In this document: piece after piece, positions 1 to 64,000 of the stretch
How positions within the stretch are numbered: the stretch's first letter is position 1
Layout: each line of letters starts with the position of its first letter
Assembly: GCA_002239025.1 (NCBI GenBank)
Contig: MPNM01000003.1
Coordinates: 39,959-103,958 of the forward strand
Length of the DNA: 64,000 nt
Origin: Chloroflexi bacterium bin125
GTDB lineage: Bacteria; Chloroflexota; Dehalococcoidia; Bin125
Direction: 5' to 3'
Made by a program: the position numbers and the translations under genes
The notes under the pieces: model-generated
The model's input: only the letters and a program-made list of their open reading frames with translations
Told to the model about the DNA's origin: nothing
Database searches by the model: none

Positions 1-355
1 CCGCGGCAGCGTCCTGCTTGCGACCGTTCGGCACCACTTCTACGCGCGCCAGCGATGCAATCTCGGCCGCATCGCGCTCTGCGTAGCATCCGGTGACGAC
101 GACCGGAGCTTCAGGCGATAGCCGCTGAGCGAGCCGGATCAGTCGTCGCGCCTTGCGATCGGCGACGTGCGTGATTGTGCAGGTGTTGATCAAGTACGCA
201 TCTGCGCGGGTCGGTCGGTCGACCGTGACGCAGCCATGTTGTTGAAGTTCTCTCGCCGCTTGCTGAGTTTCAGCCTGGTTCAGTTTGCAGCCCAACGTCA
301 GTGTCGCCACGACAGGGGCGCGGATTGAACTCTGAAAGGATGCGCGGCCGTTCAT
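1..355 (-). CDS. mtaB: MiaB/MtaB-family tRNA methylthiotransferase, N-terminal part (runs off window)
   Basis: Manual translation MNGRAS...TLGCKLNQAET...INTCTITHVADRKAR...VVVTGCYAE shows the three UPF0004 Cys motifs; not in the ORF track. Confidence 0.9.
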   Translation of the reverse strand, partial: MNGRASFQSSIRAPVVATLTLGCKLNQAETQQAARELQQHGCVTVDRPTRADAYLINTCTITHVADRKARRLIRLAQRLSPEAPVVVTGCYAERDAAEIASLARVEVVPNGRKQDAAA

Positions 356-395
356 GCCCATCTACGATACTGATAGAAAGCGACAACGGAGGTAC

Positions 396-530
396 ATGAT
401 GGTAGAGATCGGTCTGGCAATCCTATTCGTCAGCATCCTCGTCGCTGCCGACCGGGGGCGCTACAACACGCTCAACGAAAAGATGAAGGACTTCGTCGAC
501 TGGCTCGACCGCCCCGAAGATCAGCAATAG
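396..530 (+). CDS. Small (44 aa) single-TM hypothetical protein
   Basis: GGAGG SD directly upstream; MMVEIGLAILFVSILVAADRGRYNTLNEKMKDFVDWLDRPEDQQ*. Confidence 0.6.
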   Translation: MMVEIGLAILFVSILVAADRGRYNTLNEKMKDFVDWLDRPEDQQ

Positions 531-624
531 ACCCGTCGTCCCTGTTCCGAGCGACAACCCCACTTTCGTCAGCATTGCGACTCGTCGCACTGTTTCTCTC
601 GTGTTGCCTGCTTGGCGGACATAA

Positions 625-675
625 TTGACAACGCCGCACGCCCGTACTACGTTGGATACAACAGAACAGACGTAC
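625..675 (+). promoter_or_regulatory. Sigma70-type promoter with downstream LexA-like box
   Basis: TTGACA(625-630)-17 bp-TACGTT(648-653); GAAC-agac-GTAC at 664-675. Confidence 0.6.
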
Positions 676-686
676 AGGGAACGACG

Positions 687-953
687 ATGTCCAGCCGCGC
701 TCGACCTCCTGTAATCGGACCAATCGCCCGGGCAGCACAGTTGCCGCTGATGCTCGAGCCAATCGCGACTCCGCGCGCTACCTCGCCAAGGCCCCGCCGA
801 GGTAGCTCAGTCTGTCCACGCTGTGCCGGACCCACCGCCAGTCACGGACGGCGCACTGTCTGCATCATTTGCGGCTACGGCGCCGAGCCCTACCAGCCAA
901 GACGCCGTCACAGCCGTTCAACCCGCCATCGCGCGATGAAGCCAGTGGCTTAG
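687..953 (+). CDS. Small basic zinc-ribbon protein
   Basis: ATG at 687 preceded by AGGGA; CPRC...CIICG motif; Arg-rich tail. Confidence 0.6.
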   Translation: MSSRARPPVIGPIARAAQLPLMLEPIATPRATSPRPRRGSSVCPRCAGPTASHGRRTVCIICGYGAEPYQPRRRHSRSTRHRAMKPVA

Positions 954-1044
954 CTCAGCTCCAATCACTGCCGCTGAGTCGTCCGCGTCATCTGTGGATT
1001 CGGCGCACGTACGTGGACCGCTCGAAGGCGGATAAAATAAAGCG

Positions 1045-1233
1045 GTGAGCATTCTCATCGCTGTCCTGGTCCTCGCCGTGGTGGTCACCCTGATGTACAT
1101 GCGGGGGCTGTTGACGTTCGGCAATCTGCTGTCTGTCTACCGGCGCATACGACTCGCGCTGCTGCTCGCGGTCGTGGCCATTCTGATCATCGGCTTCCTG
1201 CGCATCTTCGGTATCGGCGGCGATGGCTTCTGA
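1045..1233 (+). CDS. Small 2-TM membrane protein
   Basis: Two hydrophobic helices; TAAAAT 6 nt before GTG; overlaps the glycerate kinase start. Confidence 0.65.
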   Translation: MSILIAVLVLAVVVTLMYMRGLLTFGNLLSVYRRIRLALLLAVVAILIIGFLRIFGIGGDGF

Positions 1234-2356
1234 TCCGATGCGAGTGGTCATCGCGCCGCAGGAATTCAAGGGCAGCCTGACCGCTGTGGAAGCTGCCGCG
1301 GCAATCGAGCAGGGCGTCCGAGCCGTATTGCCCGACGCAGAGATCGACAGCGTCCCAGTCGCCGACGGAGGCCCGGGAACCGTCGAAGCCATCGTCCACG
1401 CCGCCAACGGACGCACGTCAATTGCCCGGGTGGACGGCCCGCTGGGAGCGCCGGTCGACGCCAGGTGGGGACGAATCGACGCCGGCCGCTGCGCCGTGAT
1501 CGAAATGGCCGCCGCCTCGGGTCTGACCCTGCTCCGTCCCGAACAATTGGATCCGCGCCGCGCCTCTACCCATGGCACCGGCCAATTGATCAAGCACGCC
1601 CTCGATGCAAACGTCGAGCGCATCCTGATTGGAGTCGGCGGCAGCGCCACCAACGACGGTGGCGCAGGCATGGCTGAAGCGCTTGGCGCAGTCTTCCTCG
1701 ACGAGGACGGCAATAGACTCCCTCCCGGAGGCGCGGCGCTGCGAAACCTCGCGAGCATCGAGATCGACAGGCTCGATCCTCGGTTGGCCGAGGTCGAAAT
1801 CCATGTCCTCTGCGACGTGCAAAATCCACTGCTCGGACATGAAGGGGCAAGCGCGGTCTATGGACCGCAAAAGGGCGCTGACCCAGCCTGCGTCGCCCAA
1901 CTAGATCGAGCCCTGGCCAACTTTGCCGCGATTCTGGAACGCGACCTGAGTGCGAGCGTCGCTGAGATTCCCGGCGCAGGAGCAGCCGGAGGGCTCGCAG
2001 CCGGACTGATGGCCTTCTGTGGCGCAACCCTGCAATCGGGCTTTGCCGCGGTCTCTGAGGCCGTCAGATTGCCTGAACGAATCGCACAGGCCGATCTCGT
2101 CATCACCGGTGAAGGCCGTCTCGACACGCAATCTGCTTACGGCAAGACGGTCGCCGGCGTCGCCCAACTGGCCCATGCCGCCAATATGCCATGTCTCGCC
2201 GTTGCTGGACTGATCGACGGTCGGGCTGAACTGCCCGGACTGACGGATAGCGAAGCTTCTACACCGATTGGAATGTCGATCGATGAGGCGATGTCGCGAA
2301 CCGGCGAACTCGTCCCTGCTGCTGTCGAGCGATTGCTGCGGCGCTACTCGGCGTAA
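1223..2356 (+). CDS. glxK: Glycerate kinase (GlxK/GarK family)
   Basis: APQEFKGSL, DGGPGT, GGSATNDGGAG, GAGAAGG, ITGEGRLD motifs. Confidence 0.95.
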   Translation: MASDPMRVVIAPQEFKGSLTAVEAAAAIEQGVRAVLPDAEIDSVPVADGGPGTVEAIVHAANGRTSIARVDGPLGAPVDARWGRIDAGRCAVIEMAAASGLTLLRPEQLDPRRASTHGTGQLIKHALDANVERILIGVGGSATNDGGAGMAEALGAVFLDEDGNRLPPGGAALRNLASIEIDRLDPRLAEVEIHVLCDVQNPLLGHEGASAVYGPQKGADPACVAQLDRALANFAAILERDLSASVAEIPGAGAAGGLAAGLMAFCGATLQSGFAAVSEAVRLPERIAQADLVITGEGRLDTQSAYGKTVAGVAQLAHAANMPCLAVAGLIDGRAELPGLTDSEASTPIGMSIDEAMSRTGELVPAAVERLLRRYSA

Positions 2357-2775
2357 GGTGTGCGTCGGTCGGTTAAGTTGATCGCCGCCCGATGAGCGTT
2401 CCTCGGCGGCGGCGCGATTCCGATCTCGTCCAACCGGTCGTCGTCGATGCCAAAGTGATGCGCGACTTCATGTAGGACCGTCTCCCGGACCTGCTCAACC
2501 ACTTCATCCTCGCTCCGACAGATGCTCTCGATTGGCTGCTGGTAGATCATGATCCGGTCTGGCAGCGTCTCGCCGTACCAGCCGCGATTCGTCAGCGGCT
2601 GTCCTACGTACAGGCCAAGCAAGGTGTGTCGCCCGCTGAGTCCGACCGAATCGAGTTCCTCGGTCGTGGGTTGGTTGCGCAGCAGGATGACCACATTGTC
2701 CATCCGCTCCGCGAGCTGTTCAGGAATTTCGTCAAGCGCGCGTTCAACCAGCCGGCGGAATCTCGATCGTCGCAT
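2344..2775 (-). CDS. Zincin-like metallopeptidase (DUF1025 type)
   Basis: LLGLYVG, PDRIMIY, HEVAHHFG; start moved to ATG 2775. Confidence 0.9.
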   Translation of the reverse strand: MRRSRFRRLVERALDEIPEQLAERMDNVVILLRNQPTTEELDSVGLSGRHTLLGLYVGQPLTNRGWYGETLPDRIMIYQQPIESICRSEDEVVEQVRETVLHEVAHHFGIDDDRLDEIGIAPPPRNAHRAAINLTDRRTPYAE

Positions 2776-2779
2776 CTGA

Positions 2780-5236
2780 CTACGGTACCCAGTTGTTGAG
2801 TATGGCGCCTTCGAGGATCCGTTGCACGATAGGCCCAGCATCGTCGGAGCCGGACTGGCCGTCGTCCAGCACAAGTGTGACAACTAGCCGAGGGTCTCCG
2901 AAATTCGCCCAGGCCGCGAACCACGCGTGGGTCGTGTAAGGGCCAATGGTGACCTCTTCTTCCTCCTGCGCCTGTTGATCCTCATCTTCCTCCGTCTGTT
3001 CGCTGGCCAGCTCCACTTCGATTTCTTCTTCAGCCTGTTCTACCTCCTCTTCGTCGACGGCAGCCAGCGTCTCGGCGTCAACCACCTGGTCCTCCGCCGT
3101 TCCCGATTTCCCGGCGATGCGCAACACACTGCCTCGGAAGACGTAGAAGCCAGTGCCGTAGGGCTGCGAGACCGTAGTCCGCAATGCTGCCTGGAGTTGC
3201 TCCAGCGTGTCGGCCGAAACTGGTAGCACACTCAATGAACGCCGTTCGATCACCTGTGGCGGCGCTCCGACCGGTTCGATCGATTGGGCAACGATCGGCG
3301 TACTCACCACGCCATTGGTCGCAAGTGCAACGTAGGCATTGGCCATCTGCAGCACCGTGACAGCGACAAAGCCCTGACCAATGCTCATATTCAGCGTGTC
3401 GCCGGTGAACCAGGCTTCATTGAAATGCGTTGCCTTCCACGCAGGCCCCGGAATCACGCCGCTCTCTTCATTCAGACCAATGATTCCTGTCGCCTGGCCA
3501 AAGCCAAACCCCGATGCCACCGACGGCAACAGATCTGTATCGATGCGGTCCAGGTTCAGCCCCAACTCGTAGAACACAGTGTTGCACGATTCGGCCAGTG
3601 CCTGGGACAACGTGATCCGTCCCTGGTTGGTGTCCTTCCAGTTGCGCAGCGGTTGGTCGCCCACTTCCATCCACTCCGCTGGGCATGAAATCCGGTCGGT
3701 GATCTCGTACCCACCGCCTTCGAGCGCCGCGGCGAGCGTAACCACCTTGAACGTCGATCCGGGTGCATAGATCTGCTCAACCGCGCGATTAATGAACGGC
3801 TGACGTTCGTCGAAGAAGTATGTGTCGTACTCCTCCTGTGTCACGCCATCGACGATCGAGTTAGGATCGATCCGCGGATACGACGCCATCGCGAGCACGT
3901 GCCCACTACGAGGATCGATCGCGACTACGGCGCCAGGCTGTTCGCCCAATGCCGTCTCAGCCAGTTGTTGCACACGCACATCCAACGTCAGGCGGATGTT
4001 GGCGCCGGCGATCGCCGGACGATTGACAATCTCGCGGACCGGGCGACCAATCGGATCGACAATCGATAGGCTGCCGCCACGTCGTCCAGCCAGGATCCGT
4101 TCGAATGACTGCTCAATCCCGTCGCGACCCACCATGTCGCCGGCGCGATATCCCTCGACGAACAGCTCAGCCAGTTCGGTCGGATTGATTTCCTGCAGAT
4201 AGCCGACGACATGAGCTGCTACGTCGCCGAATGGGTAGTATCGGCGAGTCTGACGCGTCACCAGGATGCCCTGAGACGCGAGCTGCTCAAACTCCCGGAT
4301 CACATCCGGCGACGTATCGAGCGCCAGCACTGCGACAGGAATGTACTGATACGAGGGGACATCCTGATAGATGATCGCGCGGACATCTTCCTCCTCCACT
4401 CCCACCCGCTCAGTGAAGAAGTTCAGTACGAATTCCTCATCCGAAATCGAATCCCAATGCACGCCGACAATGACCACTTCGGTCTCACCGGCCAGTACTA
4501 CGCCGTTCCGGTCGAGAATCTCACCGCGTGGCGGAGTTTCAATCAGCGTCCTGATCAGATATCCAGGAGAACCCAGGCTGCTAAACATCAGGTCCGGCGT
4601 CCAGTTGACCACCCAGTGAGGCTGTCGCAACGTGCGTGCCTGGACGAGTTCTTTGATCTCGCCAAAGAACGTCGTCTGATAGCTGATCTCTACCTCGTGT
4701 GATGATGCGTTCGAGTCATCCTGCGGTTGCACCTCCCAGGTGAATCCGCCAATCGTCGCCTCAGCCCAGATATCCCGGTAGCGCTGCTCGAACGCTTCGG
4801 CAGTGATTCGCTCCTTGGTCTCCGTCGAGGTCCGTTCGTATGCGCCGGACAGGTCTCCGGTCGCGATGAGATGGAAGAAACTCTGCACGGCAAACAACGC
4901 GGTCGGCGGCGCGACGTCCAGGTCTTCCAGATCCTCTGCCGGAGGCCGGTAGGCAGTCGTTCCATCGCCCTGTGAACCGCCGTCTACCGCAGCTTCGCCT
5001 GCCTCTTCTTCAGCCGTTGGCTGCGCTTCTTCTGGTGGGGGAGGGAAGTGCTTGGACAGATCGCGTTCGGACTCACCACCGAACACACAACCACTCAGGA
5101 GCCCACCGCATAGCAGAGTGGCGACGATCAACAGCCCCGGCAAGGTCTGACGGAGCGATACGAATCGCCGACTAAACCGCTGACGTGGTCGCAAACATGA
5201 TCGCAGACGTGGTCGCAAACGTGGCGCGTCGCGCAT
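2780..5236 (-). CDS. mrdA: Class B penicillin-binding protein 2 with N-terminal NTF2/MecA-like domain
   Basis: RGEILDRNG, RYYP, GRDGIE, SxxK (STFK), SCN, KSG motifs. Confidence 0.9.
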   Translation of the reverse strand: MRDAPRLRPRLRSCLRPRQRFSRRFVSLRQTLPGLLIVATLLCGGLLSGCVFGGESERDLSKHFPPPPEEAQPTAEEEAGEAAVDGGSQGDGTTAYRPPAEDLEDLDVAPPTALFAVQSFFHLIATGDLSGAYERTSTETKERITAEAFEQRYRDIWAEATIGGFTWEVQPQDDSNASSHEVEISYQTTFFGEIKELVQARTLRQPHWVVNWTPDLMFSSLGSPGYLIRTLIETPPRGEILDRNGVVLAGETEVVIVGVHWDSISDEEFVLNFFTERVGVEEEDVRAIIYQDVPSYQYIPVAVLALDTSPDVIREFEQLASQGILVTRQTRRYYPFGDVAAHVVGYLQEINPTELAELFVEGYRAGDMVGRDGIEQSFERILAGRRGGSLSIVDPIGRPVREIVNRPAIAGANIRLTLDVRVQQLAETALGEQPGAVVAIDPRSGHVLAMASYPRIDPNSIVDGVTQEEYDTYFFDERQPFINRAVEQIYAPGSTFKVVTLAAALEGGGYEITDRISCPAEWMEVGDQPLRNWKDTNQGRITLSQALAESCNTVFYELGLNLDRIDTDLLPSVASGFGFGQATGIIGLNEESGVIPGPAWKATHFNEAWFTGDTLNMSIGQGFVAVTVLQMANAYVALATNGVVSTPIVAQSIEPVGAPPQVIERRSLSVLPVSADTLEQLQAALRTTVSQPYGTGFYVFRGSVLRIAGKSGTAEDQVVDAETLAAVDEEEVEQAEEEIEVELASEQTEEDEDQQAQEEEEVTIGPYTTHAWFAAWANFGDPRLVVTLVLDDGQSGSDDAGPIVQRILEGAILNNWVP

Positions 5237-5373
5237 GCCCGAGTTACCCGCTCACCCCGCTCTTCGTCACCTTACCAGCCAATCGAGCCACTGGAACGCC
5301 AGAACTCACGACGACAGGCGTTAGACTTGGATCGTTCCGGCAGTGAACATGTGCCGCAGAGGGGATTCAGCAG

Positions 5374-6549
<1,176 letters not shown>

Positions 6550-6608
6550 TAGCAGGGCCTGTTCTCGGAGCTGCCGCAACGCAACTGCGAGTGCATCTCC
6601 CGTCCCCC

Positions 6609-6710
6609 GCTCCCCCTTGCAGGGGAGCTGCCAACCAAACTCTTCGCTCCCCCTTCCAGGGGGAGCTGCCGAAGAGCCTAGCCCCGGCTTGAACGGGGGC
6701 TGAGGGGGTC
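6609..6710. repeat. CTCCCCC-N3/4-GGGGGAG palindromic (REP-like) repeat, family A
   Basis: Two CTCCCCCTT..AGGGG(G)AGCTGCC units; same motif recurs in other intergenic gaps. Confidence 0.75.
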
Positions 6711-6782
6711 CCGCGCCGCCTCCGCAAGTCCCTGCAATAGCTAGTTGCCTCCTCTCCCTTTCGTGCGAACAGGATACGGCCA

Positions 6783-7913
6783 GTGCTGCCGAGCGATGGA
6801 GTGACGCATCCGAGAGCAGTATGGATCGCCTGGTCTTCGCTTCTGTTCCTCTGTGCAATCTCGATTGTGGCCTGCTCAGACGACATTCCCGAGTGGTCGA
6901 CGGACTCGGAGACCATGGAAACATCCAGACTCCCGACCCAGACCTACGTACCGTTGGCTCATGTCCAATCTGCCCTTCGAGGCCCGCTTCACTACTCATC
7001 CTGGCTTGGGCGGGAAAACCACATTGATTCGGCAGTTAGTTACCTCATCGCTGAGCCAGCCGCCAGTTATGGCGCCCTCGTCTTCCAGGTTGCTTGTACG
7101 CAGGGCGAAGTCGAGTTCTACATGATCGGTCCGCAAGAGACCGTTGCAGATTCCTTTGCGGTCGAGGTCAAGGTTGACGGCGGCAGCGCTGAGCAGCAGC
7201 GCTGGCAAGGTGTCGGCTCGCTTGGGTTGGAGCTGGTTGGCAAGGATGCGCAATCGTTCTACAGCGAGTTGCGTTTCGCTGAGCATCTGTCAATCACAGT
7301 CCCAGAACTCCGCATCGGCCCCGCCGACGTTCCTGTCAGACAGCTATTGAACACCTCGATACAAGACAATCTTGACTACTGCGGCGACTATCACCCAACC
7401 GAGCGGCGCGTCGCCGAGCCGACACATATGCCATTGACCGGCGTGGGCGGCGCAGTCTCGCCTTATCTGACATATGAGGCAGTCGAGAGTGTATTCGGCA
7501 GCAGAATCATTCTTACCTCAAGCGTGCGAGTCGCAGCGCTCCAAGCGGATGAGTCCGTGCCTGGTCTGCGACTCGTCCTGCTGTGCAGTGGCGTCGGGCG
7601 GTTCGTTGTTCGATTTGAAGGCCTGAGTCTTGAGCACGTCTCTAGTAGACCGCTTGAGTTCATCGTGACGATGGATGATTCAGTTGCAACCAGGAGTGAA
7701 TGGTGGATCTCAAGCGATGGGGACGAGGTCGTCGCCGATGTCGAAGAAGTAGGCCTGCTTGCTGGTATGTTGCTGGCCGACTCAATGACCCTGCAGATCC
7801 CGGATCTGGAAATCGGACCGGTGGTGTTCGATCTCACTGGCCTGCTGGAAACTCCGATCCAGGGCAACCTCGACCACTGCGGAGCCTACGCAGAGAACAA
7901 GTCCAGTTCCTAG
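6783..7913 (+). CDS. Hypothetical lipoprotein with two duplicated domains
   Basis: Lipobox IVAC; internal repeat NTSIQDNLDYCGDY / ETPIQGNLDHCGAY; start uncertain. Confidence 0.75.
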   Translation: MLPSDGVTHPRAVWIAWSSLLFLCAISIVACSDDIPEWSTDSETMETSRLPTQTYVPLAHVQSALRGPLHYSSWLGRENHIDSAVSYLIAEPAASYGALVFQVACTQGEVEFYMIGPQETVADSFAVEVKVDGGSAEQQRWQGVGSLGLELVGKDAQSFYSELRFAEHLSITVPELRIGPADVPVRQLLNTSIQDNLDYCGDYHPTERRVAEPTHMPLTGVGGAVSPYLTYEAVESVFGSRIILTSSVRVAALQADESVPGLRLVLLCSGVGRFVVRFEGLSLEHVSSRPLEFIVTMDDSVATRSEWWISSDGDEVVADVEEVGLLAGMLLADSMTLQIPDLEIGPVVFDLTGLLETPIQGNLDHCGAYAENKSSS

Positions 7914-8016
7914 CAAAGCGCTGCTCCGGCAAATCCGCGTGGGAACCCATCCGACCGCTGCGTCGTCCAACAATCATGGGCGCTAGATTGTCGCCACAAA
8001 CCAACGGGAGCACTGC

Positions 8017-10035
8017 ATGACCCGATCCCGACTCTGGCTGCTGGCCCTGGCGCCCATTCTTGCCGTTGCGATCATTGCAACTCAGCACTACGTCCTCGCC
8101 GATTCCACCGACTCGACCGACTTGCGCGGGTTCAAGACCTGTGGCGACCTGCATGAGCACTACGTCAAACTGTCGTTGAATTCGATCACCGAGCAAAGAT
8201 ACGAAGATGAAGAAGAAGCCGCCGCCGACGACTTTAACGACTTCCCAGCTACAGGCGCCGACGGCGGAGATGCAATTGAGCGAGAAGAAGCAGCCCAAGA
8301 AGAGGCGGAAGAAACCGCCTCGGACGAAGGCGTGGTCTCAGAGACCGGCACCAATGTCCAGGAGCGAGGCGTTGACGAGTCGGACATCATCAAGACTGAT
8401 GGCACGCACTTCTACATCCTGCGACCACAATCGCTGCTGATTGCGAAGATCTCCGAGAATGGCCCGCTGGTCGAGGTCGGACGGATCGAGTTCTCGGAGC
8501 TCGGACATCGGCAGGAACTGTTGATCGGCAGCGGCAAAGCAGTCGTCGTGCGCCAGCTTGATTCGGCGCCCGGCATCATCAAGCTCGACGAAGAGCTGAT
8601 CAAGCCAGGCGGCGATCTGACCTACGCGCGTCAACAGAGCGAGGTGCTCGAGATAGACGTAAGTGATGCCGCTTCGCCGACATTGCTGCGTGAACTGGAC
8701 CTCGACGGTCGCTTCCTCAGCGCCCGGCTGGTGGGCAACGACCTGCGCCTGGCGATGCAACACAGTTCGGTCATCCCATATGTCTCGCCCTGGGCGTTCG
8801 GCTGGCAGAACCGCGAGACCAACGCCGAGCGGTACAACGAGGCGTTGCAGGCTTCCTTCAAACTGGGCCAGTGGTTCCCACTGTTTGGCCTCGAGGACCA
8901 CTCCGACAGTTCGTTTTCGCATGGCTATTCGGTCGAATGCTCACAGACGTTTGCGCCTGTGAACCGACTGCCAACGCGCTGGGGCGAACCGCCCAGTACG
9001 GCATTCATGTTGTCATTTGATCTGACCGAAGGCATCGGCGAATGGGGATCCGTTGGCGTACTGGGGATGGCGACCAATCCGACGGTCTACGCATCCACGG
9101 ACTCGCTCTACCTCGCCGCGCCAACCGACAATTGGCAGGACACCGCGATTCACCGATTCGACATCAGCGACCCTCTTGAACCGACTTACTTCGCTGGCGG
9201 AATCGTTAGGGGACAATTGCTCTCGCAGTGGTCCCTCTCGGAACACAATGGCTATCTCCGTGTTGCAACGACCGACTTCAGTAAGTGGCCGTCTGTCAGT
9301 AGCGTCACCGTATTGGGGTCCGAGGTCGCAATGGTGTCAGAACACGATGGCCGAGATGGCCCCGCGCGGCGCCTGGAACAGATCGGACGGGTCACGGGTC
9401 TCGGCGCAACCGAGAGCATCTTCGCTGTCCGCTTCGCCGGAGATGTTGGTTACGTGGTGACATTCCGACAAGTCGATCCGCTCTACGTGCTCGACCTCTC
9501 CGATCCGACCGACCCAAAGCAAGTCGGTGAGCTGAAGATTCCCGGCTTCTCCCGCTACCTGCATCCGCTCAGCGGTGGACTGCTGTTCGGCGTGGGACGC
9601 GACGCCGATCCTCGGACCGGCTGGGAGCGAGGTCTGCAGGCGACGTTGTTCGATGTCTCGGACCCGTCCAATCCGACGCAGATCGCTGTGCTGCCGCTGG
9701 GCGACGATGCCTACAGCCCGGTCGAGAACGACCACAGAGCATTCCGGTACCACAACGGCACCGCCTGGATCCCCGTCGGACCCAACGACTACTGGCTGCG
9801 GCAGAACCATGACGGCGCCTTCTTCGGAGTACGAGTGTCCAGCGAAGGTCTCACCCACGAGTCGACGCTGAGGGTCCACGGAGAGGCCAGGCGAGCAATC
9901 CCGGTGGGAGAACAGATCCACCTGCTAGGCAGCGAGGAAGTCCGAACCTACGACCTCGAGGACAACACGGATCTCGGGGCGCTGAGTTTCGCTCCCGAAT
10001 GGGACAACCGCTGGCTGCCGGTCTGGCCGGATTAG
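8017..10035 (+). CDS. Secreted beta-propeller domain protein (Beta_propel family)
   Basis: Signal peptide; TNVQERGVDESDIIKTDG, YVVTFRQVDPLYVLDL, GELKIPGFSRYLHP. Confidence 0.9.
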   Translation: MTRSRLWLLALAPILAVAIIATQHYVLADSTDSTDLRGFKTCGDLHEHYVKLSLNSITEQRYEDEEEAAADDFNDFPATGADGGDAIEREEAAQEEAEETASDEGVVSETGTNVQERGVDESDIIKTDGTHFYILRPQSLLIAKISENGPLVEVGRIEFSELGHRQELLIGSGKAVVVRQLDSAPGIIKLDEELIKPGGDLTYARQQSEVLEIDVSDAASPTLLRELDLDGRFLSARLVGNDLRLAMQHSSVIPYVSPWAFGWQNRETNAERYNEALQASFKLGQWFPLFGLEDHSDSSFSHGYSVECSQTFAPVNRLPTRWGEPPSTAFMLSFDLTEGIGEWGSVGVLGMATNPTVYASTDSLYLAAPTDNWQDTAIHRFDISDPLEPTYFAGGIVRGQLLSQWSLSEHNGYLRVATTDFSKWPSVSSVTVLGSEVAMVSEHDGRDGPARRLEQIGRVTGLGATESIFAVRFAGDVGYVVTFRQVDPLYVLDLSDPTDPKQVGELKIPGFSRYLHPLSGGLLFGVGRDADPRTGWERGLQATLFDVSDPSNPTQIAVLPLGDDAYSPVENDHRAFRYHNGTAWIPVGPNDYWLRQNHDGAFFGVRVSSEGLTHESTLRVHGEARRAIPVGEQIHLLGSEEVRTYDLEDNTDLGALSFAPEWDNRWLPVWPD

Positions 10036-10175
10036 TGTCGGTGTCCTCGCAGGAGGGTGGCAACGTAGCGCAGCGGTTGGACGGTGGACCGGAGCGGGTC
10101 CCCGTGTGAAACGGGGACTGGGGAGGGGCTGCGCATATACTCGGCTTCGTAGTTTGCGATGCTGAGGATGTTCTG

Positions 10176-12584
10176 ATGGCCCCACCTTTGACTGACACTC
10201 GTGTGCTTGACCTGTCTTCGGGAGCAGTCGGTGGGATTGCGACGATGGTCCTGGCCGACTTTGGCGCTGAGGTCGTGAAAGTCGAGCCGGTTGGCGGAGA
10301 TCCCTGGCGCTCGCTGGCGGCGGCTCCGATGTGGCTGCGCGGGAAGCGATCGGTGGAACTAGATGTGGTCGCGGACCGTGGGCGGCTGGACGACTTGATT
10401 CGTGAGGCCGATGTGGTCGTTTCGACCGATTCTCCGGCCCAGGCCCAGGCTCGGAAGCTGGAGTACTCGGACATCCGGGCGTTGAACGAGTCGGCGGTGT
10501 TCTGCTCGATTACGGGCTTCGGATCGACTGGTCCCTACGCCGAGTATCCGGCCTATGAAGGCGTTGTCTCGGCCAAGTCGGGACGGATGATGTCATTCGC
10601 CGGCCAGCGTCTGCGCGAGGGGCCGGGGTTTGCAGCGGTGCCGGTGGGATCGCATGGGGCCTCGCAGGGCGCGGTACAGGGAATCCTGGCAGCGCTGATC
10701 GAGCGGCAGCGTTGCGGTCGTGGGCAGATCGTCGAAACGTCCTTGCTCCAGGGCCTGATGCCGTTCGACTTGCTCCTCCTGCTCCTCACTCAGCTTTCCG
10801 AGCGCGAGCCCGAGGTCTATCCGCAACTCTTCAGCATCGGCGGTGGCATGCCGACGCTCAACTATCACCCCGTGATGACGCGCGACGGCGGCTGGATTCA
10901 GCTCGGCAACCTGCTCGAGCACCTCTTCTACGCCTTCATGGACGCCGCGGATCTCACGTTGCTGTTCGCCGAAGAGCAGTGGCAGGGCGGCCAGGCCGAG
11001 TGGACACCGGAGGCGACAGAGGAAATGCGAGACCGCATCCTCGAGCGAATGCAGGAGAAGACCACCGACGAGTGGATGGAGATCTTCCGCGCGCAGGGCA
11101 ACGTCGCCGCCGAGCCATTCACGCCGACCCACGACGCGGTCGGAAACCTCGACATGGCGGCCAACGGCGACACCGTCACGATTGAGGATCCGGGGCTGGG
11201 ACCGGTCAAGCAGATCGGCCCGATCGCGCATCTGCGTGAGACGCCAGCAGACGTCTCGCGACCGGCGCCGGCAGTCGGAGAGGCCAACGGCTTCTCCTGG
11301 ACGTCCCGGAATGGCGATGTTCCGATGAACACGACCCCGAACGGCGCTTCACCCTCGGGCAAGCCGCTGGACGGATTCACCGTACTGGAGTTTGCCACGA
11401 TCATCGCCACGCCAATCGGCGTCTCGATGCTGGCCGACCTTGGCGCGCGGGTGATCAAAGTAGAGCCCATCGGCGGCGATCCATTCCGCGGCATGGGCGG
11501 CGGTCCGCTGCGAGGCTTGCTCGCTTCGAAGACAAACGCGGCCAAGGAATCGATCTGCATCGACCTCAAGTCCGCCGAAGGACAGGCGATCGTCGCCGAG
11601 CTGATCGTCAACGCCGACGCAATCGTGCACAACTACCGGCCCGGCGTCCCTGACCGCCTGGGTATCGGCTATGAAACGGCCAAGGCCATCAAGCCGGACA
11701 TCGTATGGGTGTCGGCCAATGGCTATGGTCCCGACTCGCCAGGCGCACGCCGACCCTCAGCGCACCCGATTCCCGGCGCAGTCATCGGAGGAGCGCTGTT
11801 CCAGGCGGGATCGGCGATGCCGCCGCAGGGCTGCGAGACGATTGAAGAAATCCGCGAGGCGTCGCGTCAGTTGATGCGCGCCAATGAAGCGAATCCCGAC
11901 CCCAACACAGGCGTGCTCGTCGCATCGGCGACGCTGCTCGGTTTGTACGCGCAGCGGCGCTACGGGATCGGGCAAGAAATCTACGTCAATATGTTGACGG
12001 CCAATGCCTATGCAAACAGCGACGACTTCCTTCAGTACGAGGGCAAGACGCCGCGTCGGCAGGTCGACGGCGAGCTCTACGGGACCGCGCCGTGGTATCG
12101 GCTGTACGAGGCCTCGGAGGGCTGGGTGTTCTTCGCGGCGCTGACCGACGACGAGTGGTCGGCATTCTGTCAAGAAGCAGCTCCGCAGCTGGTGGATGCT
12201 CGAGTGCAGGACGAAGACACTCTCGCTTCTGCGCTCGGTGAAGTATTCGAGCAGGCTCCGGCCGAGGAATGGGAACGACGGCTCACGGCCGTCGGTGTCG
12301 GCTGCGTCCAGGCCGACTCGGGCAACTGCGGTGAGTTCTTCTCCAAAGACGAACACGTCCTTGTGAACGGCTTCAGTCCGGTCGCCAATCACCGGAGAAT
12401 GGGTGACGTGCGTCGTTGGGGTCCGCTGACCAAGATGGCCGGTGGTCGCGACGACTACGGTCCGGGAGTGCTGGCCGGCCAGGAGACGGACGAAATCCTG
12501 GCCGAAGTCGGTCGGTCGTCCGAGGACATCGAGCGTCTGCGCTCGGAAGGCGTGGTCTGGTCGGAGCCAGTTGAACTGGCGTGA
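10176..12584 (+). CDS. Double-domain CaiB/BaiF class III CoA transferase
   Basis: Two LADxGAxVxKVEP.GGDP repeats. Confidence 0.92.
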   Translation: MAPPLTDTRVLDLSSGAVGGIATMVLADFGAEVVKVEPVGGDPWRSLAAAPMWLRGKRSVELDVVADRGRLDDLIREADVVVSTDSPAQAQARKLEYSDIRALNESAVFCSITGFGSTGPYAEYPAYEGVVSAKSGRMMSFAGQRLREGPGFAAVPVGSHGASQGAVQGILAALIERQRCGRGQIVETSLLQGLMPFDLLLLLLTQLSEREPEVYPQLFSIGGGMPTLNYHPVMTRDGGWIQLGNLLEHLFYAFMDAADLTLLFAEEQWQGGQAEWTPEATEEMRDRILERMQEKTTDEWMEIFRAQGNVAAEPFTPTHDAVGNLDMAANGDTVTIEDPGLGPVKQIGPIAHLRETPADVSRPAPAVGEANGFSWTSRNGDVPMNTTPNGASPSGKPLDGFTVLEFATIIATPIGVSMLADLGARVIKVEPIGGDPFRGMGGGPLRGLLASKTNAAKESICIDLKSAEGQAIVAELIVNADAIVHNYRPGVPDRLGIGYETAKAIKPDIVWVSANGYGPDSPGARRPSAHPIPGAVIGGALFQAGSAMPPQGCETIEEIREASRQLMRANEANPDPNTGVLVASATLLGLYAQRRYGIGQEIYVNMLTANAYANSDDFLQYEGKTPRRQVDGELYGTAPWYRLYEASEGWVFFAALTDDEWSAFCQEAAPQLVDARVQDEDTLASALGEVFEQAPAEEWERRLTAVGVGCVQADSGNCGEFFSKDEHVLVNGFSPVANHRRMGDVRRWGPLTKMAGGRDDYGPGVLAGQETDEILAEVGRSSEDIERLRSEGVVWSEPVELA

Positions 12585-12787
12585 ACGATCGCGAATTCTT
12601 AAGGCGCGCGAGACGGTACGCTCGCAGAAAGCGGCTGTCCTTCGCTTTCGATCCTGAACGTGGGAAAGGCAGTCATGGCCTTGTAACTGTCGGGCCGAAC
12701 AGAACGGTGATGCCCCGAGGCGAGATTGCGCAAGGTACCTTGGTTTCAATGATGAAGGATCTGGAGATTGACAGAGGGGACTTCTAA
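12581..12787 (+). CDS. hicA: HicA-family toxin
   Basis: 68 aa basic protein with GKGSH motif; GTGA overlap with upstream gene. Confidence 0.85.
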   Translation: MNDREFLRRARRYARRKRLSFAFDPERGKGSHGLVTVGPNRTVMPRGEIAQGTLVSMMKDLEIDRGDF

Positions 12788-12790
12788 GTC

Positions 12791-13279
12791 ATGCGCTATG
12801 CGTACCCGTGCTCAATAGAGCGAGACGTCGAAGAGTTGCAGAAGACTGGACGCGAAGCGTATGTGATTTCGTTCCGAGACATTCGCGGGGCTAACTCGTG
12901 TGGTTGGTCTTGGCCGGAAGCGCTGGAGATGGCTGAGGACTGCTTAGACGTGGCGCTCTCCTGGTTCATGGACGACAACATCGATCCCCCTTCTCCGAGC
13001 CCGCTTCAATTGGGCGAGGTCATGGTGGCGGCGAGCCCGATCATGGCTGGCAAGTTGGCAATCTGCTCTGCAATGCGCGAACAAGGAATGACGCCCAGCG
13101 AGTTGGCCGAGCGCATGGATATGGGTGACGAGAAGGTGCGCCGTCTGCTCGATCCCCGATACCGCACCCATATGACCACAGTGCAACGCGCGTTGGCAGT
13201 CGTCGGACGATCGCTTGTCATAGAAGACTGCGCAGTTGCTTCGCCCCCCGCGTCGATCGCTGTTGGGTCGCGTTCCTGA
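12791..13279 (+). CDS. hicB: HicB-family antitoxin with C-terminal HTH
   Basis: Y.ISFRDI.GANSCG...EALEMAEDCL; C-terminal Xre-like HTH; directly after hicA. Confidence 0.85.
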   Translation: MRYAYPCSIERDVEELQKTGREAYVISFRDIRGANSCGWSWPEALEMAEDCLDVALSWFMDDNIDPPSPSPLQLGEVMVAASPIMAGKLAICSAMREQGMTPSELAERMDMGDEKVRRLLDPRYRTHMTTVQRALAVVGRSLVIEDCAVASPPASIAVGSRS

Positions 13280-13330
13280 GCTGAAGACGGACTATCGCCC
13301 AAGCACACGTACACTGCTCCTGTCGATGAA

Positions 13331-14542
13331 ATGGAGCGGATCATGGGACTCAGGGGCGAAGCGGCGATTGTCGGGATTGCAGAGTGGAAGCCGGAGCGGC
13401 GGCCTACGGCTCCGCCGATGTTCACCCTCGAGCAGTGGGCCGAGCTGACCCGCGAGGCCCTGGACGATGCTGGGATTGACCCCTCAGAGGTTGACGGCAT
13501 CTGTTGCACCAACATCCGCGAGTCGGACTCGTTCGTGCCTTCGACGATCACCGAATATCTCGGCCTTCAGGTCAACTTCGCCGAGGTCGTCGACCTGGGT
13601 GGCGCATCCTGTGCTGCGATGGTCTGGCGGGCAGCGGCGGCGATCGAGCTGGGTCTCTGCAATGTGGTGGTGATCGCCGCGCCGTCGTGGCCCTCACCCA
13701 GACCGCCGAACCCTCCGAGTGGACCGAGCAGCTGGCGCTACGGCGCGTCCTCGGCCAACTATGGGTCGCCGCAGGCCGAATTCGACATTCCCTACGGCAA
13801 TGTCGCCCAGAACTGTGGCTACGCGCAGATCGCGATGAAGTACGGCGCTGAGTACGGTTACGATGCTGAGGCGTTGGCCAAGATTGCCGTGGACCAGCGG
13901 GTGTCTGCCAATCACAATCCGGCGGCCGTGTTCCACAACGTGCCGATCACGGTCGAGGACGTACTCAACTCGCCCGTGATATCCGACCCGATCCACATGC
14001 TCGAGATTGTCATGCCCTGCGTCGGAGGCGCAGCCATTGTCGTGGCCGGCAAGGATGTGGCCCGGCGCTCAAAGCATCGACCGGCATGGATTTCCGGCTT
14101 CGGTGAACGGGTACTGCACAAGACGCCGACCTATGCCGAAGATCTGCTCTCGACGGCATTGATTCCCGCTGCCGACCAGGCCTTTGCCATAGCCGGCCGG
14201 AGCCGTGAGGAAGTAGACCTGATCTCCGTCTACGACTGTTACACAATCACCGTACTGATGACGATTGAGGACGCTGGATTCTGTCCACGCGGCGAGGGTC
14301 AACCCTTCGTGCGCGAGCATGATCTGTCGTTCAAGGGCGACTTCCCCTGCAACACGCACGGCGGACAGCTCGGCTTCGGTCAGGCAGGACTCGCGGGTGG
14401 GATGTCGCACATCACCGAAGGCGCGCGCCAGGTGATGCGCCGCGGCGAAGACCACCAGGTGCCCGACGCCGACGTCGCCTTCATCACCGGCAACGGCGGA
14501 TTGATGTCCGAGCAGGTCGCGTTGATCCTGGAGGGCGACTAG
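13331..14542 (+). CDS. SCP-x/Ltp2-like thiolase-family protein
   Basis: AAIVGIAE, GGAS, YDCYT, NTHGGQLG. Confidence 0.9.
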   Translation: MERIMGLRGEAAIVGIAEWKPERRPTAPPMFTLEQWAELTREALDDAGIDPSEVDGICCTNIRESDSFVPSTITEYLGLQVNFAEVVDLGGASCAAMVWRAAAAIELGLCNVVVIAAPSWPSPRPPNPPSGPSSWRYGASSANYGSPQAEFDIPYGNVAQNCGYAQIAMKYGAEYGYDAEALAKIAVDQRVSANHNPAAVFHNVPITVEDVLNSPVISDPIHMLEIVMPCVGGAAIVVAGKDVARRSKHRPAWISGFGERVLHKTPTYAEDLLSTALIPAADQAFAIAGRSREEVDLISVYDCYTITVLMTIEDAGFCPRGEGQPFVREHDLSFKGDFPCNTHGGQLGFGQAGLAGGMSHITEGARQVMRRGEDHQVPDADVAFITGNGGLMSEQVALILEGD

Positions 14543-14961
14543 TGGCAACCGACGAGCTCCGGCCCCCATTGCCAACACCGATTGACCGGACGCAGCCATT
14601 TTGGAATGCGCTGCGCGAGCACACAGTCAAGATCCAGTACTCGCCGTCAAGCGACCAGTGGGTGTTCTATCCGCGATCACACGCACCGTTGACGCTGCAA
14701 ACCGATCTCGAATGGCGCGAGATCTCGGGAGAGGGCACGCTCTACACCTACACCATCGCCCGCCGACCAACCGCCCCCGACTTTGCCGGCGAGCAACCGC
14801 AGATCATCGCCGTGGTCGAATTGGACGAAGGCCCGCGGCTGACCTCGACGTTGGTCAATGTGGCGGAAGACCAGATCAGTGTCGGTATGCGGGTCCGGCC
14901 CTGGTTCGAGGATGTCCCCGGCACGGAGACGACATTGCTCCGATATGAACCGGCTACATAG
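14542..14961 (+). CDS. DUF35 OB-fold (ChsH2-like) acyl-CoA-binding partner
   Basis: FYPR, GTLYTYT, AVVELDEGPRL, VGMRV; 1-nt overlap with thiolase. Confidence 0.9.
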   Translation: MATDELRPPLPTPIDRTQPFWNALREHTVKIQYSPSSDQWVFYPRSHAPLTLQTDLEWREISGEGTLYTYTIARRPTAPDFAGEQPQIIAVVELDEGPRLTSTLVNVAEDQISVGMRVRPWFEDVPGTETTLLRYEPAT

Positions 14962-16333
14962 GTTCGTAGCACTTGTTGGTTGTGTAACAATCCTCGCCGC
15001 AGGATTGCTGGCAGCATCCTGCGGTGGCGAAGAGCAAGCGAGTCCGGATTCATCCGCCGCCGAACAGTCGCAGGACTCTTCGTCCCGACAGGAAAACTCG
15101 CAGGTACAGCAGTCAAGTCCGCAAAAGCAGAGCAAGGGCGAACAACAAGAACAGCAAACGGTCCAGTCAACTCAAACGCAAGCCCAACGGCAGCAACAGG
15201 AACGCAGCGCCGAAGACAGGTCCGATTCCTCCGACGATGACCAAGAGCCAGAACAACGAGGAACAGATACTCAGTTCAGCCAAGTCAATCTGACCGCCGT
15301 CCCGATCCTGAATGCCTATCAGTTCAGCCAGCCGATTGAGATGCTGCCTCTGCCGGATGGTTCGCTACTGGTCGCCGAGCAGCGCGGATACATCACGCGA
15401 TTCGTCGAGGAAGACGGAGAGATCGAACAGTTCGGCATCCTCGATCTGACCGAATCAATCCGCTTCGGCGGCGAAGAAGGTCTGCTCAGTATGGCGCTGC
15501 ATCCGAACTTGGAGAACGAGCCATATCTGTACGTCTACTACTCACCCGCCGATGCCCGCGTCACGCGACTGTCGCGCTTCCGCCTCGTGCTTGGTTCGGC
15601 GTTGATGGCCTCGGAATTGGTGATCATCGAGGTCCCGCAACCCTATTCCAACCACAACGGTGGTGCAGTCCGGTTTGGGTCGGACGGCATGCTCTACCTC
15701 GGCTATGGCGACGGCGGAGCTGCGAACGATCCGCAAGACCATGGTCAAAACCGTGAGACCCTGCTGGGCACGATCATCCGCATCGATGTCAACAACATCG
15801 ACACGACAACGGCCTATCGAATCCCGCCCGATAACCCATTCCTGGGCGTCGCAGGTGTGCGCCCAGAGATCTGGGCGTATGGACTGCGCAACCCATGGCG
15901 CATGGCCTTTGACAGCGAGACCGGTGATCTCTGGGTAGGCGACGTAGGACAAAATCGAGTCGAAGAAGTTGCCGTTGTCGCCGCCGGTGAGAATCACGGT
16001 TGGAACGTGTTCGAGGGCGACGAGTGTTTCCGCTCTGAGGAAGAGTGTGAGGCGCTGACCAATGCAGTCGCGCCGGTAGCCACATACACGCACGACGACG
16101 GCTGTTCCGTGACCGGCGGCGAGGTATATCGCGGTAACGGCATTCCAGGACTGTCCGGGCATTACGTCTTCGGGGACTACTGCTCCGGCAAGATTTGGAC
16201 GATTGCTCCCGACGGAGTAATGGAAGAACGGCTGGAGTTAGATGACTCGATTGCGTCATTCGCGGTCGACAATGACGGCGAGATCTATGTGCTGGTCTTC
16301 AATGGTCCGATTCTGAAACTGGTCGCTGACTAG
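14945..16333 (+). CDS. PQQ-dependent glucose/sorbosone dehydrogenase-family lipoprotein
   Basis: Lipobox AASC, Q/S-rich linker, NHNGG, GDGG, YGLRNPWR; ATG at 14945. Confidence 0.9.
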   Translation: MNRLHRFVALVGCVTILAAGLLAASCGGEEQASPDSSAAEQSQDSSSRQENSQVQQSSPQKQSKGEQQEQQTVQSTQTQAQRQQQERSAEDRSDSSDDDQEPEQRGTDTQFSQVNLTAVPILNAYQFSQPIEMLPLPDGSLLVAEQRGYITRFVEEDGEIEQFGILDLTESIRFGGEEGLLSMALHPNLENEPYLYVYYSPADARVTRLSRFRLVLGSALMASELVIIEVPQPYSNHNGGAVRFGSDGMLYLGYGDGGAANDPQDHGQNRETLLGTIIRIDVNNIDTTTAYRIPPDNPFLGVAGVRPEIWAYGLRNPWRMAFDSETGDLWVGDVGQNRVEEVAVVAAGENHGWNVFEGDECFRSEEECEALTNAVAPVATYTHDDGCSVTGGEVYRGNGIPGLSGHYVFGDYCSGKIWTIAPDGVMEERLELDDSIASFAVDNDGEIYVLVFNGPILKLVAD

Positions 16334-16502
16334 GGTCTGTTCACATGGAGCTGCACCACCAACGAAACCCCGTCATACCCGCGCTTGCCGCGGGTATCTC
16401 GCCGCATTCAGCACGACGTTGGTTCGCGACTCGGCGAGATTGCCGCAACAAGCGCGGCAATGACGGAACTCTGGGCCAGCGCTGAGTGATGTGGACAGGC
16501 CT
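16333..16502. mobile_element. MITE with 14-bp imperfect TIRs and TA flanks, carrying a palindromic repeat doublet
   Basis: TA|GGGTCTGTTCACAT ... ATGTGGACAGGCCT|TA (11/14 match). Confidence 0.7.
16371..16465. repeat. GTCATACCCGCG-type palindromic doublet, family B
   Basis: CGTCATACCCGCGCTTGCCGCGGGTATCTCG ... CGAGATTGCCGCAACAAGCGCGGCAATGACG; near-identical copy at 26513. Confidence 0.85.
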
Positions 16503-16534
16503 TACTCTGAGACGACAGGAAACGAGCTCCTCAC

Positions 16535-18043
16535 ATGACAACTTCTCGAGCTTTCGGTAAGACTCCTGCCCCGGACGTTCCCGGCGGGATGACCTGGCTC
16601 AACACCGGGCGTGAAATGTCGATGGCCGACTTTCGCGGTCGACTCTTGATCCTGCACTTCTGGACCTACGCTTGAATCAACTGTCTGCACGTACTTCCGC
16701 AGTTGCGGAAGCTCGAACGACGCTACAGCGACACCCTGCAGATTGTCTCGGTGCACTCGCCCAAGTTCCCGACCGAGCGCGAGACCGAGAACCTGCGACA
16801 GGCGATCCTGCGGTTGCGTATTGAACATCCTGTCCTCAACGACGCCGACTTCAAGTACTGGCAGACCTTCGGCGCGCGCGCCTGGCCGACGCTGTTCTTC
16901 ATCGATCCCAACGGCAATGTGATCGGTCTGCACGAGGGCGAGCTGACCGAGGACATGGCCGTTCCTCTGATCGACGGCTGGTTGGCCGAATACGAGGCAG
17001 AACAGATCCTGTCGCGTCAGCATCTGGGCCTGGAGCGTGAGACCGGTCATGACAGCGCGCTCTCGTTCCCGGGCAAGGTCGCGTGGGACGACGATGCAGG
17101 TCGGCTTGTCATCTCGGATAGCAACAACGACCGGATCATCATCGCCGACATCGACGGCAACGTGTCGCAGGTGGTTGGCGGTTCGCAAGCCGGCTTTACC
17201 GATGGCTCGGCAGCGGAGGCGACCTTCAATCAGCCGCAGGGCGTTGAGAGCTATGGCGACTACGTATTCGTTGCTGACAATGAGAATCATGCGATTCGCC
17301 GCATCGACGTGCGCGACGGCAGCGTGATCACGATCGCCGGAACCGCCGAACAGGCGCGGATGCTGCCCTCGGGCGAGCCTGCGCGCCGGACGGCGTTGAG
17401 CTCACCCTGGGATGTCGCGGTCCACGACGGGGATCTCTACGTCGCGATGGCCGGTATCCACCAGATTTGGCGCATGCCGCTGGGTGACGACGCCGGCAGC
17501 GACTCGTACATCGGCCCCTGGGGCGGTTCAGGGCGCGAGGGAATCGTCGATGGTCCACGAATGCAATCCGAGTTAGCTCAGGTCTCCGGACTCGCGCCTG
17601 GTCCCAGCGGCGTGGCGTTCGCGGACTCAGAATCGAGCGGGGTGCGAGAGATCAGTTGGGACCCCGACGGCCGCACGACGACATTCATCGGCAAGACCGG
17701 CGAGGGCGGACTGTTCCACTTCGGCGATGCCGATGGTGGTCGCTCAGTCGCTCGGCTGCAGCATCCGCTGGACGTGGCCAGGGTCGGAGACGAGTTATAC
17801 GTCGCCGACACCTTCAACCACAAGATCAAGCAGGTGTTCGCGCTAACCGAAAACGTCAACACGCTGGTCGGCGGTCATGGTGACGCACTGGGCAACTTCA
17901 GCGAGCTTCAGCTAGATGAACCCGGCGGACTGACCAACGGTCCCGGACGCTCACTGTTGGTAGCCGACACAAACAATCACCGGATCGTCCATCTGGATCT
18001 GGAGTCGCGTTTGGGTCGGGAGATCGTGCTGAAGCTGCCCTGA
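16535..18043 (+). CDS. Thioredoxin-like + NHL-repeat selenoprotein (NHLRC2/SOQ1-like), Sec at codon 47
   Basis: Continuous frame from ATG 16535: WLNT...HFWTYA-TGA(16673-16675)-INC...VHSPKF...WPT, then NHL repeats. Confidence 0.88.
16694..16711 (+). promoter_or_regulatory. Candidate bacterial SECIS hairpin
   Basis: CTTCCGC-AGTT-GCGGAAG; loop begins 25 nt after the UGA and has G at loop position 2. Confidence 0.7.
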
Positions 18044-18103
18044 CACACCGCTCGAGTCCCCGTGTAATGCGGGAACCCGCTCGACGGGAACGCAGGCGTT
18101 GAT

Positions 18104-18180
18104 GTAGGTGCGACCCTTGTGGTCGCCCGTCGCTGGTGCGATGCAGGCAACACCAGATCAGCCACAAGGGCTGCCCCTAC
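18104..18180. repeat. GTAG-type REP doublet (REPIN-like)
   Basis: GTAGGTGCGACCCTTGTGGTCGCCC ... GCCACAAGGGCTGCCCCTAC between convergent genes. Confidence 0.8.
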
Positions 18181-18186
18181 ACGCGA

Positions 18187-19413
18187 TCAGACGATGATGT
18201 CGCCCTGTTTCATCACGAACACCGGTTGGTTAAGGTCACGGATGTTGGTGGCTGGATCGCCGGTGAATGCAGCAAGATCAGCGTCGAAACCTGACTGGAT
18301 TCTGCCGACCTGATCGCCCACACCGATCGCGTCGGCGGTGTCGCAGGTCATGATTCTGAGCGCCTGCCAGGGAGTCATGCCGATGTCCTCGACGAAGGCC
18401 CAGGCCTCAGCCGGAGCTCGATCAAAGTCGGCGTAGGCCATGCCCATGTCGAGTCCCGAGGTGAAGCGCGCCCCTCGTTCTCGCATATCTCGCACGATTT
18501 CCAGTCCCTGTTCGCGTGGAGACGGACCTTGCAGGTTGGGATTGCGCCGAGGAGCCGCGTCACCGCGCTGACGCGCTTCACCGGCGAGTAGTCCTAACCC
18601 GATCGTGGGATTAACCCAGATCCCCTCGTCGGCGATGCGCTGGGCCAGATCCGGCTCGTACTTGAACCCCTCTTCCGGATTCGCGGATAGCCAGCGGCAG
18701 TGGATCAGGTGCCGGACGCCGCCCTCGACCGCTGCCCTGATGCCCTCGGCTGCGTGCGTATGAGCAGCCACCTCAATCCCGCCCGACTTGCCAGCTTCGA
18801 CGATCTCGCGAATGGTCTCAGGCGGATACTGGCGGTCTCGGGGATTGGAAGTCGGAGTGAAGTTACCACCAGAGGCCATCACCTTGAGCACATCCGCTCC
18901 CTGATCGACGTGCGCTTGCGCCATCGCCCGGACGGATTCCGGGCTATCCGCCTCACCTCCCCAGAACCAGCAATGATCCATTGTCCGAGTGATTGGCGCG
19001 CCCGAGGCGAGCAGTCGTGGTCCGGGGATGACGCCCGAGGCGATGGCATCGCGGACGGCAAACACCACTTCATTCTTGGAACCGAGGTCGCGCATCGTCG
19101 TGATCCCGCTGCGCAGCGCGAGCCCAACTGCATGTGCGGCTCGCATCAGCGCAGGCTCGTTGGGCTCCTGCGAGATGATGTCAAAGGCATCGACCCGCGG
19201 CGGGCAGGGGATATGCGTATGCCCCTCGACCAGTCCAGGCAAAAGCGAGACATCGCCAAGGTCAACGATTTCTTGGTCCGCTGCGTCGGAGGCCGGCAGC
19301 ACATCGATGATTTTGCCGTTGGCGACAGCCACTGCGTGGTCGGGAAGCCAGGCGTCCACCGTCGCGTTGGCGACACGGTCAGCGCGATAGAAGCGACGCT
19401 CGGATTCCGCCAT
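18187..19413 (-). CDS. Amidohydrolase family protein (Xaa-Pro dipeptidase/imidazolonepropionase-like)
   Basis: PGLVEGHTH, GITTMRDLG, AAHTH, ADL; start moved to ATG 19413. Confidence 0.9.
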   Translation of the reverse strand: MAESERRFYRADRVANATVDAWLPDHAVAVANGKIIDVLPASDAADQEIVDLGDVSLLPGLVEGHTHIPCPPRVDAFDIISQEPNEPALMRAAHAVGLALRSGITTMRDLGSKNEVVFAVRDAIASGVIPGPRLLASGAPITRTMDHCWFWGGEADSPESVRAMAQAHVDQGADVLKVMASGGNFTPTSNPRDRQYPPETIREIVEAGKSGGIEVAAHTHAAEGIRAAVEGGVRHLIHCRWLSANPEEGFKYEPDLAQRIADEGIWVNPTIGLGLLAGEARQRGDAAPRRNPNLQGPSPREQGLEIVRDMRERGARFTSGLDMGMAYADFDRAPAEAWAFVEDIGMTPWQALRIMTCDTADAIGVGDQVGRIQSGFDADLAAFTGDPATNIRDLNQPVFVMKQGDIIV

Positions 19414-19429
19414 CAACGTGCGCCTCTCA

Positions 19430-20197
19430 CTACTGGGCTTGCCAGGTTGGTGAACGCTTCTCGCGAAATGCCTGTGGACCTTCCTTCGCATCGTCGGTGA
19501 CACGGGCAACGCGGCGCATCGTCTCACCAAATCGGATCGCTTGCACGAAGGGCAACTCCTGACCTCGGTGCGCGACTTCCTTTGTCGCCCGCACGGCGAG
19601 CGGTGCACCCTTGCACAATCGCTGGGCCAGATTGTTGGCAGCCTGCATCAGGTCGTCGTGGGGCACGATTTCCCAGACCAGACCCATCTCCTTGGCCCGC
19701 CAGGCATCCACCCGGTCGCCGATCAGCAGCAACTCCATCGCGTAGTGCCAGGCAACGCGCTTGGGCATCCGAATCGAGCCCTGAATCGTCGGCACGCCGA
19801 TCTGCACTTCGGGGAATCCAAACTGTGCGCGGTCTGAGGCGATGACAAAATCACAGGCCGCCACGAGCGTCAGGCCGAAACCAAGCGCGAAGCCGTTGAC
19901 AGCGGCGATCGTCGGTTTCCAGATCTCCATGCCCGACTCCAACGAGGTCAGCGAAGGCACCTCCCAGAAGGTGTGTTCCTCGGGCGGAGCGGGCGAACGC
20001 AGATCGGCGCCGGCCGAGAACGCGCGTCCTGAGCCGGTGACGATGCCGACCCAGGCGTCATCGTCATTGCGGAATTCTTCCCAGGCGGCGTTGAGGTCGG
20101 AGCGCAACTCGTGGTTGATCGCATTCAACGCCTCAGGCCGGTTGTAGGTAATCGTGGCAATCCGGCCACTGCGTTCATAGGTAACGGTGTCGCCCAT
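19430..20197 (-). CDS. Enoyl-CoA hydratase/isomerase
   Basis: NRPEALNA, FSAGADL, KPTIAAVNG, FGFPEV. Confidence 0.95.
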   Translation of the reverse strand: MGDTVTYERSGRIATITYNRPEALNAINHELRSDLNAAWEEFRNDDDAWVGIVTGSGRAFSAGADLRSPAPPEEHTFWEVPSLTSLESGMEIWKPTIAAVNGFALGFGLTLVAACDFVIASDRAQFGFPEVQIGVPTIQGSIRMPKRVAWHYAMELLLIGDRVDAWRAKEMGLVWEIVPHDDLMQAANNLAQRLCKGAPLAVRATKEVAHRGQELPFVQAIRFGETMRRVARVTDDAKEGPQAFREKRSPTWQAQ

Positions 20198-20270
20198 TGG
20201 TGCCTCCTGGATTCATCGGCTGTGCAAGTCCGCTCCAGCCTATCTGCCGTGATCGTTAGGTCGTGTTCGC

Positions 20271-21437
20271 CTAGGCGAAGGGATTGAGTTCTTCGTTGAG
20301 CGTGTTGAGATAGTCCGAGTAGATGTATCGGCGATCCCGCCGGCGCCCCGTAACCTCCTCGACGATGCCGAGATTAGCAAGGTGTTGAACCGCGGAATCC
20401 GCGGCAGAGAACGAGAGTGTTGAGCGATCACGAACAGCAGAAATGGTCAGCAGCGGCCGCTGCACGAATTCATGATGTGCTCGGATCGCGGAGTTGGCTC
20501 GTCGTCCGGAGGCAGCAATGCGGGTTCGATCAGCCTCAAACAGCCTGGTCAACCGTTGCGCAGTTTCGACGCCGTGTTGGGCTGTCAAACGAACGCCTTC
20601 GAGGAAGAACTGCAGCCAGGCCTCCCAATCGCCATCGTCGCGTAGCTGATTGAGCAGGTCGTAATAGCTCGAGCGGAACTGTTTCAGATAGAGACTGAGA
20701 TACAAGATCGGTTCGCTCAACGCTCCTGACTGTACCAGGATGAACGCGATTAACATCCGGCCGACCCGCCCATTGCCATCCAGGAACGGGTGGATCGATT
20801 CAAACTGAGCGTGCGCCAGACCAGCCCGAACCAGTGACGGCAAGCCATCGTCCGCTGCATGAATGAATCGCTCCAGATCACTCATGCATGATTCGACCTG
20901 ATCGTGAGGCGGAGGGACGTAGAGTGCGACACCGGGACGTCTACCGCCGATCCAGTTCTGTGATCGACGAAACTCGCCGGGCTGCTTCTCGGAGCCGCGC
21001 CCGCTCTGAAGTAGCAGCCGATGCAACTCGCGCAGCAGCCGATTGCTCAGCGGGAAGTCATCGTCTCGCATCCGGTGTAGTCCATGGTCAAGGGCGGCGA
21101 CGTAGTTGGATACCTCGGTGACATCATCGATCAATGCGCCAGGTCTGTTGCCGAGTTCAAATTCCAACAGGTCGGAGAGCGAAGACTGCGTGCCTTCAAT
21201 TTCGGAAGACAACTGCGCTTCCCGCCGAACGTAGGAATAGATGAAGAGGTCGGGATCCGGCAGGTGTCGGGTCACCGCATCCAATGAACCCAGGGCGATG
21301 GTTGCCCGCTCAAGCGGCCGGTGCAGATTGGAGAAGTCGAGCGGTGGGACCGGTGGCATCGGCGCCGGTACGTACGCTCTGACCGGTTCTTCGGCGAAAA
21401 GAGTCGTTTCGAAATGGCCGGTCGTTGTTCGCTTCAC
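20271..21437 (-). CDS. Fic family protein with C-terminal wHTH
   Basis: HPFLDGNGRVGR active site; SSEIEG inhibitory motif; likely GTG start at 21437 because the upstream ORF extension is the repeat array. Confidence 0.9.
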   Translation of the reverse strand: MKRTTTGHFETTLFAEEPVRAYVPAPMPPVPPLDFSNLHRPLERATIALGSLDAVTRHLPDPDLFIYSYVRREAQLSSEIEGTQSSLSDLLEFELGNRPGALIDDVTEVSNYVAALDHGLHRMRDDDFPLSNRLLRELHRLLLQSGRGSEKQPGEFRRSQNWIGGRRPGVALYVPPPHDQVESCMSDLERFIHAADDGLPSLVRAGLAHAQFESIHPFLDGNGRVGRMLIAFILVQSGALSEPILYLSLYLKQFRSSYYDLLNQLRDDGDWEAWLQFFLEGVRLTAQHGVETAQRLTRLFEADRTRIAASGRRANSAIRAHHEFVQRPLLTISAVRDRSTLSFSAADSAVQHLANLGIVEEVTGRRRDRRYIYSDYLNTLNEELNPFA

Positions 21438-21483
21438 AAGAGGGTGCTCAGTCGTTGGCTGGCAGCTGGATTGGCGAGGATCG

Positions 21484-21684
21484 TTGTTCCGTAAGTCGGA
21501 ATAGCGCAGTACGTTATTGTGACTTCGGCATGAAGCCAGAATAGCATGGGCCGTTATTCTTGGAAGCGGAATAGTCAGCCGCATTATTCTGACTTCGGAC
21601 GTAAAGCGGAATAGCTTGACTACTTATCCCGGAAGTCAGAATAAGAATGATAGCTATTCTAGGTTGAGGTCAAAAGACGAATAA
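21484..21684. repeat. Phased array of GAATAR-N9-YTATTC palindromes upstream of fic
   Basis: GAATAR at 21499, 21539, 21569, 21609, 21639, 21679 (40/30/40/30/40 spacing); inverse half-site 15 bp after each of the first five. Confidence 0.85.
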
Positions 21685-21694
21685 CGAGGGAGCC

Positions 21695-22579
21695 TCAGCC
21701 GCTCTGCAGACCCTGCAGGTGCTTGCCTGAGAACTCTGCCAGGACGGCCTCTGCGTCCGACGCCGGGTGGAGATTGGCGATGGCGTGGTCGAATCCTCTT
21801 GACTTCATCTCGGCCAGGGTTTCGGCCGCCTCGTCGATCGTGTCCTCGGCGATCACCGTGATCCGATTAATCATCAGCTCGAGCGCCGACGAATCCCGAC
21901 CGTGTGACTCCGCCTCCGATTTCACCAGGGCCCAGTCTTCGTCGAGCGTGTCGAGCATCGCCGGGTTGGCCAGGTAACCGTCGGCGTAGCGGCCGGCTCT
22001 GCGGAGTTGGCGCGGGTTGTTACCGCCCAACAGAATCGGGACGCGGCGCGGCGGCTGTGGTCGGCAGTACCAGCCCTTCGTGTTGTAGAACTCGCCCTCG
22101 AACGATCCAATCTCGTTCTCCCAGAGGTCGCGCAGCACCTGCAGGTATTCGTCCATGCGGGCGCCTCGGCGATCGAAGGGCATCGACAGGGCTTCAAACT
22201 CTTCCTTCCACCAACCGACGCCGGCGCCGAGGATGAGTCGTCCGCCTGCGAGATGGTCAAGCGTCGCCATCATCTTGGCGTGCAACACCGGAGCGCGCAT
22301 CGGCGCGACCAGCACGGCGGTGCCCAGTTCGACCCGCTCCGTGACCGCGGCAGCGTAGGTCATCAGCGTTAGCGGCTCGAGGAATGGAGCTTCAGCCGGA
22401 ACCAGAAAGCGCCCATCCTCCGAGTAGGGGTAATCCGAGCCCTGGTCGGGCCGCAGCACGACATGGTCGAATGTCCAGAGCGAGTCGTAGCCGTTTGATT
22501 CCACGGACCGAGCCACACGCGCGATGTTCTCAGGGCTTGCAACTCCACCGACCTGTGGCAAGTAGATCCCGACTTTCAT
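21695..22579 (-). CDS. LLM-class F420-dependent oxidoreductase
   Basis: GYDSLWTFDH, LGTAVLV, GRLILGAGVGW. Confidence 0.9.
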   Translation of the reverse strand: MKVGIYLPQVGGVASPENIARVARSVESNGYDSLWTFDHVVLRPDQGSDYPYSEDGRFLVPAEAPFLEPLTLMTYAAAVTERVELGTAVLVAPMRAPVLHAKMMATLDHLAGGRLILGAGVGWWKEEFEALSMPFDRRGARMDEYLQVLRDLWENEIGSFEGEFYNTKGWYCRPQPPRRVPILLGGNNPRQLRRAGRYADGYLANPAMLDTLDEDWALVKSEAESHGRDSSALELMINRITVIAEDTIDEAAETLAEMKSRGFDHAIANLHPASDAEAVLAEFSGKHLQGLQSG

Positions 22580-22692
22580 GGCTCACTCCCTCTCGGTCTG
22601 CTTTGGGCGGTACCCTCCGCAGATATGCGGCTTCTGACCGGACGTTCGCCGAACAGTATGACTGACCCGACGCCGACGCGGCAGTCGGCCTC

Positions 22693-23958
22693 GTGAGCCA
22701 GCGTCCGGCATTCGATCGGCCGCCACTGCGGCGTTTGTTCGGCATCCGCGATTACCGAGTGCTCTGGGCCGGTGCGTTGTGCATGATTATTGCGCAACAG
22801 ATTCGTTTCATCGCGATCCCACAGTGGTTTCTCGACCAGACCGGTGCCGATTCGTTCGCCGAGGTCGCGATCATCGGTGCGGTGCAGCTGCCGATCCAGG
22901 CATTCGCCGTCCTCTATGGGGGCGCGCTGGCCGACCGCTTCGACCGCCGCTGGCTGATGGCGGGCGCGAACATTACCGTGTTGGTCATTCTGATCGTCGT
23001 CGCCGCAGCCGCCAGCGCCGATCTGCTCGAGTTTTGGATGGCCTGGGTCGCGCTGGGCGCGTTGGGCGGACTAGCCACATTCGTGGCGCCGGCCCGCGCG
23101 ACGATTACTCCACGCGTTGTTCCGCCGCGATATCTCAGCGCAGCGGTCACCCTGGATACCAGCACGCAGATGAGCGGCTGGATCCTGGGCGGCCTGATCG
23201 TCACAGCATTGGCCGTCGGACTCAACGCAATCGGGATGCTCTGGGTTGCTGCCGGATTCGCAGCAGTCTCGGCAGTGATGCCGTTACTGATTCGCACGTC
23301 GGCACGGGCCGTGTCCGAGCGTCAGTCGACGGTGCGCATGGTGATCGACGGCGCCAAGTACGTTTCGCGCCATCCGATCCTGCCGGGCCTGTTCATTCTC
23401 GACTGGGGCATCACGATCATCTCGTACTACCGCGAGATCCTGCCCTTGCTCGCGACCGGCCTGTTCATGGCCGGCGTCGGCGCTGCCGGAGCGCTGGGTA
23501 CGGTCAACGCGGTTGGTTCAGCCTGCGGCATGATGCTCGCCCTGTTCCTGGTCAACTATCGAGCCAAGGGGATCATGGTGCTGGCCGCCTCGGCGGTCTA
23601 TGCGGCGTTGTTGTTTGCACTCGGCGCTGCGCCATTTCTCTGGGTTGGGATGATCGTGATTGCAATGCTCGGCGCCGCTGATGCAGTCACGGTCGCGGTC
23701 AGGCAGGTCACCGTTCACCTGACCACTCCCGACGAGATGCGCGGCCGCGCGTTCTCCGTCATGGTGCTGATGGCGCAGACCGCGAACAATCTGGGCATCA
23801 TCTGGGTGGGATTCTGGGGCGACGAGGTCGGTGTCGATACCACATATTTCATGGGCGGAGCGATTGGCCTTGGAGCGACGCTTCTAATCGGCGTACTCTG
23901 GCGTTCGATCAGCCGGTATCGGGCGCCGGCGCATGCTCCTGATGCCCCGTTCGAGTAA
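22693..23958 (+). CDS. MFS transporter (DHA3/EntS-like)
   Basis: About 12 TM helices; GGALADRFDRR; TPDEMRGRAFS. Confidence 0.9.
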   Translation: MSQRPAFDRPPLRRLFGIRDYRVLWAGALCMIIAQQIRFIAIPQWFLDQTGADSFAEVAIIGAVQLPIQAFAVLYGGALADRFDRRWLMAGANITVLVILIVVAAAASADLLEFWMAWVALGALGGLATFVAPARATITPRVVPPRYLSAAVTLDTSTQMSGWILGGLIVTALAVGLNAIGMLWVAAGFAAVSAVMPLLIRTSARAVSERQSTVRMVIDGAKYVSRHPILPGLFILDWGITIISYYREILPLLATGLFMAGVGAAGALGTVNAVGSACGMMLALFLVNYRAKGIMVLAASAVYAALLFALGAAPFLWVGMIVIAMLGAADAVTVAVRQVTVHLTTPDEMRGRAFSVMVLMAQTANNLGIIWVGFWGDEVGVDTTYFMGGAIGLGATLLIGVLWRSISRYRAPAHAPDAPFE

Positions 23959-24004
23959 ATCAGTGGAGTGAGTTGAGTCGGCGCAGGTCGGTTTGGAGAA
24001 AATC

Positions 24005-24685
24005 ATGGTCTTCAGCGAGCAGCTGATCGACTTCTTGGTCGAGCTGTCCAGCCACAACGATCGAGAGTGGTTCAAGGCCCACAAGGACGACTACGAGAAC
24101 ATCTTGCGAGAACCTGCGCTGGAGTACATCCGCGAGGTGGCTGGTCCGTTGGCCGATATCTCACCGCACATGAGAGCCTCTGACCGCAAGCAGGGCGGAT
24201 CGCTGATGCGCATCTACCGCGATGTGCGGTTCTCGCGAGACAAGTCGCCGTACAAAACCAACGTCGGCATCCAGTTCCGGCACGAGTCGGGCAAGGACGT
24301 ACACGCGCCGGGCTACTACGTCCACATCGCGGTCGACGACTGCTTTATCGGCGTGGGCAGCTACATGCCCGACCGCGACGCACTGCTCGCTTACCGCCGA
24401 GCAATCGACGAGCATCCGCGCGATTGGCTCGAGATCAAGAAGCTGACCGAGTCGGACGACTGGATGCTGGGAGGTCACGGCGACAGCCTCAAGCGCCCGC
24501 CACGCGGCTACACCGCCGACCATCCACTAATCGAGGACATCAAGCGCAAGCACTTCATCATCACCCACTACGTCGACATCGAAGACGTGACCTCGCCAGA
24601 CTTCGTCGACTACTCAATCGAGCGGTTCAAAGAGACAAAAGAGTGGATGGCATTTCTGACGAAGGCAGTCGGCCTGCCGTTCTGA
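24005..24685 (+). CDS. DUF2461 family protein
   Basis: NDREWF, RIYRDVRFSRDKSPYKT, LKRPPRGY. Confidence 0.92.
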   Translation: MVFSEQLIDFLVELSSHNDREWFKAHKDDYENILREPALEYIREVAGPLADISPHMRASDRKQGGSLMRIYRDVRFSRDKSPYKTNVGIQFRHESGKDVHAPGYYVHIAVDDCFIGVGSYMPDRDALLAYRRAIDEHPRDWLEIKKLTESDDWMLGGHGDSLKRPPRGYTADHPLIEDIKRKHFIITHYVDIEDVTSPDFVDYSIERFKETKEWMAFLTKAVGLPF

Positions 24686-24690
24686 CAACG

Positions 24691-24802
24691 ACCTCCCCCT
24701 CTGGGGGAGGTGTCACGAAGTGACGGAGGGGGCAGCTCCACCGACATCGCGCAGCAACGGCCGGCCCCCTCAGCCTTCGGCAGCTCCCCCAATAGGGGGA
24801 GC
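24691..24802. repeat. Family A palindromic doublet
   Basis: CCTCCCCCTCTGGGGGAGGTGTCACGAAGTGACGGAG ... CTCAGCCTTCGGCAGCTCCCCCAATAGGGGGAG. Confidence 0.85.
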
Positions 24803-24867
24803 TGTTGAGAGCGCTGTCTATCCTGCGATTCACTTGTGTTGACATTTTGCTCGATGAGGAGGACGCA

Positions 24868-25350
24868 ATGACCCAGCAGACCCCCGAACGGAATATGCCC
24901 CCGGTCGCTCCGGACCTTGAAGGCGACCCGGTGGCTCCGCCCGAGGACTCACGATTTGTGATCAAGCCGATGGGCGAGACGCCCGTCAGCATCGGCCGCA
25001 ACATCCACTCTCGGCGCATGTTCACGACGGCTGAGGGTCGATTTGAGAGCTCGTTCCAGTTTGTGCTTTACAACGTCCTGCCGGTCGGCGAGACCAATGT
25101 GCGGCACATCCACGAGGACATTGAGAAGGTCTACTACTTCCTCAAGGGCAACGCCGAGATCGACTGCGGCCCCTGGCGCACGACGGCGACGGCCGGCGAC
25201 TTCCTCTTCTTCCCCGCCGATATCGCGCACCAGATTTACAGCCAGGGTCCTGAAGACCTTGAGTTCATCGTCTGCGCCGCCCAGACCACGAGTGAGGCTC
25301 GAGGGATGTTGGATGGCGGCTTGCTTGAAGACAGTGGTGAGGACGAGTAA
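24868..25350 (+). CDS. Cupin domain protein
   Basis: HIHEDIEKVYYFLKG ... GDFLFFPADIAH; GAGGAGG SD. Confidence 0.88.
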   Translation: MTQQTPERNMPPVAPDLEGDPVAPPEDSRFVIKPMGETPVSIGRNIHSRRMFTTAEGRFESSFQFVLYNVLPVGETNVRHIHEDIEKVYYFLKGNAEIDCGPWRTTATAGDFLFFPADIAHQIYSQGPEDLEFIVCAAQTTSEARGMLDGGLLEDSGEDE

Positions 25351-26402
25351 TGGCCGACCAGGATGCGACAGAGATTGTCCCGCTTGAGCCGCTCAGAGTC
25401 TTTGGCAAGGCGGTCTACGAGGCATGCGGCGTGCCCTCGGACGACGCGGAATTCACCGTCGAGATCCAGCTCACCGCCGACCTGCGCGGTGTCGATACGC
25501 ACGGATTCCAGCGACTCGGCTGGTACGCGGGACATCTTCAGGCCGGCCGCTACAACCCGACGCCGAGACTTGAAGTGCTCAAGCAGACGCCGGTCTCGCA
25601 CGTAGTCGACGGCGACGGCGGCATCGGTCAATTGGTCGTCGCGCGGACGATGCAGCGCACGATTGCCAAGGCGAAGGACACGGGACTGGCGCTGGGCACA
25701 TTGCGCAACAGCAATGACTGGGGCATGGGCGCGTTCTATCCGATGATGGCCGCTGCCCAGGGATTCGTCTCGTTTTGCACGACAACGAGCGTGCCCACGA
25801 TCGCCCCCTTCGGATCACGAACGCGGATGACCGGCAACAACCCGATGGCCTTCGCCGCGCCACGAGCTTCCGGCCCGCCGGTGGTGCTCGACATGGCGCT
25901 GACGCCGGTCGCTCTGGGCAAAGTGATGAGGGCGCGCGCCGAGGGTCGCGAGATCCCCGAAGAGTGGGGATTCCAGGACCTCGAAGGTCAGCCCACCACC
26001 GATCCGGAGACGGCGATGGGAGGAGTGATCCCCGCCCTGGGCGCCGTCTCGGCCTACAAGGGCACAGGCCTGAGCAGGTTCATGAACCTGCTCGCCGGAG
26101 CCTTACCTGGGGGATTCCACAGCAATCAAGTCAACATCGGCAAGCGCGGACAGTTCCTGCTGGTGATCGATCCTGAGATCTTCGGCGAGGCGGAAACATT
26201 CTCATCCGCGGTCGATGAAATGGTCGAGCAGGTCAAATCGGCTGATCCGTTGCCGGATGTCGGGGAAGTCTTCGCGCCCGGCGAAATCGAACAGCGCGCC
26301 TATGAAGAGCGAATCGCAGCGGGCCACGTCGTCTATCCGTCATCAACACTGCAGGACCTGCGAGAGTTGTCGTCGGAGATGGGGATTCCGCTGGAGGTTT
26401 AG
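25350..26402 (+). CDS. Ldh_2 (malate/L-lactate/sulfolactate/ureidoglycolate dehydrogenase) family
   Basis: ADLRGVDTHG, GNNPMAFA, VLDMA, YKGTGL. Confidence 0.9.
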   Translation: MADQDATEIVPLEPLRVFGKAVYEACGVPSDDAEFTVEIQLTADLRGVDTHGFQRLGWYAGHLQAGRYNPTPRLEVLKQTPVSHVVDGDGGIGQLVVARTMQRTIAKAKDTGLALGTLRNSNDWGMGAFYPMMAAAQGFVSFCTTTSVPTIAPFGSRTRMTGNNPMAFAAPRASGPPVVLDMALTPVALGKVMRARAEGREIPEEWGFQDLEGQPTTDPETAMGGVIPALGAVSAYKGTGLSRFMNLLAGALPGGFHSNQVNIGKRGQFLLVIDPEIFGEAETFSSAVDEMVEQVKSADPLPDVGEVFAPGEIEQRAYEERIAAGHVVYPSSTLQDLRELSSEMGIPLEV

Positions 26403-26512
26403 AGGACTCGCAATTCGATCGCTGTGTACCTGGTTCGATCGCTGTGCGCTTGGCACGCGTCCCTGCTCGGAGCCAGACCGGTGAATGGAAGATCGATCAG
26501 CCCACATTGCAC

Positions 26513-26609
26513 CGTCATACCCGCGCTTGCCGCGGGTATCTCGCTGAGAGGTGCACAGACGTCAGTTAGGTGCGCTGCGAGGTTGCCGCGACAGAGCGCG
26601 GCAATGACG
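26513..26609. repeat. Family B palindromic doublet
   Basis: Same left arm as 16371 copy; right arm CGAGGTTGCCGCGACAGAGCGCGGCAATGACG. Confidence 0.85.
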
Positions 26610-26662
26610 GGATCGATATGGATGCTAAAGCACTCTTGGCGCCTCCCGATGGCGAAGGACGA

Positions 26663-27703
26663 TCAGCGCTCGCAGACCACGCCGTCACCGTCGCCATCCC
26701 TGGCCGACGGCACAGCATCGGCAGGAAATCCTCGACCCCGGCCGTTGCTGCCGGTGTTGCGCTCGAGCCCTGCGGCTTGGGCGTCGTCGCATGATGCGTA
26801 GGTCTTATCGCTGGTTCCGCCCGCGTCCGCTGCTGGATTGCCGTCGCTCTGCTGCGGCTGAAGATGGATAACAGTCGGCCGCCGTTCGGGAAACTCCGGC
26901 AGCCTCGCATAGTCGGACGGGCAAGTGTCCAGCATTTCGCGCAGCGCGCCGATCTCGTCTCGGTCGGCGCTGAGCGACCATTGCAACTTCACCGCGATCC
27001 AGTCGTGTGCGTACTGACACCAGGCGCTGCGCGAGGGCGGCCTCCACTCGGCCGGATCCTGCGCGCTCTTGTTCCGATTGCTCGCGGCCGACACCGCAGT
27101 GAGCGCCGCTGGGAATCCGTAGTCATTGGCGAACCTGGCTTTGCGCTGAGCCGGCCAGCGAGCCGCCCCCGATCGATGCGCCTCGGCCAGCGGCACCATG
27201 TGGTCGATGTCGAGATCGGACGGGTTGTGGAACTCTTCGCCGTCGTACCAGGAGCGCCAGACGCCATCGATTGGCCGGCAATCCTGATTGACCTCGGAGA
27301 TTGACAGCGCTTCGGCGATCAGCACCAGTTCACGAACGTTGCATTCGTCTCGGTGCGTGTCGGCCCAGCCGCCCGGCTGGTAGTCCTCGCGTTCATACTC
27401 GATCCCGGAATCTGACTCGTCGCCCATCGTCAACCGAGCGAGTAGTTGCTCGTGTGGATCCGGAGCTTCCGTAACCGACGACTCCGGTTGTTGCTCTTGA
27501 GGCAACGGTTCTTCCTGGACCTGTCCATTCACAGCCTGGTCGCGCTGTGACGATTGCTGCGTGGTCGCCCGCTCAGTCGGCGAAGCTTCCTCTTCGGCCA
27601 CGCAGGCCGTGAGCAGCAGAACCAAACCTGCGAGCAGCAGCGAGGAACTCGTTCGCCAACGCGCCAATGCTTCTTCGTTCGTCACTCCGGCCCGTTCCCT
27701 CAA
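26663..27703 (-). CDS. Lipoprotein HNH nuclease (DUF1524/GmrSD C-type) with C-terminal Excalibur Ca-binding domain
   Basis: Lipobox LTAC; [11 protein letters not shown]...SNRNK; YASCDDA...[10 protein letters not shown]; start may be GTG 27685. Confidence 0.85.
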
Positions 27704-27795
27704 ATCCGCACGCTATCGATGTATTGGCGGCCGTTGCTGCGCTACAGCCTTGCGACGCCCACTATCCTGAGGCGGAAGCCGAGAGGATGCTTGCC

Positions 27796-28932
27796 ATGGT
27801 CAGCCCAATTGTCTATTCCTGTGATTCCCATGTGGTCGAGGGACCTGAGGTCTTTGACGGACTCGTGGAAAAGTACGGCGACCGCGCCCCGCGCGTGGTC
27901 GATGGCTGGAAGGGCCGCGAGGGCGTCTACCTGGCCTGGCCGCAGATCGACTTCGCGATGCTCGTCGGAAGGCTCGGCATTGCCGGCGCCAACCTCAATC
28001 TTCCCGAGACCAAGGAGAAGATGCAGCGCGGCTGGGATCTGATCAACCCCGGCGTCAAGGACCCGGTTGCCCGGCTGACCGAGCAGGACACCGACGGCGT
28101 CGTCGGCGAGGTGATGTACCCCTCGATCAACATGCTGACCTACATGGTCGACGACGTTGAAGTCGTCAACGCTGTGTTCCAGCGCCACAACGACTGGATC
28201 CGCGACTATTGCTCGCACAACCCGGACCGGCTGATTGGCATTGGCTGCCTGACCCTGCGCGACGTTGATGCCGGCATCGCCGAGCTCGAGCGCTGTGCCA
28301 AGATGGGCATCAAGGGCGTCGCGATTCCTTGCACCGCGCCCAAGGATCTGCCCTACTCCGACCCCTACTACGAGCCCTTCTGGACGGCGGCTGAAGAGGT
28401 CGGGATGCCGCTGACGATGCACATTTTCTGTGGCTCAGAGCCTGGCATGGGTCTGCCCAAGGAGTGGGACGAGGTCGTCAGCTACACGCTGGCGCACGGC
28501 GCGGCCTGGAATACGATCTCCAACCTGGTCACTTCGGGCGTCTGCGAGCGTCACCCGAACCTGCGCTTCGTCATGGCCGAGTGGGAGACGGGCTGGATCG
28601 CTCACGTGCTACAGCGCTGGGACCACGCCTACTACCGCGCCCGAGCCGTCGACCGGACGCCCGAGCTGCCGATGCTGCCAACCGAGTACTTCAAGCGCAA
28701 CTTCAACGTCACCTTCGAGGACGACGAAATCGGCGTCATGACCCGGCACGGGATCGGCGTCGACAATCTGCTCTGGGGTAACGACTACCCGCACCACGAC
28801 GCCATCTGGCCAAACTCACGCCGAATCCTCGACGAGATCATGGAAGGCGTCCCCCAGGAAGACGTCGACAAGATGGTCTGGGAGAACGTGCAAAAGCTCT
28901 ACAACATCGACCAGTCAGCGCTGCCGGTGTAG
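27796..28932 (+). CDS. Amidohydrolase_2 family protein
   Basis: SCDSH, HNDW, PLTMH, WGNDYPH. Confidence 0.9.
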   Translation: MVSPIVYSCDSHVVEGPEVFDGLVEKYGDRAPRVVDGWKGREGVYLAWPQIDFAMLVGRLGIAGANLNLPETKEKMQRGWDLINPGVKDPVARLTEQDTDGVVGEVMYPSINMLTYMVDDVEVVNAVFQRHNDWIRDYCSHNPDRLIGIGCLTLRDVDAGIAELERCAKMGIKGVAIPCTAPKDLPYSDPYYEPFWTAAEEVGMPLTMHIFCGSEPGMGLPKEWDEVVSYTLAHGAAWNTISNLVTSGVCERHPNLRFVMAEWETGWIAHVLQRWDHAYYRARAVDRTPELPMLPTEYFKRNFNVTFEDDEIGVMTRHGIGVDNLLWGNDYPHHDAIWPNSRRILDEIMEGVPQEDVDKMVWENVQKLYNIDQSALPV

Positions 28933-28950
28933 GGCGAATAAGGCCGTTGC

Positions 28951-29064
28951 TATCGGATTGACAGTTTCCGATAATGGATTGACACTTGCGGGCCGATGTT
29001 CGGGCAGCCTCGGCGATATCGCCTTACTATCGGATCAAGAGTATCCGATAGTTGACCGATAGTT
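28951..29064 (+). promoter_or_regulatory. Operator pair TATCGGA-N9-TCCGATA upstream of second fic
   Basis: Perfect-arm palindromes at 28951-28973 and 29028-29050; extra CCGATAGTT at 29056; TTGACA at 28958 and 28979. Confidence 0.75.
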
Positions 29065-29079
29065 CCGTGAGAGACATCG

Positions 29080-30423
29080 ATGGCCTTGCCCGATGTAGCG
29101 CCGCCGCTCAATGCTCTGCAAGCTGACTTTGACGCGCTCAGCTTTGATGAGCGAACGCGCCTGTTAGGTGGGCTTTCCCCGGTTGACTCCCAGGGCCGAT
29201 ACCTGCCGTGGGATGAAGTGCGCTACCGCCAACCTCCGGCCGGACTGACCCGGCGCTTGTGGTGGCTGAGCCTGTCCAGCGCCCGTCGCGCCGCTCAGCG
29301 TGAGCTGCCTTTGCACGCGCGCGGTGCCAAACCCTTCTGGTTCTGTCAAACCGGACCGCTGCCCGGGTACCTCCGCCGCTGGGACGCGGATGTTTCGGCG
29401 TACGACGTTCACCGCGATCTGGGTCTGACTGATGCGGAACGCAGTCAGCTACGCATCAGCTCCGAAATGTTCGAGTCGATCCAATCCAGCCGCCTGGAGG
29501 GCGCTAACACGACCCGCGAGGTTGCAGTCGAGATGCTTCGCGACGGACGTGTGCCTCGCGACTACAGCGAACGCATGATCGTGAACAACTACGCCGCGAT
29601 GCAGTTGATATCGCAATGGTCGCAGGACAGCGAACCGTTCGACCGTGAGCACATTCTGGAACTGCATCGGGTCGTCACCGACGGCACGCTGCGCGACCAC
29701 GACGTTGGCCGGTTGCAGACGCCGGCTGATCCTCGCGTGTACGTCGTCAGTCGTGGCGGCGAGGTCGTGCACGAACCGCCGCCCGCCTCCGAGTTACCTG
29801 AGCGAATCCGGCGACTCTGCGAGTTCGAAAACGAACGCACCGACTCGACCGACCCGCACCCGTTGATTCGAGCCATCCTGGTGCACTTCATGATCGGCTA
29901 CGACCACCCGTTCGCCGATGGCAACGGCCGGACAGCGCGGGCCCTGTTCTATTGGTCGCTGTTGCGATCGGGCCTGTGGCTAGCGCCATTCCTGCCGATC
30001 TCGCAGTTCTTGCTGACCGCGCCGGGACAATACTCGCGCGCATATCAGTATGTGCATGCCGACGGGAATGACGTGACATATTTCCTGCTGCACCAGTTGC
30101 AGGTGATCGAACGCGCCCGCCACCAACTCAACGATCATGTTTCCGGCATGCGGTCCTGGATGGTCCGAGCGCAACGAGTCACCGATGGCGAAGCAGGGCT
30201 GAATCAACGGCAGACCGACCTGCTGGCGGAGTTGTTGCCAGATCCCGACCGTTACATCACGATCGCCCGCCACCGGCGCGTCAACGGAGTGAGCTATGCC
30301 GTCGCCCATGGCGATCTGAATGATCTCGTCGAACGCGGGCTGCTCACGCGTGAGCGGATGGGCCGACGGCTGCAGTTCCGACCGGTGCCGGATCTCCAGG
30401 AACGACTGGATCCTGTCACATAG
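29080..30423 (+). CDS. Fic family protein with C-terminal wHTH
   Basis: HPFADGNGRTAR; SSRLEG inhibitory motif; C-terminal LNQRQ...A..DL..LV..GLL. Confidence 0.92.
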   Translation: MALPDVAPPLNALQADFDALSFDERTRLLGGLSPVDSQGRYLPWDEVRYRQPPAGLTRRLWWLSLSSARRAAQRELPLHARGAKPFWFCQTGPLPGYLRRWDADVSAYDVHRDLGLTDAERSQLRISSEMFESIQSSRLEGANTTREVAVEMLRDGRVPRDYSERMIVNNYAAMQLISQWSQDSEPFDREHILELHRVVTDGTLRDHDVGRLQTPADPRVYVVSRGGEVVHEPPPASELPERIRRLCEFENERTDSTDPHPLIRAILVHFMIGYDHPFADGNGRTARALFYWSLLRSGLWLAPFLPISQFLLTAPGQYSRAYQYVHADGNDVTYFLLHQLQVIERARHQLNDHVSGMRSWMVRAQRVTDGEAGLNQRQTDLLAELLPDPDRYITIARHRRVNGVSYAVAHGDLNDLVERGLLTRERMGRRLQFRPVPDLQERLDPVT

Positions 30424-30614
30424 CCCACCCCTCCGCAGTCCGCTGCGAGCTATGCTAATATCAGAACAAACGAGCGCATGAATGCGGAAGTCGATGCCGG
30501 TCCCTTGTCCAACCAACGAAGCCGCTTCCGCCGAACCCCGCGCCAACCTGGCCGACCGAGCGCAACTGCGCCAAACCCCATCGAACGGATCCGAACAAAC
30601 CCGAACAGAATGCG

Positions 30615-30670
30615 CTGAACCAGACTGAAGAAACCTGAAGAAACCTGAAGAAACCTGAAGAAACCTGAAA
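30615..30670 (+). repeat. 10-bp tandem repeat (CTGAAGAAAC)x4 with degenerate flanking copies
   Basis: Perfect copies at 30625-30664. Confidence 0.9.
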
Positions 30671-30875
30671 GACCTGTGACACGATCCCCAGTGCTGCACA
30701 GGAGATCGTGCCCGCAGAGGCCCCGGAAAAAATTAATCCTGAAAACCTGAAGGCTGAAAAACAAACACCTCGACCGAACAGGGAAACCCAGCGCGAGAGT
30801 CGACCAAGCCCGTTCCACGCCCACTTATGTGATCCGGCCGAAGGCGGGTAGTCTGCGGAGGTGAAGGAGTGAACG

Positions 30876-31751
30876 ATGGCGTCCAAAGAAGAAGTAGGAC
30901 TCCCAGGGTACCGGGAACTCCGTTGTCGCACTCTCGAAGTAATCCGCGACTTGACAATGCCGACGAGTAATGCCGACATAGACATGGCAGTGGCCGACGC
31001 ATTTTCCTTGACCGCAGAGCAGCGATCACTTCCGCATGGCGAAGGATCACAGACTGAACTGGCCTATCGGACTGCCTGGGCCAGAAGCGGACTTGTAGCG
31101 GCGGGCGCTATAGAAAACGTCAGCAAAGCACTGTGGAGGCTGACACCAGCCGGTTTGACATTGACTTGTTCTGAGATAGAGCAAGCCCGCGCGGAGTACT
31201 TGGAGAGACTTAAGGCGGACAAGGATTCTGGTACAGCGATTCAAGATTCGACTGATGACGAAGAAGAGGCGCGCTCGTGGCAAGATGAGCTGATAGACCA
31301 CCTCGTCAGAGTTTCGCCAAAGGGTTTTGAGCATCTTGCTGCAGCCCTGCTGAGGGCAGCAGGATTCGACGACGTTGAAGTAACCGGGCGATCAAGCGAT
31401 GGAGGCATCGATGGCATTGGAACGTATCACCCATCCGGTCTGATCTCATTTCACACTGCCTTTCAGTGCAAGCGATACAAGAGTGTCGTGGGTGCGCCCA
31501 CTGTTCGCGATTTTCGAGGATCCTTTATCGGTCGGTCCGACCGGGGAATCGTCATCACAACAGGAACGTTCACGCGCGAAGCGAGGGAAGAGGCAGCACG
31601 GCCGGGCGCGAATCCCGTGGATCTGATCGATGGAGCCGCTCTTTGCCAGCTCCTCAAGGAACATTCCCTCGGAGTTCGCACTACCCAACGTCTTGTAGAG
31701 GACGTAACCGTCGATGAGGACTACTTCAGACAGTTCAAGGAACCAACATGA
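30876..31751 (+). CDS. mrr: Mrr-family type IV restriction endonuclease
   Basis: Mrr_N (YRTAWARS.L) plus Mrr_cat DGGIDG...FQCKRY...ITTG.FT...LIDG; AAGGAG SD. Confidence 0.92.
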   Translation: MASKEEVGLPGYRELRCRTLEVIRDLTMPTSNADIDMAVADAFSLTAEQRSLPHGEGSQTELAYRTAWARSGLVAAGAIENVSKALWRLTPAGLTLTCSEIEQARAEYLERLKADKDSGTAIQDSTDDEEEARSWQDELIDHLVRVSPKGFEHLAAALLRAAGFDDVEVTGRSSDGGIDGIGTYHPSGLISFHTAFQCKRYKSVVGAPTVRDFRGSFIGRSDRGIVITTGTFTREAREEAARPGANPVDLIDGAALCQLLKEHSLGVRTTQRLVEDVTVDEDYFRQFKEPT

Positions 31752-32509
31752 ACCAGATGCGTGGTGTTCTTCTCGATGTCCTCGTTGCCTTGATCATTTT
31801 GATGGCTGGTGGGGCGATCTTTGCTCGCATTGCTGGCGTCGAGGAAGGTGAGTCGGCGCCGGCCTGGGTTCAATTTGCTCCGCTCGTGCTGGCGATGCTC
31901 TTTCTTGGTTGGCGCACGATTCGGCGCAACCGGCTGCGACGCGAGGCTGAGGCTCAGGCCGAGGAAGACCCACTGACCGACCACCGCGAACTCGAACGCG
32001 TCGAAGACCCGCCCATGGACGACTACCAATGGCGCTCGCGGCTGGAGTCTTCGATCCGCAACCTGGGTCGCGACGCCTTTGAACAGTTCACCAGGCGCAT
32101 TCTGCACGCGATGCAAATCGTCGATCTCGAGGTGGTTCGAGTCGCGTTCGATGGGGCAATCGAGTGCGTGGGCGTCCAGGACGATGAGGAACGCGCCAGC
32201 GTCTATGTGATCTGTCGCCGCTCGTTCGGCGCGCTCGGCGCCAACCAGGTGCGCGAGATGAAGACCCTGATGGCCGACAAAGCCACAGAAGGTCTGTTCA
32301 TCACGAATGGCGAGTTCTCTTCCTCGGCCATCGACGAGGCCGACGAAGGCGACGAACCGATCGAACTGGTCGATGGCGATGACTTGCTCGATCTGATGCA
32401 TACGCACCGGCTCGGTTTGATCTTTGACGAGATTGGCCGGGTCACTGCGATCGACGATGAATGGTTCCAGGACCTGGAACGCGACCACCGAATTGCAGAT
32501 GGAGACTGA
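31748..32509 (+). CDS. Membrane-anchored Mrr_cat paralogue with degenerate active site
   Basis: Two N-terminal TM helices; AFE..., DGAIE, ICRR, FITNGEFS, LVDG; ATGA overlap with mrr. Confidence 0.8.
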   Translation: MNQMRGVLLDVLVALIILMAGGAIFARIAGVEEGESAPAWVQFAPLVLAMLFLGWRTIRRNRLRREAEAQAEEDPLTDHRELERVEDPPMDDYQWRSRLESSIRNLGRDAFEQFTRRILHAMQIVDLEVVRVAFDGAIECVGVQDDEERASVYVICRRSFGALGANQVREMKTLMADKATEGLFITNGEFSSSAIDEADEGDEPIELVDGDDLLDLMHTHRLGLIFDEIGRVTAIDDEWFQDLERDHRIADGD

Positions 32510-32511
32510 AC

Positions 32512-33627
32512 ATGGCCGCTGAAGCAACGAGTGAGGCGACCGTTGGAGTCCTGCCTGGCGATGACGCCGCACCGGAGGCTGTTCATGCCTCAATGGCGGT
32601 GCTGCAGGCGATGGAACTGCCGATCGCATTTGAGGTATTGCCCGACGGCGTAGACCTGACCCGCGAGATGTCTCGCGAAGAAGGCGAGAAGCTGGTCATC
32701 GACACCGCCGAGCGATGCGACACTGTGCTCTTCGGCTCGACCAGTGGGCAGACGCCAGGTGTCGGCTACTTCCGCTGGGGCAAGCAGACCTTTGCCAACG
32801 TCCGGCCGATTAAGTGGCGACCGGGATTTCGCTCGCCGATGGCGCAACCTGAAGGCATCGACTACATCATCGTCCGTGAGAATCTTGAAGACCTCTACGC
32901 AGGCATTGAAGGTGACCTGTCCGAGGTCGCAGCCTCGGGCCTGGCCGACCGCCCTCGATTCGGTGGCGTATCGCGGACTCAGGTGCCCGGCGGGTTTGGA
33001 CACTTCGCCGAGGCTGAGGGTCGCTATGCGATCAAGTACTTCACGCGCGCTAACGTCGAGCGGGTGGCGCACTTCGCCTGCCGCCTGACTCAACAGCGCA
33101 AGGCCGAAGGTTACGCAGGCAAGCTGACCTGCTCGGCCAAGACCAACGTCCTGGCCAAGACTGACGGTTGGTTCGTCGAGATCGCGGCCGAGGTCGCCTC
33201 GGGCTATCCCGACATTGAGTTTGAGTCATTCATCGCCGACGACTTCGCCCGGCGGCTCGTGGCCTCGCCGCACGACCTCGATGTCGTGCTACTGCCCAAC
33301 CTGTACGGCGACATCTTCTCGGACGAGGGGGCCGGCACCATCGGTGGCCTGGGCCTGGCGCCGTCCGGATGCTTCGGTGAGGATTGGGCCTACTTCGAGT
33401 CCGTCCACGGCACCGCCCCTGATATCGCCGGGATGCACCGGATCAATCCCACCGCAACGATGCTCTCGGCAGTGATGATGTTGCACCATCTCGGACTGCA
33501 CGACCAGGCGTCAGGCCTGGAACGCGCGATTGATGCTGTGTACGAAGCGGGAGAACGGCTGACACCGGACCAGGGTGGTTCGGCAACCACCGAGGACTTT
33601 GCTCAAGCCGTGATCGACGCACTGTAG
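32512..33627 (+). CDS. Isocitrate/isopropylmalate dehydrogenase family
   Basis: RENLEDLY, NLYGDIFSD, FESVHGTAPDIAG, INPTA. Confidence 0.93.
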   Translation: MAAEATSEATVGVLPGDDAAPEAVHASMAVLQAMELPIAFEVLPDGVDLTREMSREEGEKLVIDTAERCDTVLFGSTSGQTPGVGYFRWGKQTFANVRPIKWRPGFRSPMAQPEGIDYIIVRENLEDLYAGIEGDLSEVAASGLADRPRFGGVSRTQVPGGFGHFAEAEGRYAIKYFTRANVERVAHFACRLTQQRKAEGYAGKLTCSAKTNVLAKTDGWFVEIAAEVASGYPDIEFESFIADDFARRLVASPHDLDVVLLPNLYGDIFSDEGAGTIGGLGLAPSGCFGEDWAYFESVHGTAPDIAGMHRINPTATMLSAVMMLHHLGLHDQASGLERAIDAVYEAGERLTPDQGGSATTEDFAQAVIDAL

Positions 33628-33640
33628 TCAGGCACTGAGG

Positions 33641-33745
33641 GCTCCCCCCTCTGGGGGAGCTGTCGCGGAGCGACTGAGAGGGCCGCCGCCGACTGCCGAC
33701 GAAGTCACAGCGGAGGGCCTTCGCGGCACCTCCCGCGCTGGGGAT
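33641..33745. repeat. Family A palindromic doublet (right arm degenerate)
   Basis: GCTCCCCCCTCTGGGGGAGCTGTCGCGGAGCGACTGAGAG. Confidence 0.8.
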
Positions 33746-33882
33746 GGTCGAAGACGTGGCGGGAGCGCATGGGAGTCGAACCCACCCGAGACGGTGCGGA
33801 CCGCCCCGCATCAGTGTTGAAGACTGTGGAGGACACCGGTCCCCTTCCGCTCCCGTGAAGCTGAGGTTAGCCCACCATTGTC

Positions 33883-34839
33883 TCAGTCGAGGATTTCAAT
33901 CAAATGTGGACGAAACACTTGATCGAAACTCAGAACAGTACGGATCATCCACTCTCGGATCTCGGCGAGGGATTCGTCGTCGTCGTCGATTGTCCCTTCA
34001 CGACGAACCCCGATTTCGGACGCCTTGGCGTGGTCCATTCGGTTCCACGTCAGAGGCTGACCAAGCTCTGCTTCGATTTCAGATTTGCGTTCATGAAGGG
34101 CATCGTATGTCCTCTCGTTGTCATCTTTATCACCGCGATCAAGACGGATAGAAACTGAAGCAACGTTCCCCCGCTGGAATGACACACCGAATGGCAACCC
34201 GGAAAAGCCGCTACCGAAATGCATCCAATTCTGTGGCTGTCCTTTCTTTGCTCGAGTGAAGTCATGGGTGTCCCGCAACTGGTCAACAAGCGGCTGCCAA
34301 AAGTCGCGGTATCGACTCCTCTTGACAGACAATGTCTCGCTTCCGCTTGACGTAGACTCGTGTGCCCCTTGTTTCTCCCAGTCATTGGGCAAGGCCACCA
34401 CATTGAATCGGGCCGCTGGAGGTGAGTCCTTAATGCGCCAGGCCTCGACGGCGATACCGAAGAAGGCAGTGTCTTCGCCAGTACGTCTGTTTAGCCAATC
34501 GATCGCGGCCCGATGCTCGGGGCGAAACTCTTTGACAATCCAGACAAGGATGTGAGCATCGTACCCCGCCGCATATGTCAGCAATTTGCCCAAGTGATCA
34601 TGATCGGTTCCTTCGAGTTGATTCTCAATCACTACGGGCCGATCGCTCGCAAGATCGTGCGCCAAGATGTCCAGAGAAAAGGTGCCAACTTCTGCTTCGC
34701 TGGTCTTGACTTCAAGGTCGAGGCCTAGAACGTCGCTTAGCTCCTCGATGTTGTCAGCCAACCAAGGAGTAAAATTGCTCGCTTCGTGCTTCCAGACTTC
34801 ACGCAGGTCAACTGCCTCCAGCTTGCTCAACTCCACCAT
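33883..34839 (-). CDS. DUF4268 domain protein with N-terminal PD-(D/E)XK-like domain
   Basis: LREVWKHEA..FTPWL, IENQL..TDHDHLGKLLTYAAG. Confidence 0.88.
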   Translation of the reverse strand: MVELSKLEAVDLREVWKHEASNFTPWLADNIEELSDVLGLDLEVKTSEAEVGTFSLDILAHDLASDRPVVIENQLEGTDHDHLGKLLTYAAGYDAHILVWIVKEFRPEHRAAIDWLNRRTGEDTAFFGIAVEAWRIKDSPPAARFNVVALPNDWEKQGAHESTSSGSETLSVKRSRYRDFWQPLVDQLRDTHDFTRAKKGQPQNWMHFGSGFSGLPFGVSFQRGNVASVSIRLDRGDKDDNERTYDALHERKSEIEAELGQPLTWNRMDHAKASEIGVRREGTIDDDDESLAEIREWMIRTVLSFDQVFRPHLIEILD

Positions 34840-34885
34840 TGCCTTTCCCGCCTCCTTGCCTCTTATCTGTATCGGGATTCAGAGG

Positions 34886-35575
34886 TTAACCCACGTACAG
34901 ATCGACCGATGCTGGCGTCACTGATGCCTCAAGTTGCGCCCGGAAGGTACCCCATTCGTCCCCGTGGCGAGAGCTTCTGAAGTTGGCGTGGAGGCTGGCG
35001 GTTCCTCCGCTCTGGGTCATGGATGCAGTCTTGAAGCCGCGCAGATTTGTCCTGAGGAACTGCAAGAGCGCAGCCTCATGCTCGGTGTAATCCGAGGCCG
35101 GCATCGTGATGATCAGGTCTCGACTTCCTGCTCCTAGCCCTCCCAGTCCGGTGCCCGAGAAGATGCGCTGCCCGACGAGCACCAACGCGACCGCAGCGAA
35201 GAGGATGCCGATCAGTTCGTAGTTGTAGGTCGCCGCGCCGATCGATGATGCGATTACGACGAGCAGGTAACCAATCTCGGCCGGGTCTTTGATCGGTGTG
35301 CGAAATCGGACGAATGAGAGCGCCCCCAGCAATCCCAGTGAGAGCGGCAGCGACCATTGAATGGCGATGAAGAGCAGTGTGATCGCAGGTCCGGCGAGCA
35401 GGAACACGCGATGAATCCCAGCTCCGCGCTGCCAGTCTCTGTAGAAGATGAGATACAACGCGTAGGTGGCGATCGAGGCCGCCAGGGACACGATCATGGC
35501 GAGCAGATATTCCTCGAGCGCGATCTCAGAGGTTGGGCCAAGAATCTCGGGCCACTCGATCAGGACGAAGGGCAT
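34886..35575 (-). CDS. DUF4956 membrane protein
   Basis: LSLGLLGALSFVRFRTPIKDP signature. Confidence 0.9.
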   Translation of the reverse strand: MPFVLIEWPEILGPTSEIALEEYLLAMIVSLAASIATYALYLIFYRDWQRGAGIHRVFLLAGPAITLLFIAIQWSLPLSLGLLGALSFVRFRTPIKDPAEIGYLLVVIASSIGAATYNYELIGILFAAVALVLVGQRIFSGTGLGGLGAGSRDLIITMPASDYTEHEAALLQFLRTNLRGFKTASMTQSGGTASLHANFRSSRHGDEWGTFRAQLEASVTPASVDLYVG

Positions 35576-35602
35576 GGGCAGCTCCTGGCGCGGGCGTTCC
35601 GG

Positions 35603-36346
35603 CTATCTGATGAAGGTGCGATCGCCGCCGTAGAGCAGTTCGATGGCGAGCGCGTACTTGGAGTGTGCTGACCGGCGTAGGCCGAGCTTACCCAGATGAG
35701 CGACGTGCAAGGGAAGCTCGCCGCTGGTCTTGAGCTCCAGCACGGAGCCGTTGGGGACCGGCAACCAGACCGGAGCGCCTCGGGGACTCGCCGCTCGAAC
35801 CTGCGTATCCAACGAAGCGCGCAGCAGACCGTCGGGCGATTGCCAGCGAATCCGTCGGTAACGAATGAAAGCGACCGGCTCGACGGTCGGGTCGATGGAG
35901 GATGCCGCGGCTTCGCTCGTGTCACGCAGCAAGCGAGTGAGCTCAGGCCGGTCGGGCAGCACCAGACCGAATTGATTGGCGATGCCTGAAATTGGATGGC
36001 GGGCACGCAACTTCTGAGTTCGCGCGCCGGCGCGTGACTTGAGCTCGATCCAGACGCCGGCGTACGGGTCGACTGGGTCGCCGTACCAGCGCAACCGGAG
36101 CTTCTGCTTGTCAAACTCGCCGTCTACCGACTCCTGGTAGGCGTCAAGCTGCGCCGTGTCGTAGTAGCAGCTAGTAATCACGCCGAGGGGATATTGCGGG
36201 TCGCGCGGCAGCCGAGCATCGAGCCAGGCGGTCAGCAGCGCCGCTCGGGCGTCCGGCAGCGGGTACTTTCGCTCTTCGCGAGATCCGCCCGGTCCGGACG
36301 GCGCGGTGCTCATCCGTCCGGTCGGTCTGGGCAACGTCACAGCCAT
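35603..36346 (-). CDS. VTC (polyphosphate polymerase-like, CYTH) domain protein
   Basis: REERKY, S.YYDT, KLRLRWY, IELK, VLELK, SKY. Confidence 0.88.
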   Translation of the reverse strand: MAVTLPRPTGRMSTAPSGPGGSREERKYPLPDARAALLTAWLDARLPRDPQYPLGVITSCYYDTAQLDAYQESVDGEFDKQKLRLRWYGDPVDPYAGVWIELKSRAGARTQKLRARHPISGIANQFGLVLPDRPELTRLLRDTSEAAASSIDPTVEPVAFIRYRRIRWQSPDGLLRASLDTQVRAASPRGAPVWLPVPNGSVLELKTSGELPLHVAHLGKLGLRRSAHSKYALAIELLYGGDRTFIR

Positions 36347-36397
36347 TCCGGTAGGCTAACTCCTTGTTAACGTCAGGCACCGGGATCGGACAGTCGG

Positions 36398-37798
36398 ATG
36401 AATCGCGGCACGGCATTGTCACTGGCAGTGGCAGTCGCAGTGATCGTCGGCGCGGTGATGTTTGCGCTCATTGGCGAAGCACAACCGGCGAGAGTGCCGT
36501 CGAACGCTGCCGAATCGACGATTGGCGTCGATCAGCAGCGCAGCGACCCGTTCGACATCGTCTTCGACATCGGGACTGTGCGTACCTACAACATCGTCAT
36601 CTCCGAAGCATCGCTGGCCCGACTAAAAGCCAATCCGACCGCCGAACAGTATGTCGAGGCGGCTGTCGAAATCGACGGTCAACGCTACGAGCCGGTCGGC
36701 GTTCGCTACAAGGGGTTCTTTGGCGTCTTGCGATTCTGCTTCCAGAATGGCCGCCAGGTCTGTCCCAAGTTGTCGTGGAAACTGAAGTTGAATCACTATG
36801 AACCGAGTCTCCGCTATCACGGCCTGAAACGTCTCAACTTTCACTCGATGAACAGCGACGAGTCGCAGATGCGCGAGATCCTCAGCTACCAGGTCTTCCG
36901 CGACTCGGGCACAGCGGCCCCGCGTTCGGTCTATGCCGAGTTGCAACTGAATGGCGAGCCGTTGGGTCTGTTCACCCTGACCGAGGACATCGACGACCGG
37001 TTCATCGCCAATCGCTTCCGCGATCGCGGTCGCGGCGTGCTGTTCAAGGAGATCTGGCCGGGCAACATCGACAATCTATGGGTCTTCCAGGAGACCCTCA
37101 CCGACGCGGTCGTACGAGGTCCACGTGATACGTCGCAAATTGAAGCGTTCGCTGAAGCGCTGGAGACGGCGGAGTCGGAGGAGGACTTCTACGAAGCCCT
37201 GCTGAACAACTTGCATGACGACCAGGACATCTTCAACTATCTCGCGGCTGATCGGTTAACCGACAACTGGGACGGCATCGTGGCCTGGTATTGCGTGCCG
37301 GTCTGCGGGAATCACAACTACTTCTGGTACCAGGACGCGTTGTCGGGTGGATTCACGTTGATTCCCTGGGATGTCGAGCACACCTGGCGCTCGCCCAGTC
37401 CGATTCGCACGGCGTACCAGATGCCGGATTGGGATGAGCTGGATCGGACCTGCCGGATACGCAAGGTGTTCTTTGACATCGACGCTCGCGCACCACATTG
37501 CGATCCGACCATGTACGCCCTGGTGACGAAGGGTTGGGAACGCTATATCGAAGCATCCCGCGAACTGTTGCGCGAGACGATCTCGCTGGAGTTGATGCAC
37601 GAACGCGTGGACGCGCTGGCGGACATGATCGACGAGCACATTCAGGCCGACACCAAGGGTCCGGGTTACGCCGCATGGCGACAGGCTGTGGACCGATTGC
37701 ACGACGAGATTGCTGATCGCTGGCAGTACATTGAGGCGAAAATCGACGCGTGGGACGCGAACGCGGAAGCGAGCCGGAGGGAGCCATCCGATGGTTGA
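36398..37798 (+). CDS. cotH: CotH-family secreted kinase
   Basis: Signal/anchor helix; VGVRYKG, MRE.LSY, APRS, NWDG, HNYFWY, IPWD.E. Confidence 0.88.
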   Translation: MNRGTALSLAVAVAVIVGAVMFALIGEAQPARVPSNAAESTIGVDQQRSDPFDIVFDIGTVRTYNIVISEASLARLKANPTAEQYVEAAVEIDGQRYEPVGVRYKGFFGVLRFCFQNGRQVCPKLSWKLKLNHYEPSLRYHGLKRLNFHSMNSDESQMREILSYQVFRDSGTAAPRSVYAELQLNGEPLGLFTLTEDIDDRFIANRFRDRGRGVLFKEIWPGNIDNLWVFQETLTDAVVRGPRDTSQIEAFAEALETAESEEDFYEALLNNLHDDQDIFNYLAADRLTDNWDGIVAWYCVPVCGNHNYFWYQDALSGGFTLIPWDVEHTWRSPSPIRTAYQMPDWDELDRTCRIRKVFFDIDARAPHCDPTMYALVTKGWERYIEASRELLRETISLELMHERVDALADMIDEHIQADTKGPGYAAWRQAVDRLHDEIADRWQYIEAKIDAWDANAEASRREPSDG

Positions 37799-39374
37799 CC
37801 TGATTCTCCGTGGCGGCACAGTGGTCGATGGCACAGGTGGAGAGGCATTCCCAGCCGATGTCGCGGTCGAAGGCGATCGGATTTCGGCGCTCGGGGATCT
37901 TTCAGGATTGACAGCAGCTCGTGAGATCGATGCGACCGGACTGGTCGTGTCTCCCGGATTCATCGACACCCATGCGCACTCGGACGGGGTCCTGCTGCGC
38001 GACGCAGCCCATGCGCATGGTCTGGTTCAGGGGGTGACGACCGAATTCATCACCCAGGACGGCCTGTCCTACGCCATGCTGTCGGGTGACAATCTGCAGT
38101 TCTACGGTCGCTACATCGCCGGCCTGTACGGTCCGCCTCCGACCGACCTGGACATGTCCTCGATGGCCGCGTTTCGCTCGCACTACGACGGCAAGGGATG
38201 CAACGTCGCCGTGCAGGTTCCGCATGGACCTGTTCGGCTGGAAAGCGTCGGCTTCGAGGATGTCCCGCTACGCAGCGAGGGACTGTCACATGCCGAGCGA
38301 ATGGTCGCCGAAGGGATGGAACAGGGCGCGACCGGCTTTTCGACGGGCCTGTCGTACTACCCGAACTCATACTCGGACACCGAAGAGTTGGTAGCGCTCA
38401 ATCGTGTCGTCGCGTCACACGATGGCGTGTACGTGACGCATATCCGCAATCACAACGACGACCGAGCGCCCGACGGCTCGGGCATCGTCGAAGCGATGAA
38501 CATTGGTCGTCGCAGCGGCGTCAAGGTTCATATCTCGCACTACCGCACGTTCCCGAGCAATGCCGGTGATATTGAATCAATCATGTCCGAAGTCGACAAG
38601 GCCAAGGCGGAGGGCGTCGATGTCACGCTCGAGTGCTACCCCTACGCCGCTGCGGCGACGGTGCCGGGATACTTCCTGCGCGGCGAGTGCCATGTCGGTG
38701 GTGTCGACCGGCTGTTGGAGCGGCTGGGCGATCCAGCCTGGCGCGATCGGTTGGTTGACTCGCTGGAGAACCTGTTCCCCGGACGCAGCGACAGCGCCAC
38801 CTGGACCTGGATCGGCGCAGAGCACCTCAAGCATCTCGAAGGTGTGTCCTTCGCCGACGCCGCGACGTTGGTGGGCACATCGGTGTCGGAGATGACGCTG
38901 ACGGTGATGCGCGAATCGGGAATGCAGTGCGGATTCCGCGACGGAATGCCGGCCAGCGCGTCATTGGTGCGCCAGGTCGAGGCGGACGTGATCGCGCTGC
39001 TCTCGCGCGATGACTACATGGTCGGTTCAGACGGCATTCCCTTCGACGAGGGCATCCCACACCCTCGCGCCTACGGTACGTTCCCGCGAATCCTCGGTCG
39101 CCTCCGCCGTCGCCTGGGCGTCTCGCTCGAGCACCTGGTGCGAGGAATGACATCGCTGCCTTGCGAGCGGTTTGGTCTAACCGATCGAGGCGTGGTCGCC
39201 GAGGGCAAGTTCGCTGACCTTGTCGTGTTTGATCCAGAAACGATCATCGACACGGCCGACTTCAACGACCCTCGAACGTCGCCGGCAGGCATTCCCTACG
39301 TGGTGGTTAACGGCCAGGTCGCCGTGGACGGTGGCCGTCCAACGGGAGCCCTGGCCGGTCGGTCGATTCCCTGA
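37791..39374 (+). CDS. N-acyl-D-amino-acid deacylase
   Basis: PGFIDTHAHSD, GSDG, PHPRAYGTFPR. Confidence 0.92.
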   Translation: MVDLILRGGTVVDGTGGEAFPADVAVEGDRISALGDLSGLTAAREIDATGLVVSPGFIDTHAHSDGVLLRDAAHAHGLVQGVTTEFITQDGLSYAMLSGDNLQFYGRYIAGLYGPPPTDLDMSSMAAFRSHYDGKGCNVAVQVPHGPVRLESVGFEDVPLRSEGLSHAERMVAEGMEQGATGFSTGLSYYPNSYSDTEELVALNRVVASHDGVYVTHIRNHNDDRAPDGSGIVEAMNIGRRSGVKVHISHYRTFPSNAGDIESIMSEVDKAKAEGVDVTLECYPYAAAATVPGYFLRGECHVGGVDRLLERLGDPAWRDRLVDSLENLFPGRSDSATWTWIGAEHLKHLEGVSFADAATLVGTSVSEMTLTVMRESGMQCGFRDGMPASASLVRQVEADVIALLSRDDYMVGSDGIPFDEGIPHPRAYGTFPRILGRLRRRLGVSLEHLVRGMTSLPCERFGLTDRGVVAEGKFADLVVFDPETIIDTADFNDPRTSPAGIPYVVVNGQVAVDGGRPTGALAGRSIP

Positions 39375-39384
39375 GCGTCCTTAG

Positions 39385-39526
39385 ACCTCCCCCTCTTGGG
39401 GGAGGTGTCACGAAGTGACGGAGGGGGCCGGTCCGGACACGGGCGTTGGTAATCCGGGACAGCGCCTCACGTCTCGACCTGCGGCCCCCTCTGCCGTTGT
39501 ACGGCATCTCCCCCAGAGGGGGAGAT
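39385..39526. repeat. Family A palindromic doublet
   Basis: CCTCCCCCTCTTGGGGGAGGTGTCACGAAGTGACGGAG ... CATCTCCCCCAGAGGGGGAGAT. Confidence 0.85.
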
Positions 39527-39536
39527 CTTCGGAACG

Positions 39537-40781
39537 CTATTCGACAACCCCGTCGACCATCAATTGATGAAACTCTGCCTCGCTGTACCCGCAGAGTTCT
39601 CGGTAGACGTACTCGGAGTCTTCACCCAACAAGGGTGAGCGACGAGGCATCGGTGGCGGTGTGGCGCTGAGACGCCAGGGTGGGCTTTCGTAGGACATCT
39701 CGCCGATCACTGGGTGGTCGCTCTTCCACCAGTGGTTGCGATGAGCGAGCTGTGGGTCCTCGTGGGCGTCGCGCACTGTGGATGCTCGATGGGCTGGGAC
39801 TCCGACAGCTTGGAGTTCTTGCTCGATTTCGTCAACGGTTCTCTGCGATGTCCAGCGAGTGATGCCGTCGTCGAGTGCGTCCTGCGCGGCCAGGCGTCCA
39901 GCGGTATGACAGAGTTCGTCGGACTCAAGCCAATCTTGTCGATCCATGATCAGCGCCAGGCGTCGCCATTGGTCGTCCGATGTCACCGCGATTGCGATCC
40001 AACGGTCGCTACCGGTGTGGTCGTCGGCGCAGGGATACACGCCGTGCGGGGCAAATCGCCGGTCTCGGTTACCGAGCGGCCTCGCGACTCGGCCCGTGTT
40101 GGCTGCGTCGATCACTCCGGCGTCCAGCACCAGGGTCGAGGCTTCGAATTGCGAGAGGTCGATGTATTGGCCCTCGCCCGTCCGGCGCCGATGGTCGAGC
40201 GCGGCCAGGATGCCGATGATCGCGACGTGGGTCGCGACCCAGTCGGTGTAGGCGACGCCCGTGCCGACCGGCGGCAAGTCGGGCCATCCCGTGACCCCGG
40301 TCACGCCAGCGGTCGCTTGCAAGGTGAGACCAAAGCCACGGAACTTGGCATGCGGTCCGGTCTGACCCTCCATCGACATCGAGCACATGATCACGTCAGG
40401 CTTGATCTTGCGGACTTCCTCGTAGTTGAGGCCGAGCCGGTCCATGAATCCCGGCGCAAACGACTCGGTCACGATGTCGGCGCTGGCGATCAGACGCCGC
40501 GCAACTTCTGCACCGCGTTCATGGGCAAGATTGATCGCCACCGACCGCTTTCCGCGATTGAACTTGGCGAAGTACGACGAGGCGTCAAGCGAGTGATCGC
40601 CGGCAGGACGGGGTCCGCCGGATCGGAACGTATCGGGACGGCGCGTCGACTCCACCCGGATTACTTCCGCACCGTGAAACGCCATCTGCATGGTCGCGTT
40701 TGGTCCAACGCCGACCCAAGCGAAGTCGGCGATGCGAACGCCGTCGAACAGGTGCGCACCGGGAATCTCGTTGCTGCTCAT
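39537..40781 (-). CDS. CaiB/BaiF CoA transferase (catalytic Asp retained)
   Basis: GAEVIRVES, NRGKRS, AYTDW, GEGQYIDLS. Confidence 0.92.
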   Translation of the reverse strand: MSSNEIPGAHLFDGVRIADFAWVGVGPNATMQMAFHGAEVIRVESTRRPDTFRSGGPRPAGDHSLDASSYFAKFNRGKRSVAINLAHERGAEVARRLIASADIVTESFAPGFMDRLGLNYEEVRKIKPDVIMCSMSMEGQTGPHAKFRGFGLTLQATAGVTGVTGWPDLPPVGTGVAYTDWVATHVAIIGILAALDHRRRTGEGQYIDLSQFEASTLVLDAGVIDAANTGRVARPLGNRDRRFAPHGVYPCADDHTGSDRWIAIAVTSDDQWRRLALIMDRQDWLESDELCHTAGRLAAQDALDDGITRWTSQRTVDEIEQELQAVGVPAHRASTVRDAHEDPQLAHRNHWWKSDHPVIGEMSYESPPWRLSATPPPMPRRSPLLGEDSEYVYRELCGYSEAEFHQLMVDGVVE

Positions 40782-40796
40782 TGGATGGCGAAACCC

Positions 40797-41588
40797 TTAG
40801 CGTCGCTGGAAGCTCGGGTCGCGTCGCTCCTTGAACGAGCGCGCGCCCTCGCTGGCATCGAGCGAGTTGCGCAGCCACGCCTGATTGAGCTCCTCAAGTT
40901 GTGCCTGCTGAGTGGCGTCGTTGTTGAGGGCGGCGTAGATCGCGCGTTTGGTCAGACCCATCGCCCAGGGCGCGCCCTGCGCGAGGCGGTCGGCCAGAGC
41001 AAGCGTCTCGGTCATCAGATCATCATGTGCAACGACGCGATTGGTGATTCCCAGTTCCAGAGCGCGGTTGGCGTCGATTGGATCCGACGTCCAGAACGCC
41101 TCCAGGGCTCGTGAATGGCCGACCAGTCGTGTAAGCGTCCACGAGGCTGCCCAGTCCGGTCCCAGTCCGATTTTGAGGAAGCCGGGATGGAAGCGGGCGT
41201 TCTCCGACATGATGCGAATGTCAGCAGACAGCGCAATCGCGAATCCAGCGCCGGCAGCTGCGCCGTTGACGGCCGCAATGACCGGGATTTCCAACTGCTG
41301 GAGTTCTGCAGTGAATCCGTAGCGCAGTTCGGTCGAGCCGAGTCCAGGCTGCGATTCGGAGGCGACACGTTCCTCGCGATTGGAGAGGTCGGCGCCCGAA
41401 CAGAACCCGCGCCCGGCGCCGGTGATCACGAGCACCCGCGCCTCAGGGTCGGCCTTGAGATCGACGACCATCTCACGCAAGCCGGTGCGGATGCGGCCTG
41501 AGAGCGCGTTGAGCACTTCGGGTCGGTTGAGCGTCGCAACGACGACTCCATTGGATCGTTTCTCGATGAGCAGGTGGTCCTCTGACAT
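40797..41588 (-). CDS. Enoyl-CoA hydratase/isomerase
   Basis: NRPEVLNAL, FCSGADL, IAAVNGAAAGAG. Confidence 0.93.
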   Translation of the reverse strand: MSEDHLLIEKRSNGVVVATLNRPEVLNALSGRIRTGLREMVVDLKADPEARVLVITGAGRGFCSGADLSNREERVASESQPGLGSTELRYGFTAELQQLEIPVIAAVNGAAAGAGFAIALSADIRIMSENARFHPGFLKIGLGPDWAASWTLTRLVGHSRALEAFWTSDPIDANRALELGITNRVVAHDDLMTETLALADRLAQGAPWAMGLTKRAIYAALNNDATQQAQLEELNQAWLRNSLDASEGARSFKERRDPSFQRR

Positions 41589-41590
41589 GG

Positions 41591-42793
41591 TCAGACTCTT
41601 TCTGTTTGCGATTGGTTCGCTGGCGTGAGTATCTCGTAGTTGTGTTGGCCGGGCGTCGGCGCGGGATGGGATTGCCACGGTGTCGCCGACATCTTTAGTG
41701 GCGCGCCCGGAACCTTGAGGTGTCCCAACGCCGGATCGTCGACCTCGGTGAAGAAGGCTCGGGCAGCGAGCTGTGGACTGCCGACGATGTCCTGCATCGT
41801 ATTGACTGGACAGATCATCACGTTGAATTGCTGTCCCGATTCATACAGTGCCTGCGCGCCACGTGTTGAGAAAAAGGCTTCGATTTCTGCTTCGAGTTCG
41901 GCGACTTCTTCGCTGCTCGGGGTGCGGTCACCGGCGATGGGAATGTTGGCCCAGTATTCGGCGTCGAACTGCGGATCGCCGTGCTCTGCGGTCATCCAAC
42001 GATGGAGCGAATGAATCGAGGCGGGAACGCGGACGAAAGCGACGTAGCCGTCGGCGCAGGGGTAGATGATCCGTGTGGCGCGATCAGCGAAGGCGCGAGC
42101 GCCGCCAGCACGCTTTGTGATGATGCCGTCCATCTCCCAGTACAGACGCGCGTTGCCCAGGGTGTTGGCCATCGCTGCTTGCATGGAGACATCAATGTGC
42201 TGTCCGCGACCGGTCAGGTTGCGAGCATGGAGCGCGATCATTGCCGCAGAGCCGGCATTGAGCGCGGTGATGTTGTAGGCCTGCTCGACCGATGGTCGCA
42301 GCGGTGCGCGTTCAGGGTCGCCGACGAGAGAACTGAGGCCTCCGGAGACATGGCCGATCAGGTCGGACGCCGCCCACATTGACTTTGGCCCGTCTTGACC
42401 AAACGGGGTAATCGAAATGTAGATCAGTTGAGGGGCACGGTCGCGCAGATCGGCGTAGCCGAGTCCGCGTTCAGCCATTGCTCCCGGTGCGTCCGATTCG
42501 AAGAGGAAATCGGCGTTTTCGCAGAGTGTTCCCAGTCGTTCGCGATCGGCTTCGATGTCGAGATCGAGTATGACCGAGCGCTTGCCCGCGTTCATCTGAG
42601 CCCAGTAGAGCGAGGAGTCTTGATCCTCGCGCAGCATCGGCCCGCGCTGGCGCGAAGGGTGTCCGTCGGGAGGCTCGACTCTGATCACGTCAACGCCGAG
42701 TCCGGCCAGCACCATCGTCGACAAGGCACCGATTTCGTCCGTCAGATCGATGGCAGAGTAGGGGCTTAACGCTCCGTCAGTTGTCTGGGACAT
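41591..42793 (-). CDS. CaiB/BaiF CoA transferase subunit (catalytic Asp apparently absent)
   Basis: GVDVIRVEPP, NAGKRS, GRGQHIDVS; start ATG 42793. Confidence 0.9.
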   Translation of the reverse strand: MSQTTDGALSPYSAIDLTDEIGALSTMVLAGLGVDVIRVEPPDGHPSRQRGPMLREDQDSSLYWAQMNAGKRSVILDLDIEADRERLGTLCENADFLFESDAPGAMAERGLGYADLRDRAPQLIYISITPFGQDGPKSMWAASDLIGHVSGGLSSLVGDPERAPLRPSVEQAYNITALNAGSAAMIALHARNLTGRGQHIDVSMQAAMANTLGNARLYWEMDGIITKRAGGARAFADRATRIIYPCADGYVAFVRVPASIHSLHRWMTAEHGDPQFDAEYWANIPIAGDRTPSSEEVAELEAEIEAFFSTRGAQALYESGQQFNVMICPVNTMQDIVGSPQLAARAFFTEVDDPALGHLKVPGAPLKMSATPWQSHPAPTPGQHNYEILTPANQSQTERV

Positions 42794-42869
42794 ACGCAGT
42801 ACGGTACGACACGTGGTGTTGAGGCGCGTCAGTGTATCTTCATTCTTTCCCAACAGAACGGAATGTGTC

Positions 42870-43943
42870 GTGAGTACCTCGGACTCCGGATTGCCAATCC
42901 GGGCAGCGATCATCAATGTGACGGGCTATGTCGGAGCGGAGCTGGCACGTCTGCTGGCGCAGCATCCGGCAGTGGAGATCGTCTGTGTGACGGGTCGTTC
43001 CGAGGTGGGCAAGCGTTTGCCAGAGGTGTTTCCTCACCTGTGGTCACTCGACCTGCCGATCGTGGCTGAGGTCGAGGAAGATGTCGACGTCATTTTTTCC
43101 GGCCTGCCACACGCGGCCGCAGCCGAACGCCTGACGCCGTTCATTGAATGTGGAACTCCTGTAATCGATGCGTCGGCGGACTTTCGCCTCTACGACGAAG
43201 AGACGTATGAGCAGTGGTACGGGCAGCATCCGTCGCCGCAACTGCTGGAGCAATCGGTGTACGGGCTGCCGGAGTTGCACCGCGAGGCGATCGTTGAATC
43301 GCGACTGGTCGGCGTACCCGGCTGCTACCCAACGTCGGCAATCCTGGCACTGGCGCCGCTGGCCGCGCAGGGCTGGCTCGACGGTCGAACTGTCGTTGAT
43401 GCGAAGTCGGGAGTCTCGGGAGCGGGGCGCGGGCTCAAGATCACGTCCCACTTCTCTGAGGTTGATTCCAACTTCTCTGCCTATGGACTCTCGGGACACC
43501 GGCATCAGCCGGAGATGGTCCAGGAGCTTTCGACGCTGCAGCACGCGACCGAGAGCGATGCCGAGTTAACTGTCACATTCGTGCCGCATCTCGTGCCGAT
43601 GACGCGGGGCATTCTGGCGACTTGCTATCCGTCGATCCAGGACGGCGCGCTGCCGGAGAACTCGGAAGAGCGTGCTGAGGCGTTGCGCGATGTGTACGAG
43701 TCGTACTACGCCGAGGAACCGTTTGTTCATGTTGCGCCGAATGCGCCTTCGACCAAGCAGACGCTCGGCTCGAACGCTTGCATCGTCTATCCGATGGTGG
43801 ATCCGATGACCGGCGAGGTCATGGTGATCAGCGCTATCGACAACCTGGTCAAAGGCACAGCAGGCGCGGCAGTGCAGTGCTTCAATCTGATGTTCGGCAT
43901 TCCAGAGGAAGTCGGACTGAGCAAGATTGGCGTGTACCCATGA
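42870..43943 (+). CDS. argC: N-acetyl-gamma-glutamyl-phosphate reductase
   Basis: TGYVG, SADFRL, PGCYPT, SGVSGAGR, DNLVKG. Confidence 0.95.
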   Translation: MSTSDSGLPIRAAIINVTGYVGAELARLLAQHPAVEIVCVTGRSEVGKRLPEVFPHLWSLDLPIVAEVEEDVDVIFSGLPHAAAAERLTPFIECGTPVIDASADFRLYDEETYEQWYGQHPSPQLLEQSVYGLPELHREAIVESRLVGVPGCYPTSAILALAPLAAQGWLDGRTVVDAKSGVSGAGRGLKITSHFSEVDSNFSAYGLSGHRHQPEMVQELSTLQHATESDAELTVTFVPHLVPMTRGILATCYPSIQDGALPENSEERAEALRDVYESYYAEEPFVHVAPNAPSTKQTLGSNACIVYPMVDPMTGEVMVISAIDNLVKGTAGAAVQCFNLMFGIPEEVGLSKIGVYP

Positions 43944-45157
43944 GCGCGTCACATGACTCGTTGGGAGCCAACCCCGCCGCCGAAGGGGCCGTTACCCGAG
44001 CGCAGGGTTTCTCGGCTTGCGGGTTTACGGCAGGTATCAAGGAGTCCGGGCTACCCGATCTGGCCATGCTGGTCTCGGACCGACCCGCGACGACGGCCGC
44101 CGTCTACACACAGAACCAGAGCACGGCTGCCCCAGTTCACATCAGCAAAGTGCATACGAAGAACGGCACGCTGCGCGCCGTGGTCGTCAATTCCGGTAAC
44201 GCCAACTGCGCGACTGGCGAACAGGGCATGGCCGATGCTCGCGAAATGACCCGATTGGCAGCCGACCGCGTCGGTTGCGCTGCCGAGGATGTCTTCGTCA
44301 ATTCGACCGGCATCATCGGTCACTACCTGCCGATGGACCTATTGCGCAGTGGCATCCCGCAAATGGAGCCACGGGCAGACGGCGGTGCCGAGTTCGCCCG
44401 CGCAATCATGACGACCGATACGTTTGCCAAAGAAGCGGTATCGACGTTCGAGGCGGGCGGCGTGATTTACACCGTCGGCGGTTGTGCCAAGGGCGCGGGG
44501 ATGATTCATCCCGATATGGCGACGATGCTGGCGTTTTTCACGACCGATGCGCCGGTCGTAGTGGACGACCTTGATGCCGCATTCCGCTTTGCCATGGATC
44601 GATCGTTCAATATGGTCACGGTCGATGGTGATACGTCGACAAACGATTCCTCGGTCATCCTGGCGAACGGCGCTGCCGGCGGCCCGGCCCTTACAGGTCC
44701 AGGTTTGGACGCGTTTGCTGAGGCGCTTCTGGAAGTCTCGACCAGAGTGGCCAAGATGATGGCCCGCGACGGTGAGGGCGCGACGAAGCGGATTTCGATG
44801 ACCGTGTCAGGCGCGAAGTCGTGGAACGATGCTCGCGATGTGGCTCGGACGATCGTCGTATCGCCGCTGCTCAAGGCGGCGTTGAGCAAGTACGACCCGA
44901 ACTGGGGCCGGATCCTGATGGCTGCTGGTCGCGCCGGAGTCCCCTATGACCTCGATCGGGTTCGCATCTGGATTTCGGACCTGTGTGTATTCGACGGCAC
45001 AGCCACCGGCGTACCGGAGGAAGAAGCGTCGGCAAAGACACAGGGCGATGAGGTGTTCCTGAGGATGGATCTCGGTCAGGGCGACGCCGAAGCAACAGCC
45101 TGGGGTTGCGATCTGACCGAGGAGTACGTCCGCTTCAACGCCGACTACGTGACGTAG
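43940..45157 (+). CDS. argJ: Bifunctional ornithine acetyltransferase
   Basis: NSGNAN, IMTTDT, KGAGMIHPDMATML, DGDTSTND, RDGEGATK. Confidence 0.96.
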   Translation: MSASHDSLGANPAAEGAVTRAQGFSACGFTAGIKESGLPDLAMLVSDRPATTAAVYTQNQSTAAPVHISKVHTKNGTLRAVVVNSGNANCATGEQGMADAREMTRLAADRVGCAAEDVFVNSTGIIGHYLPMDLLRSGIPQMEPRADGGAEFARAIMTTDTFAKEAVSTFEAGGVIYTVGGCAKGAGMIHPDMATMLAFFTTDAPVVVDDLDAAFRFAMDRSFNMVTVDGDTSTNDSSVILANGAAGGPALTGPGLDAFAEALLEVSTRVAKMMARDGEGATKRISMTVSGAKSWNDARDVARTIVVSPLLKAALSKYDPNWGRILMAAGRAGVPYDLDRVRIWISDLCVFDGTATGVPEEEASAKTQGDEVFLRMDLGQGDAEATAWGCDLTEEYVRFNADYVT

Positions 45158-45170
45158 ATACACTGCACTT

Positions 45171-45527
45171 ATGGCAGCGACACGAGACTCCCTATGGGTA
45201 TGGAAGATCCCTGGTGTACCAGAGTCATTGAGGCCACTGGTCCAGGTAGGGAGCAACCTGTGGGATGCCAATTCGCATGACGAGTACGAACGCCGCATGA
45301 AAGCAGTTTCGGCTCCTGACGGCTCCGTGGAAGATCGCGATTTCATGTTGGCGTTAGGCATGACCGCTGACCAGTTGATAAACAGCACAGGATTGACCGA
45401 CGAGGAAATCTTGGCAGAGTTCGGCGAAACGAGGGAGGAGCTGTCAGCCACTCTCGGCTTGCCGACCGAAGACGAAGTGATCGATTTTGGCAAACGGTAC
45501 GTTGTGCCGGATGCCATTCACGATTAG
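45171..45527 (+). CDS. Acidic hypothetical protein (possible antitoxin)
   Basis: TACACT 6 nt before ATG; overlaps next gene. Confidence 0.65.
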   Translation: MAATRDSLWVWKIPGVPESLRPLVQVGSNLWDANSHDEYERRMKAVSAPDGSVEDRDFMLALGMTADQLINSTGLTDEEILAEFGETREELSATLGLPTEDEVIDFGKRYVVPDAIHD

Positions 45528-45762
45528 CTACAGCAACGAAGTCAAAGCAGAGTTCCGTGCCTCTCCAGCGTGGGACATCGTCATGATTCGTGGTCTGATC
45601 GGCAGCTTTGAGCATGATCGTTGGCTTAACGGCAAGCCGATCGACGGAACCTCGTCACCAGGTGCCGAGCTGATGCAGCTCAGCAGCAATCACATCACGC
45701 TCCACTACGAACTCAACCGCGATGCGGAGCAGGTTCGTATCGTCGCCATCGTCCGCGACTGA
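45511..45762 (+). CDS. RelE/ParE-fold-like small protein
   Basis: 83 aa; FTISYS..V..EF N-terminus and HYEL....QVRIVAI C-terminus resemble the RelE pattern. Confidence 0.5.
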   Translation: MPFTISYSNEVKAEFRASPAWDIVMIRGLIGSFEHDRWLNGKPIDGTSSPGAELMQLSSNHITLHYELNRDAEQVRIVAIVRD

Positions 45763-45773
45763 TCGAAATGGCG

Positions 45774-46814
45774 CTACTGCAGCGGCAGCGGCGATTGCCA
45801 CCATGACGGCTTGTTGCTGACCTCGATCCTGGTGACCCACTTGACCCAGTTGTAGCCCCGATGACCCGGTGCGACGAGGCGCAGGGGGAATCCGTGGCCA
45901 CTCGAGAGAGGCTCGCCCGAGATGTGGATGGCGAGCAACAACTGGTTGGCGTCGGTAATCGGAAAGCGTCGATTGAAGCCGGTTGCCGACTCGATCACGA
46001 TGCTCTCCGCGTGATCGTTGGGATCAGCGATTGCAATCACGTCAGACAGGCGCACTCCGCTCCATTCCTGGACCGTGTACCAACCCCCGGTGCAGTCGAG
46101 GGTGGCAGTGGTTCGGTGGTTGGCGATGTCCAGGATGGTCTGGTAGCCCAGTCTGGCCGGTGTGCCGACCTCTCCCTGGACAGTGAGCCGCCAGTCGTTG
46201 GCGTCGATTTGCTGCCGGCTGTCAAACAGCCATTGTGTAACCGGATGCGCGTTGCCCTGTCCGCTGGCCTCTTCCCGAGAACCAGTGAATCTTGGCCGTT
46301 TGCCAGCAACCGGAGCTGCTGCCGAGGCTCCCTGCCAGAGCAGCAGGCCGCCGAGTCCAACGCCAAGCAGTCGCAGAGCAGCTCGGCGGTTGGTGAAGTC
46401 CGTGGTTTTGACCCGTCGCGGCCAACGCATGGCAGCGTGTGCAATCAGCGGGATTGTGAGTGCGAGACCGAGGGTCGTGTGGATGACAAGTAGGCGCATA
46501 TTCCCGTAGAGCGGGATGTCAATTCCGCCCCGACCGATGATTGCCCAGAGCGTTCCGGTGGTCAGCACGCCAACGAATAGCAAGACCAGGACGAAAGAAC
46601 CGATCGTTTCCGACACGACGCCTCGCCGGCGGAATGAGCGCAGGACGATGCGGTACTTCCATATGACCAGCCCAACCAACGAGAATCCTGCGATCCCGTG
46701 CAGCCAGAAGATCCATTCACCGCTGGGACGTCCAATTGTGAACGAGATCAGCCCGGAGAGCAGCTCGATGCTGAGCAGGAAGAGGATCGCATGGTTGGTC
46801 GCGCGGGCGCTCAT
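45774..46814 (-). CDS. Sulfite oxidase-family molybdopterin oxidoreductase with N-terminal TM (cytochrome b-like) region
   Basis: LDCTGGW, WSGV, HGFPLRLVAPG..GYNWVKW; His residues in TM helices. Confidence 0.88.
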   Translation of the reverse strand: MSARATNHAILFLLSIELLSGLISFTIGRPSGEWIFWLHGIAGFSLVGLVIWKYRIVLRSFRRRGVVSETIGSFVLVLLFVGVLTTGTLWAIIGRGGIDIPLYGNMRLLVIHTTLGLALTIPLIAHAAMRWPRRVKTTDFTNRRAALRLLGVGLGGLLLWQGASAAAPVAGKRPRFTGSREEASGQGNAHPVTQWLFDSRQQIDANDWRLTVQGEVGTPARLGYQTILDIANHRTTATLDCTGGWYTVQEWSGVRLSDVIAIADPNDHAESIVIESATGFNRRFPITDANQLLLAIHISGEPLSSGHGFPLRLVAPGHRGYNWVKWVTRIEVSNKPSWWQSPLPLQ

Positions 46815-46876
46815 AGGGCGACGGTATCTGGTTCGAAATGCAGTCCGACTGCGATCCGTGGGCTAGGCTTGCATCC

Positions 46877-47656
46877 ATGACTTCCGCTAACCAGAACCTC
46901 GGCCCGGTCGTGATCAAGATCGGCGGCTCGACGCTTGGTGAACATGACACCTCGCTGTCGGACTGCGTCGCTCTACATCGCGAGGGTCGGCCGGTGGTCG
47001 TTGTCCACGGGGGCGGCGCGGCCGTGACCGACTGGCAGCGTCGACTCGGCGCTGAGGCAGCGTGGGTCGATGGGTTGCGCTCGACGACGCCGGAGTCGTT
47101 GGAAGTGGTAGTTGCGGTGCTGGCCGGATTGATCAACAAAGAACTGACGCGACGGTTGCAGGAGCTGGGCGCCCCGGCGATTGGCCTGAGCGGTGTCGAC
47201 GGCGGCACACTGCGTTCGCCAATCTCGACGAGAATCGGACTCGTGGGTGAAACGCCGCGCTGCGACCCTCACACACTGCGACGGATTCTCGACGCCGGCT
47301 TGCTACCTGTGCTCGCACCGGTGGGGTTGGCGGAAGATTTGTCCACGACCCTGAACATCAACGCCGATGCGGCGGCCGGTGCGGTGGCGAATGCGCTTGG
47401 CGCTTCTGCTCTGATCTTCCTGACCGACGTTCCGCAGGTGCTGGACGGTAACGGGGCGGGAATCGAATGCCTGAATGACGCACGGCAACGGGAGTTGACC
47501 GAGTGCGGAGTGATCGCCGGCGGAATGTTGCCCAAGTTGCGCGCCGGGCGTGAAACGGTTGGCTCGGGCGCTGAGGTCCGTATCGTAGACGGCAGACAAC
47601 CGCAAATCGTCCGCGCAGCCGTTGATGGCGCGGCAGTGGGAACGGCCCTCGTATGA
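46877..47656 (+). CDS. argB: Acetylglutamate kinase
   Basis: VIKIGGS, VHGGG, NINAD, FLTDV, GGMLPK. Confidence 0.95.
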   Translation: MTSANQNLGPVVIKIGGSTLGEHDTSLSDCVALHREGRPVVVVHGGGAAVTDWQRRLGAEAAWVDGLRSTTPESLEVVVAVLAGLINKELTRRLQELGAPAIGLSGVDGGTLRSPISTRIGLVGETPRCDPHTLRRILDAGLLPVLAPVGLAEDLSTTLNINADAAAGAVANALGASALIFLTDVPQVLDGNGAGIECLNDARQRELTECGVIAGGMLPKLRAGRETVGSGAEVRIVDGRQPQIVRAAVDGAAVGTALV

Positions 47657-50600
47657 AGTGGTCCCCGTGGATCCATCGCAGCCAGGGTGGCTGGCGCAAC
47701 GGCAGCGACGGCCCGCACGACGTGCCGCCGTCGGATGAAGGTCGCTCCGGCGAACTTGGTCCGCCGCCGCCGGTCTTCCGCGAGGGACTCGGTGGAGGCG
47801 GCGGCGCTGGCGCCGACGAGCCGCCTCCATACACGGCTGCCGAGGGCCAGCCACCTGAGGACAACCGCACCTGGCCACGCGTCGTCGTCGCCGGCGTCGC
47901 CCTGCTGGTGCTGCTGATCCTGCTCAATATCGGCATCGATATCTACGTTGATCGACTCTGGTTCGACAACGTCGGTTACCGCGGCGTGTTCGACCTCCGC
48001 ATCGTGACGCAAGTCTGGCTGTTCGTTGCCGGCGCAGGAATATCGTTGCTGGTGCTGGGCCTGTCCTATGCGGTCGCCTGGCGTATGCCCGTCGAGGCGA
48101 TGGCGCCGGTGGTTGACGATCCTCGACTGACACGCGTGATTCACATCATCGCCGCTGTGGCGATGATTCTCCTGGCGATCATCTTCGGTTCGGTGGCCGC
48201 AGGGCAATGGGAGCTCATCCTCCAGTATCTGAACGCCAAACCGTTCGGCTCGACAGACCCGCAGTTTGGCAAGGACCTCGGCTTCTACATCTTCGAGCTC
48301 GAAGCGCTTCAGTTCATGAAGGGCTGGGCGACCGGCCTGGCGATCATGACGATGCTCTCCACGGCCGCGACCTACGGCGTGCGGCTGATGATGCATCACG
48401 GCAACGCCCAGTCAACCCTCGGCGTGCGCATCCACCTGGCACTCACCATCGCGGTAGTCATGGCGCTGTTCGTCTGGAGCTACTGGCTGGCTCGCTTCGA
48501 ACTGGCGTTGAGCCCTAGTGGATTCGTCTACGGTGCGACGTTTACCGACGACACCATCCGCTCACCAGTCCAAATCGTCAAGATGGTCGCGGCAATCATC
48601 GTCATCCTGGGCGTGCTGTCGTGGCCGTTCCACGAGCGGCTGCGATTTGCGATCGGTCCGATCGCGGCCCTGATTCTGGTCTCGATCGTCGGTGGCGCAA
48701 TCCTGCCGGCTGCAATTCAGCGATTCACAGTTGAGCCGAACGAGCTCGAACGCGAGACGCCGTACATCGAGCGCAACATCGCCGCGACACGGGCCGCATT
48801 CGCGCTGGACGAGATCGAGGAGCGCGAATTCAACGCAGACGATGCCGTTGATGAAGGTGATCTACAACTCAATCCCGAGGCGTTGCTCAACGTCCGCCTT
48901 TGGGACCACCGTCCGCTGAACGACACGCTGAACACCATCCAGACCATTCGACCGCTGTACGTGTATCCGGATGTCGATGTCGACCGCTACATGGTGGGCG
49001 GCGAGGAGCATCAGGTCTTCCTGGCTGCGCGTGAGCTTTCCCAGGCGAATTTGCAGTCGACGCAGCAGGGATGGGTCAACCGCCGCCTGCAGTTCACGCA
49101 CGGTTTCGGTGTAGTGATGACACCGGTCGATGAGGTGTCGCCGGCGGGTGAGCCAGTCTTCTGGGTCTCTAACATTCCCCCGGAAGTGATCGAAGAGACG
49201 TCGTCGGGGCCGATCGACCTGGAGATCGTGGAGCCGAGGATCTACTACGGCGAAGTCACCGACGCCTACATCATCGCCAACAGCCGCACAGAAGAGTTTG
49301 ACTATCCGCTCAGCGGTGATGACTCGACAGGTGAACTGGATCAGGCGACGACCCGATACTCGGGTCTGGGCGGGATCGAGCTGGGCGGGCTCTTCCGTCG
49401 CCTGGCATTCGCCTGGTCGTTTGGCGACGCCAACATCCTGATTTCGGGTTCCGTCGATGGCGACAGCCGGATCCTCTTCCGTCGACTGATCCAGGAGCGC
49501 GTGAATGAACTTGCTCCATTCCTACAGCTTGACGCCGACCCGTACATCGTTGTTGGTGAAGACGGCCACCTGTACTGGATCCAGGATGCTTACACGGTCA
49601 CCGATCGGTACCCGTACTCGCAGCCTCATGGCGTTGGCTACAACTACGTTCGCAACTCGGTCAAAGCGGTGATCGACGCCTACAACGGCTCGGTTGACTT
49701 GTACATCGTCGACGACAGCGATCCGATCATCCAGGTCTGGCAGGACATCTTCCCCGAGCTGTTCAAGCCGGCCGATGAGTTCCCGCTCGACCTCCAGCAG
49801 CATTGGCGTTACCCGCAGGACTACTTCCAGATCCAGGCGGACCAGTACCTCACGTATCACATCGAGTCGGCGCGCGGCCTGTTCAACCGCGAGGACCTCT
49901 GGGCGATCCCACAGGAACTGCTGCGCCAGCAGGAGATTGCGGTTGAGCCTTACTACGTGACGCTGCGCCTCCCCGATCAGCCGGAGCCCGAGTTCCTGCT
50001 GATCCTGCCATTCACGCCTCGCAACCGACTGAACTCGATCGCATGGATGGCCGGTCGCTCCGACGGAGAGAACTACGGCAAGTTATTCGCATTCCGCTTC
50101 CCGTCTAACAAGAACGTCGACGGTCCGAAACAGATTGAAAACCGAATCGACCAGGACGTTGCTGTGTCCCGACAGTTCACGCTCCTGGGCCAGCAGGGCT
50201 CGGAGGTGATCAGAGGCAACCTCCTGTTCATCCCGGTCGGCGACTCGTACGTGTACGTCGAACCGATCTACCTGCAAGCCGATACCGGACGCTACCCACA
50301 GCTCAAGGGGGTGATCGTCGTCAACGGCGACCGCATTGCCTTCGAGGACACGTTTGTCAACGCGGTGCAGGTTGCGTTGGGTAACCGTGCGGCCCAGGGT
50401 CTGTCCTTCCTCGGCGACGTGCCTGGTCAGGCCGTAACGGAGGAAGCTGCCGAAGAGCCGGACGTCGAAGCCCAGCAAGCTCAGCAGGATCGACAGCCGG
50501 TGACACTGTCGGATGATGCGGCAGAACTCACAGCACAAGCCCAAGAGGCCTTCGAGGAAGCGCTGGAGAAGCAGCGCGAAGGAGACTGGGCCGGCTACGG

Positions 50601-50658
50601 CGAAGCGCTTGATCGGCTGGGCCTGATCCTCGAGCGGCTAGCGGAGTCGTCGGAGTAG
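47653..50658 (+). CDS. UPF0182 family membrane protein
   Basis: DPQFGKDLGFY, NVRLWD, PRIYYGE, NYVRNSVK; ATGA overlap with argB. Confidence 0.93.
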   Translation: MKWSPWIHRSQGGWRNGSDGPHDVPPSDEGRSGELGPPPPVFREGLGGGGGAGADEPPPYTAAEGQPPEDNRTWPRVVVAGVALLVLLILLNIGIDIYVDRLWFDNVGYRGVFDLRIVTQVWLFVAGAGISLLVLGLSYAVAWRMPVEAMAPVVDDPRLTRVIHIIAAVAMILLAIIFGSVAAGQWELILQYLNAKPFGSTDPQFGKDLGFYIFELEALQFMKGWATGLAIMTMLSTAATYGVRLMMHHGNAQSTLGVRIHLALTIAVVMALFVWSYWLARFELALSPSGFVYGATFTDDTIRSPVQIVKMVAAIIVILGVLSWPFHERLRFAIGPIAALILVSIVGGAILPAAIQRFTVEPNELERETPYIERNIAATRAAFALDEIEEREFNADDAVDEGDLQLNPEALLNVRLWDHRPLNDTLNTIQTIRPLYVYPDVDVDRYMVGGEEHQVFLAARELSQANLQSTQQGWVNRRLQFTHGFGVVMTPVDEVSPAGEPVFWVSNIPPEVIEETSSGPIDLEIVEPRIYYGEVTDAYIIANSRTEEFDYPLSGDDSTGELDQATTRYSGLGGIELGGLFRRLAFAWSFGDANILISGSVDGDSRILFRRLIQERVNELAPFLQLDADPYIVVGEDGHLYWIQDAYTVTDRYPYSQPHGVGYNYVRNSVKAVIDAYNGSVDLYIVDDSDPIIQVWQDIFPELFKPADEFPLDLQQHWRYPQDYFQIQADQYLTYHIESARGLFNREDLWAIPQELLRQQEIAVEPYYVTLRLPDQPEPEFLLILPFTPRNRLNSIAWMAGRSDGENYGKLFAFRFPSNKNVDGPKQIENRIDQDVAVSRQFTLLGQQGSEVIRGNLLFIPVGDSYVYVEPIYLQADTGRYPQLKGVIVVNGDRIAFEDTFVNAVQVALGNRAAQGLSFLGDVPGQAVTEEAAEEPDVEAQQAQQDRQPVTLSDDAAELTAQAQEAFEEALEKQREGDWAGYGEALDRLGLILERLAESSE

Positions 50659-50774
50659 ACGACCGCTGTTTCCGCTTCCCCTCGCAGGGGGAGCTGCCAC
50701 AGGCTGGGGGGGTCTCTTCCCTCTAACGCCAAACTTCAAGCCGTGGACTCCATCCTCGTCATTCCCGCAACAAG

Positions 50775-50947
50775 GAGACCTTCGAAAAACTCCCCTTCTC
50801 CCCCCTTGCGGGGGAGATGCCGAAGGCAGAGGGGGGTCCTGTCCGCAGCTACTATCTGGTACTCACCGACCGCTCCACCTCTGTCACTCCGTGACATCTC
50901 GCCCCGCAAGGGGGGGAGATGGGATTCGGGGCTTGTTCAAGGGTCTC
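50775..50947. mobile_element. MITE with GAGACC...GGTCTC termini inserted in a family B palindrome, carrying a family A doublet
   Basis: CAACAAG|GAGACCTTCGAAAAACTCCCC ... GGGGCTTGTTCAAGGGTCTC|CAACAAG. Confidence 0.78.
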
Positions 50948-51101
50948 CAACAAGCGCGGGTATGACGGGCCTACTTGCGGGAACTTGGCTCTCTTTCAAT
51001 CGTCTCATTGCGAGCGCTATCGGTTTCATAGACGCCTGACAATCGCTCGCGTAGTCTGAATCGGATTGAGTCTCCCTGTCGGGGTAACCGGAGTGACGAA
51101 T

Positions 51102-52286
51102 ATGCCCACCACTGCTGAGCGCGAGTCTGCTGTCTTCATGATGTCGGCGGGCCGTTTGCCCGTCACGCTGGTGCGTGGTGAGGGCACGAAGGTCTGGGAT
51201 GACGAAGGCAACGAGTATCTCGACTTCGTCGCTGGTATTGCTTCCGACAACCTCGGTCACTGCCATCCGCGTGTCGTCGAGGCGCTCAAGCAACAGGCCG
51301 AGACGCTACTGCACGTATCCAACTACTTCTACACGATTCCCCAGCTCGATCTGGCCGACATGGTGCTCGAGCAGTCGGGTATGACCCGCATCTTCTTCTG
51401 CAACAGCGGCGCAGAAGCAACCGAGGGCGCGATCAAAATCGGCCGTAAGTGGGGCCAGACGCGGCGCGACGGGGCCTCGGAGATCATCGTCATGGACGAG
51501 GCCTTCCACGGCCGGACTCTGGCCTCGGTCAATGCGTCCGGCAATCCTCGCTACCGCGAGCCGTTTGGCCCGCTCGACGGATTCCGGCACGTGCCATTCA
51601 ATGATGTCGGTGCGGTGCGCGATGCCGTTGGTCCCGAGACGGCCGCAATCCTGGTCGAGCCGCTGCAGGGTGAGGGCGGAGTCAATGTCGCCGACGACGG
51701 CTACCTGACCGCCCTCCGCGCCATTTGCGACGAACATAACCTGCTGCTGATGCTGGACGAGGTCCAGACCGGAATCGGTCGGACGGGCAAACTGTTTGCC
51801 TGGCAGCACGAGGATGTACAGCCCGACGTGATGGCCCTGGCCAAGGGTCTGGGCAGCGGCGTGCCGATTGGCGCGATCGTCGCCAACGAGCGTGGCGACA
51901 TTCTTGAGCCCGGCGACCACGGCACGACGTTTGGCGGTCAGCCGTTCACCACGGCGGTCGCCCTGGAGACGCTTCGCGTCATTGTCGACGAGGACATTCC
52001 CGCGCAAGCTGAGGCTCGCGGCGCACAGTTGACATCGGGCATTCGCGCGTTGGAGGATCGGCATCCGTTGATCGACCACGTGCGCGGCAAGGGCCTGTTA
52101 ATCGCGGTGCAATTGAGCGCCGACGTTGGTCCGGCGCTGGTGACGGCGATCCGCGACCGCGGTCTGCTTTGCAACGTGGTCAAGCCGAATGTGCTGCGAC
52201 TGGTGCCGCCGCTGACGATCTCGGAGGACGAGATCGACCAGGCGATCGGCATCATTGACGACGCGCTGGCGTCAATCTCGGAGTAA
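51102..52286 (+). CDS. argD: Acetylornithine aminotransferase
   Basis: NSGAEA, FHGRT, DEVQTGIGRTG, AKGLG, HGTTFGG. Confidence 0.95.
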   Translation: MPTTAERESAVFMMSAGRLPVTLVRGEGTKVWDDEGNEYLDFVAGIASDNLGHCHPRVVEALKQQAETLLHVSNYFYTIPQLDLADMVLEQSGMTRIFFCNSGAEATEGAIKIGRKWGQTRRDGASEIIVMDEAFHGRTLASVNASGNPRYREPFGPLDGFRHVPFNDVGAVRDAVGPETAAILVEPLQGEGGVNVADDGYLTALRAICDEHNLLLMLDEVQTGIGRTGKLFAWQHEDVQPDVMALAKGLGSGVPIGAIVANERGDILEPGDHGTTFGGQPFTTAVALETLRVIVDEDIPAQAEARGAQLTSGIRALEDRHPLIDHVRGKGLLIAVQLSADVGPALVTAIRDRGLLCNVVKPNVLRLVPPLTISEDEIDQAIGIIDDALASISE

Positions 52287-52324
52287 TCCTTACAACACCA
52301 ACTAGAACCGGACAGGAGACCCGG

Positions 52325-53578
52325 GTGGCGAAACGAACAGATGAGAAGCGTGTGGTGCTGGCCTACTCGGGTGGGCTGGATACGTCGGTGGTGACGCGTT
52401 GGCTGACCGAGCGCGGTTGGGAAGTCGTCTGCATGACAGCCGACATGGGCTATCTCGAGGCCGACGAAGAGTTGGAATCGCGTGCCTATGCCGCCGGTGC
52501 GGTTGGCTTCGAAATGCTCGATCTGCGCGAGGACTTTGCCCAGGCATTCTGCTTCCCGGCGCTGATGGCCGGCGCGTTGTACGAAGGTCGCTACCCGCTA
52601 GCCACGGCGCTGGCGCGTCCCTTGATTGCCAAGGCGCTCGTTGACGTCGCACGCCAGCACAACGCGACGGCGGTGGCACACGGTTGCACGGGCAAGGGCA
52701 ACGATCAGGTCCGGTTCGATGTGTCGGTTCAGGCGCTGGCGCCGGACTTGCGCATTCTCGCTCCCGTCCGCGAATGGGAACTGACGACGCGCGAGTCCGA
52801 GATCGTCTACGCCCAGGCGCACAGCATTCCGATCACGGTGAGCGTTGAGAAACAGTACTCAACCGACGAGAACCTCTGGGGTCGGTCGATCGAGGCCGGT
52901 CCGTTGGAGGATCCGTGGACCGAGCCGCCCGACAATGTTTGGGAATGGACGGTCAATCCGGAAGATGCTCCAGACGAGCCGACGTACCTCGAGATTGGCT
53001 TCGAGCATGGCCGACCTGTCTCGTTGGACGGCGAAGCGCTCGATTCTGTCACATTGATCAGCCGCGTTCACGATGTCGCCGGGGCCAACGGCGTTGGCCG
53101 GATCGACATGGTGGAAGACCGACTCGTCGGCATCAAGTCCCGTGAGGTCTATGAGGCGCCGGCAGCGACGACGCTGCGCATCGCGCACCAGGCGCTCGAG
53201 ACGCTGACCCTCTCCAAGAGCCAGATCCGGCTCAAGCATCGACTGATGCAGGACTACGCGGATCTGATTTACGACGGCCTCTGGTTCACGGGCACGCACC
53301 AGGACCTTGCCGCGTTTACCGCCTCGATGCAGCGCCATGTGACCGGCACGTCGCGGGTCAAGCTGTACAAGGGCCAGGCCGTCGTTGTTGGCGTCGAGAG
53401 TCCGAACAGCCTCTACCAGTACTCGCTGGCGACCTACGACGAGGGTGACGTATTCGACCAGACATCGGCGGTTGGATTCATCGACATCTTCGGCCTGCCG
53501 GTGCGTGTTCAGGCAGAGAAGCAGTTGCTCCGACAACCGGGCGGCGTCTTGGACGTATCATCGGGACACACGTCGTAA
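52325..53578 (+). CDS. argG: Argininosuccinate synthase
   Basis: LAYSGGLDTS, HGCTGKGNDQVRF, GIKSRE.YE. Confidence 0.97.
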   Translation: MAKRTDEKRVVLAYSGGLDTSVVTRWLTERGWEVVCMTADMGYLEADEELESRAYAAGAVGFEMLDLREDFAQAFCFPALMAGALYEGRYPLATALARPLIAKALVDVARQHNATAVAHGCTGKGNDQVRFDVSVQALAPDLRILAPVREWELTTRESEIVYAQAHSIPITVSVEKQYSTDENLWGRSIEAGPLEDPWTEPPDNVWEWTVNPEDAPDEPTYLEIGFEHGRPVSLDGEALDSVTLISRVHDVAGANGVGRIDMVEDRLVGIKSREVYEAPAATTLRIAHQALETLTLSKSQIRLKHRLMQDYADLIYDGLWFTGTHQDLAAFTASMQRHVTGTSRVKLYKGQAVVVGVESPNSLYQYSLATYDEGDVFDQTSAVGFIDIFGLPVRVQAEKQLLRQPGGVLDVSSGHTS

Positions 53579-53651
53579 CCGATCGACCGATGGCCACCTC
53601 GGTGCGCACACGAGTCGGTAGGAGACATGTTGACCAGATTGGATATGGGCG

Positions 53652-54011
53652 ATGACGACCAACGCCTCTAACAATGAGATCGCAGTCGAATACGAAGCGG
53701 CTGTACCCACGGCCGGCGGTCCCGACGCTGCGGACTTCCAGATCCGTCGGCCCGGGCATGCAACGCTGGAGTGCGCCCTATATCTCGCGCTGGACGCAAA
53801 GCAGGCGTTTGAGGCGCTCTGCGGTCCACTCTCCGAGGATCAGATACAGCTCGTGATTCGCGCGCTGGCCGACGGCATCTACCCCGCGCAGATTGCAGAG
53901 CTCGGTGAGCCGGCGGCGATCTGGACGATTCGCGCTCGTGAGCTGTCGGCAGAGCAACTCGACGCAGCGATCAGCGCCGCGGGTCTGACGAAGCTGCCGA
54001 CGGACGAATAG
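53652..54011 (+). CDS. Hypothetical protein
   Basis: 119-aa ORF with host-like codon usage between argG and argH. Confidence 0.7.
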   Translation: MTTNASNNEIAVEYEAAVPTAGGPDAADFQIRRPGHATLECALYLALDAKQAFEALCGPLSEDQIQLVIRALADGIYPAQIAELGEPAAIWTIRARELSAEQLDAAISAAGLTKLPTDE

Positions 54012-54056
54012 GGCGGTATCTCTGCCGACGGAAGTGGCGACAACCATGCATAACCC

Positions 54057-54183
54057 GCTCGCCCTCGCATGGGGAGCTGTCGCGAAGCGACTGAGGGGGT
54101 CCCTCGGTGCGTGACGAGCAAATGCGAGCGAGCCGGGCGGGAACCCCTCCGCCTTCGGCACCTCCCCCTGCAAGGGGGAGGGA
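54057..54183. repeat. Family A palindromic doublet
   Basis: GGGGAGCTGTCGCGAAGCGACTGAGGGG ... GCCTTCGGCACCTCCCCCTGCAAGGGGGAG. Confidence 0.8.
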
Positions 54184-54201
54184 GAACTGAATTGCAGGCG
54201 T

Positions 54202-55737
54202 ATGACTGACGCGAGCGACACTGGCGAGGCTGAGTCGCAGCGGCTCTGGGGCGGACGCTTCGAGGAAGCGCCCGACGCACTAGTCCAGGCCTATACCTCG
54301 TCGATTCAAACCGACCTCCTGCTGTTCCGACACGACATCGCCGGATCGCGCGCGCACGCGCGGATGCTGGCGTCTCAGCGAATCATTGCCGCGGCCGACG
54401 CCGCGAAAATTATCGAAGGACTTGACCAGGTCGAGTCCGAGATCGAATCAGGCGGATTCGAGATCAACCACGAACTCGAAGATATCCACACGCATGTCGA
54501 GGCACGGCTGAGCCAGATCATCGGTGCCGCCGCCGCCGGCCGGCTGCACACGGCGCGCTCGCGCAACGACCAGGTCGCTCTTGACACGCGGATGTTCGTC
54601 CGCGACGCGATCGTGCAGGCGGTTGGAGCGGTGCGCGGCTTGCAGGCGTCGCTGATCGAACTGTCCGAACGGTCGTTGGATGTCTACCTGCCCGGCTATA
54701 CGCATTTGCAGCGAGCCCAGCCGGTGCTGCTGGCGCATCACTTGCTGGCCTACCTGGAAATGCTCGATCGCGACGCTGAGCGCCTGGTCGACTCCTTCGC
54801 GCGCGCCGACATCATGCCGCTTGGCAGCGCGGCGCTTGCCGGTGCTGCTTATCCGCTCGACCGACAGGCCGTCGCTGATGAGCTCGGGTTTGAATCAATC
54901 TCCCGCAACAGCATGGATGCCGTGTCGTCGCGCGACTACATCGTCGAGTTCCTGTCCAATGCCGCTATCTGCATGGTCAATATTTCGCGCCTATGCGAGG
55001 ACGTAATCCTTTGGAGCTCGGCCGAGTTTGGCGTCCTGCAGTTCGGTGACGCCTTTACGACCGGCTCGTCGATCATGCCGCAGAAGCGCAACCCCGATGT
55101 CGCCGAGCTGGCGCGCGGCCGCAGTGGCAAGGTCGTGGGTCACCTGACCGCGATCCTGACAACCCTCAAGGGTCTGCCGCTCGCCTACAACCGCGACCTG
55201 CAAGAAGACAAATCTGGCCTGTTTGATACCGCTGAGAATCTGATCGGCACATTACACGTTCTCGCTCGTGCGCTGCTGACGGCGCAAGTCGATGGCGCTC
55301 GTGCGCGAGCAATGGTGGACGACGATCCGTTCATTCTTGCCACGGACTACGCCGACTACATCACACGCAAAGGTGTCCCGTTCCGCGAGGCGCATGGCGT
55401 GGTCGGACGCCTGGTCCGAACCTGCGAACAGCGCGGCTGCAAGTTGTCGGAGTTGACGCTGGAAGACTTGCAAGCCGAGCATGCTGCGTTCGAGTCCGAC
55501 GCGGTCGGAATGACCGCGCAGTTTGCGCTGGACTCGCGAAATGTCCCGGGCGGTACCGCGCCCCAACAGGTGCTAATGGCGCTCGATGAGGCGAAAGAAC
55601 GCCTGCAACTCAAGCCGGCCAACCAGCCGGAGACACCGGCTCAGGAGCCCACGTTGCCCACATTGGAGACGGGACTCAATCGGGCCCAGCGGCGAGCCGC
55701 CGAGCGCGCCGCGGCGAAACAACAGGGTCGACGATGA
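54202..55737 (+). CDS. argH: Argininosuccinate lyase
   Basis: LWGGRF, HTARSRNDQ, GSSIMPQKRNPD. Confidence 0.97.
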   Translation: MTDASDTGEAESQRLWGGRFEEAPDALVQAYTSSIQTDLLLFRHDIAGSRAHARMLASQRIIAAADAAKIIEGLDQVESEIESGGFEINHELEDIHTHVEARLSQIIGAAAAGRLHTARSRNDQVALDTRMFVRDAIVQAVGAVRGLQASLIELSERSLDVYLPGYTHLQRAQPVLLAHHLLAYLEMLDRDAERLVDSFARADIMPLGSAALAGAAYPLDRQAVADELGFESISRNSMDAVSSRDYIVEFLSNAAICMVNISRLCEDVILWSSAEFGVLQFGDAFTTGSSIMPQKRNPDVAELARGRSGKVVGHLTAILTTLKGLPLAYNRDLQEDKSGLFDTAENLIGTLHVLARALLTAQVDGARARAMVDDDPFILATDYADYITRKGVPFREAHGVVGRLVRTCEQRGCKLSELTLEDLQAEHAAFESDAVGMTAQFALDSRNVPGGTAPQQVLMALDEAKERLQLKPANQPETPAQEPTLPTLETGLNRAQRRAAERAAAKQQGRR

Positions 55738-56435
55738 CCACAACGACACACAAGTCGAGTCAGTCGGTTGCGATTGCCCCATCAATCTTGAACGCCGATT
55801 GGACGCGCTTGGCGGAGCAGATCGCCGACGCCGAAGCAGCCGGCGTCGATTGGATTTCGCTCGACGTAATGGACGGCAACTTCGTGCCGCCGATCACCTT
55901 CGGCGCGCAAATGGCTTCTGCCGTGCGTTCGTTGACGTACTTGCCGATCGAGGCGCATCTGATGGTCGAGCATCCCGAAGATCACATCGGCGACTTCATC
56001 GCCGCCGGCGTCAACTGCGTGACCATTCACATCGAGTCGACGCGACATCCGCACCGGTTGCTGCAGCAGATTGCAGACGGTGGCGTAGAGGCGGGCGTGA
56101 CGCTCAATCCCGGCACGCCGCTGAGCGAGCTCGAAGCGGTCGTGCCGATCTGCGACCGGATCCAGATCATGAGCGTCAACCCCGGTTGGGGTGGTCAGAA
56201 GTTCATTCCGGAATCGCTGGATCGAATTCGGCAAGCGCGGGAGATGCTTGACGCCTGCGGCCGCGAGTCATCGCCAGTCGCCGTCGACGGTGGAGTGAAC
56301 GAGTCGACGATCGCCGCGATCGTGAACGCGGGGGCGACGTGGTTAGTAGCCGGCTCGGCCGTGTACAACGACCGAGAGTCGGTCGCGGACGCTGTGGCTC
56401 GCTTGCGTCGTGCTCTCGATGCGTTAGGTCGTTAG
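55734..56435 (+). CDS. rpe: Ribulose-phosphate 3-epimerase
   Basis: IAPSIL.AD, DVMDG.FVP, MSVNPG, VDGG. Confidence 0.95.
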   Translation: MTTTTHKSSQSVAIAPSILNADWTRLAEQIADAEAAGVDWISLDVMDGNFVPPITFGAQMASAVRSLTYLPIEAHLMVEHPEDHIGDFIAAGVNCVTIHIESTRHPHRLLQQIADGGVEAGVTLNPGTPLSELEAVVPICDRIQIMSVNPGWGGQKFIPESLDRIRQAREMLDACGRESSPVAVDGGVNESTIAAIVNAGATWLVAGSAVYNDRESVADAVARLRRALDALGR

Positions 56436-56452
56436 GCCACGTTCCTGGATCA

Positions 56453-56560
56453 ACCTCCCCCTCTGGGGGAGGTGTCACGAAGTGACGGAGAGGGCCGCCA
56501 TGTTGAGTGGGTCGTGCGCTGCGGCCCCCCAGCCTTCGGCAGCTACCCCAAAGGGGGAGC
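56453..56560. repeat. Family A palindromic doublet
   Basis: CCTCCCCCTCTGGGGGAGGTGTCACGAAGTGACGGAG left arm identical to the 24691 copy. Confidence 0.85.
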
Positions 56561-56578
56561 CCTGTTTCCAGACCAGCG

Positions 56579-57712
56579 CTACAACGGCTTCTCGTAGACG
56601 CGGTAGACCTTGTAGACCTCGGAATCGGTTCGTTTGAGGGCGTGGTTGAGCAGGTTGTTGTCCTCGAGCACCCAGCCGAGTTCGGCCCATTGATAGCCTC
56701 GCTCTGCGCCTCGCACGTGGACCTCGGCAGTCAACATTTGTCCGAGTTGAGCGAACTCTCGGATTCGCCATTTCTGGCGGACCCCGAGCAGCATCACGCG
56801 GCCGCTTTCCGGCTTGCGCTTCAGCCGCCAGAGCAGCTTGGCCCAGCCGAACGGGAAGAGCCGACCATCGATGTCTCGGGCACACTCGTTGAGGTTGGGA
56901 ATCGAAATGACCATGGCTGCCGGATCACCGTCGATCTCGACGATGGCCGTGAGATCGGGATCGGCGAATTGGACCAGGTCGGCCGCGAGCCGGTCGGCTT
57001 CCTCGGTCGTGATCGGGACCGAGCCCCAGTTGTCGACCCAGGCTTCGTTGAAGATGTCGGCAGCAATTCTGACATCACGGCGAAGCTGCTTCTTGTCGAA
57101 AGGTCTCACGGTGACGCGGGGATGGTCGTGGATGCGCTGCCAAGCACGTTGACGACGGTCGCCGAGCGGTGCGGCCACCGGATAGTGATACGCCCAGAGA
57201 TCCTTGACCTTGGTGTAGCCGTTGGCCTCGATCAGATCGGGGAACCATCGGCGTCCGTGAGGCATCGCGATCATCGGGGGCAGATCGAAGCCTTCGACCA
57301 AGCAGCCCGATTCATCGTTGATCGTAAAGTTGAACGGCCCGCGAGAGTAGATCGCGCCGCGCTGACGCAGCCAGGACTCAGCCGCCTCGAATAACGCGGC
57401 GGCGGCCTCAGAATCATTTGCGCAGTCGAAATGACCGAAGAAGCCAGCGGCTTCCTGCCACTTTTCGTCGTGCAGCGGGTTGAGCTGGGCCGAAATGCGG
57501 CCCACATCTCTGCCGTCGCGCTCGGCGACGAACAGTTGGGCCTGCCCGTAGCGTAGGAAGGGCGTCTTGTTCGGATCGAGACGCTCCATCTGGACGCGAC
57601 GCAGGGTCGGGATCCAGGTGGGGTCTCCCTCGTAGACGTTCCAGAGAACATCGACGAAGGGCAACGCCTGACGTCCGAACCCGATTTCTCGGATTCGGAC
57701 GCCGGGGTTCAT
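56579..57712 (-). CDS. YghO-like tandem GNAT-fold protein
   Basis: VGRISA, GFFGHFD, GCLVEGF, SIPNLN, ELGWVLEDN. Confidence 0.85.
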   Translation of the reverse strand: MNPGVRIREIGFGRQALPFVDVLWNVYEGDPTWIPTLRRVQMERLDPNKTPFLRYGQAQLFVAERDGRDVGRISAQLNPLHDEKWQEAAGFFGHFDCANDSEAAAALFEAAESWLRQRGAIYSRGPFNFTINDESGCLVEGFDLPPMIAMPHGRRWFPDLIEANGYTKVKDLWAYHYPVAAPLGDRRQRAWQRIHDHPRVTVRPFDKKQLRRDVRIAADIFNEAWVDNWGSVPITTEEADRLAADLVQFADPDLTAIVEIDGDPAAMVISIPNLNECARDIDGRLFPFGWAKLLWRLKRKPESGRVMLLGVRQKWRIREFAQLGQMLTAEVHVRGAERGYQWAELGWVLEDNNLLNHALKRTDSEVYKVYRVYEKPL

Positions 57713-57747
57713 GTCGCTATTGGGACGTGGTGTGCGCCGAACGAGCG

Positions 57748-58218
57748 CTACCAGCGACGCCCACGGTCGGAGTAGCTCTCGCGGGAGCCACGGTCGTCGT
57801 AGCGCGGCTCGCGGTACCCACCGCCGCCGCCGCCACCACCACCGCCACGGCTCTCACGGTAGCCGCCGCCATCGCGGTAGCCGCCGCCGCCGCCACCGCC
57901 GCCACGGTCGTCACGGTAGCCGCCGCCACCGCCACCACCACCGCCGCGATAACCGCCACCACCGCCACCGCCGCCGCCCCCACGCGGTCGCGCTTCGTTG
58001 ACGCGCAGCTGGCGTCCGTCCATGTCATAGCCGTCGAGCGCGGTGATCGCGTTGCGCGCTTCTTCGTCGTCCATGTCGACGAAGCCGAAGCCGCGTGATC
58101 GGCCGCTGTCGCGGTCGACGGGGATCACGCAGTCCTGGACTTCGCCGTGCTCGGCGAAGATTTCGCGCAGTTCCTCAGAGTTTGTACGGAAGGGCAGGTT
58201 TCCAACGTAGATTCGCAT
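57748..58218 (-). CDS. RRM RNA-binding protein with Gly/Tyr/Arg-rich tail
   Basis: IYVGNL (RNP2), RGFGFV (RNP1), LRVNEARPR. Confidence 0.95.
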   Translation of the reverse strand: MRIYVGNLPFRTNSEELREIFAEHGEVQDCVIPVDRDSGRSRGFGFVDMDDEEARNAITALDGYDMDGRQLRVNEARPRGGGGGGGGGGYRGGGGGGGGGYRDDRGGGGGGGGYRDGGGYRESRGGGGGGGGGGYREPRYDDRGSRESYSDRGRRW

Positions 58219-58372
58219 ATTCCTCGGTCTCGGTGTGTCTGCACTGTCTCATTCGGTCAGAGACAGGCTTCGCGGGTCATCAAAGGCGGACGCTTCATCC
58301 GCTGATCTGGCTTGTGGGCGGTTCGTTGTTCCGATCGGGGTCTAGCTCACGCTCGACAGCTCATTGCCTGGG

Positions 58373-58588
58373 TCAGGCGGCGAGCCGCTTCATCATCGTT
58401 CGCAGGCATGCGGTGCATACGTTAAGCCGCTGGGTTTTACCGTCAACGGTTACTTTGTGTCGGTGAACATTTGGCTTGAAGGTGCGCGATGTTCGAGGCG
58501 CCTTGCGCTTCCATCGACCCGAGTGCTTGTGCCGGATGTTGCGGCCGAACGTGGTCCGCTTGTCACAGAGGTCACATTTGCCGGCCAT
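58373..58588 (-). CDS. rpmB: 50S ribosomal protein L28 (Zn-binding C+ form)
   Basis: MAGKCDLC.K...G.N..H...R.FKPN...VCTACLR. Confidence 0.95.
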   Translation of the reverse strand: MAGKCDLCDKRTTFGRNIRHKHSGRWKRKAPRTSRTFKPNVHRHKVTVDGKTQRLNVCTACLRTMMKRLAA

Positions 58589-58727
58589 CGTTCCGTCCTC
58601 AATCCGTCTTTCACGCACGCAGCAGTTTCGGCTGTCGCCGGTGCGTGGCAGGTATCATACCAGCACCCTAGCGGGGTTCTGAGCATGCGACGGCGACGAT
58701 ATCGGCACTCTATACGGGAGGCTACAG

Positions 58728-60344
58728 ATGGTCGGACCGGATGTGAGCGAGACCAAGGTGCAGGGCCTGAGCGGCGAGGACGTGAAGCGGATGATCCAGG
58801 GCGCGGCAGGCTGGGTCGCGCTGCATCGCGAGGCGTTGAATCTGATCAATGTCTATCCCGTCCCCGACGGCGACACCGGAGCCAATCTGGGTCGCACTCT
58901 TGCGGCCGCCAGTGAAGCGCTTGGGGCGACTGACAACGAAGCTCCGGCGCACGAGATTGCCGCCGCAGCCGCCTCAGCGGCATTGCTGGGCGGACGTGGC
59001 AGCTCGGGCGTGATCGGCGCGCAGTGGCTGCGTGGGTTTGCGGCCGGACTCGGGCAGGATGCAGACGATTCGCTGGCAATCGCGTTCAACAGTGCCGCCG
59101 AGGCGGCTCGCAATGCAGTGACGGAGCCTCGCGACGGCACGATGATCTCGGTGGCCGCCGACACTGCTGACGCAGTCGCGTCGGTGACGGGTGGTCCAAT
59201 GGCGCAGATGCAGGAGGCGGTCGCCGCTGCGTACAAGTCGGTTGAGTACACGCCGGAGCAGAATCCGGTGTTGAAGGATGCCGGCGTCGTCGACGCGGGT
59301 GCGCGCGGTCTCGAGTTCATGCTGCGTGGAATGGCCGGCGCACTGGCCGGCGAACCGATTCCTGAGGTCCCGGCAGAACTGGGCGCCATCGATCCCGGCT
59401 GGCTCGCGCGACGACTGGACTCGGGCAGCGATTTCGATGGCTTCTGTACCGAGTTGGTTGTGGCCAATGTCGCTGACATCGAGGGATTGCGCGAGGTGCT
59501 GGCCGGCGACGATGAAACCGTCATGCTCGCGCCGGACGGCGAGGACCTGCGCATTCACCTGCACACCGACGAGCCGGCAGATGCCTACGCCGCTGCTGAT
59601 AGCGCCGGACAGATCCGTATCTTCCGCGCGGTTGATATGCGCGCCCAGGCCGCACGAACGCACGAATCGCAATCGGATGCCGCTGTCGTCGCGGTCGCCC
59701 AGGGAAGCGGATTCGTTCGGGTCTTTAGCGAGCTCGGCGCGGCGGCGATCGTCTCCGGCGGCGCGGCCGACAATCCCTCGGTCGAGATGCTGTTCTCGGC
59801 GGCTGAGTCCGTTAAGGGTGAGGATGTAATCATCCTGCCCAACAATCACAACGTCACCCCAGCGGCTGAACGGGCGGGGGAACTTGCAGCCGAGGCCGAT
59901 CAGCCGCAGCGGATCCATGTCATCCACAATGACAGTCAGGCTGAGGGCGTGGCCGCGCTGGCGGCGGTGATCGGCGGCGTGCCGATCGAGGATGTCGTGG
60001 CGGAAATGGAAGAGGCGCTCGATGCCGTTCGCATCGGTCGCGTGACACACGCAGCGCGTACGGTGGAAGGCGATGTTCCGATCGCCCAGGGTCAGCCGTT
60101 CGCCATGCTCGATGGTGAGATCGTCGGCGCAGGCGAGTCGATCGACAAGGTCGCTCTGACGCTGGCAACCCAGATGGCCGAGTCACTATCCGGCGCTTCG
60201 CTATTCACCCTGTACGTCGGGGAAGATGTATCGGAAGAACAGGCCGATGCGCTGGCAGAGGCCATTGAAGAGTCAACCGATCTCGAAGTCGACCTGATCG
60301 AGGGCGGCCAGCCCCACTATCCGTGGCTCATGGCGCTTGAGTAG
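58728..60344 (+). CDS. fakA: DAK2-domain fatty acid kinase subunit A
   Basis: INVYPVPDGDTG.N, GVVDAGA, FCTE, NPS, GGQPHY. Confidence 0.92.
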   Translation: MVGPDVSETKVQGLSGEDVKRMIQGAAGWVALHREALNLINVYPVPDGDTGANLGRTLAAASEALGATDNEAPAHEIAAAAASAALLGGRGSSGVIGAQWLRGFAAGLGQDADDSLAIAFNSAAEAARNAVTEPRDGTMISVAADTADAVASVTGGPMAQMQEAVAAAYKSVEYTPEQNPVLKDAGVVDAGARGLEFMLRGMAGALAGEPIPEVPAELGAIDPGWLARRLDSGSDFDGFCTELVVANVADIEGLREVLAGDDETVMLAPDGEDLRIHLHTDEPADAYAAADSAGQIRIFRAVDMRAQAARTHESQSDAAVVAVAQGSGFVRVFSELGAAAIVSGGAADNPSVEMLFSAAESVKGEDVIILPNNHNVTPAAERAGELAAEADQPQRIHVIHNDSQAEGVAALAAVIGGVPIEDVVAEMEEALDAVRIGRVTHAARTVEGDVPIAQGQPFAMLDGEIVGAGESIDKVALTLATQMAESLSGASLFTLYVGEDVSEEQADALAEAIEESTDLEVDLIEGGQPHYPWLMALE

Positions 60345-60397
60345 CGCCTTGGTCTCGGCACTGGAAGAGTCGCAACAGTTCAAGTAGGATAGAACAT

Positions 60398-61246
60398 ATG
60401 TCCATCGCTGTAGTCACTGATTCCGCCTCCGACCTAGAGCAGGGCCAGATCCCGGGGATCTCGGTTGTCCCATTGCATCTGCACTTTGGCGACGAGCAGT
60501 TCAATGACGGCGTCACGCTGACCAAGCCTGAGTTCTGGCAGCGACTGGATCGGACCGTCGAAGAGGGCGGCGTATTGCCCACAACGTCCCAGCCTGCGCC
60601 CGGGGTGTTTCGGGACATCTACCAGGGGCTGATCGACGATGGCGCCGACGGGATCGTCTCGGTCCACCTGAGCGGCAAGCTGTCGGGCACGTTGAATTCC
60701 GCCAGACAGGGGGCGTCGCTATTGGAGAACGCGCCCCCGATTGAGTTTGTCGATACTTCTTCGGCATCGCTGGCCGTCGGTTGGGCGTCCGAGGCGGCGC
60801 TCGCTGCAATCAACGAAGGAGCCGGCGTAACTGAGGCGGCAGCGGCTGCGCAGGAGCAGGCTGGCAGAACACGGACACTGCTATTCGTCGAGACGCTTGA
60901 TTATCTGCTGCGCGGCGGGCGAATTGGTCGGGCTCGACAGCTCGCAGGGAAATTACTGCGCATGCGGCCGCTGTTGGAACTGGTTGAAGGAGAAGTCGCC
61001 GATGTCGAGCGGCCACGTACACGCAAGAAGGCGCTCGACCGGTTGTACGCCCAGATCATGTCGAACGGCGAGCCTGAACGCGTCGCGATTCTTCACGGTC
61101 AGGCCGATGCGGATGCGAGTGCATTGGCCAAGCGGGTCTCGGATGCTTGCGGGGGGATGGTTGTCCCGATCGTGTTGAGCAGCCCGGTCCTGGGAGCACA
61201 CATCGGGCCGGGCACGGTCGGCGCAACGGTGCTGCGCAAGAGCTAA
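60398..61246 (+). CDS. fakB: DegV family fatty acid-binding protein
   Basis: VVTDSASDL, TTSQP, LSGTLNSA, GAHIGPG. Confidence 0.93.
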   Translation: MSIAVVTDSASDLEQGQIPGISVVPLHLHFGDEQFNDGVTLTKPEFWQRLDRTVEEGGVLPTTSQPAPGVFRDIYQGLIDDGADGIVSVHLSGKLSGTLNSARQGASLLENAPPIEFVDTSSASLAVGWASEAALAAINEGAGVTEAAAAAQEQAGRTRTLLFVETLDYLLRGGRIGRARQLAGKLLRMRPLLELVEGEVADVERPRTRKKALDRLYAQIMSNGEPERVAILHGQADADASALAKRVSDACGGMVVPIVLSSPVLGAHIGPGTVGATVLRKS

Positions 61247-63759
61247 TGACCACCCAGCGCCGGCCGACGCAGACGCTTCAGTCCATGCTGGCGCTGGAGG
61301 AAAAGCTGGGCTACCTCGATCGGGCGGTTTCGGGCGGCCTCGATACGTACTTGCGCAACGTGCTCAAGGAGGGAGATCAGCGTCAGTTCTTCACACGTAT
61401 CGTTGCAGCGCTGCCGAGGGAGGGTTACGCGTCGCTCTCACCGGAGCAGCGACGCAGTTGGGCTGTCAATGTCGTAGCAGCGCTCAAACCTGGATCGCCG
61501 GCAAAGGGCGCCACGTCCCGTCAGTCGAAGCAGGAACCTCGGACTACGCTTGAAGCCGCCGAACCTCGCCGTAAAGCCACACGAGCCAAATCGGCTCGGC
61601 GTCGGCCGGCTGCGACATTCGAAGACGACGACCCGCTCGCGCGCGACGTATCGGTGTTGGGACGCATCCCGTCGCAATCGCGCAAGGCGATGACGACGCT
61701 GGGGATCAACACGGTCTACGACCTGCTCTGGCATCTGCCACGTCGCTACGAGGACTGGCGCAATGTCCGCTCGATCTCCGACGCATTGGAAGGCATCGAG
61801 CTGACCATCGTCGGTGAGATCGCCAGCATTGGTGTGAAGTACTTACGCAAGGGACGGCAGGCGACTGAGGCGGTCGTGCGCGACGGCTCTGGCAGTCTGC
61901 GCGTCTGGTGGTGGTCGCAGCCCTACCTGGCGCGCACGTTGCGTCCAGGCATGCGAGTCGGCCTCTCCGGCAGGATCGATGTGCGCGGACGCCAGCTGCA
62001 GATGGTCTCGCCCGAGTGGGAGCGGCTCGACGATCCGGACGACGACACGGTGCATGTTGGTCGTCTCTCTCCGGTCTATCCGCGCTCGAAGGGGCTGCCC
62101 AATCGGACGATCCGACGACTGGCGCACGTGGCGGTGCGCGACTATCTGCCGCTGCTGGCGGAGTCGTTGCCGCCGCACATCGTGCTCGAGCACCAGTTCC
62201 CCTCCGAGGCCGACGCGCTGCGGATGATCCACTTCCCCGAGGAAATGACGGATCTCGACGCGGCCCGGCAGCGAATCGCATTTCAGGAACTGCTCTCGAT
62301 TCAACTTGCGGTCCTGTCGCGAAAACGCGAGGCGCGACTCCGTTCGGACGCGCCACCGATCGCAATGCCCGGCGATTTTCTCGACACATTTCTTGGAGCG
62401 CTGCCATTCGAATTGACCGTCGCCCAGCAGCGTGTGTTGACCGAGATCCGGAACGACATGTTCCACCGCGAGCCGATGGCCCGGTTGTTGCAGGGTGATG
62501 TCGGGTCGGGCAAGACCGTGGTCGCCGCCGCAGCCATGTTGGCCTCGGTGCGGGCCGGCCATCAGACCGTGCTGATGGCGCCGACCGAGGTGCTGGCCTC
62601 GCAGCACTTCGAGACCTTCCAACGGCTCTTCGCCGGGCAGGACCACGCCGACGGTGACCAGCTCTGGCATAACTACAGCCTGGCTCCAGCACTGGGGCGT
62701 CCGGTGCGGATGGCGCTGTTGACGGGCAGTGTGCGGGCCGCGCGCAAACGGCAGATTCACCAGGAGATGGAGAGCGGCATGCTCGACCTGGTGGTCGGCA
62801 CGCACGCACTGATCCAGGAGAGCGCCAACTTCAAAGACCTCGGCCTCGCCGTCGTCGATGAGCAGCACCGATTCGGCGTCCTGCAGCGCGATGCGCTGCG
62901 CAGCAAGGGTCGCAGTCCGCATTTGTTGGTGATGACAGCGACGCCGATTCCACGAACGCTGGCGCTGACGGTCTACGGCGAGTTGGACTCATCGGTGATC
63001 GACGAACTGCCGCCAGGTCGGCTACGTGTGCAAACGCAGATCGTGGCGCCATCGGACCGCGAGGAGATCGTCTACCGGCGCATCCGCGAAGAAGCGAAGT
63101 TGGGCCGACAGTCGTTCGTCATTTGTCCATTGGTCGAGGAGTCGGACAAGCTCGAAGCCGAAGCCGCGACGGAGCAGTTCGAGTCTCTGCGCAACGGCCC
63201 GTTGCGTGAACTGGCGTCTCGGATCCGGCTGCTGCATGGGCGGATGTCGTCGGAGGACAAGCAGTCGGTGATGGCCGATCTGGCCAACGGCGATGCCGAC
63301 GTGCTGGTCTCGACGATCGTGGTCGAAGTCGGCGTCGACTTGCCCAGGGCCACAGTGATGGCGATTGAGGGCGCGGATCGGTTCGGCCTGGCGCAGTTGC
63401 ACCAGCTGCGCGGACGCGTGGGACGCAGCGACATGGAGTCGGTCTGTTACCTGATCTCGGAAACCGAACTGGACCAGAGTCGTCAGCGGTTGGAACTGAT
63501 GGTGCAGACGTCGAACGGATTCGAGCTGGCCGAGGCCGACCTCGAGATGCGAGGTCCGGGCGAGTACTTCGGAACGCGTCAGTCAGGCTTGCCCGAGCTG
63601 CGCGTCGCCAAGCTCACCGATCACGAGACGTTGAATCTGGCGAGGAACTGGGCCAACCGGATCCTGGATGAAGATCCACACCTGCGCGCCCCCGAGCATC
63701 GGCTGCTGAGAGATCGGGCCAAGGGATTTGACGTCTCAGGTGCGACGGCAGTGCACTAG
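61246..63759 (+). CDS. recG: ATP-dependent DNA helicase RecG
   Basis: LLQGDVGSGKT, DEQHRFG, MTATPIPR, QLRGRVGR, RGPGE. Confidence 0.97.
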   Translation: MTTQRRPTQTLQSMLALEEKLGYLDRAVSGGLDTYLRNVLKEGDQRQFFTRIVAALPREGYASLSPEQRRSWAVNVVAALKPGSPAKGATSRQSKQEPRTTLEAAEPRRKATRAKSARRRPAATFEDDDPLARDVSVLGRIPSQSRKAMTTLGINTVYDLLWHLPRRYEDWRNVRSISDALEGIELTIVGEIASIGVKYLRKGRQATEAVVRDGSGSLRVWWWSQPYLARTLRPGMRVGLSGRIDVRGRQLQMVSPEWERLDDPDDDTVHVGRLSPVYPRSKGLPNRTIRRLAHVAVRDYLPLLAESLPPHIVLEHQFPSEADALRMIHFPEEMTDLDAARQRIAFQELLSIQLAVLSRKREARLRSDAPPIAMPGDFLDTFLGALPFELTVAQQRVLTEIRNDMFHREPMARLLQGDVGSGKTVVAAAAMLASVRAGHQTVLMAPTEVLASQHFETFQRLFAGQDHADGDQLWHNYSLAPALGRPVRMALLTGSVRAARKRQIHQEMESGMLDLVVGTHALIQESANFKDLGLAVVDEQHRFGVLQRDALRSKGRSPHLLVMTATPIPRTLALTVYGELDSSVIDELPPGRLRVQTQIVAPSDREEIVYRRIREEAKLGRQSFVICPLVEESDKLEAEAATEQFESLRNGPLRELASRIRLLHGRMSSEDKQSVMADLANGDADVLVSTIVVEVGVDLPRATVMAIEGADRFGLAQLHQLRGRVGRSDMESVCYLISETELDQSRQRLELMVQTSNGFELAEADLEMRGPGEYFGTRQSGLPELRVAKLTDHETLNLARNWANRILDEDPHLRAPEHRLLRDRAKGFDVSGATAVH

Positions 63760-63881
63760 AAGGCACTTGATCGGCTGGCAGTTGCTGTGCCACCCACAGC
63801 AGTTGGTAGAGTTTCCGAGAAGAGGATCGTTCTCTATCGGACTCGAGTTGCACATTAGAGGACGCAACGCTGGGAGACGAA

Positions 63882-64000
63882 ATGACCACTGACTCCGACA
63901 CCCGGCAGGCAATCTCGCAGGCGCTTCGCAAAGCCCTCAGGCAGGCCCAAAACGATGGTGTCCTCCCGCCGATAACGCCGCCCGAACTGACAGTTGTGCG
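63882..64000 (+). CDS. argS: Probable arginyl-tRNA synthetase N-terminus (runs off window)
   Basis: GGGAG SD; MTTDSDTRQAISQALRKALRQAQNDGVLPP resembles ArgS N-terminal helix; only 39 codons visible. Confidence 0.5.
   Translation, partial: MTTDSDTRQAISQALRKALRQAQNDGVLPPITPPELTVV

Follow-up and report, generated by a model that had tools for sequence, protein, structure and literature searches.

A phased array of palindromic half-sites upstream of a SoFic-related Fic gene: a candidate autoregulatory operator

RESULTS

The Fic gene and its genomic context

The window, by which we mean the whole 64-kb stretch of DNA that was analysed, carries on its minus strand a Fic gene of 388 codons plus stop (20271..21437), which was identified and delimited with Pfam, PADLOC, an alignment of homologues and Foldseek. 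The longest open reading frame (20271-21584) would extend into the repeat array described below. The homologues are 386–388 amino acids long and share a start column with the GTG codon at 21437, some of them with ATG, and because the orthologues start where this GTG stands, we placed the gene at 20271-21437 and the upstream intergenic gap at 21438-21694. The product matches the Pfam families Fic_N (4.2e-26) and Fic (4.8e-19). In translation, the active-site motif HxFx(D/E)GNGRxxR is present as HPFLDGNGRVGR at residues 216–227 (20757..20792, minus strand), and its motif residues from H216 to R227 are invariant in 41 homologues. The inhibitory motif (S/T)xxxE(G/N) reads S77-S-E-I-E81-G82 (codons at 21192..21209, minus strand), with S77, S78, I80, E81 and G82 again invariant in 41 homologues, and since this motif precedes the Fic core within one polypeptide, the protein falls into class II. 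Judged by its sequence, this class II protein is a predicted Fic AMP-transferase and carries a winged helix-turn-helix (wHTH) at its C terminus.

The wHTH region (20274..20510, minus strand) was located by an AF2 model and by sequence and fold matches to SoFic. In the model (pLDDT 83.3) the wHTH spans residues 314–372, with helices at 314–326, 332–339 and 343–355 and wing strands at about 359–372; the predicted recognition helix is FSAADSAVQHLAN, residues 343–355 (20373-20411, minus strand). SoFic of Shewanella oneidensis (SO_4266) and EcSofic are class II Fic-wHTH AMP-transferases, and ‘SoFic’ is also the name of a single-gene anti-phage system in PADLOC. The protein shares with them the order of N-terminal dimer helix, inhibitory motif, Fic core and C-terminal wHTH. 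It matches the PADLOC profile PDLC03963 with E 3.9e-118, residues 19–381 aligning to profile positions 6–359 of 361, and SoFic itself over the full length in phmmer (E about 1e-30, identity about 24%). Foldseek gave TM 0.81 to 7cb8 and 0.75–0.79 to SoFic, over the full length including the C-terminal domain. The score against the NCBIfam SoFic model NF046030 was 161.6 bits, under the equivalog cut-off of 550, so that by sequence the protein is a relative and not an equivalog, and any extrapolation from SoFic crosses subfamilies.

Upstream of the gene, and also on the minus strand, lies a luciferase-like monooxygenase gene (21695..22579; Pfam Bac_luciferase 1.1e-60), and downstream an enoyl-CoA hydratase gene (19430..20197, minus strand; Pfam ECH_1 4.2e-56); an MFS transporter and an amidohydrolase are encoded nearby. 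Both flanks are conserved in the genus: the monooxygenase is 83–100% identical in 28 of 30 loci, where Fic ranges from 52 to 100%, and the hydratase is 92–100% identical in 29 of 30. Synteny on the chromosome holds for 28/30 loci. In this genus Fic forms a hypervariable cassette, with no other cargo, that sits between the two conserved flanks and is sometimes deleted. Going by how its closest relatives are named, the host belongs to an uncultured lineage of Chloroflexota. For EcSofic a downstream antitoxin gene, AS1, of 47 amino acids has been reported; here there is no room for one, and an AS1-like gene was ruled out because the gap between the hydratase and the Fic stop codon, 73 bp, is too small.

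A phased array of half-sites fills most of the upstream gap

The intergenic gap of 257 bp contains an array that we regard as the candidate operator (21469..21684, no strand), delimited from the sequence, motif statistics and orthologue conservation. It comprises 13 in-register hexamer positions which, read on the plus strand, consist of 11 good GAATAR/YTATTC-type hexamers starting at 21499, 21514, 21539, 21554, 21569, 21584, 21609, 21624 (TTATCC), 21639, 21654 and 21679, and two degenerate ones at 21469 (GATTGG) and 21484 (TTGTTC). Start-to-start spacing runs 15/15/15/25 bp three times over, which gives a super-period of 70 bp. The good hexamers pair into five GAATAR-N9-YTATTC dyads, none of which is assigned to a strand: dyad 1, GAATAG-cgcagtacg-TTATTG, flanked by AAGTCG and TGACTT (21499..21519); dyad 2, GAATAG-catgggccg-TTATTC (21539..21559); dyad 3, GAATAG-tcagccgca-TTATTC, with TGACTT on its right (21569..21589); dyad 4, GAATAG-cttgactac-TTATCC, with one mismatch (21609..21629); and dyad 5, GAATAA-gaatgatag-CTATTC, with AAGTCA on its left (21639..21659). 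An orphan half-site, GAATAA (21679..21684, no strand), follows 19 nt from dyad 5, at the ‘loose junction’ spacing, and 10 bp past the stop codon of the upstream gene. At the other end, the two degenerate hexamers form a gene-proximal dyad, GATTGG-N9-TTGTTC on the plus strand (21469..21489, no strand assigned), 32–52 bp upstream of the GTG. The good dyads lie 81–247 bp from the start codon, farther than in most relatives, and the usual position at -32 to -52 is here filled only by this degenerate dyad.

An earlier note on this DNA had described five such units in an AT-rich stretch with starts 40/30/40/30/40 bp apart. The sequence bears this out, including all five 9-nt cores; the dyad starts are 40/30/40/30 bp apart and the final 40 bp leads to the orphan at 21679, and the GC content is 0.455 over 21500-21699 against 0.61–0.67 in the flanks. 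Two further statements of that note needed trimming: the array covers 216 of the 257 bp and not the entire gap, and the spacings approach multiples of a helical turn only roughly: with 10.5 bp to the turn, 30, 40 and 70 bp come to 2.9, 3.8 and 6.7 turns.

Pairing and clustering of the hexamers, and not their number, set the array apart. In the window, GAATAR-N9-YTATT with at most one mismatch gave 10 matches, which are five dyads each counted on both strands, and all fall within 21499-21659; the expectation was 0.30, and 0 of 100 shuffles reached 10. Taken singly, the hexamer RGAATAR shows no enrichment across the window, where it occurs 11 times for an expectation of 6.6 and 10 of 100 shuffles contain at least as many; clustering and pairing are the only significant features. 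Across the whole 3.68-Mb genome all seven exact matches to GAATAR-N9-YTATT (7/7) are at this locus, and the eight one-mismatch matches elsewhere are at background level, a reversed-pattern control giving 19. The everted pair YTATTC-N19-GAATAR occurs three times here and, with one mismatch, once elsewhere in the genome (control 10). Tandem Repeats Finder reported no tandem repeat at the array, even at score 30, because the units resemble one another only in their half-sites.

A sigma-70 promoter scan of 20100-21900 returned no site. One weak terminator-like hairpin is seen just past the stop codon of the upstream gene, at chance level. Small open reading frames of 22–39 amino acids occur within the array; since orthologues differ freely in their spacers, we took these frames to be non-coding.

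The arrangement is conserved in close and distant homologues

An array is present before all 9 of 9 close homologues (at least 90% identity), with 2–4 N9 dyads and 8–11 half-sites each. Column identity in these orthologous arrays is 0.85 in the hexamers, compared with 0.48 in the N9 spacers and 0.57 in the N19 junctions. The orthologues keep a half-site [GA]AA[TC]AAC at the position of the degenerate proximal dyad, and near-identical 70-bp repeats are present in sister alleles.

Homologues farther away were also checked for upstream arrays, as the earlier note had proposed, and arrays or dyads of the same grammar were found. The test covered 79 loci from other phyla that had not been used in defining the pattern, out of 109 loci in all. 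AATAR-N9-YTATT occurred in 28 of the 79, YTATT-N20-22-AATAR in 41 and either of them in 47. For the full set of 109, the counts of 42 and 56 compare with none in either case in 900-nt coding controls, and with averages of 0.2 and 0.42 loci in 100 dinucleotide shuffles. Inverted spacing has its sole peak at N9 (37), every other spacing from 0 to 30 giving 0–2, and for half-sites in the same orientation the peaks are at 30/31 and 40/41 bp. Single dyads in other phyla sit 32–54 bp ahead of the start codon, and the degenerate proximal dyad described here stands where most family members have their one good dyad. The remaining 32 of the 79 distant loci have neither AATAR pattern, and many of these appear to have other palindromes. 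Fic is the sole gene common to the other-phyla loci, the most widespread neighbour family being found in 8 of 79.

The SoFic equivalogs (n = 14, at least 550 bits) share with the present gene an array of half-sites phased at periods of 30/40 bp and differ in the half-site, which is TGTCGA there and GAATAR here. Eleven of them have at least three TGTCGA/TCGACA half-sites upstream, with totals of 59 in the 250-nt upstream stretches versus 4 in coding DNA, and spacings of 21 or of 11 and 19 bp, giving the 30/40 period again. Upstream of an E. coli gene annotated fic there are TGTCGA-type repeats with a 70-bp period.

Half-sites change with the Fic allele and paralogue

At the same monooxygenase–Fic–hydratase locus in the genus, Fic alleles 52–74% identical are preceded by half-sites of the GCAATAG, GTGATAA, GCGATAR and TTGAAT types; the alleles of 52–54% identity have the everted arrangement only, and some alleles at this locus have just two dyads. 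The genome encodes three further Fic paralogues (four in all), each with a different private palindrome; for the one inside the window this is TATCGGA-N9-TCCGATA, which occurs twice and is absent elsewhere in the genome; the candidate TCCGATAR operator of this paralogue lies at 28951-29050.

The idea that the motif co-varies with the recognition helix thus held in one part, in that the half-site changes with allele and paralogue, but not in the finer part. When residue 344 of the recognition helix is compared with the base before AATAR, S accompanies G at 13 of 16 loci and P accompanies T at 25 of 33; once relatedness was allowed for, the association was not significant (3 and 2 independent pairs, sign-test median p 0.5 and 1), the test falling short because these pairs are too few. 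Moreover, whatever cis-acting function the operator may have, its physical linkage to the gene would lead one to expect the two to be replaced together.

DISCUSSION

On the comparative evidence and by analogy, we consider the array likely to be an operator in multiplied form through which a SoFic-family Fic enzyme controls its own gene, the Fic dimer attaching to it by means of its winged helix. The earlier note had proposed that the Fic wHTH recognises the array and controls its own gene, and this gains support both from the comparisons above and from the precedents of CccR and SoFic; its description of the wHTH as a domain of unclear function is outdated. The SoFic dimer is reported to bind its own upstream DNA, best the first 100 bp, where the wild type co-elutes with DNA and a monomeric mutant does not, and its reported target is EF-Tu (bioRxiv 10.64898/2026.07.09.737422). 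CccR of Yersinia pseudotuberculosis (PDB 7XUX), also a class II Fic protein with a C-terminal HTH, is reported to repress its own promoter through a footprinted palindrome, with HTH and dimerisation both required, and this autorepression through inverted repeats resembles the model proposed here (PMC9755527). CccR differs in several respects: the sequence match is limited to the Fic core (E 1.3e-13, residues 73–283) and the fold match to TM 0.53–0.56, its operator is a single one with two 10-bp boxes 26 bp apart where the present gene has a phased array, and it is a T6SS-secreted effector, whereas no secretion context was seen here. Autorepression by a Fic-HTH protein is already known, and what we describe is most likely an unusually multiplied form of it.

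Doc, the toxin of Phd/Doc, has the Fic fold. In type II toxin–antitoxin systems, the module's own DNA-binding part is reported to hold the toxic enzyme down from promoter palindromes (PMC9755527). The present gene differs from such modules in that inhibitor helix, toxin and DNA-binding domain are combined in one polypeptide, no separate antitoxin gene is present, and the candidate operator runs to about 6 dyads.

Under autorepression, Fic dimers joined through their N-terminal helix, as in SoFic, would bind each dyad with two winged helices, and several adjacent dimers would cover some 200 bp and cooperatively repress transcription of the toxic gene. As the upstream gene has the same orientation, the bound array may also stop read-through from it into Fic. 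A drop in free or DNA-bound Fic would then de-repress the gene. The array itself may have been multiplied through 70-bp tandem duplication.

The question that such arrays address is how single-gene Fic defence toxins like SoFic stay silent and then fire. Published work gives a single palindrome in the case of CccR and, for SoFic, a bound fragment of 100 bp; our literature search turned up neither such arrays nor the spacing rule, which subscription-only papers or closed supplements might still describe. The present locus and its relatives supply an operator grammar, consisting of a constant dyad, unit spacings of 30 and 40 bp, a 70-bp super-period and half-sites specific to the allele or paralogue. 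This grammar holds across phyla and in an E. coli fic gene, which makes it testable in a laboratory host, and the alleles in the genus are natural matched protein–operator pairs for deciphering the wHTH recognition code. If autorepression alone is true, the array is an orderly extension of known biology.

A second reading, compatible with autorepression and in our estimate unlikely as the main function, is that the array serves chiefly as a DNA scaffold that stores and gates the enzyme, with Fic dimers lined up on it and AMPylation or deAMPylation switched by DNA binding; during phage attack, loss of the array DNA or competition for it would release or activate the toxin. The dozen sites, which exceed the needs of simple repression, the fit of the protein to the SoFic anti-phage profile and the hypervariable, sometimes deleted cassette, which behaves like defence genes, all point in this direction, and Sofic has been described as a toxin of abortive infection that must dimerise to be toxic (PMC12249575). 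The only precedent for DNA-gated activity, one of the earlier note's suggestions, is CbFic2 of Coxiella burnetii (PDB 8CIL), a related Fic-wHTH protein (fold match TM 0.52) whose activity is reported to be stimulated by DNA binding through dimerisation; CbFic2 is a host-directed effector that bound random DNA, no specific operator being known for it, and its effect therefore requires no array (PMC10628234). Moreover, one array per chromosome holds only about 6 dimers, and alleles at the same locus get by with two dyads. Carried further, the phased arrays of the SoFic family would be a platform on which abortive-infection Fic dimers are parked in a row, DNA binding determining their AMPylase state, the 30/40-bp spacing conserved from Gammaproteobacteria to Chloroflexota would encode a defined higher-order Fic–DNA filament, and an infection that disrupts the filament would both de-repress and activate the toxin; this too we think rather improbable. 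Such disruption may come from host DNA damage, a change in supercoiling or phage decoys, and the allele-specific half-sites may insulate co-resident paralogues, of which this genome has four.

We judge it very unlikely that a different regulator, with its gene elsewhere in the genome, uses the array as its operator and has Fic only as a target. AT-rich palindromes are common to many repressors, but a genome-wide site of an unrelated regulator, a case that the earlier note had named as decisive against its proposal, is not what was found, the motif being absent from the rest of the genome. It also switches between alleles in one genus while the flanking genes remain 83–100% identical, the grammar tracks Fic across phyla without a common neighbour, and the four paralogues in one genome each have a different private palindrome.

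Two other suggestions of the earlier note fare worse still. A transcribed array acting as RNA, either as a row of hairpins in the 5′ leader or as a structured repeat RNA, is hardly credible. Both strands do out-fold their shuffles (z -4.87 sense, -4.14 antisense), but palindromic DNA yields such equal scores on both strands, and for this reason we dropped RNA folding as a discriminator. The arms are conserved as sequence (AATAR/YTATT) from Chloroflexota to other phyla and not through compensatory change, A-C and G-G mismatches occur within them, the loops are free to vary, and the strict N9 spacing with 30/40 phasing is a protein–DNA geometry. An Rfam 15 search of the array gave sub-threshold matches only and hence no family, the best reaching 15 and 14.6 bits where the respective gathering scores are 163 and 80.

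The reading that the array belongs to a mobile element, acting in its replication as an iteron or in its partition as a centromere, has a negligible chance of being correct: phased repeats with inverted half-sites do resemble sopC- and parC-type centromeres and the Fic cassette acts as a replaceable unit, but the neighbours are the monooxygenase, hydratase, MFS transporter and amidohydrolase genes with no adjacent Rep, ParA/ParB or integrase gene, synteny is on chromosomes in 28/30 loci, and the cassette carries Fic alone.

A phased array upstream of the Fic gene

We took the Fic gene P0001 as 20271–21437 on the minus strand (388 aa, GTG start at 21437), because homologue lengths, among the 120 listed, are mostly 386–388 aa and orthologue alignments begin at the residue encoded by this GTG, some orthologues using ATG; the longest ORF, 20271–21584, extends into the array. 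The gap upstream of Fic is thus 257 bp long (21438–21694) and is followed by the gene for a luciferase-like monooxygenase (LLM, 21695–22579), and the next gene downstream encodes an enoyl-CoA hydratase (ECH, 19430–20197), both on the same strand as Fic. GAATAR/YTATTC-type hexamers start at 21499, 21514, 21539, 21554, 21569, 21584, 21609, 21624, 21639, 21654 and 21679, and two degenerate hexamers in the same register start at 21469 and 21484, with start-to-start distances of 15, 15, 15 and 25 bp repeated three times. These form five GAATAR-N9-YTATTC dyads 40/30/40/30 bp apart with an orphan half-site another 40 bp on, and the dyad count and 40/30/40/30/40 spacing given in the earlier note match the sequence exactly. 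The GC content is 0.455 in the array and 0.61–0.67 in the surroundings. A sigma-70-like scan of 20100–21900 did not locate a promoter for Fic. Directly 3′ of the LLM stop codon, a weak terminator-like hairpin (21685–21697, chance level in the scan) has a 5-bp stem and then a T-rich tail, which is the orphan half-site itself.

The array is a real feature. With at most one mismatch, GAATAR-N9-YTATT has 10 matches in the window (the five dyads on both strands), all within 21499–21659, where 0.30 were expected and none of 100 shuffles attained 10. The earlier note had considered that the motif might be a genome-wide site; in the 3.68-Mb genome the dyad is private to this locus, all seven exact matches lying at the array, and one-mismatch matches elsewhere number 8 compared with 19 for a reversed-pattern control. 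The everted pair YTATTC-N19-GAATAR was likewise private to the Fic locus in the genome search. The single hexamer is not enriched across the window, and Tandem Repeats Finder did not detect the array because the likeness is confined to the half-sites.

Conservation of the array within a hypervariable cassette

Arrays upstream of homologues, which the earlier note had proposed to look for, are present in all nine loci with Fic identity of at least 90%, each with 2–4 N9 dyads, 2–4 everted pairs and 8–11 half-sites. In the aligned arrays column identity was 0.85 for hexamers, 0.72 for tight junctions, 0.57 for N19 junctions and 0.48 for N9 spacers, and this better conservation of hexamers than of spacers indicates selection on the half-sites. 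The array of the window is ∼41 bp shorter at its gene-proximal end than the other eight. Alleles of 72–74% identity have similar arrays, some built of near-identical 70-bp tandem copies, which point to array growth by duplication. Different palindromes occur at this locus in more divergent alleles: GTGATAA, TTGAAT and GCGATAR types, the last with two copies of CTATCGCGAGTT-N7-AACTCGCGATAG.

A Fic homologue of 48–97% identity was found in 32 of the 36 same-genus genomes drawn, and Fic lies between LLM and ECH in 28 of the 30 loci fetched for comparison, the other two being one from another family and one on a cut contig. Across species (loci L009–L038), LLM is 83–100% identical and ECH 92–100%, compared with 52–100% for Fic; at L035, LLM is 96% and ECH 94% but Fic only 53% identical. 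In four genomes of the genus Fic is missing and LLM adjoins ECH (L123–L126, in G004, G008, G013 and G011). These loci are empty or decayed Fic sites: in L125 a single everted operator palindrome, TTATCGCAAGTT-N7-AACTCGCGATAA, remains directly 3′ of the LLM stop codon, and in L126 41 residues of the Fic C-terminus survive. Variable Fic genes in conserved flanks, together with these empty sites, show that Fic with its upstream DNA is a hypervariable cassette that can be replaced or deleted. A 53% allele (L031, G014:C45:1-2902) has GCAATAG dyads, typical of the 74% allele L018, at about −170, and different palindromes closer to its own Fic gene; the distal dyads look as if they had survived from the array of a previous allele when the cassette was replaced.

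A common putative operator grammar across phyla

Having defined the pattern on the clade of the window, we tried it on 79 usable loci (of 80) from a one-genome-per-species scan covering many phyla at 48–63% identity. Upstream of these, AATAR-N9-YTATT occurred in 28, YTATT-N20-22-AATAR in 41, either in 47 and neither in 32. For all 109 loci the counts were 42 and 56; neither pattern occurred in the 900-nt coding controls, and 100 dinucleotide shuffles averaged 0.2 and 0.42 loci. Inverted pairs have their sole peak at N9, with 37 cases, whereas the remaining spacings between 0 and 30 have 0–2 each. Everted pairs cluster at N21/22 (13 and 33) and N11/12 (6 and 8), and the distance between half-sites that point the same way is 30/31 or 40/41 bp. 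Where there is a single dyad, it lies 32–54 bp 5′ of the start codon.

SoFic equivalogs from another class follow the same spacing with a different half-site. In the 14 compared (at least 550 bits; a fifteenth, in an unpublished genome, was excluded), TGTCGA/TCGACA half-sites number 59 in the 250-nt upstream stretches versus 4 in coding DNA, 11 of the 14 having at least three, and their spacings of 21 or 11 and 19 bp again place units 30 or 40 bp apart. In E. coli EC1515 (NZ_CP021844.1, L152 403–830), ATGTCGA recurs exactly every 70 bp (633, 703, 773) with TCGACAT between, and the repeats, including three copies of an TTTTTTAAACATAT box of which the last overlaps the fic start codon, extend up to the start of a gene annotated ‘fic: protein adenylyltransferase Fic’. 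Hence the window's array is a large case of a family-wide operator architecture. Two equivalog matches with an in-frame stop (L146 in G110, TGA; L147 in G197, TAA) have 2 and 0 upstream TGTCGA half-sites and are possibly decaying copies.

An operator of a foreign regulator is unlikely, since the motif is private to the Fic locus, differs between alleles that share a conserved backbone, and tracks Fic across phyla where no neighbour gene is common to the loci (the most frequent neighbour family is present in 8 of the 79). The structured-RNA alternative of the earlier note is also unlikely: the array has no Rfam match, both strands fold equally well, and conservation lies in arm sequence rather than pairing, with strict spacing rules. 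An iteron or centromere-like array is ruled out by the gene context.

The Fic protein and its putative site

P0001 has Pfam matches to Fic_N and Fic. Its catalytic motif HPFLDGNGRVGR is intact, as is the N-terminal inhibitory motif S77xxxE81G82, and neither varies among 41 homologues, which makes P0001 a class II Fic. [quoted passage not shown] Its full-length structural matches are Mycobacterium marinum Fic (7cb8, TM 0.81) and SoFic (TM 0.75–0.79), the resemblance to the HTH-Fic proteins CccR and CbFic2 being weaker (TM 0.52–0.56), and sequence search is in accord with this. The PADLOC SoFic defence model covers the whole protein (E 3.9e-118) and the NCBIfam SoFic equivalog cut-off is missed (161.6 of 550 bits); judged by these profiles, P0001 is a member of the SoFic family and not an equivalog.

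Three further SoFic-profile paralogues in this genome have different recognition helices and different palindromes upstream, so that four co-resident Fic-wHTH genes have four different putative operators. One lies in the window (29080–30423, plus strand, 447 aa; Pfam Fic and a weak MarR-like C-terminus), preceded by two copies of a putative operator TATCGGA-N9-TCCGATA (28951–28973 and 29028–29050) plus a further GACCGATAG, sites that are absent elsewhere in the genome. The other two (L132, G000:C51:386293-387312; L134, G000:C1:69578-70522) have ACAAAGGATA-type dyads for one and CGACATGCGCA-TT-TGCGCATGTCG for the other. The co-variation of motif and recognition helix suggested in the earlier note held as an association among 62 loci with scorable sites, where residue 344 was compared with the base preceding AATAR (S/G 13/16, P/T 25/33, H/C 2/2, A/A 5/6), but was not significant on a tree from which the wHTH columns had been left out (sign-test median p 0.5 and 1), the test being powerless because there are only 3 and 2 independent contrasts. 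The association of residue 344 with the operator base is suggestive and stops short of proof.

A model of autorepression

Autoregulation by wHTH-Fic proteins is already published, and evidence in trans comes from relatives. CccR, which is a class II Fic and has its HTH at the C-terminus, acts as a repressor on the promoter of its own gene; its DNase footprint there covers two inverted 10-bp boxes, 26 bp apart and close to −35/−10, and binding depends on the HTH half and dimerisation (PMC9755527). The 300-bp DNA upstream of the SoFic gene co-elutes with wild-type SoFic and not with a monomeric mutant, the first 100 bp being favoured and a composition-matched random fragment not co-eluting (bioRxiv 10.64898/2026.07.09.737422), and DNA-induced dimerisation stimulates CbFic2 activity (PMC10628234).

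We propose that the dyads are contacted by the winged helices of Fic dimers, with about six dimers covering the 257-bp gap, and that this coat would cooperatively repress the toxic gene; the bound array may also stop transcription that runs on from LLM, which has the same orientation. A constant N9 together with a two-valued junction suggests that the dyad, with its 12-mer half-site centres 21 bp apart, may be the dimer site, although the 52–54% alleles have the everted arrangement only. The boldest reading, a storage or gating role of the array for Fic, seems to us improbable. In the literature searched, closed supplements and subscription journals apart, we found no description of a multiplied phased array, of the 30/40/70-bp rule across phyla, or of allele- or paralogue-specific half-sites at a hypervariable cassette. 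Sofic is described as a dimeric toxin that protects against phage by abortive infection and, in E. coli, is followed by a small antitoxin gene (PMC12249575); the window's locus has no space for such a downstream gene.
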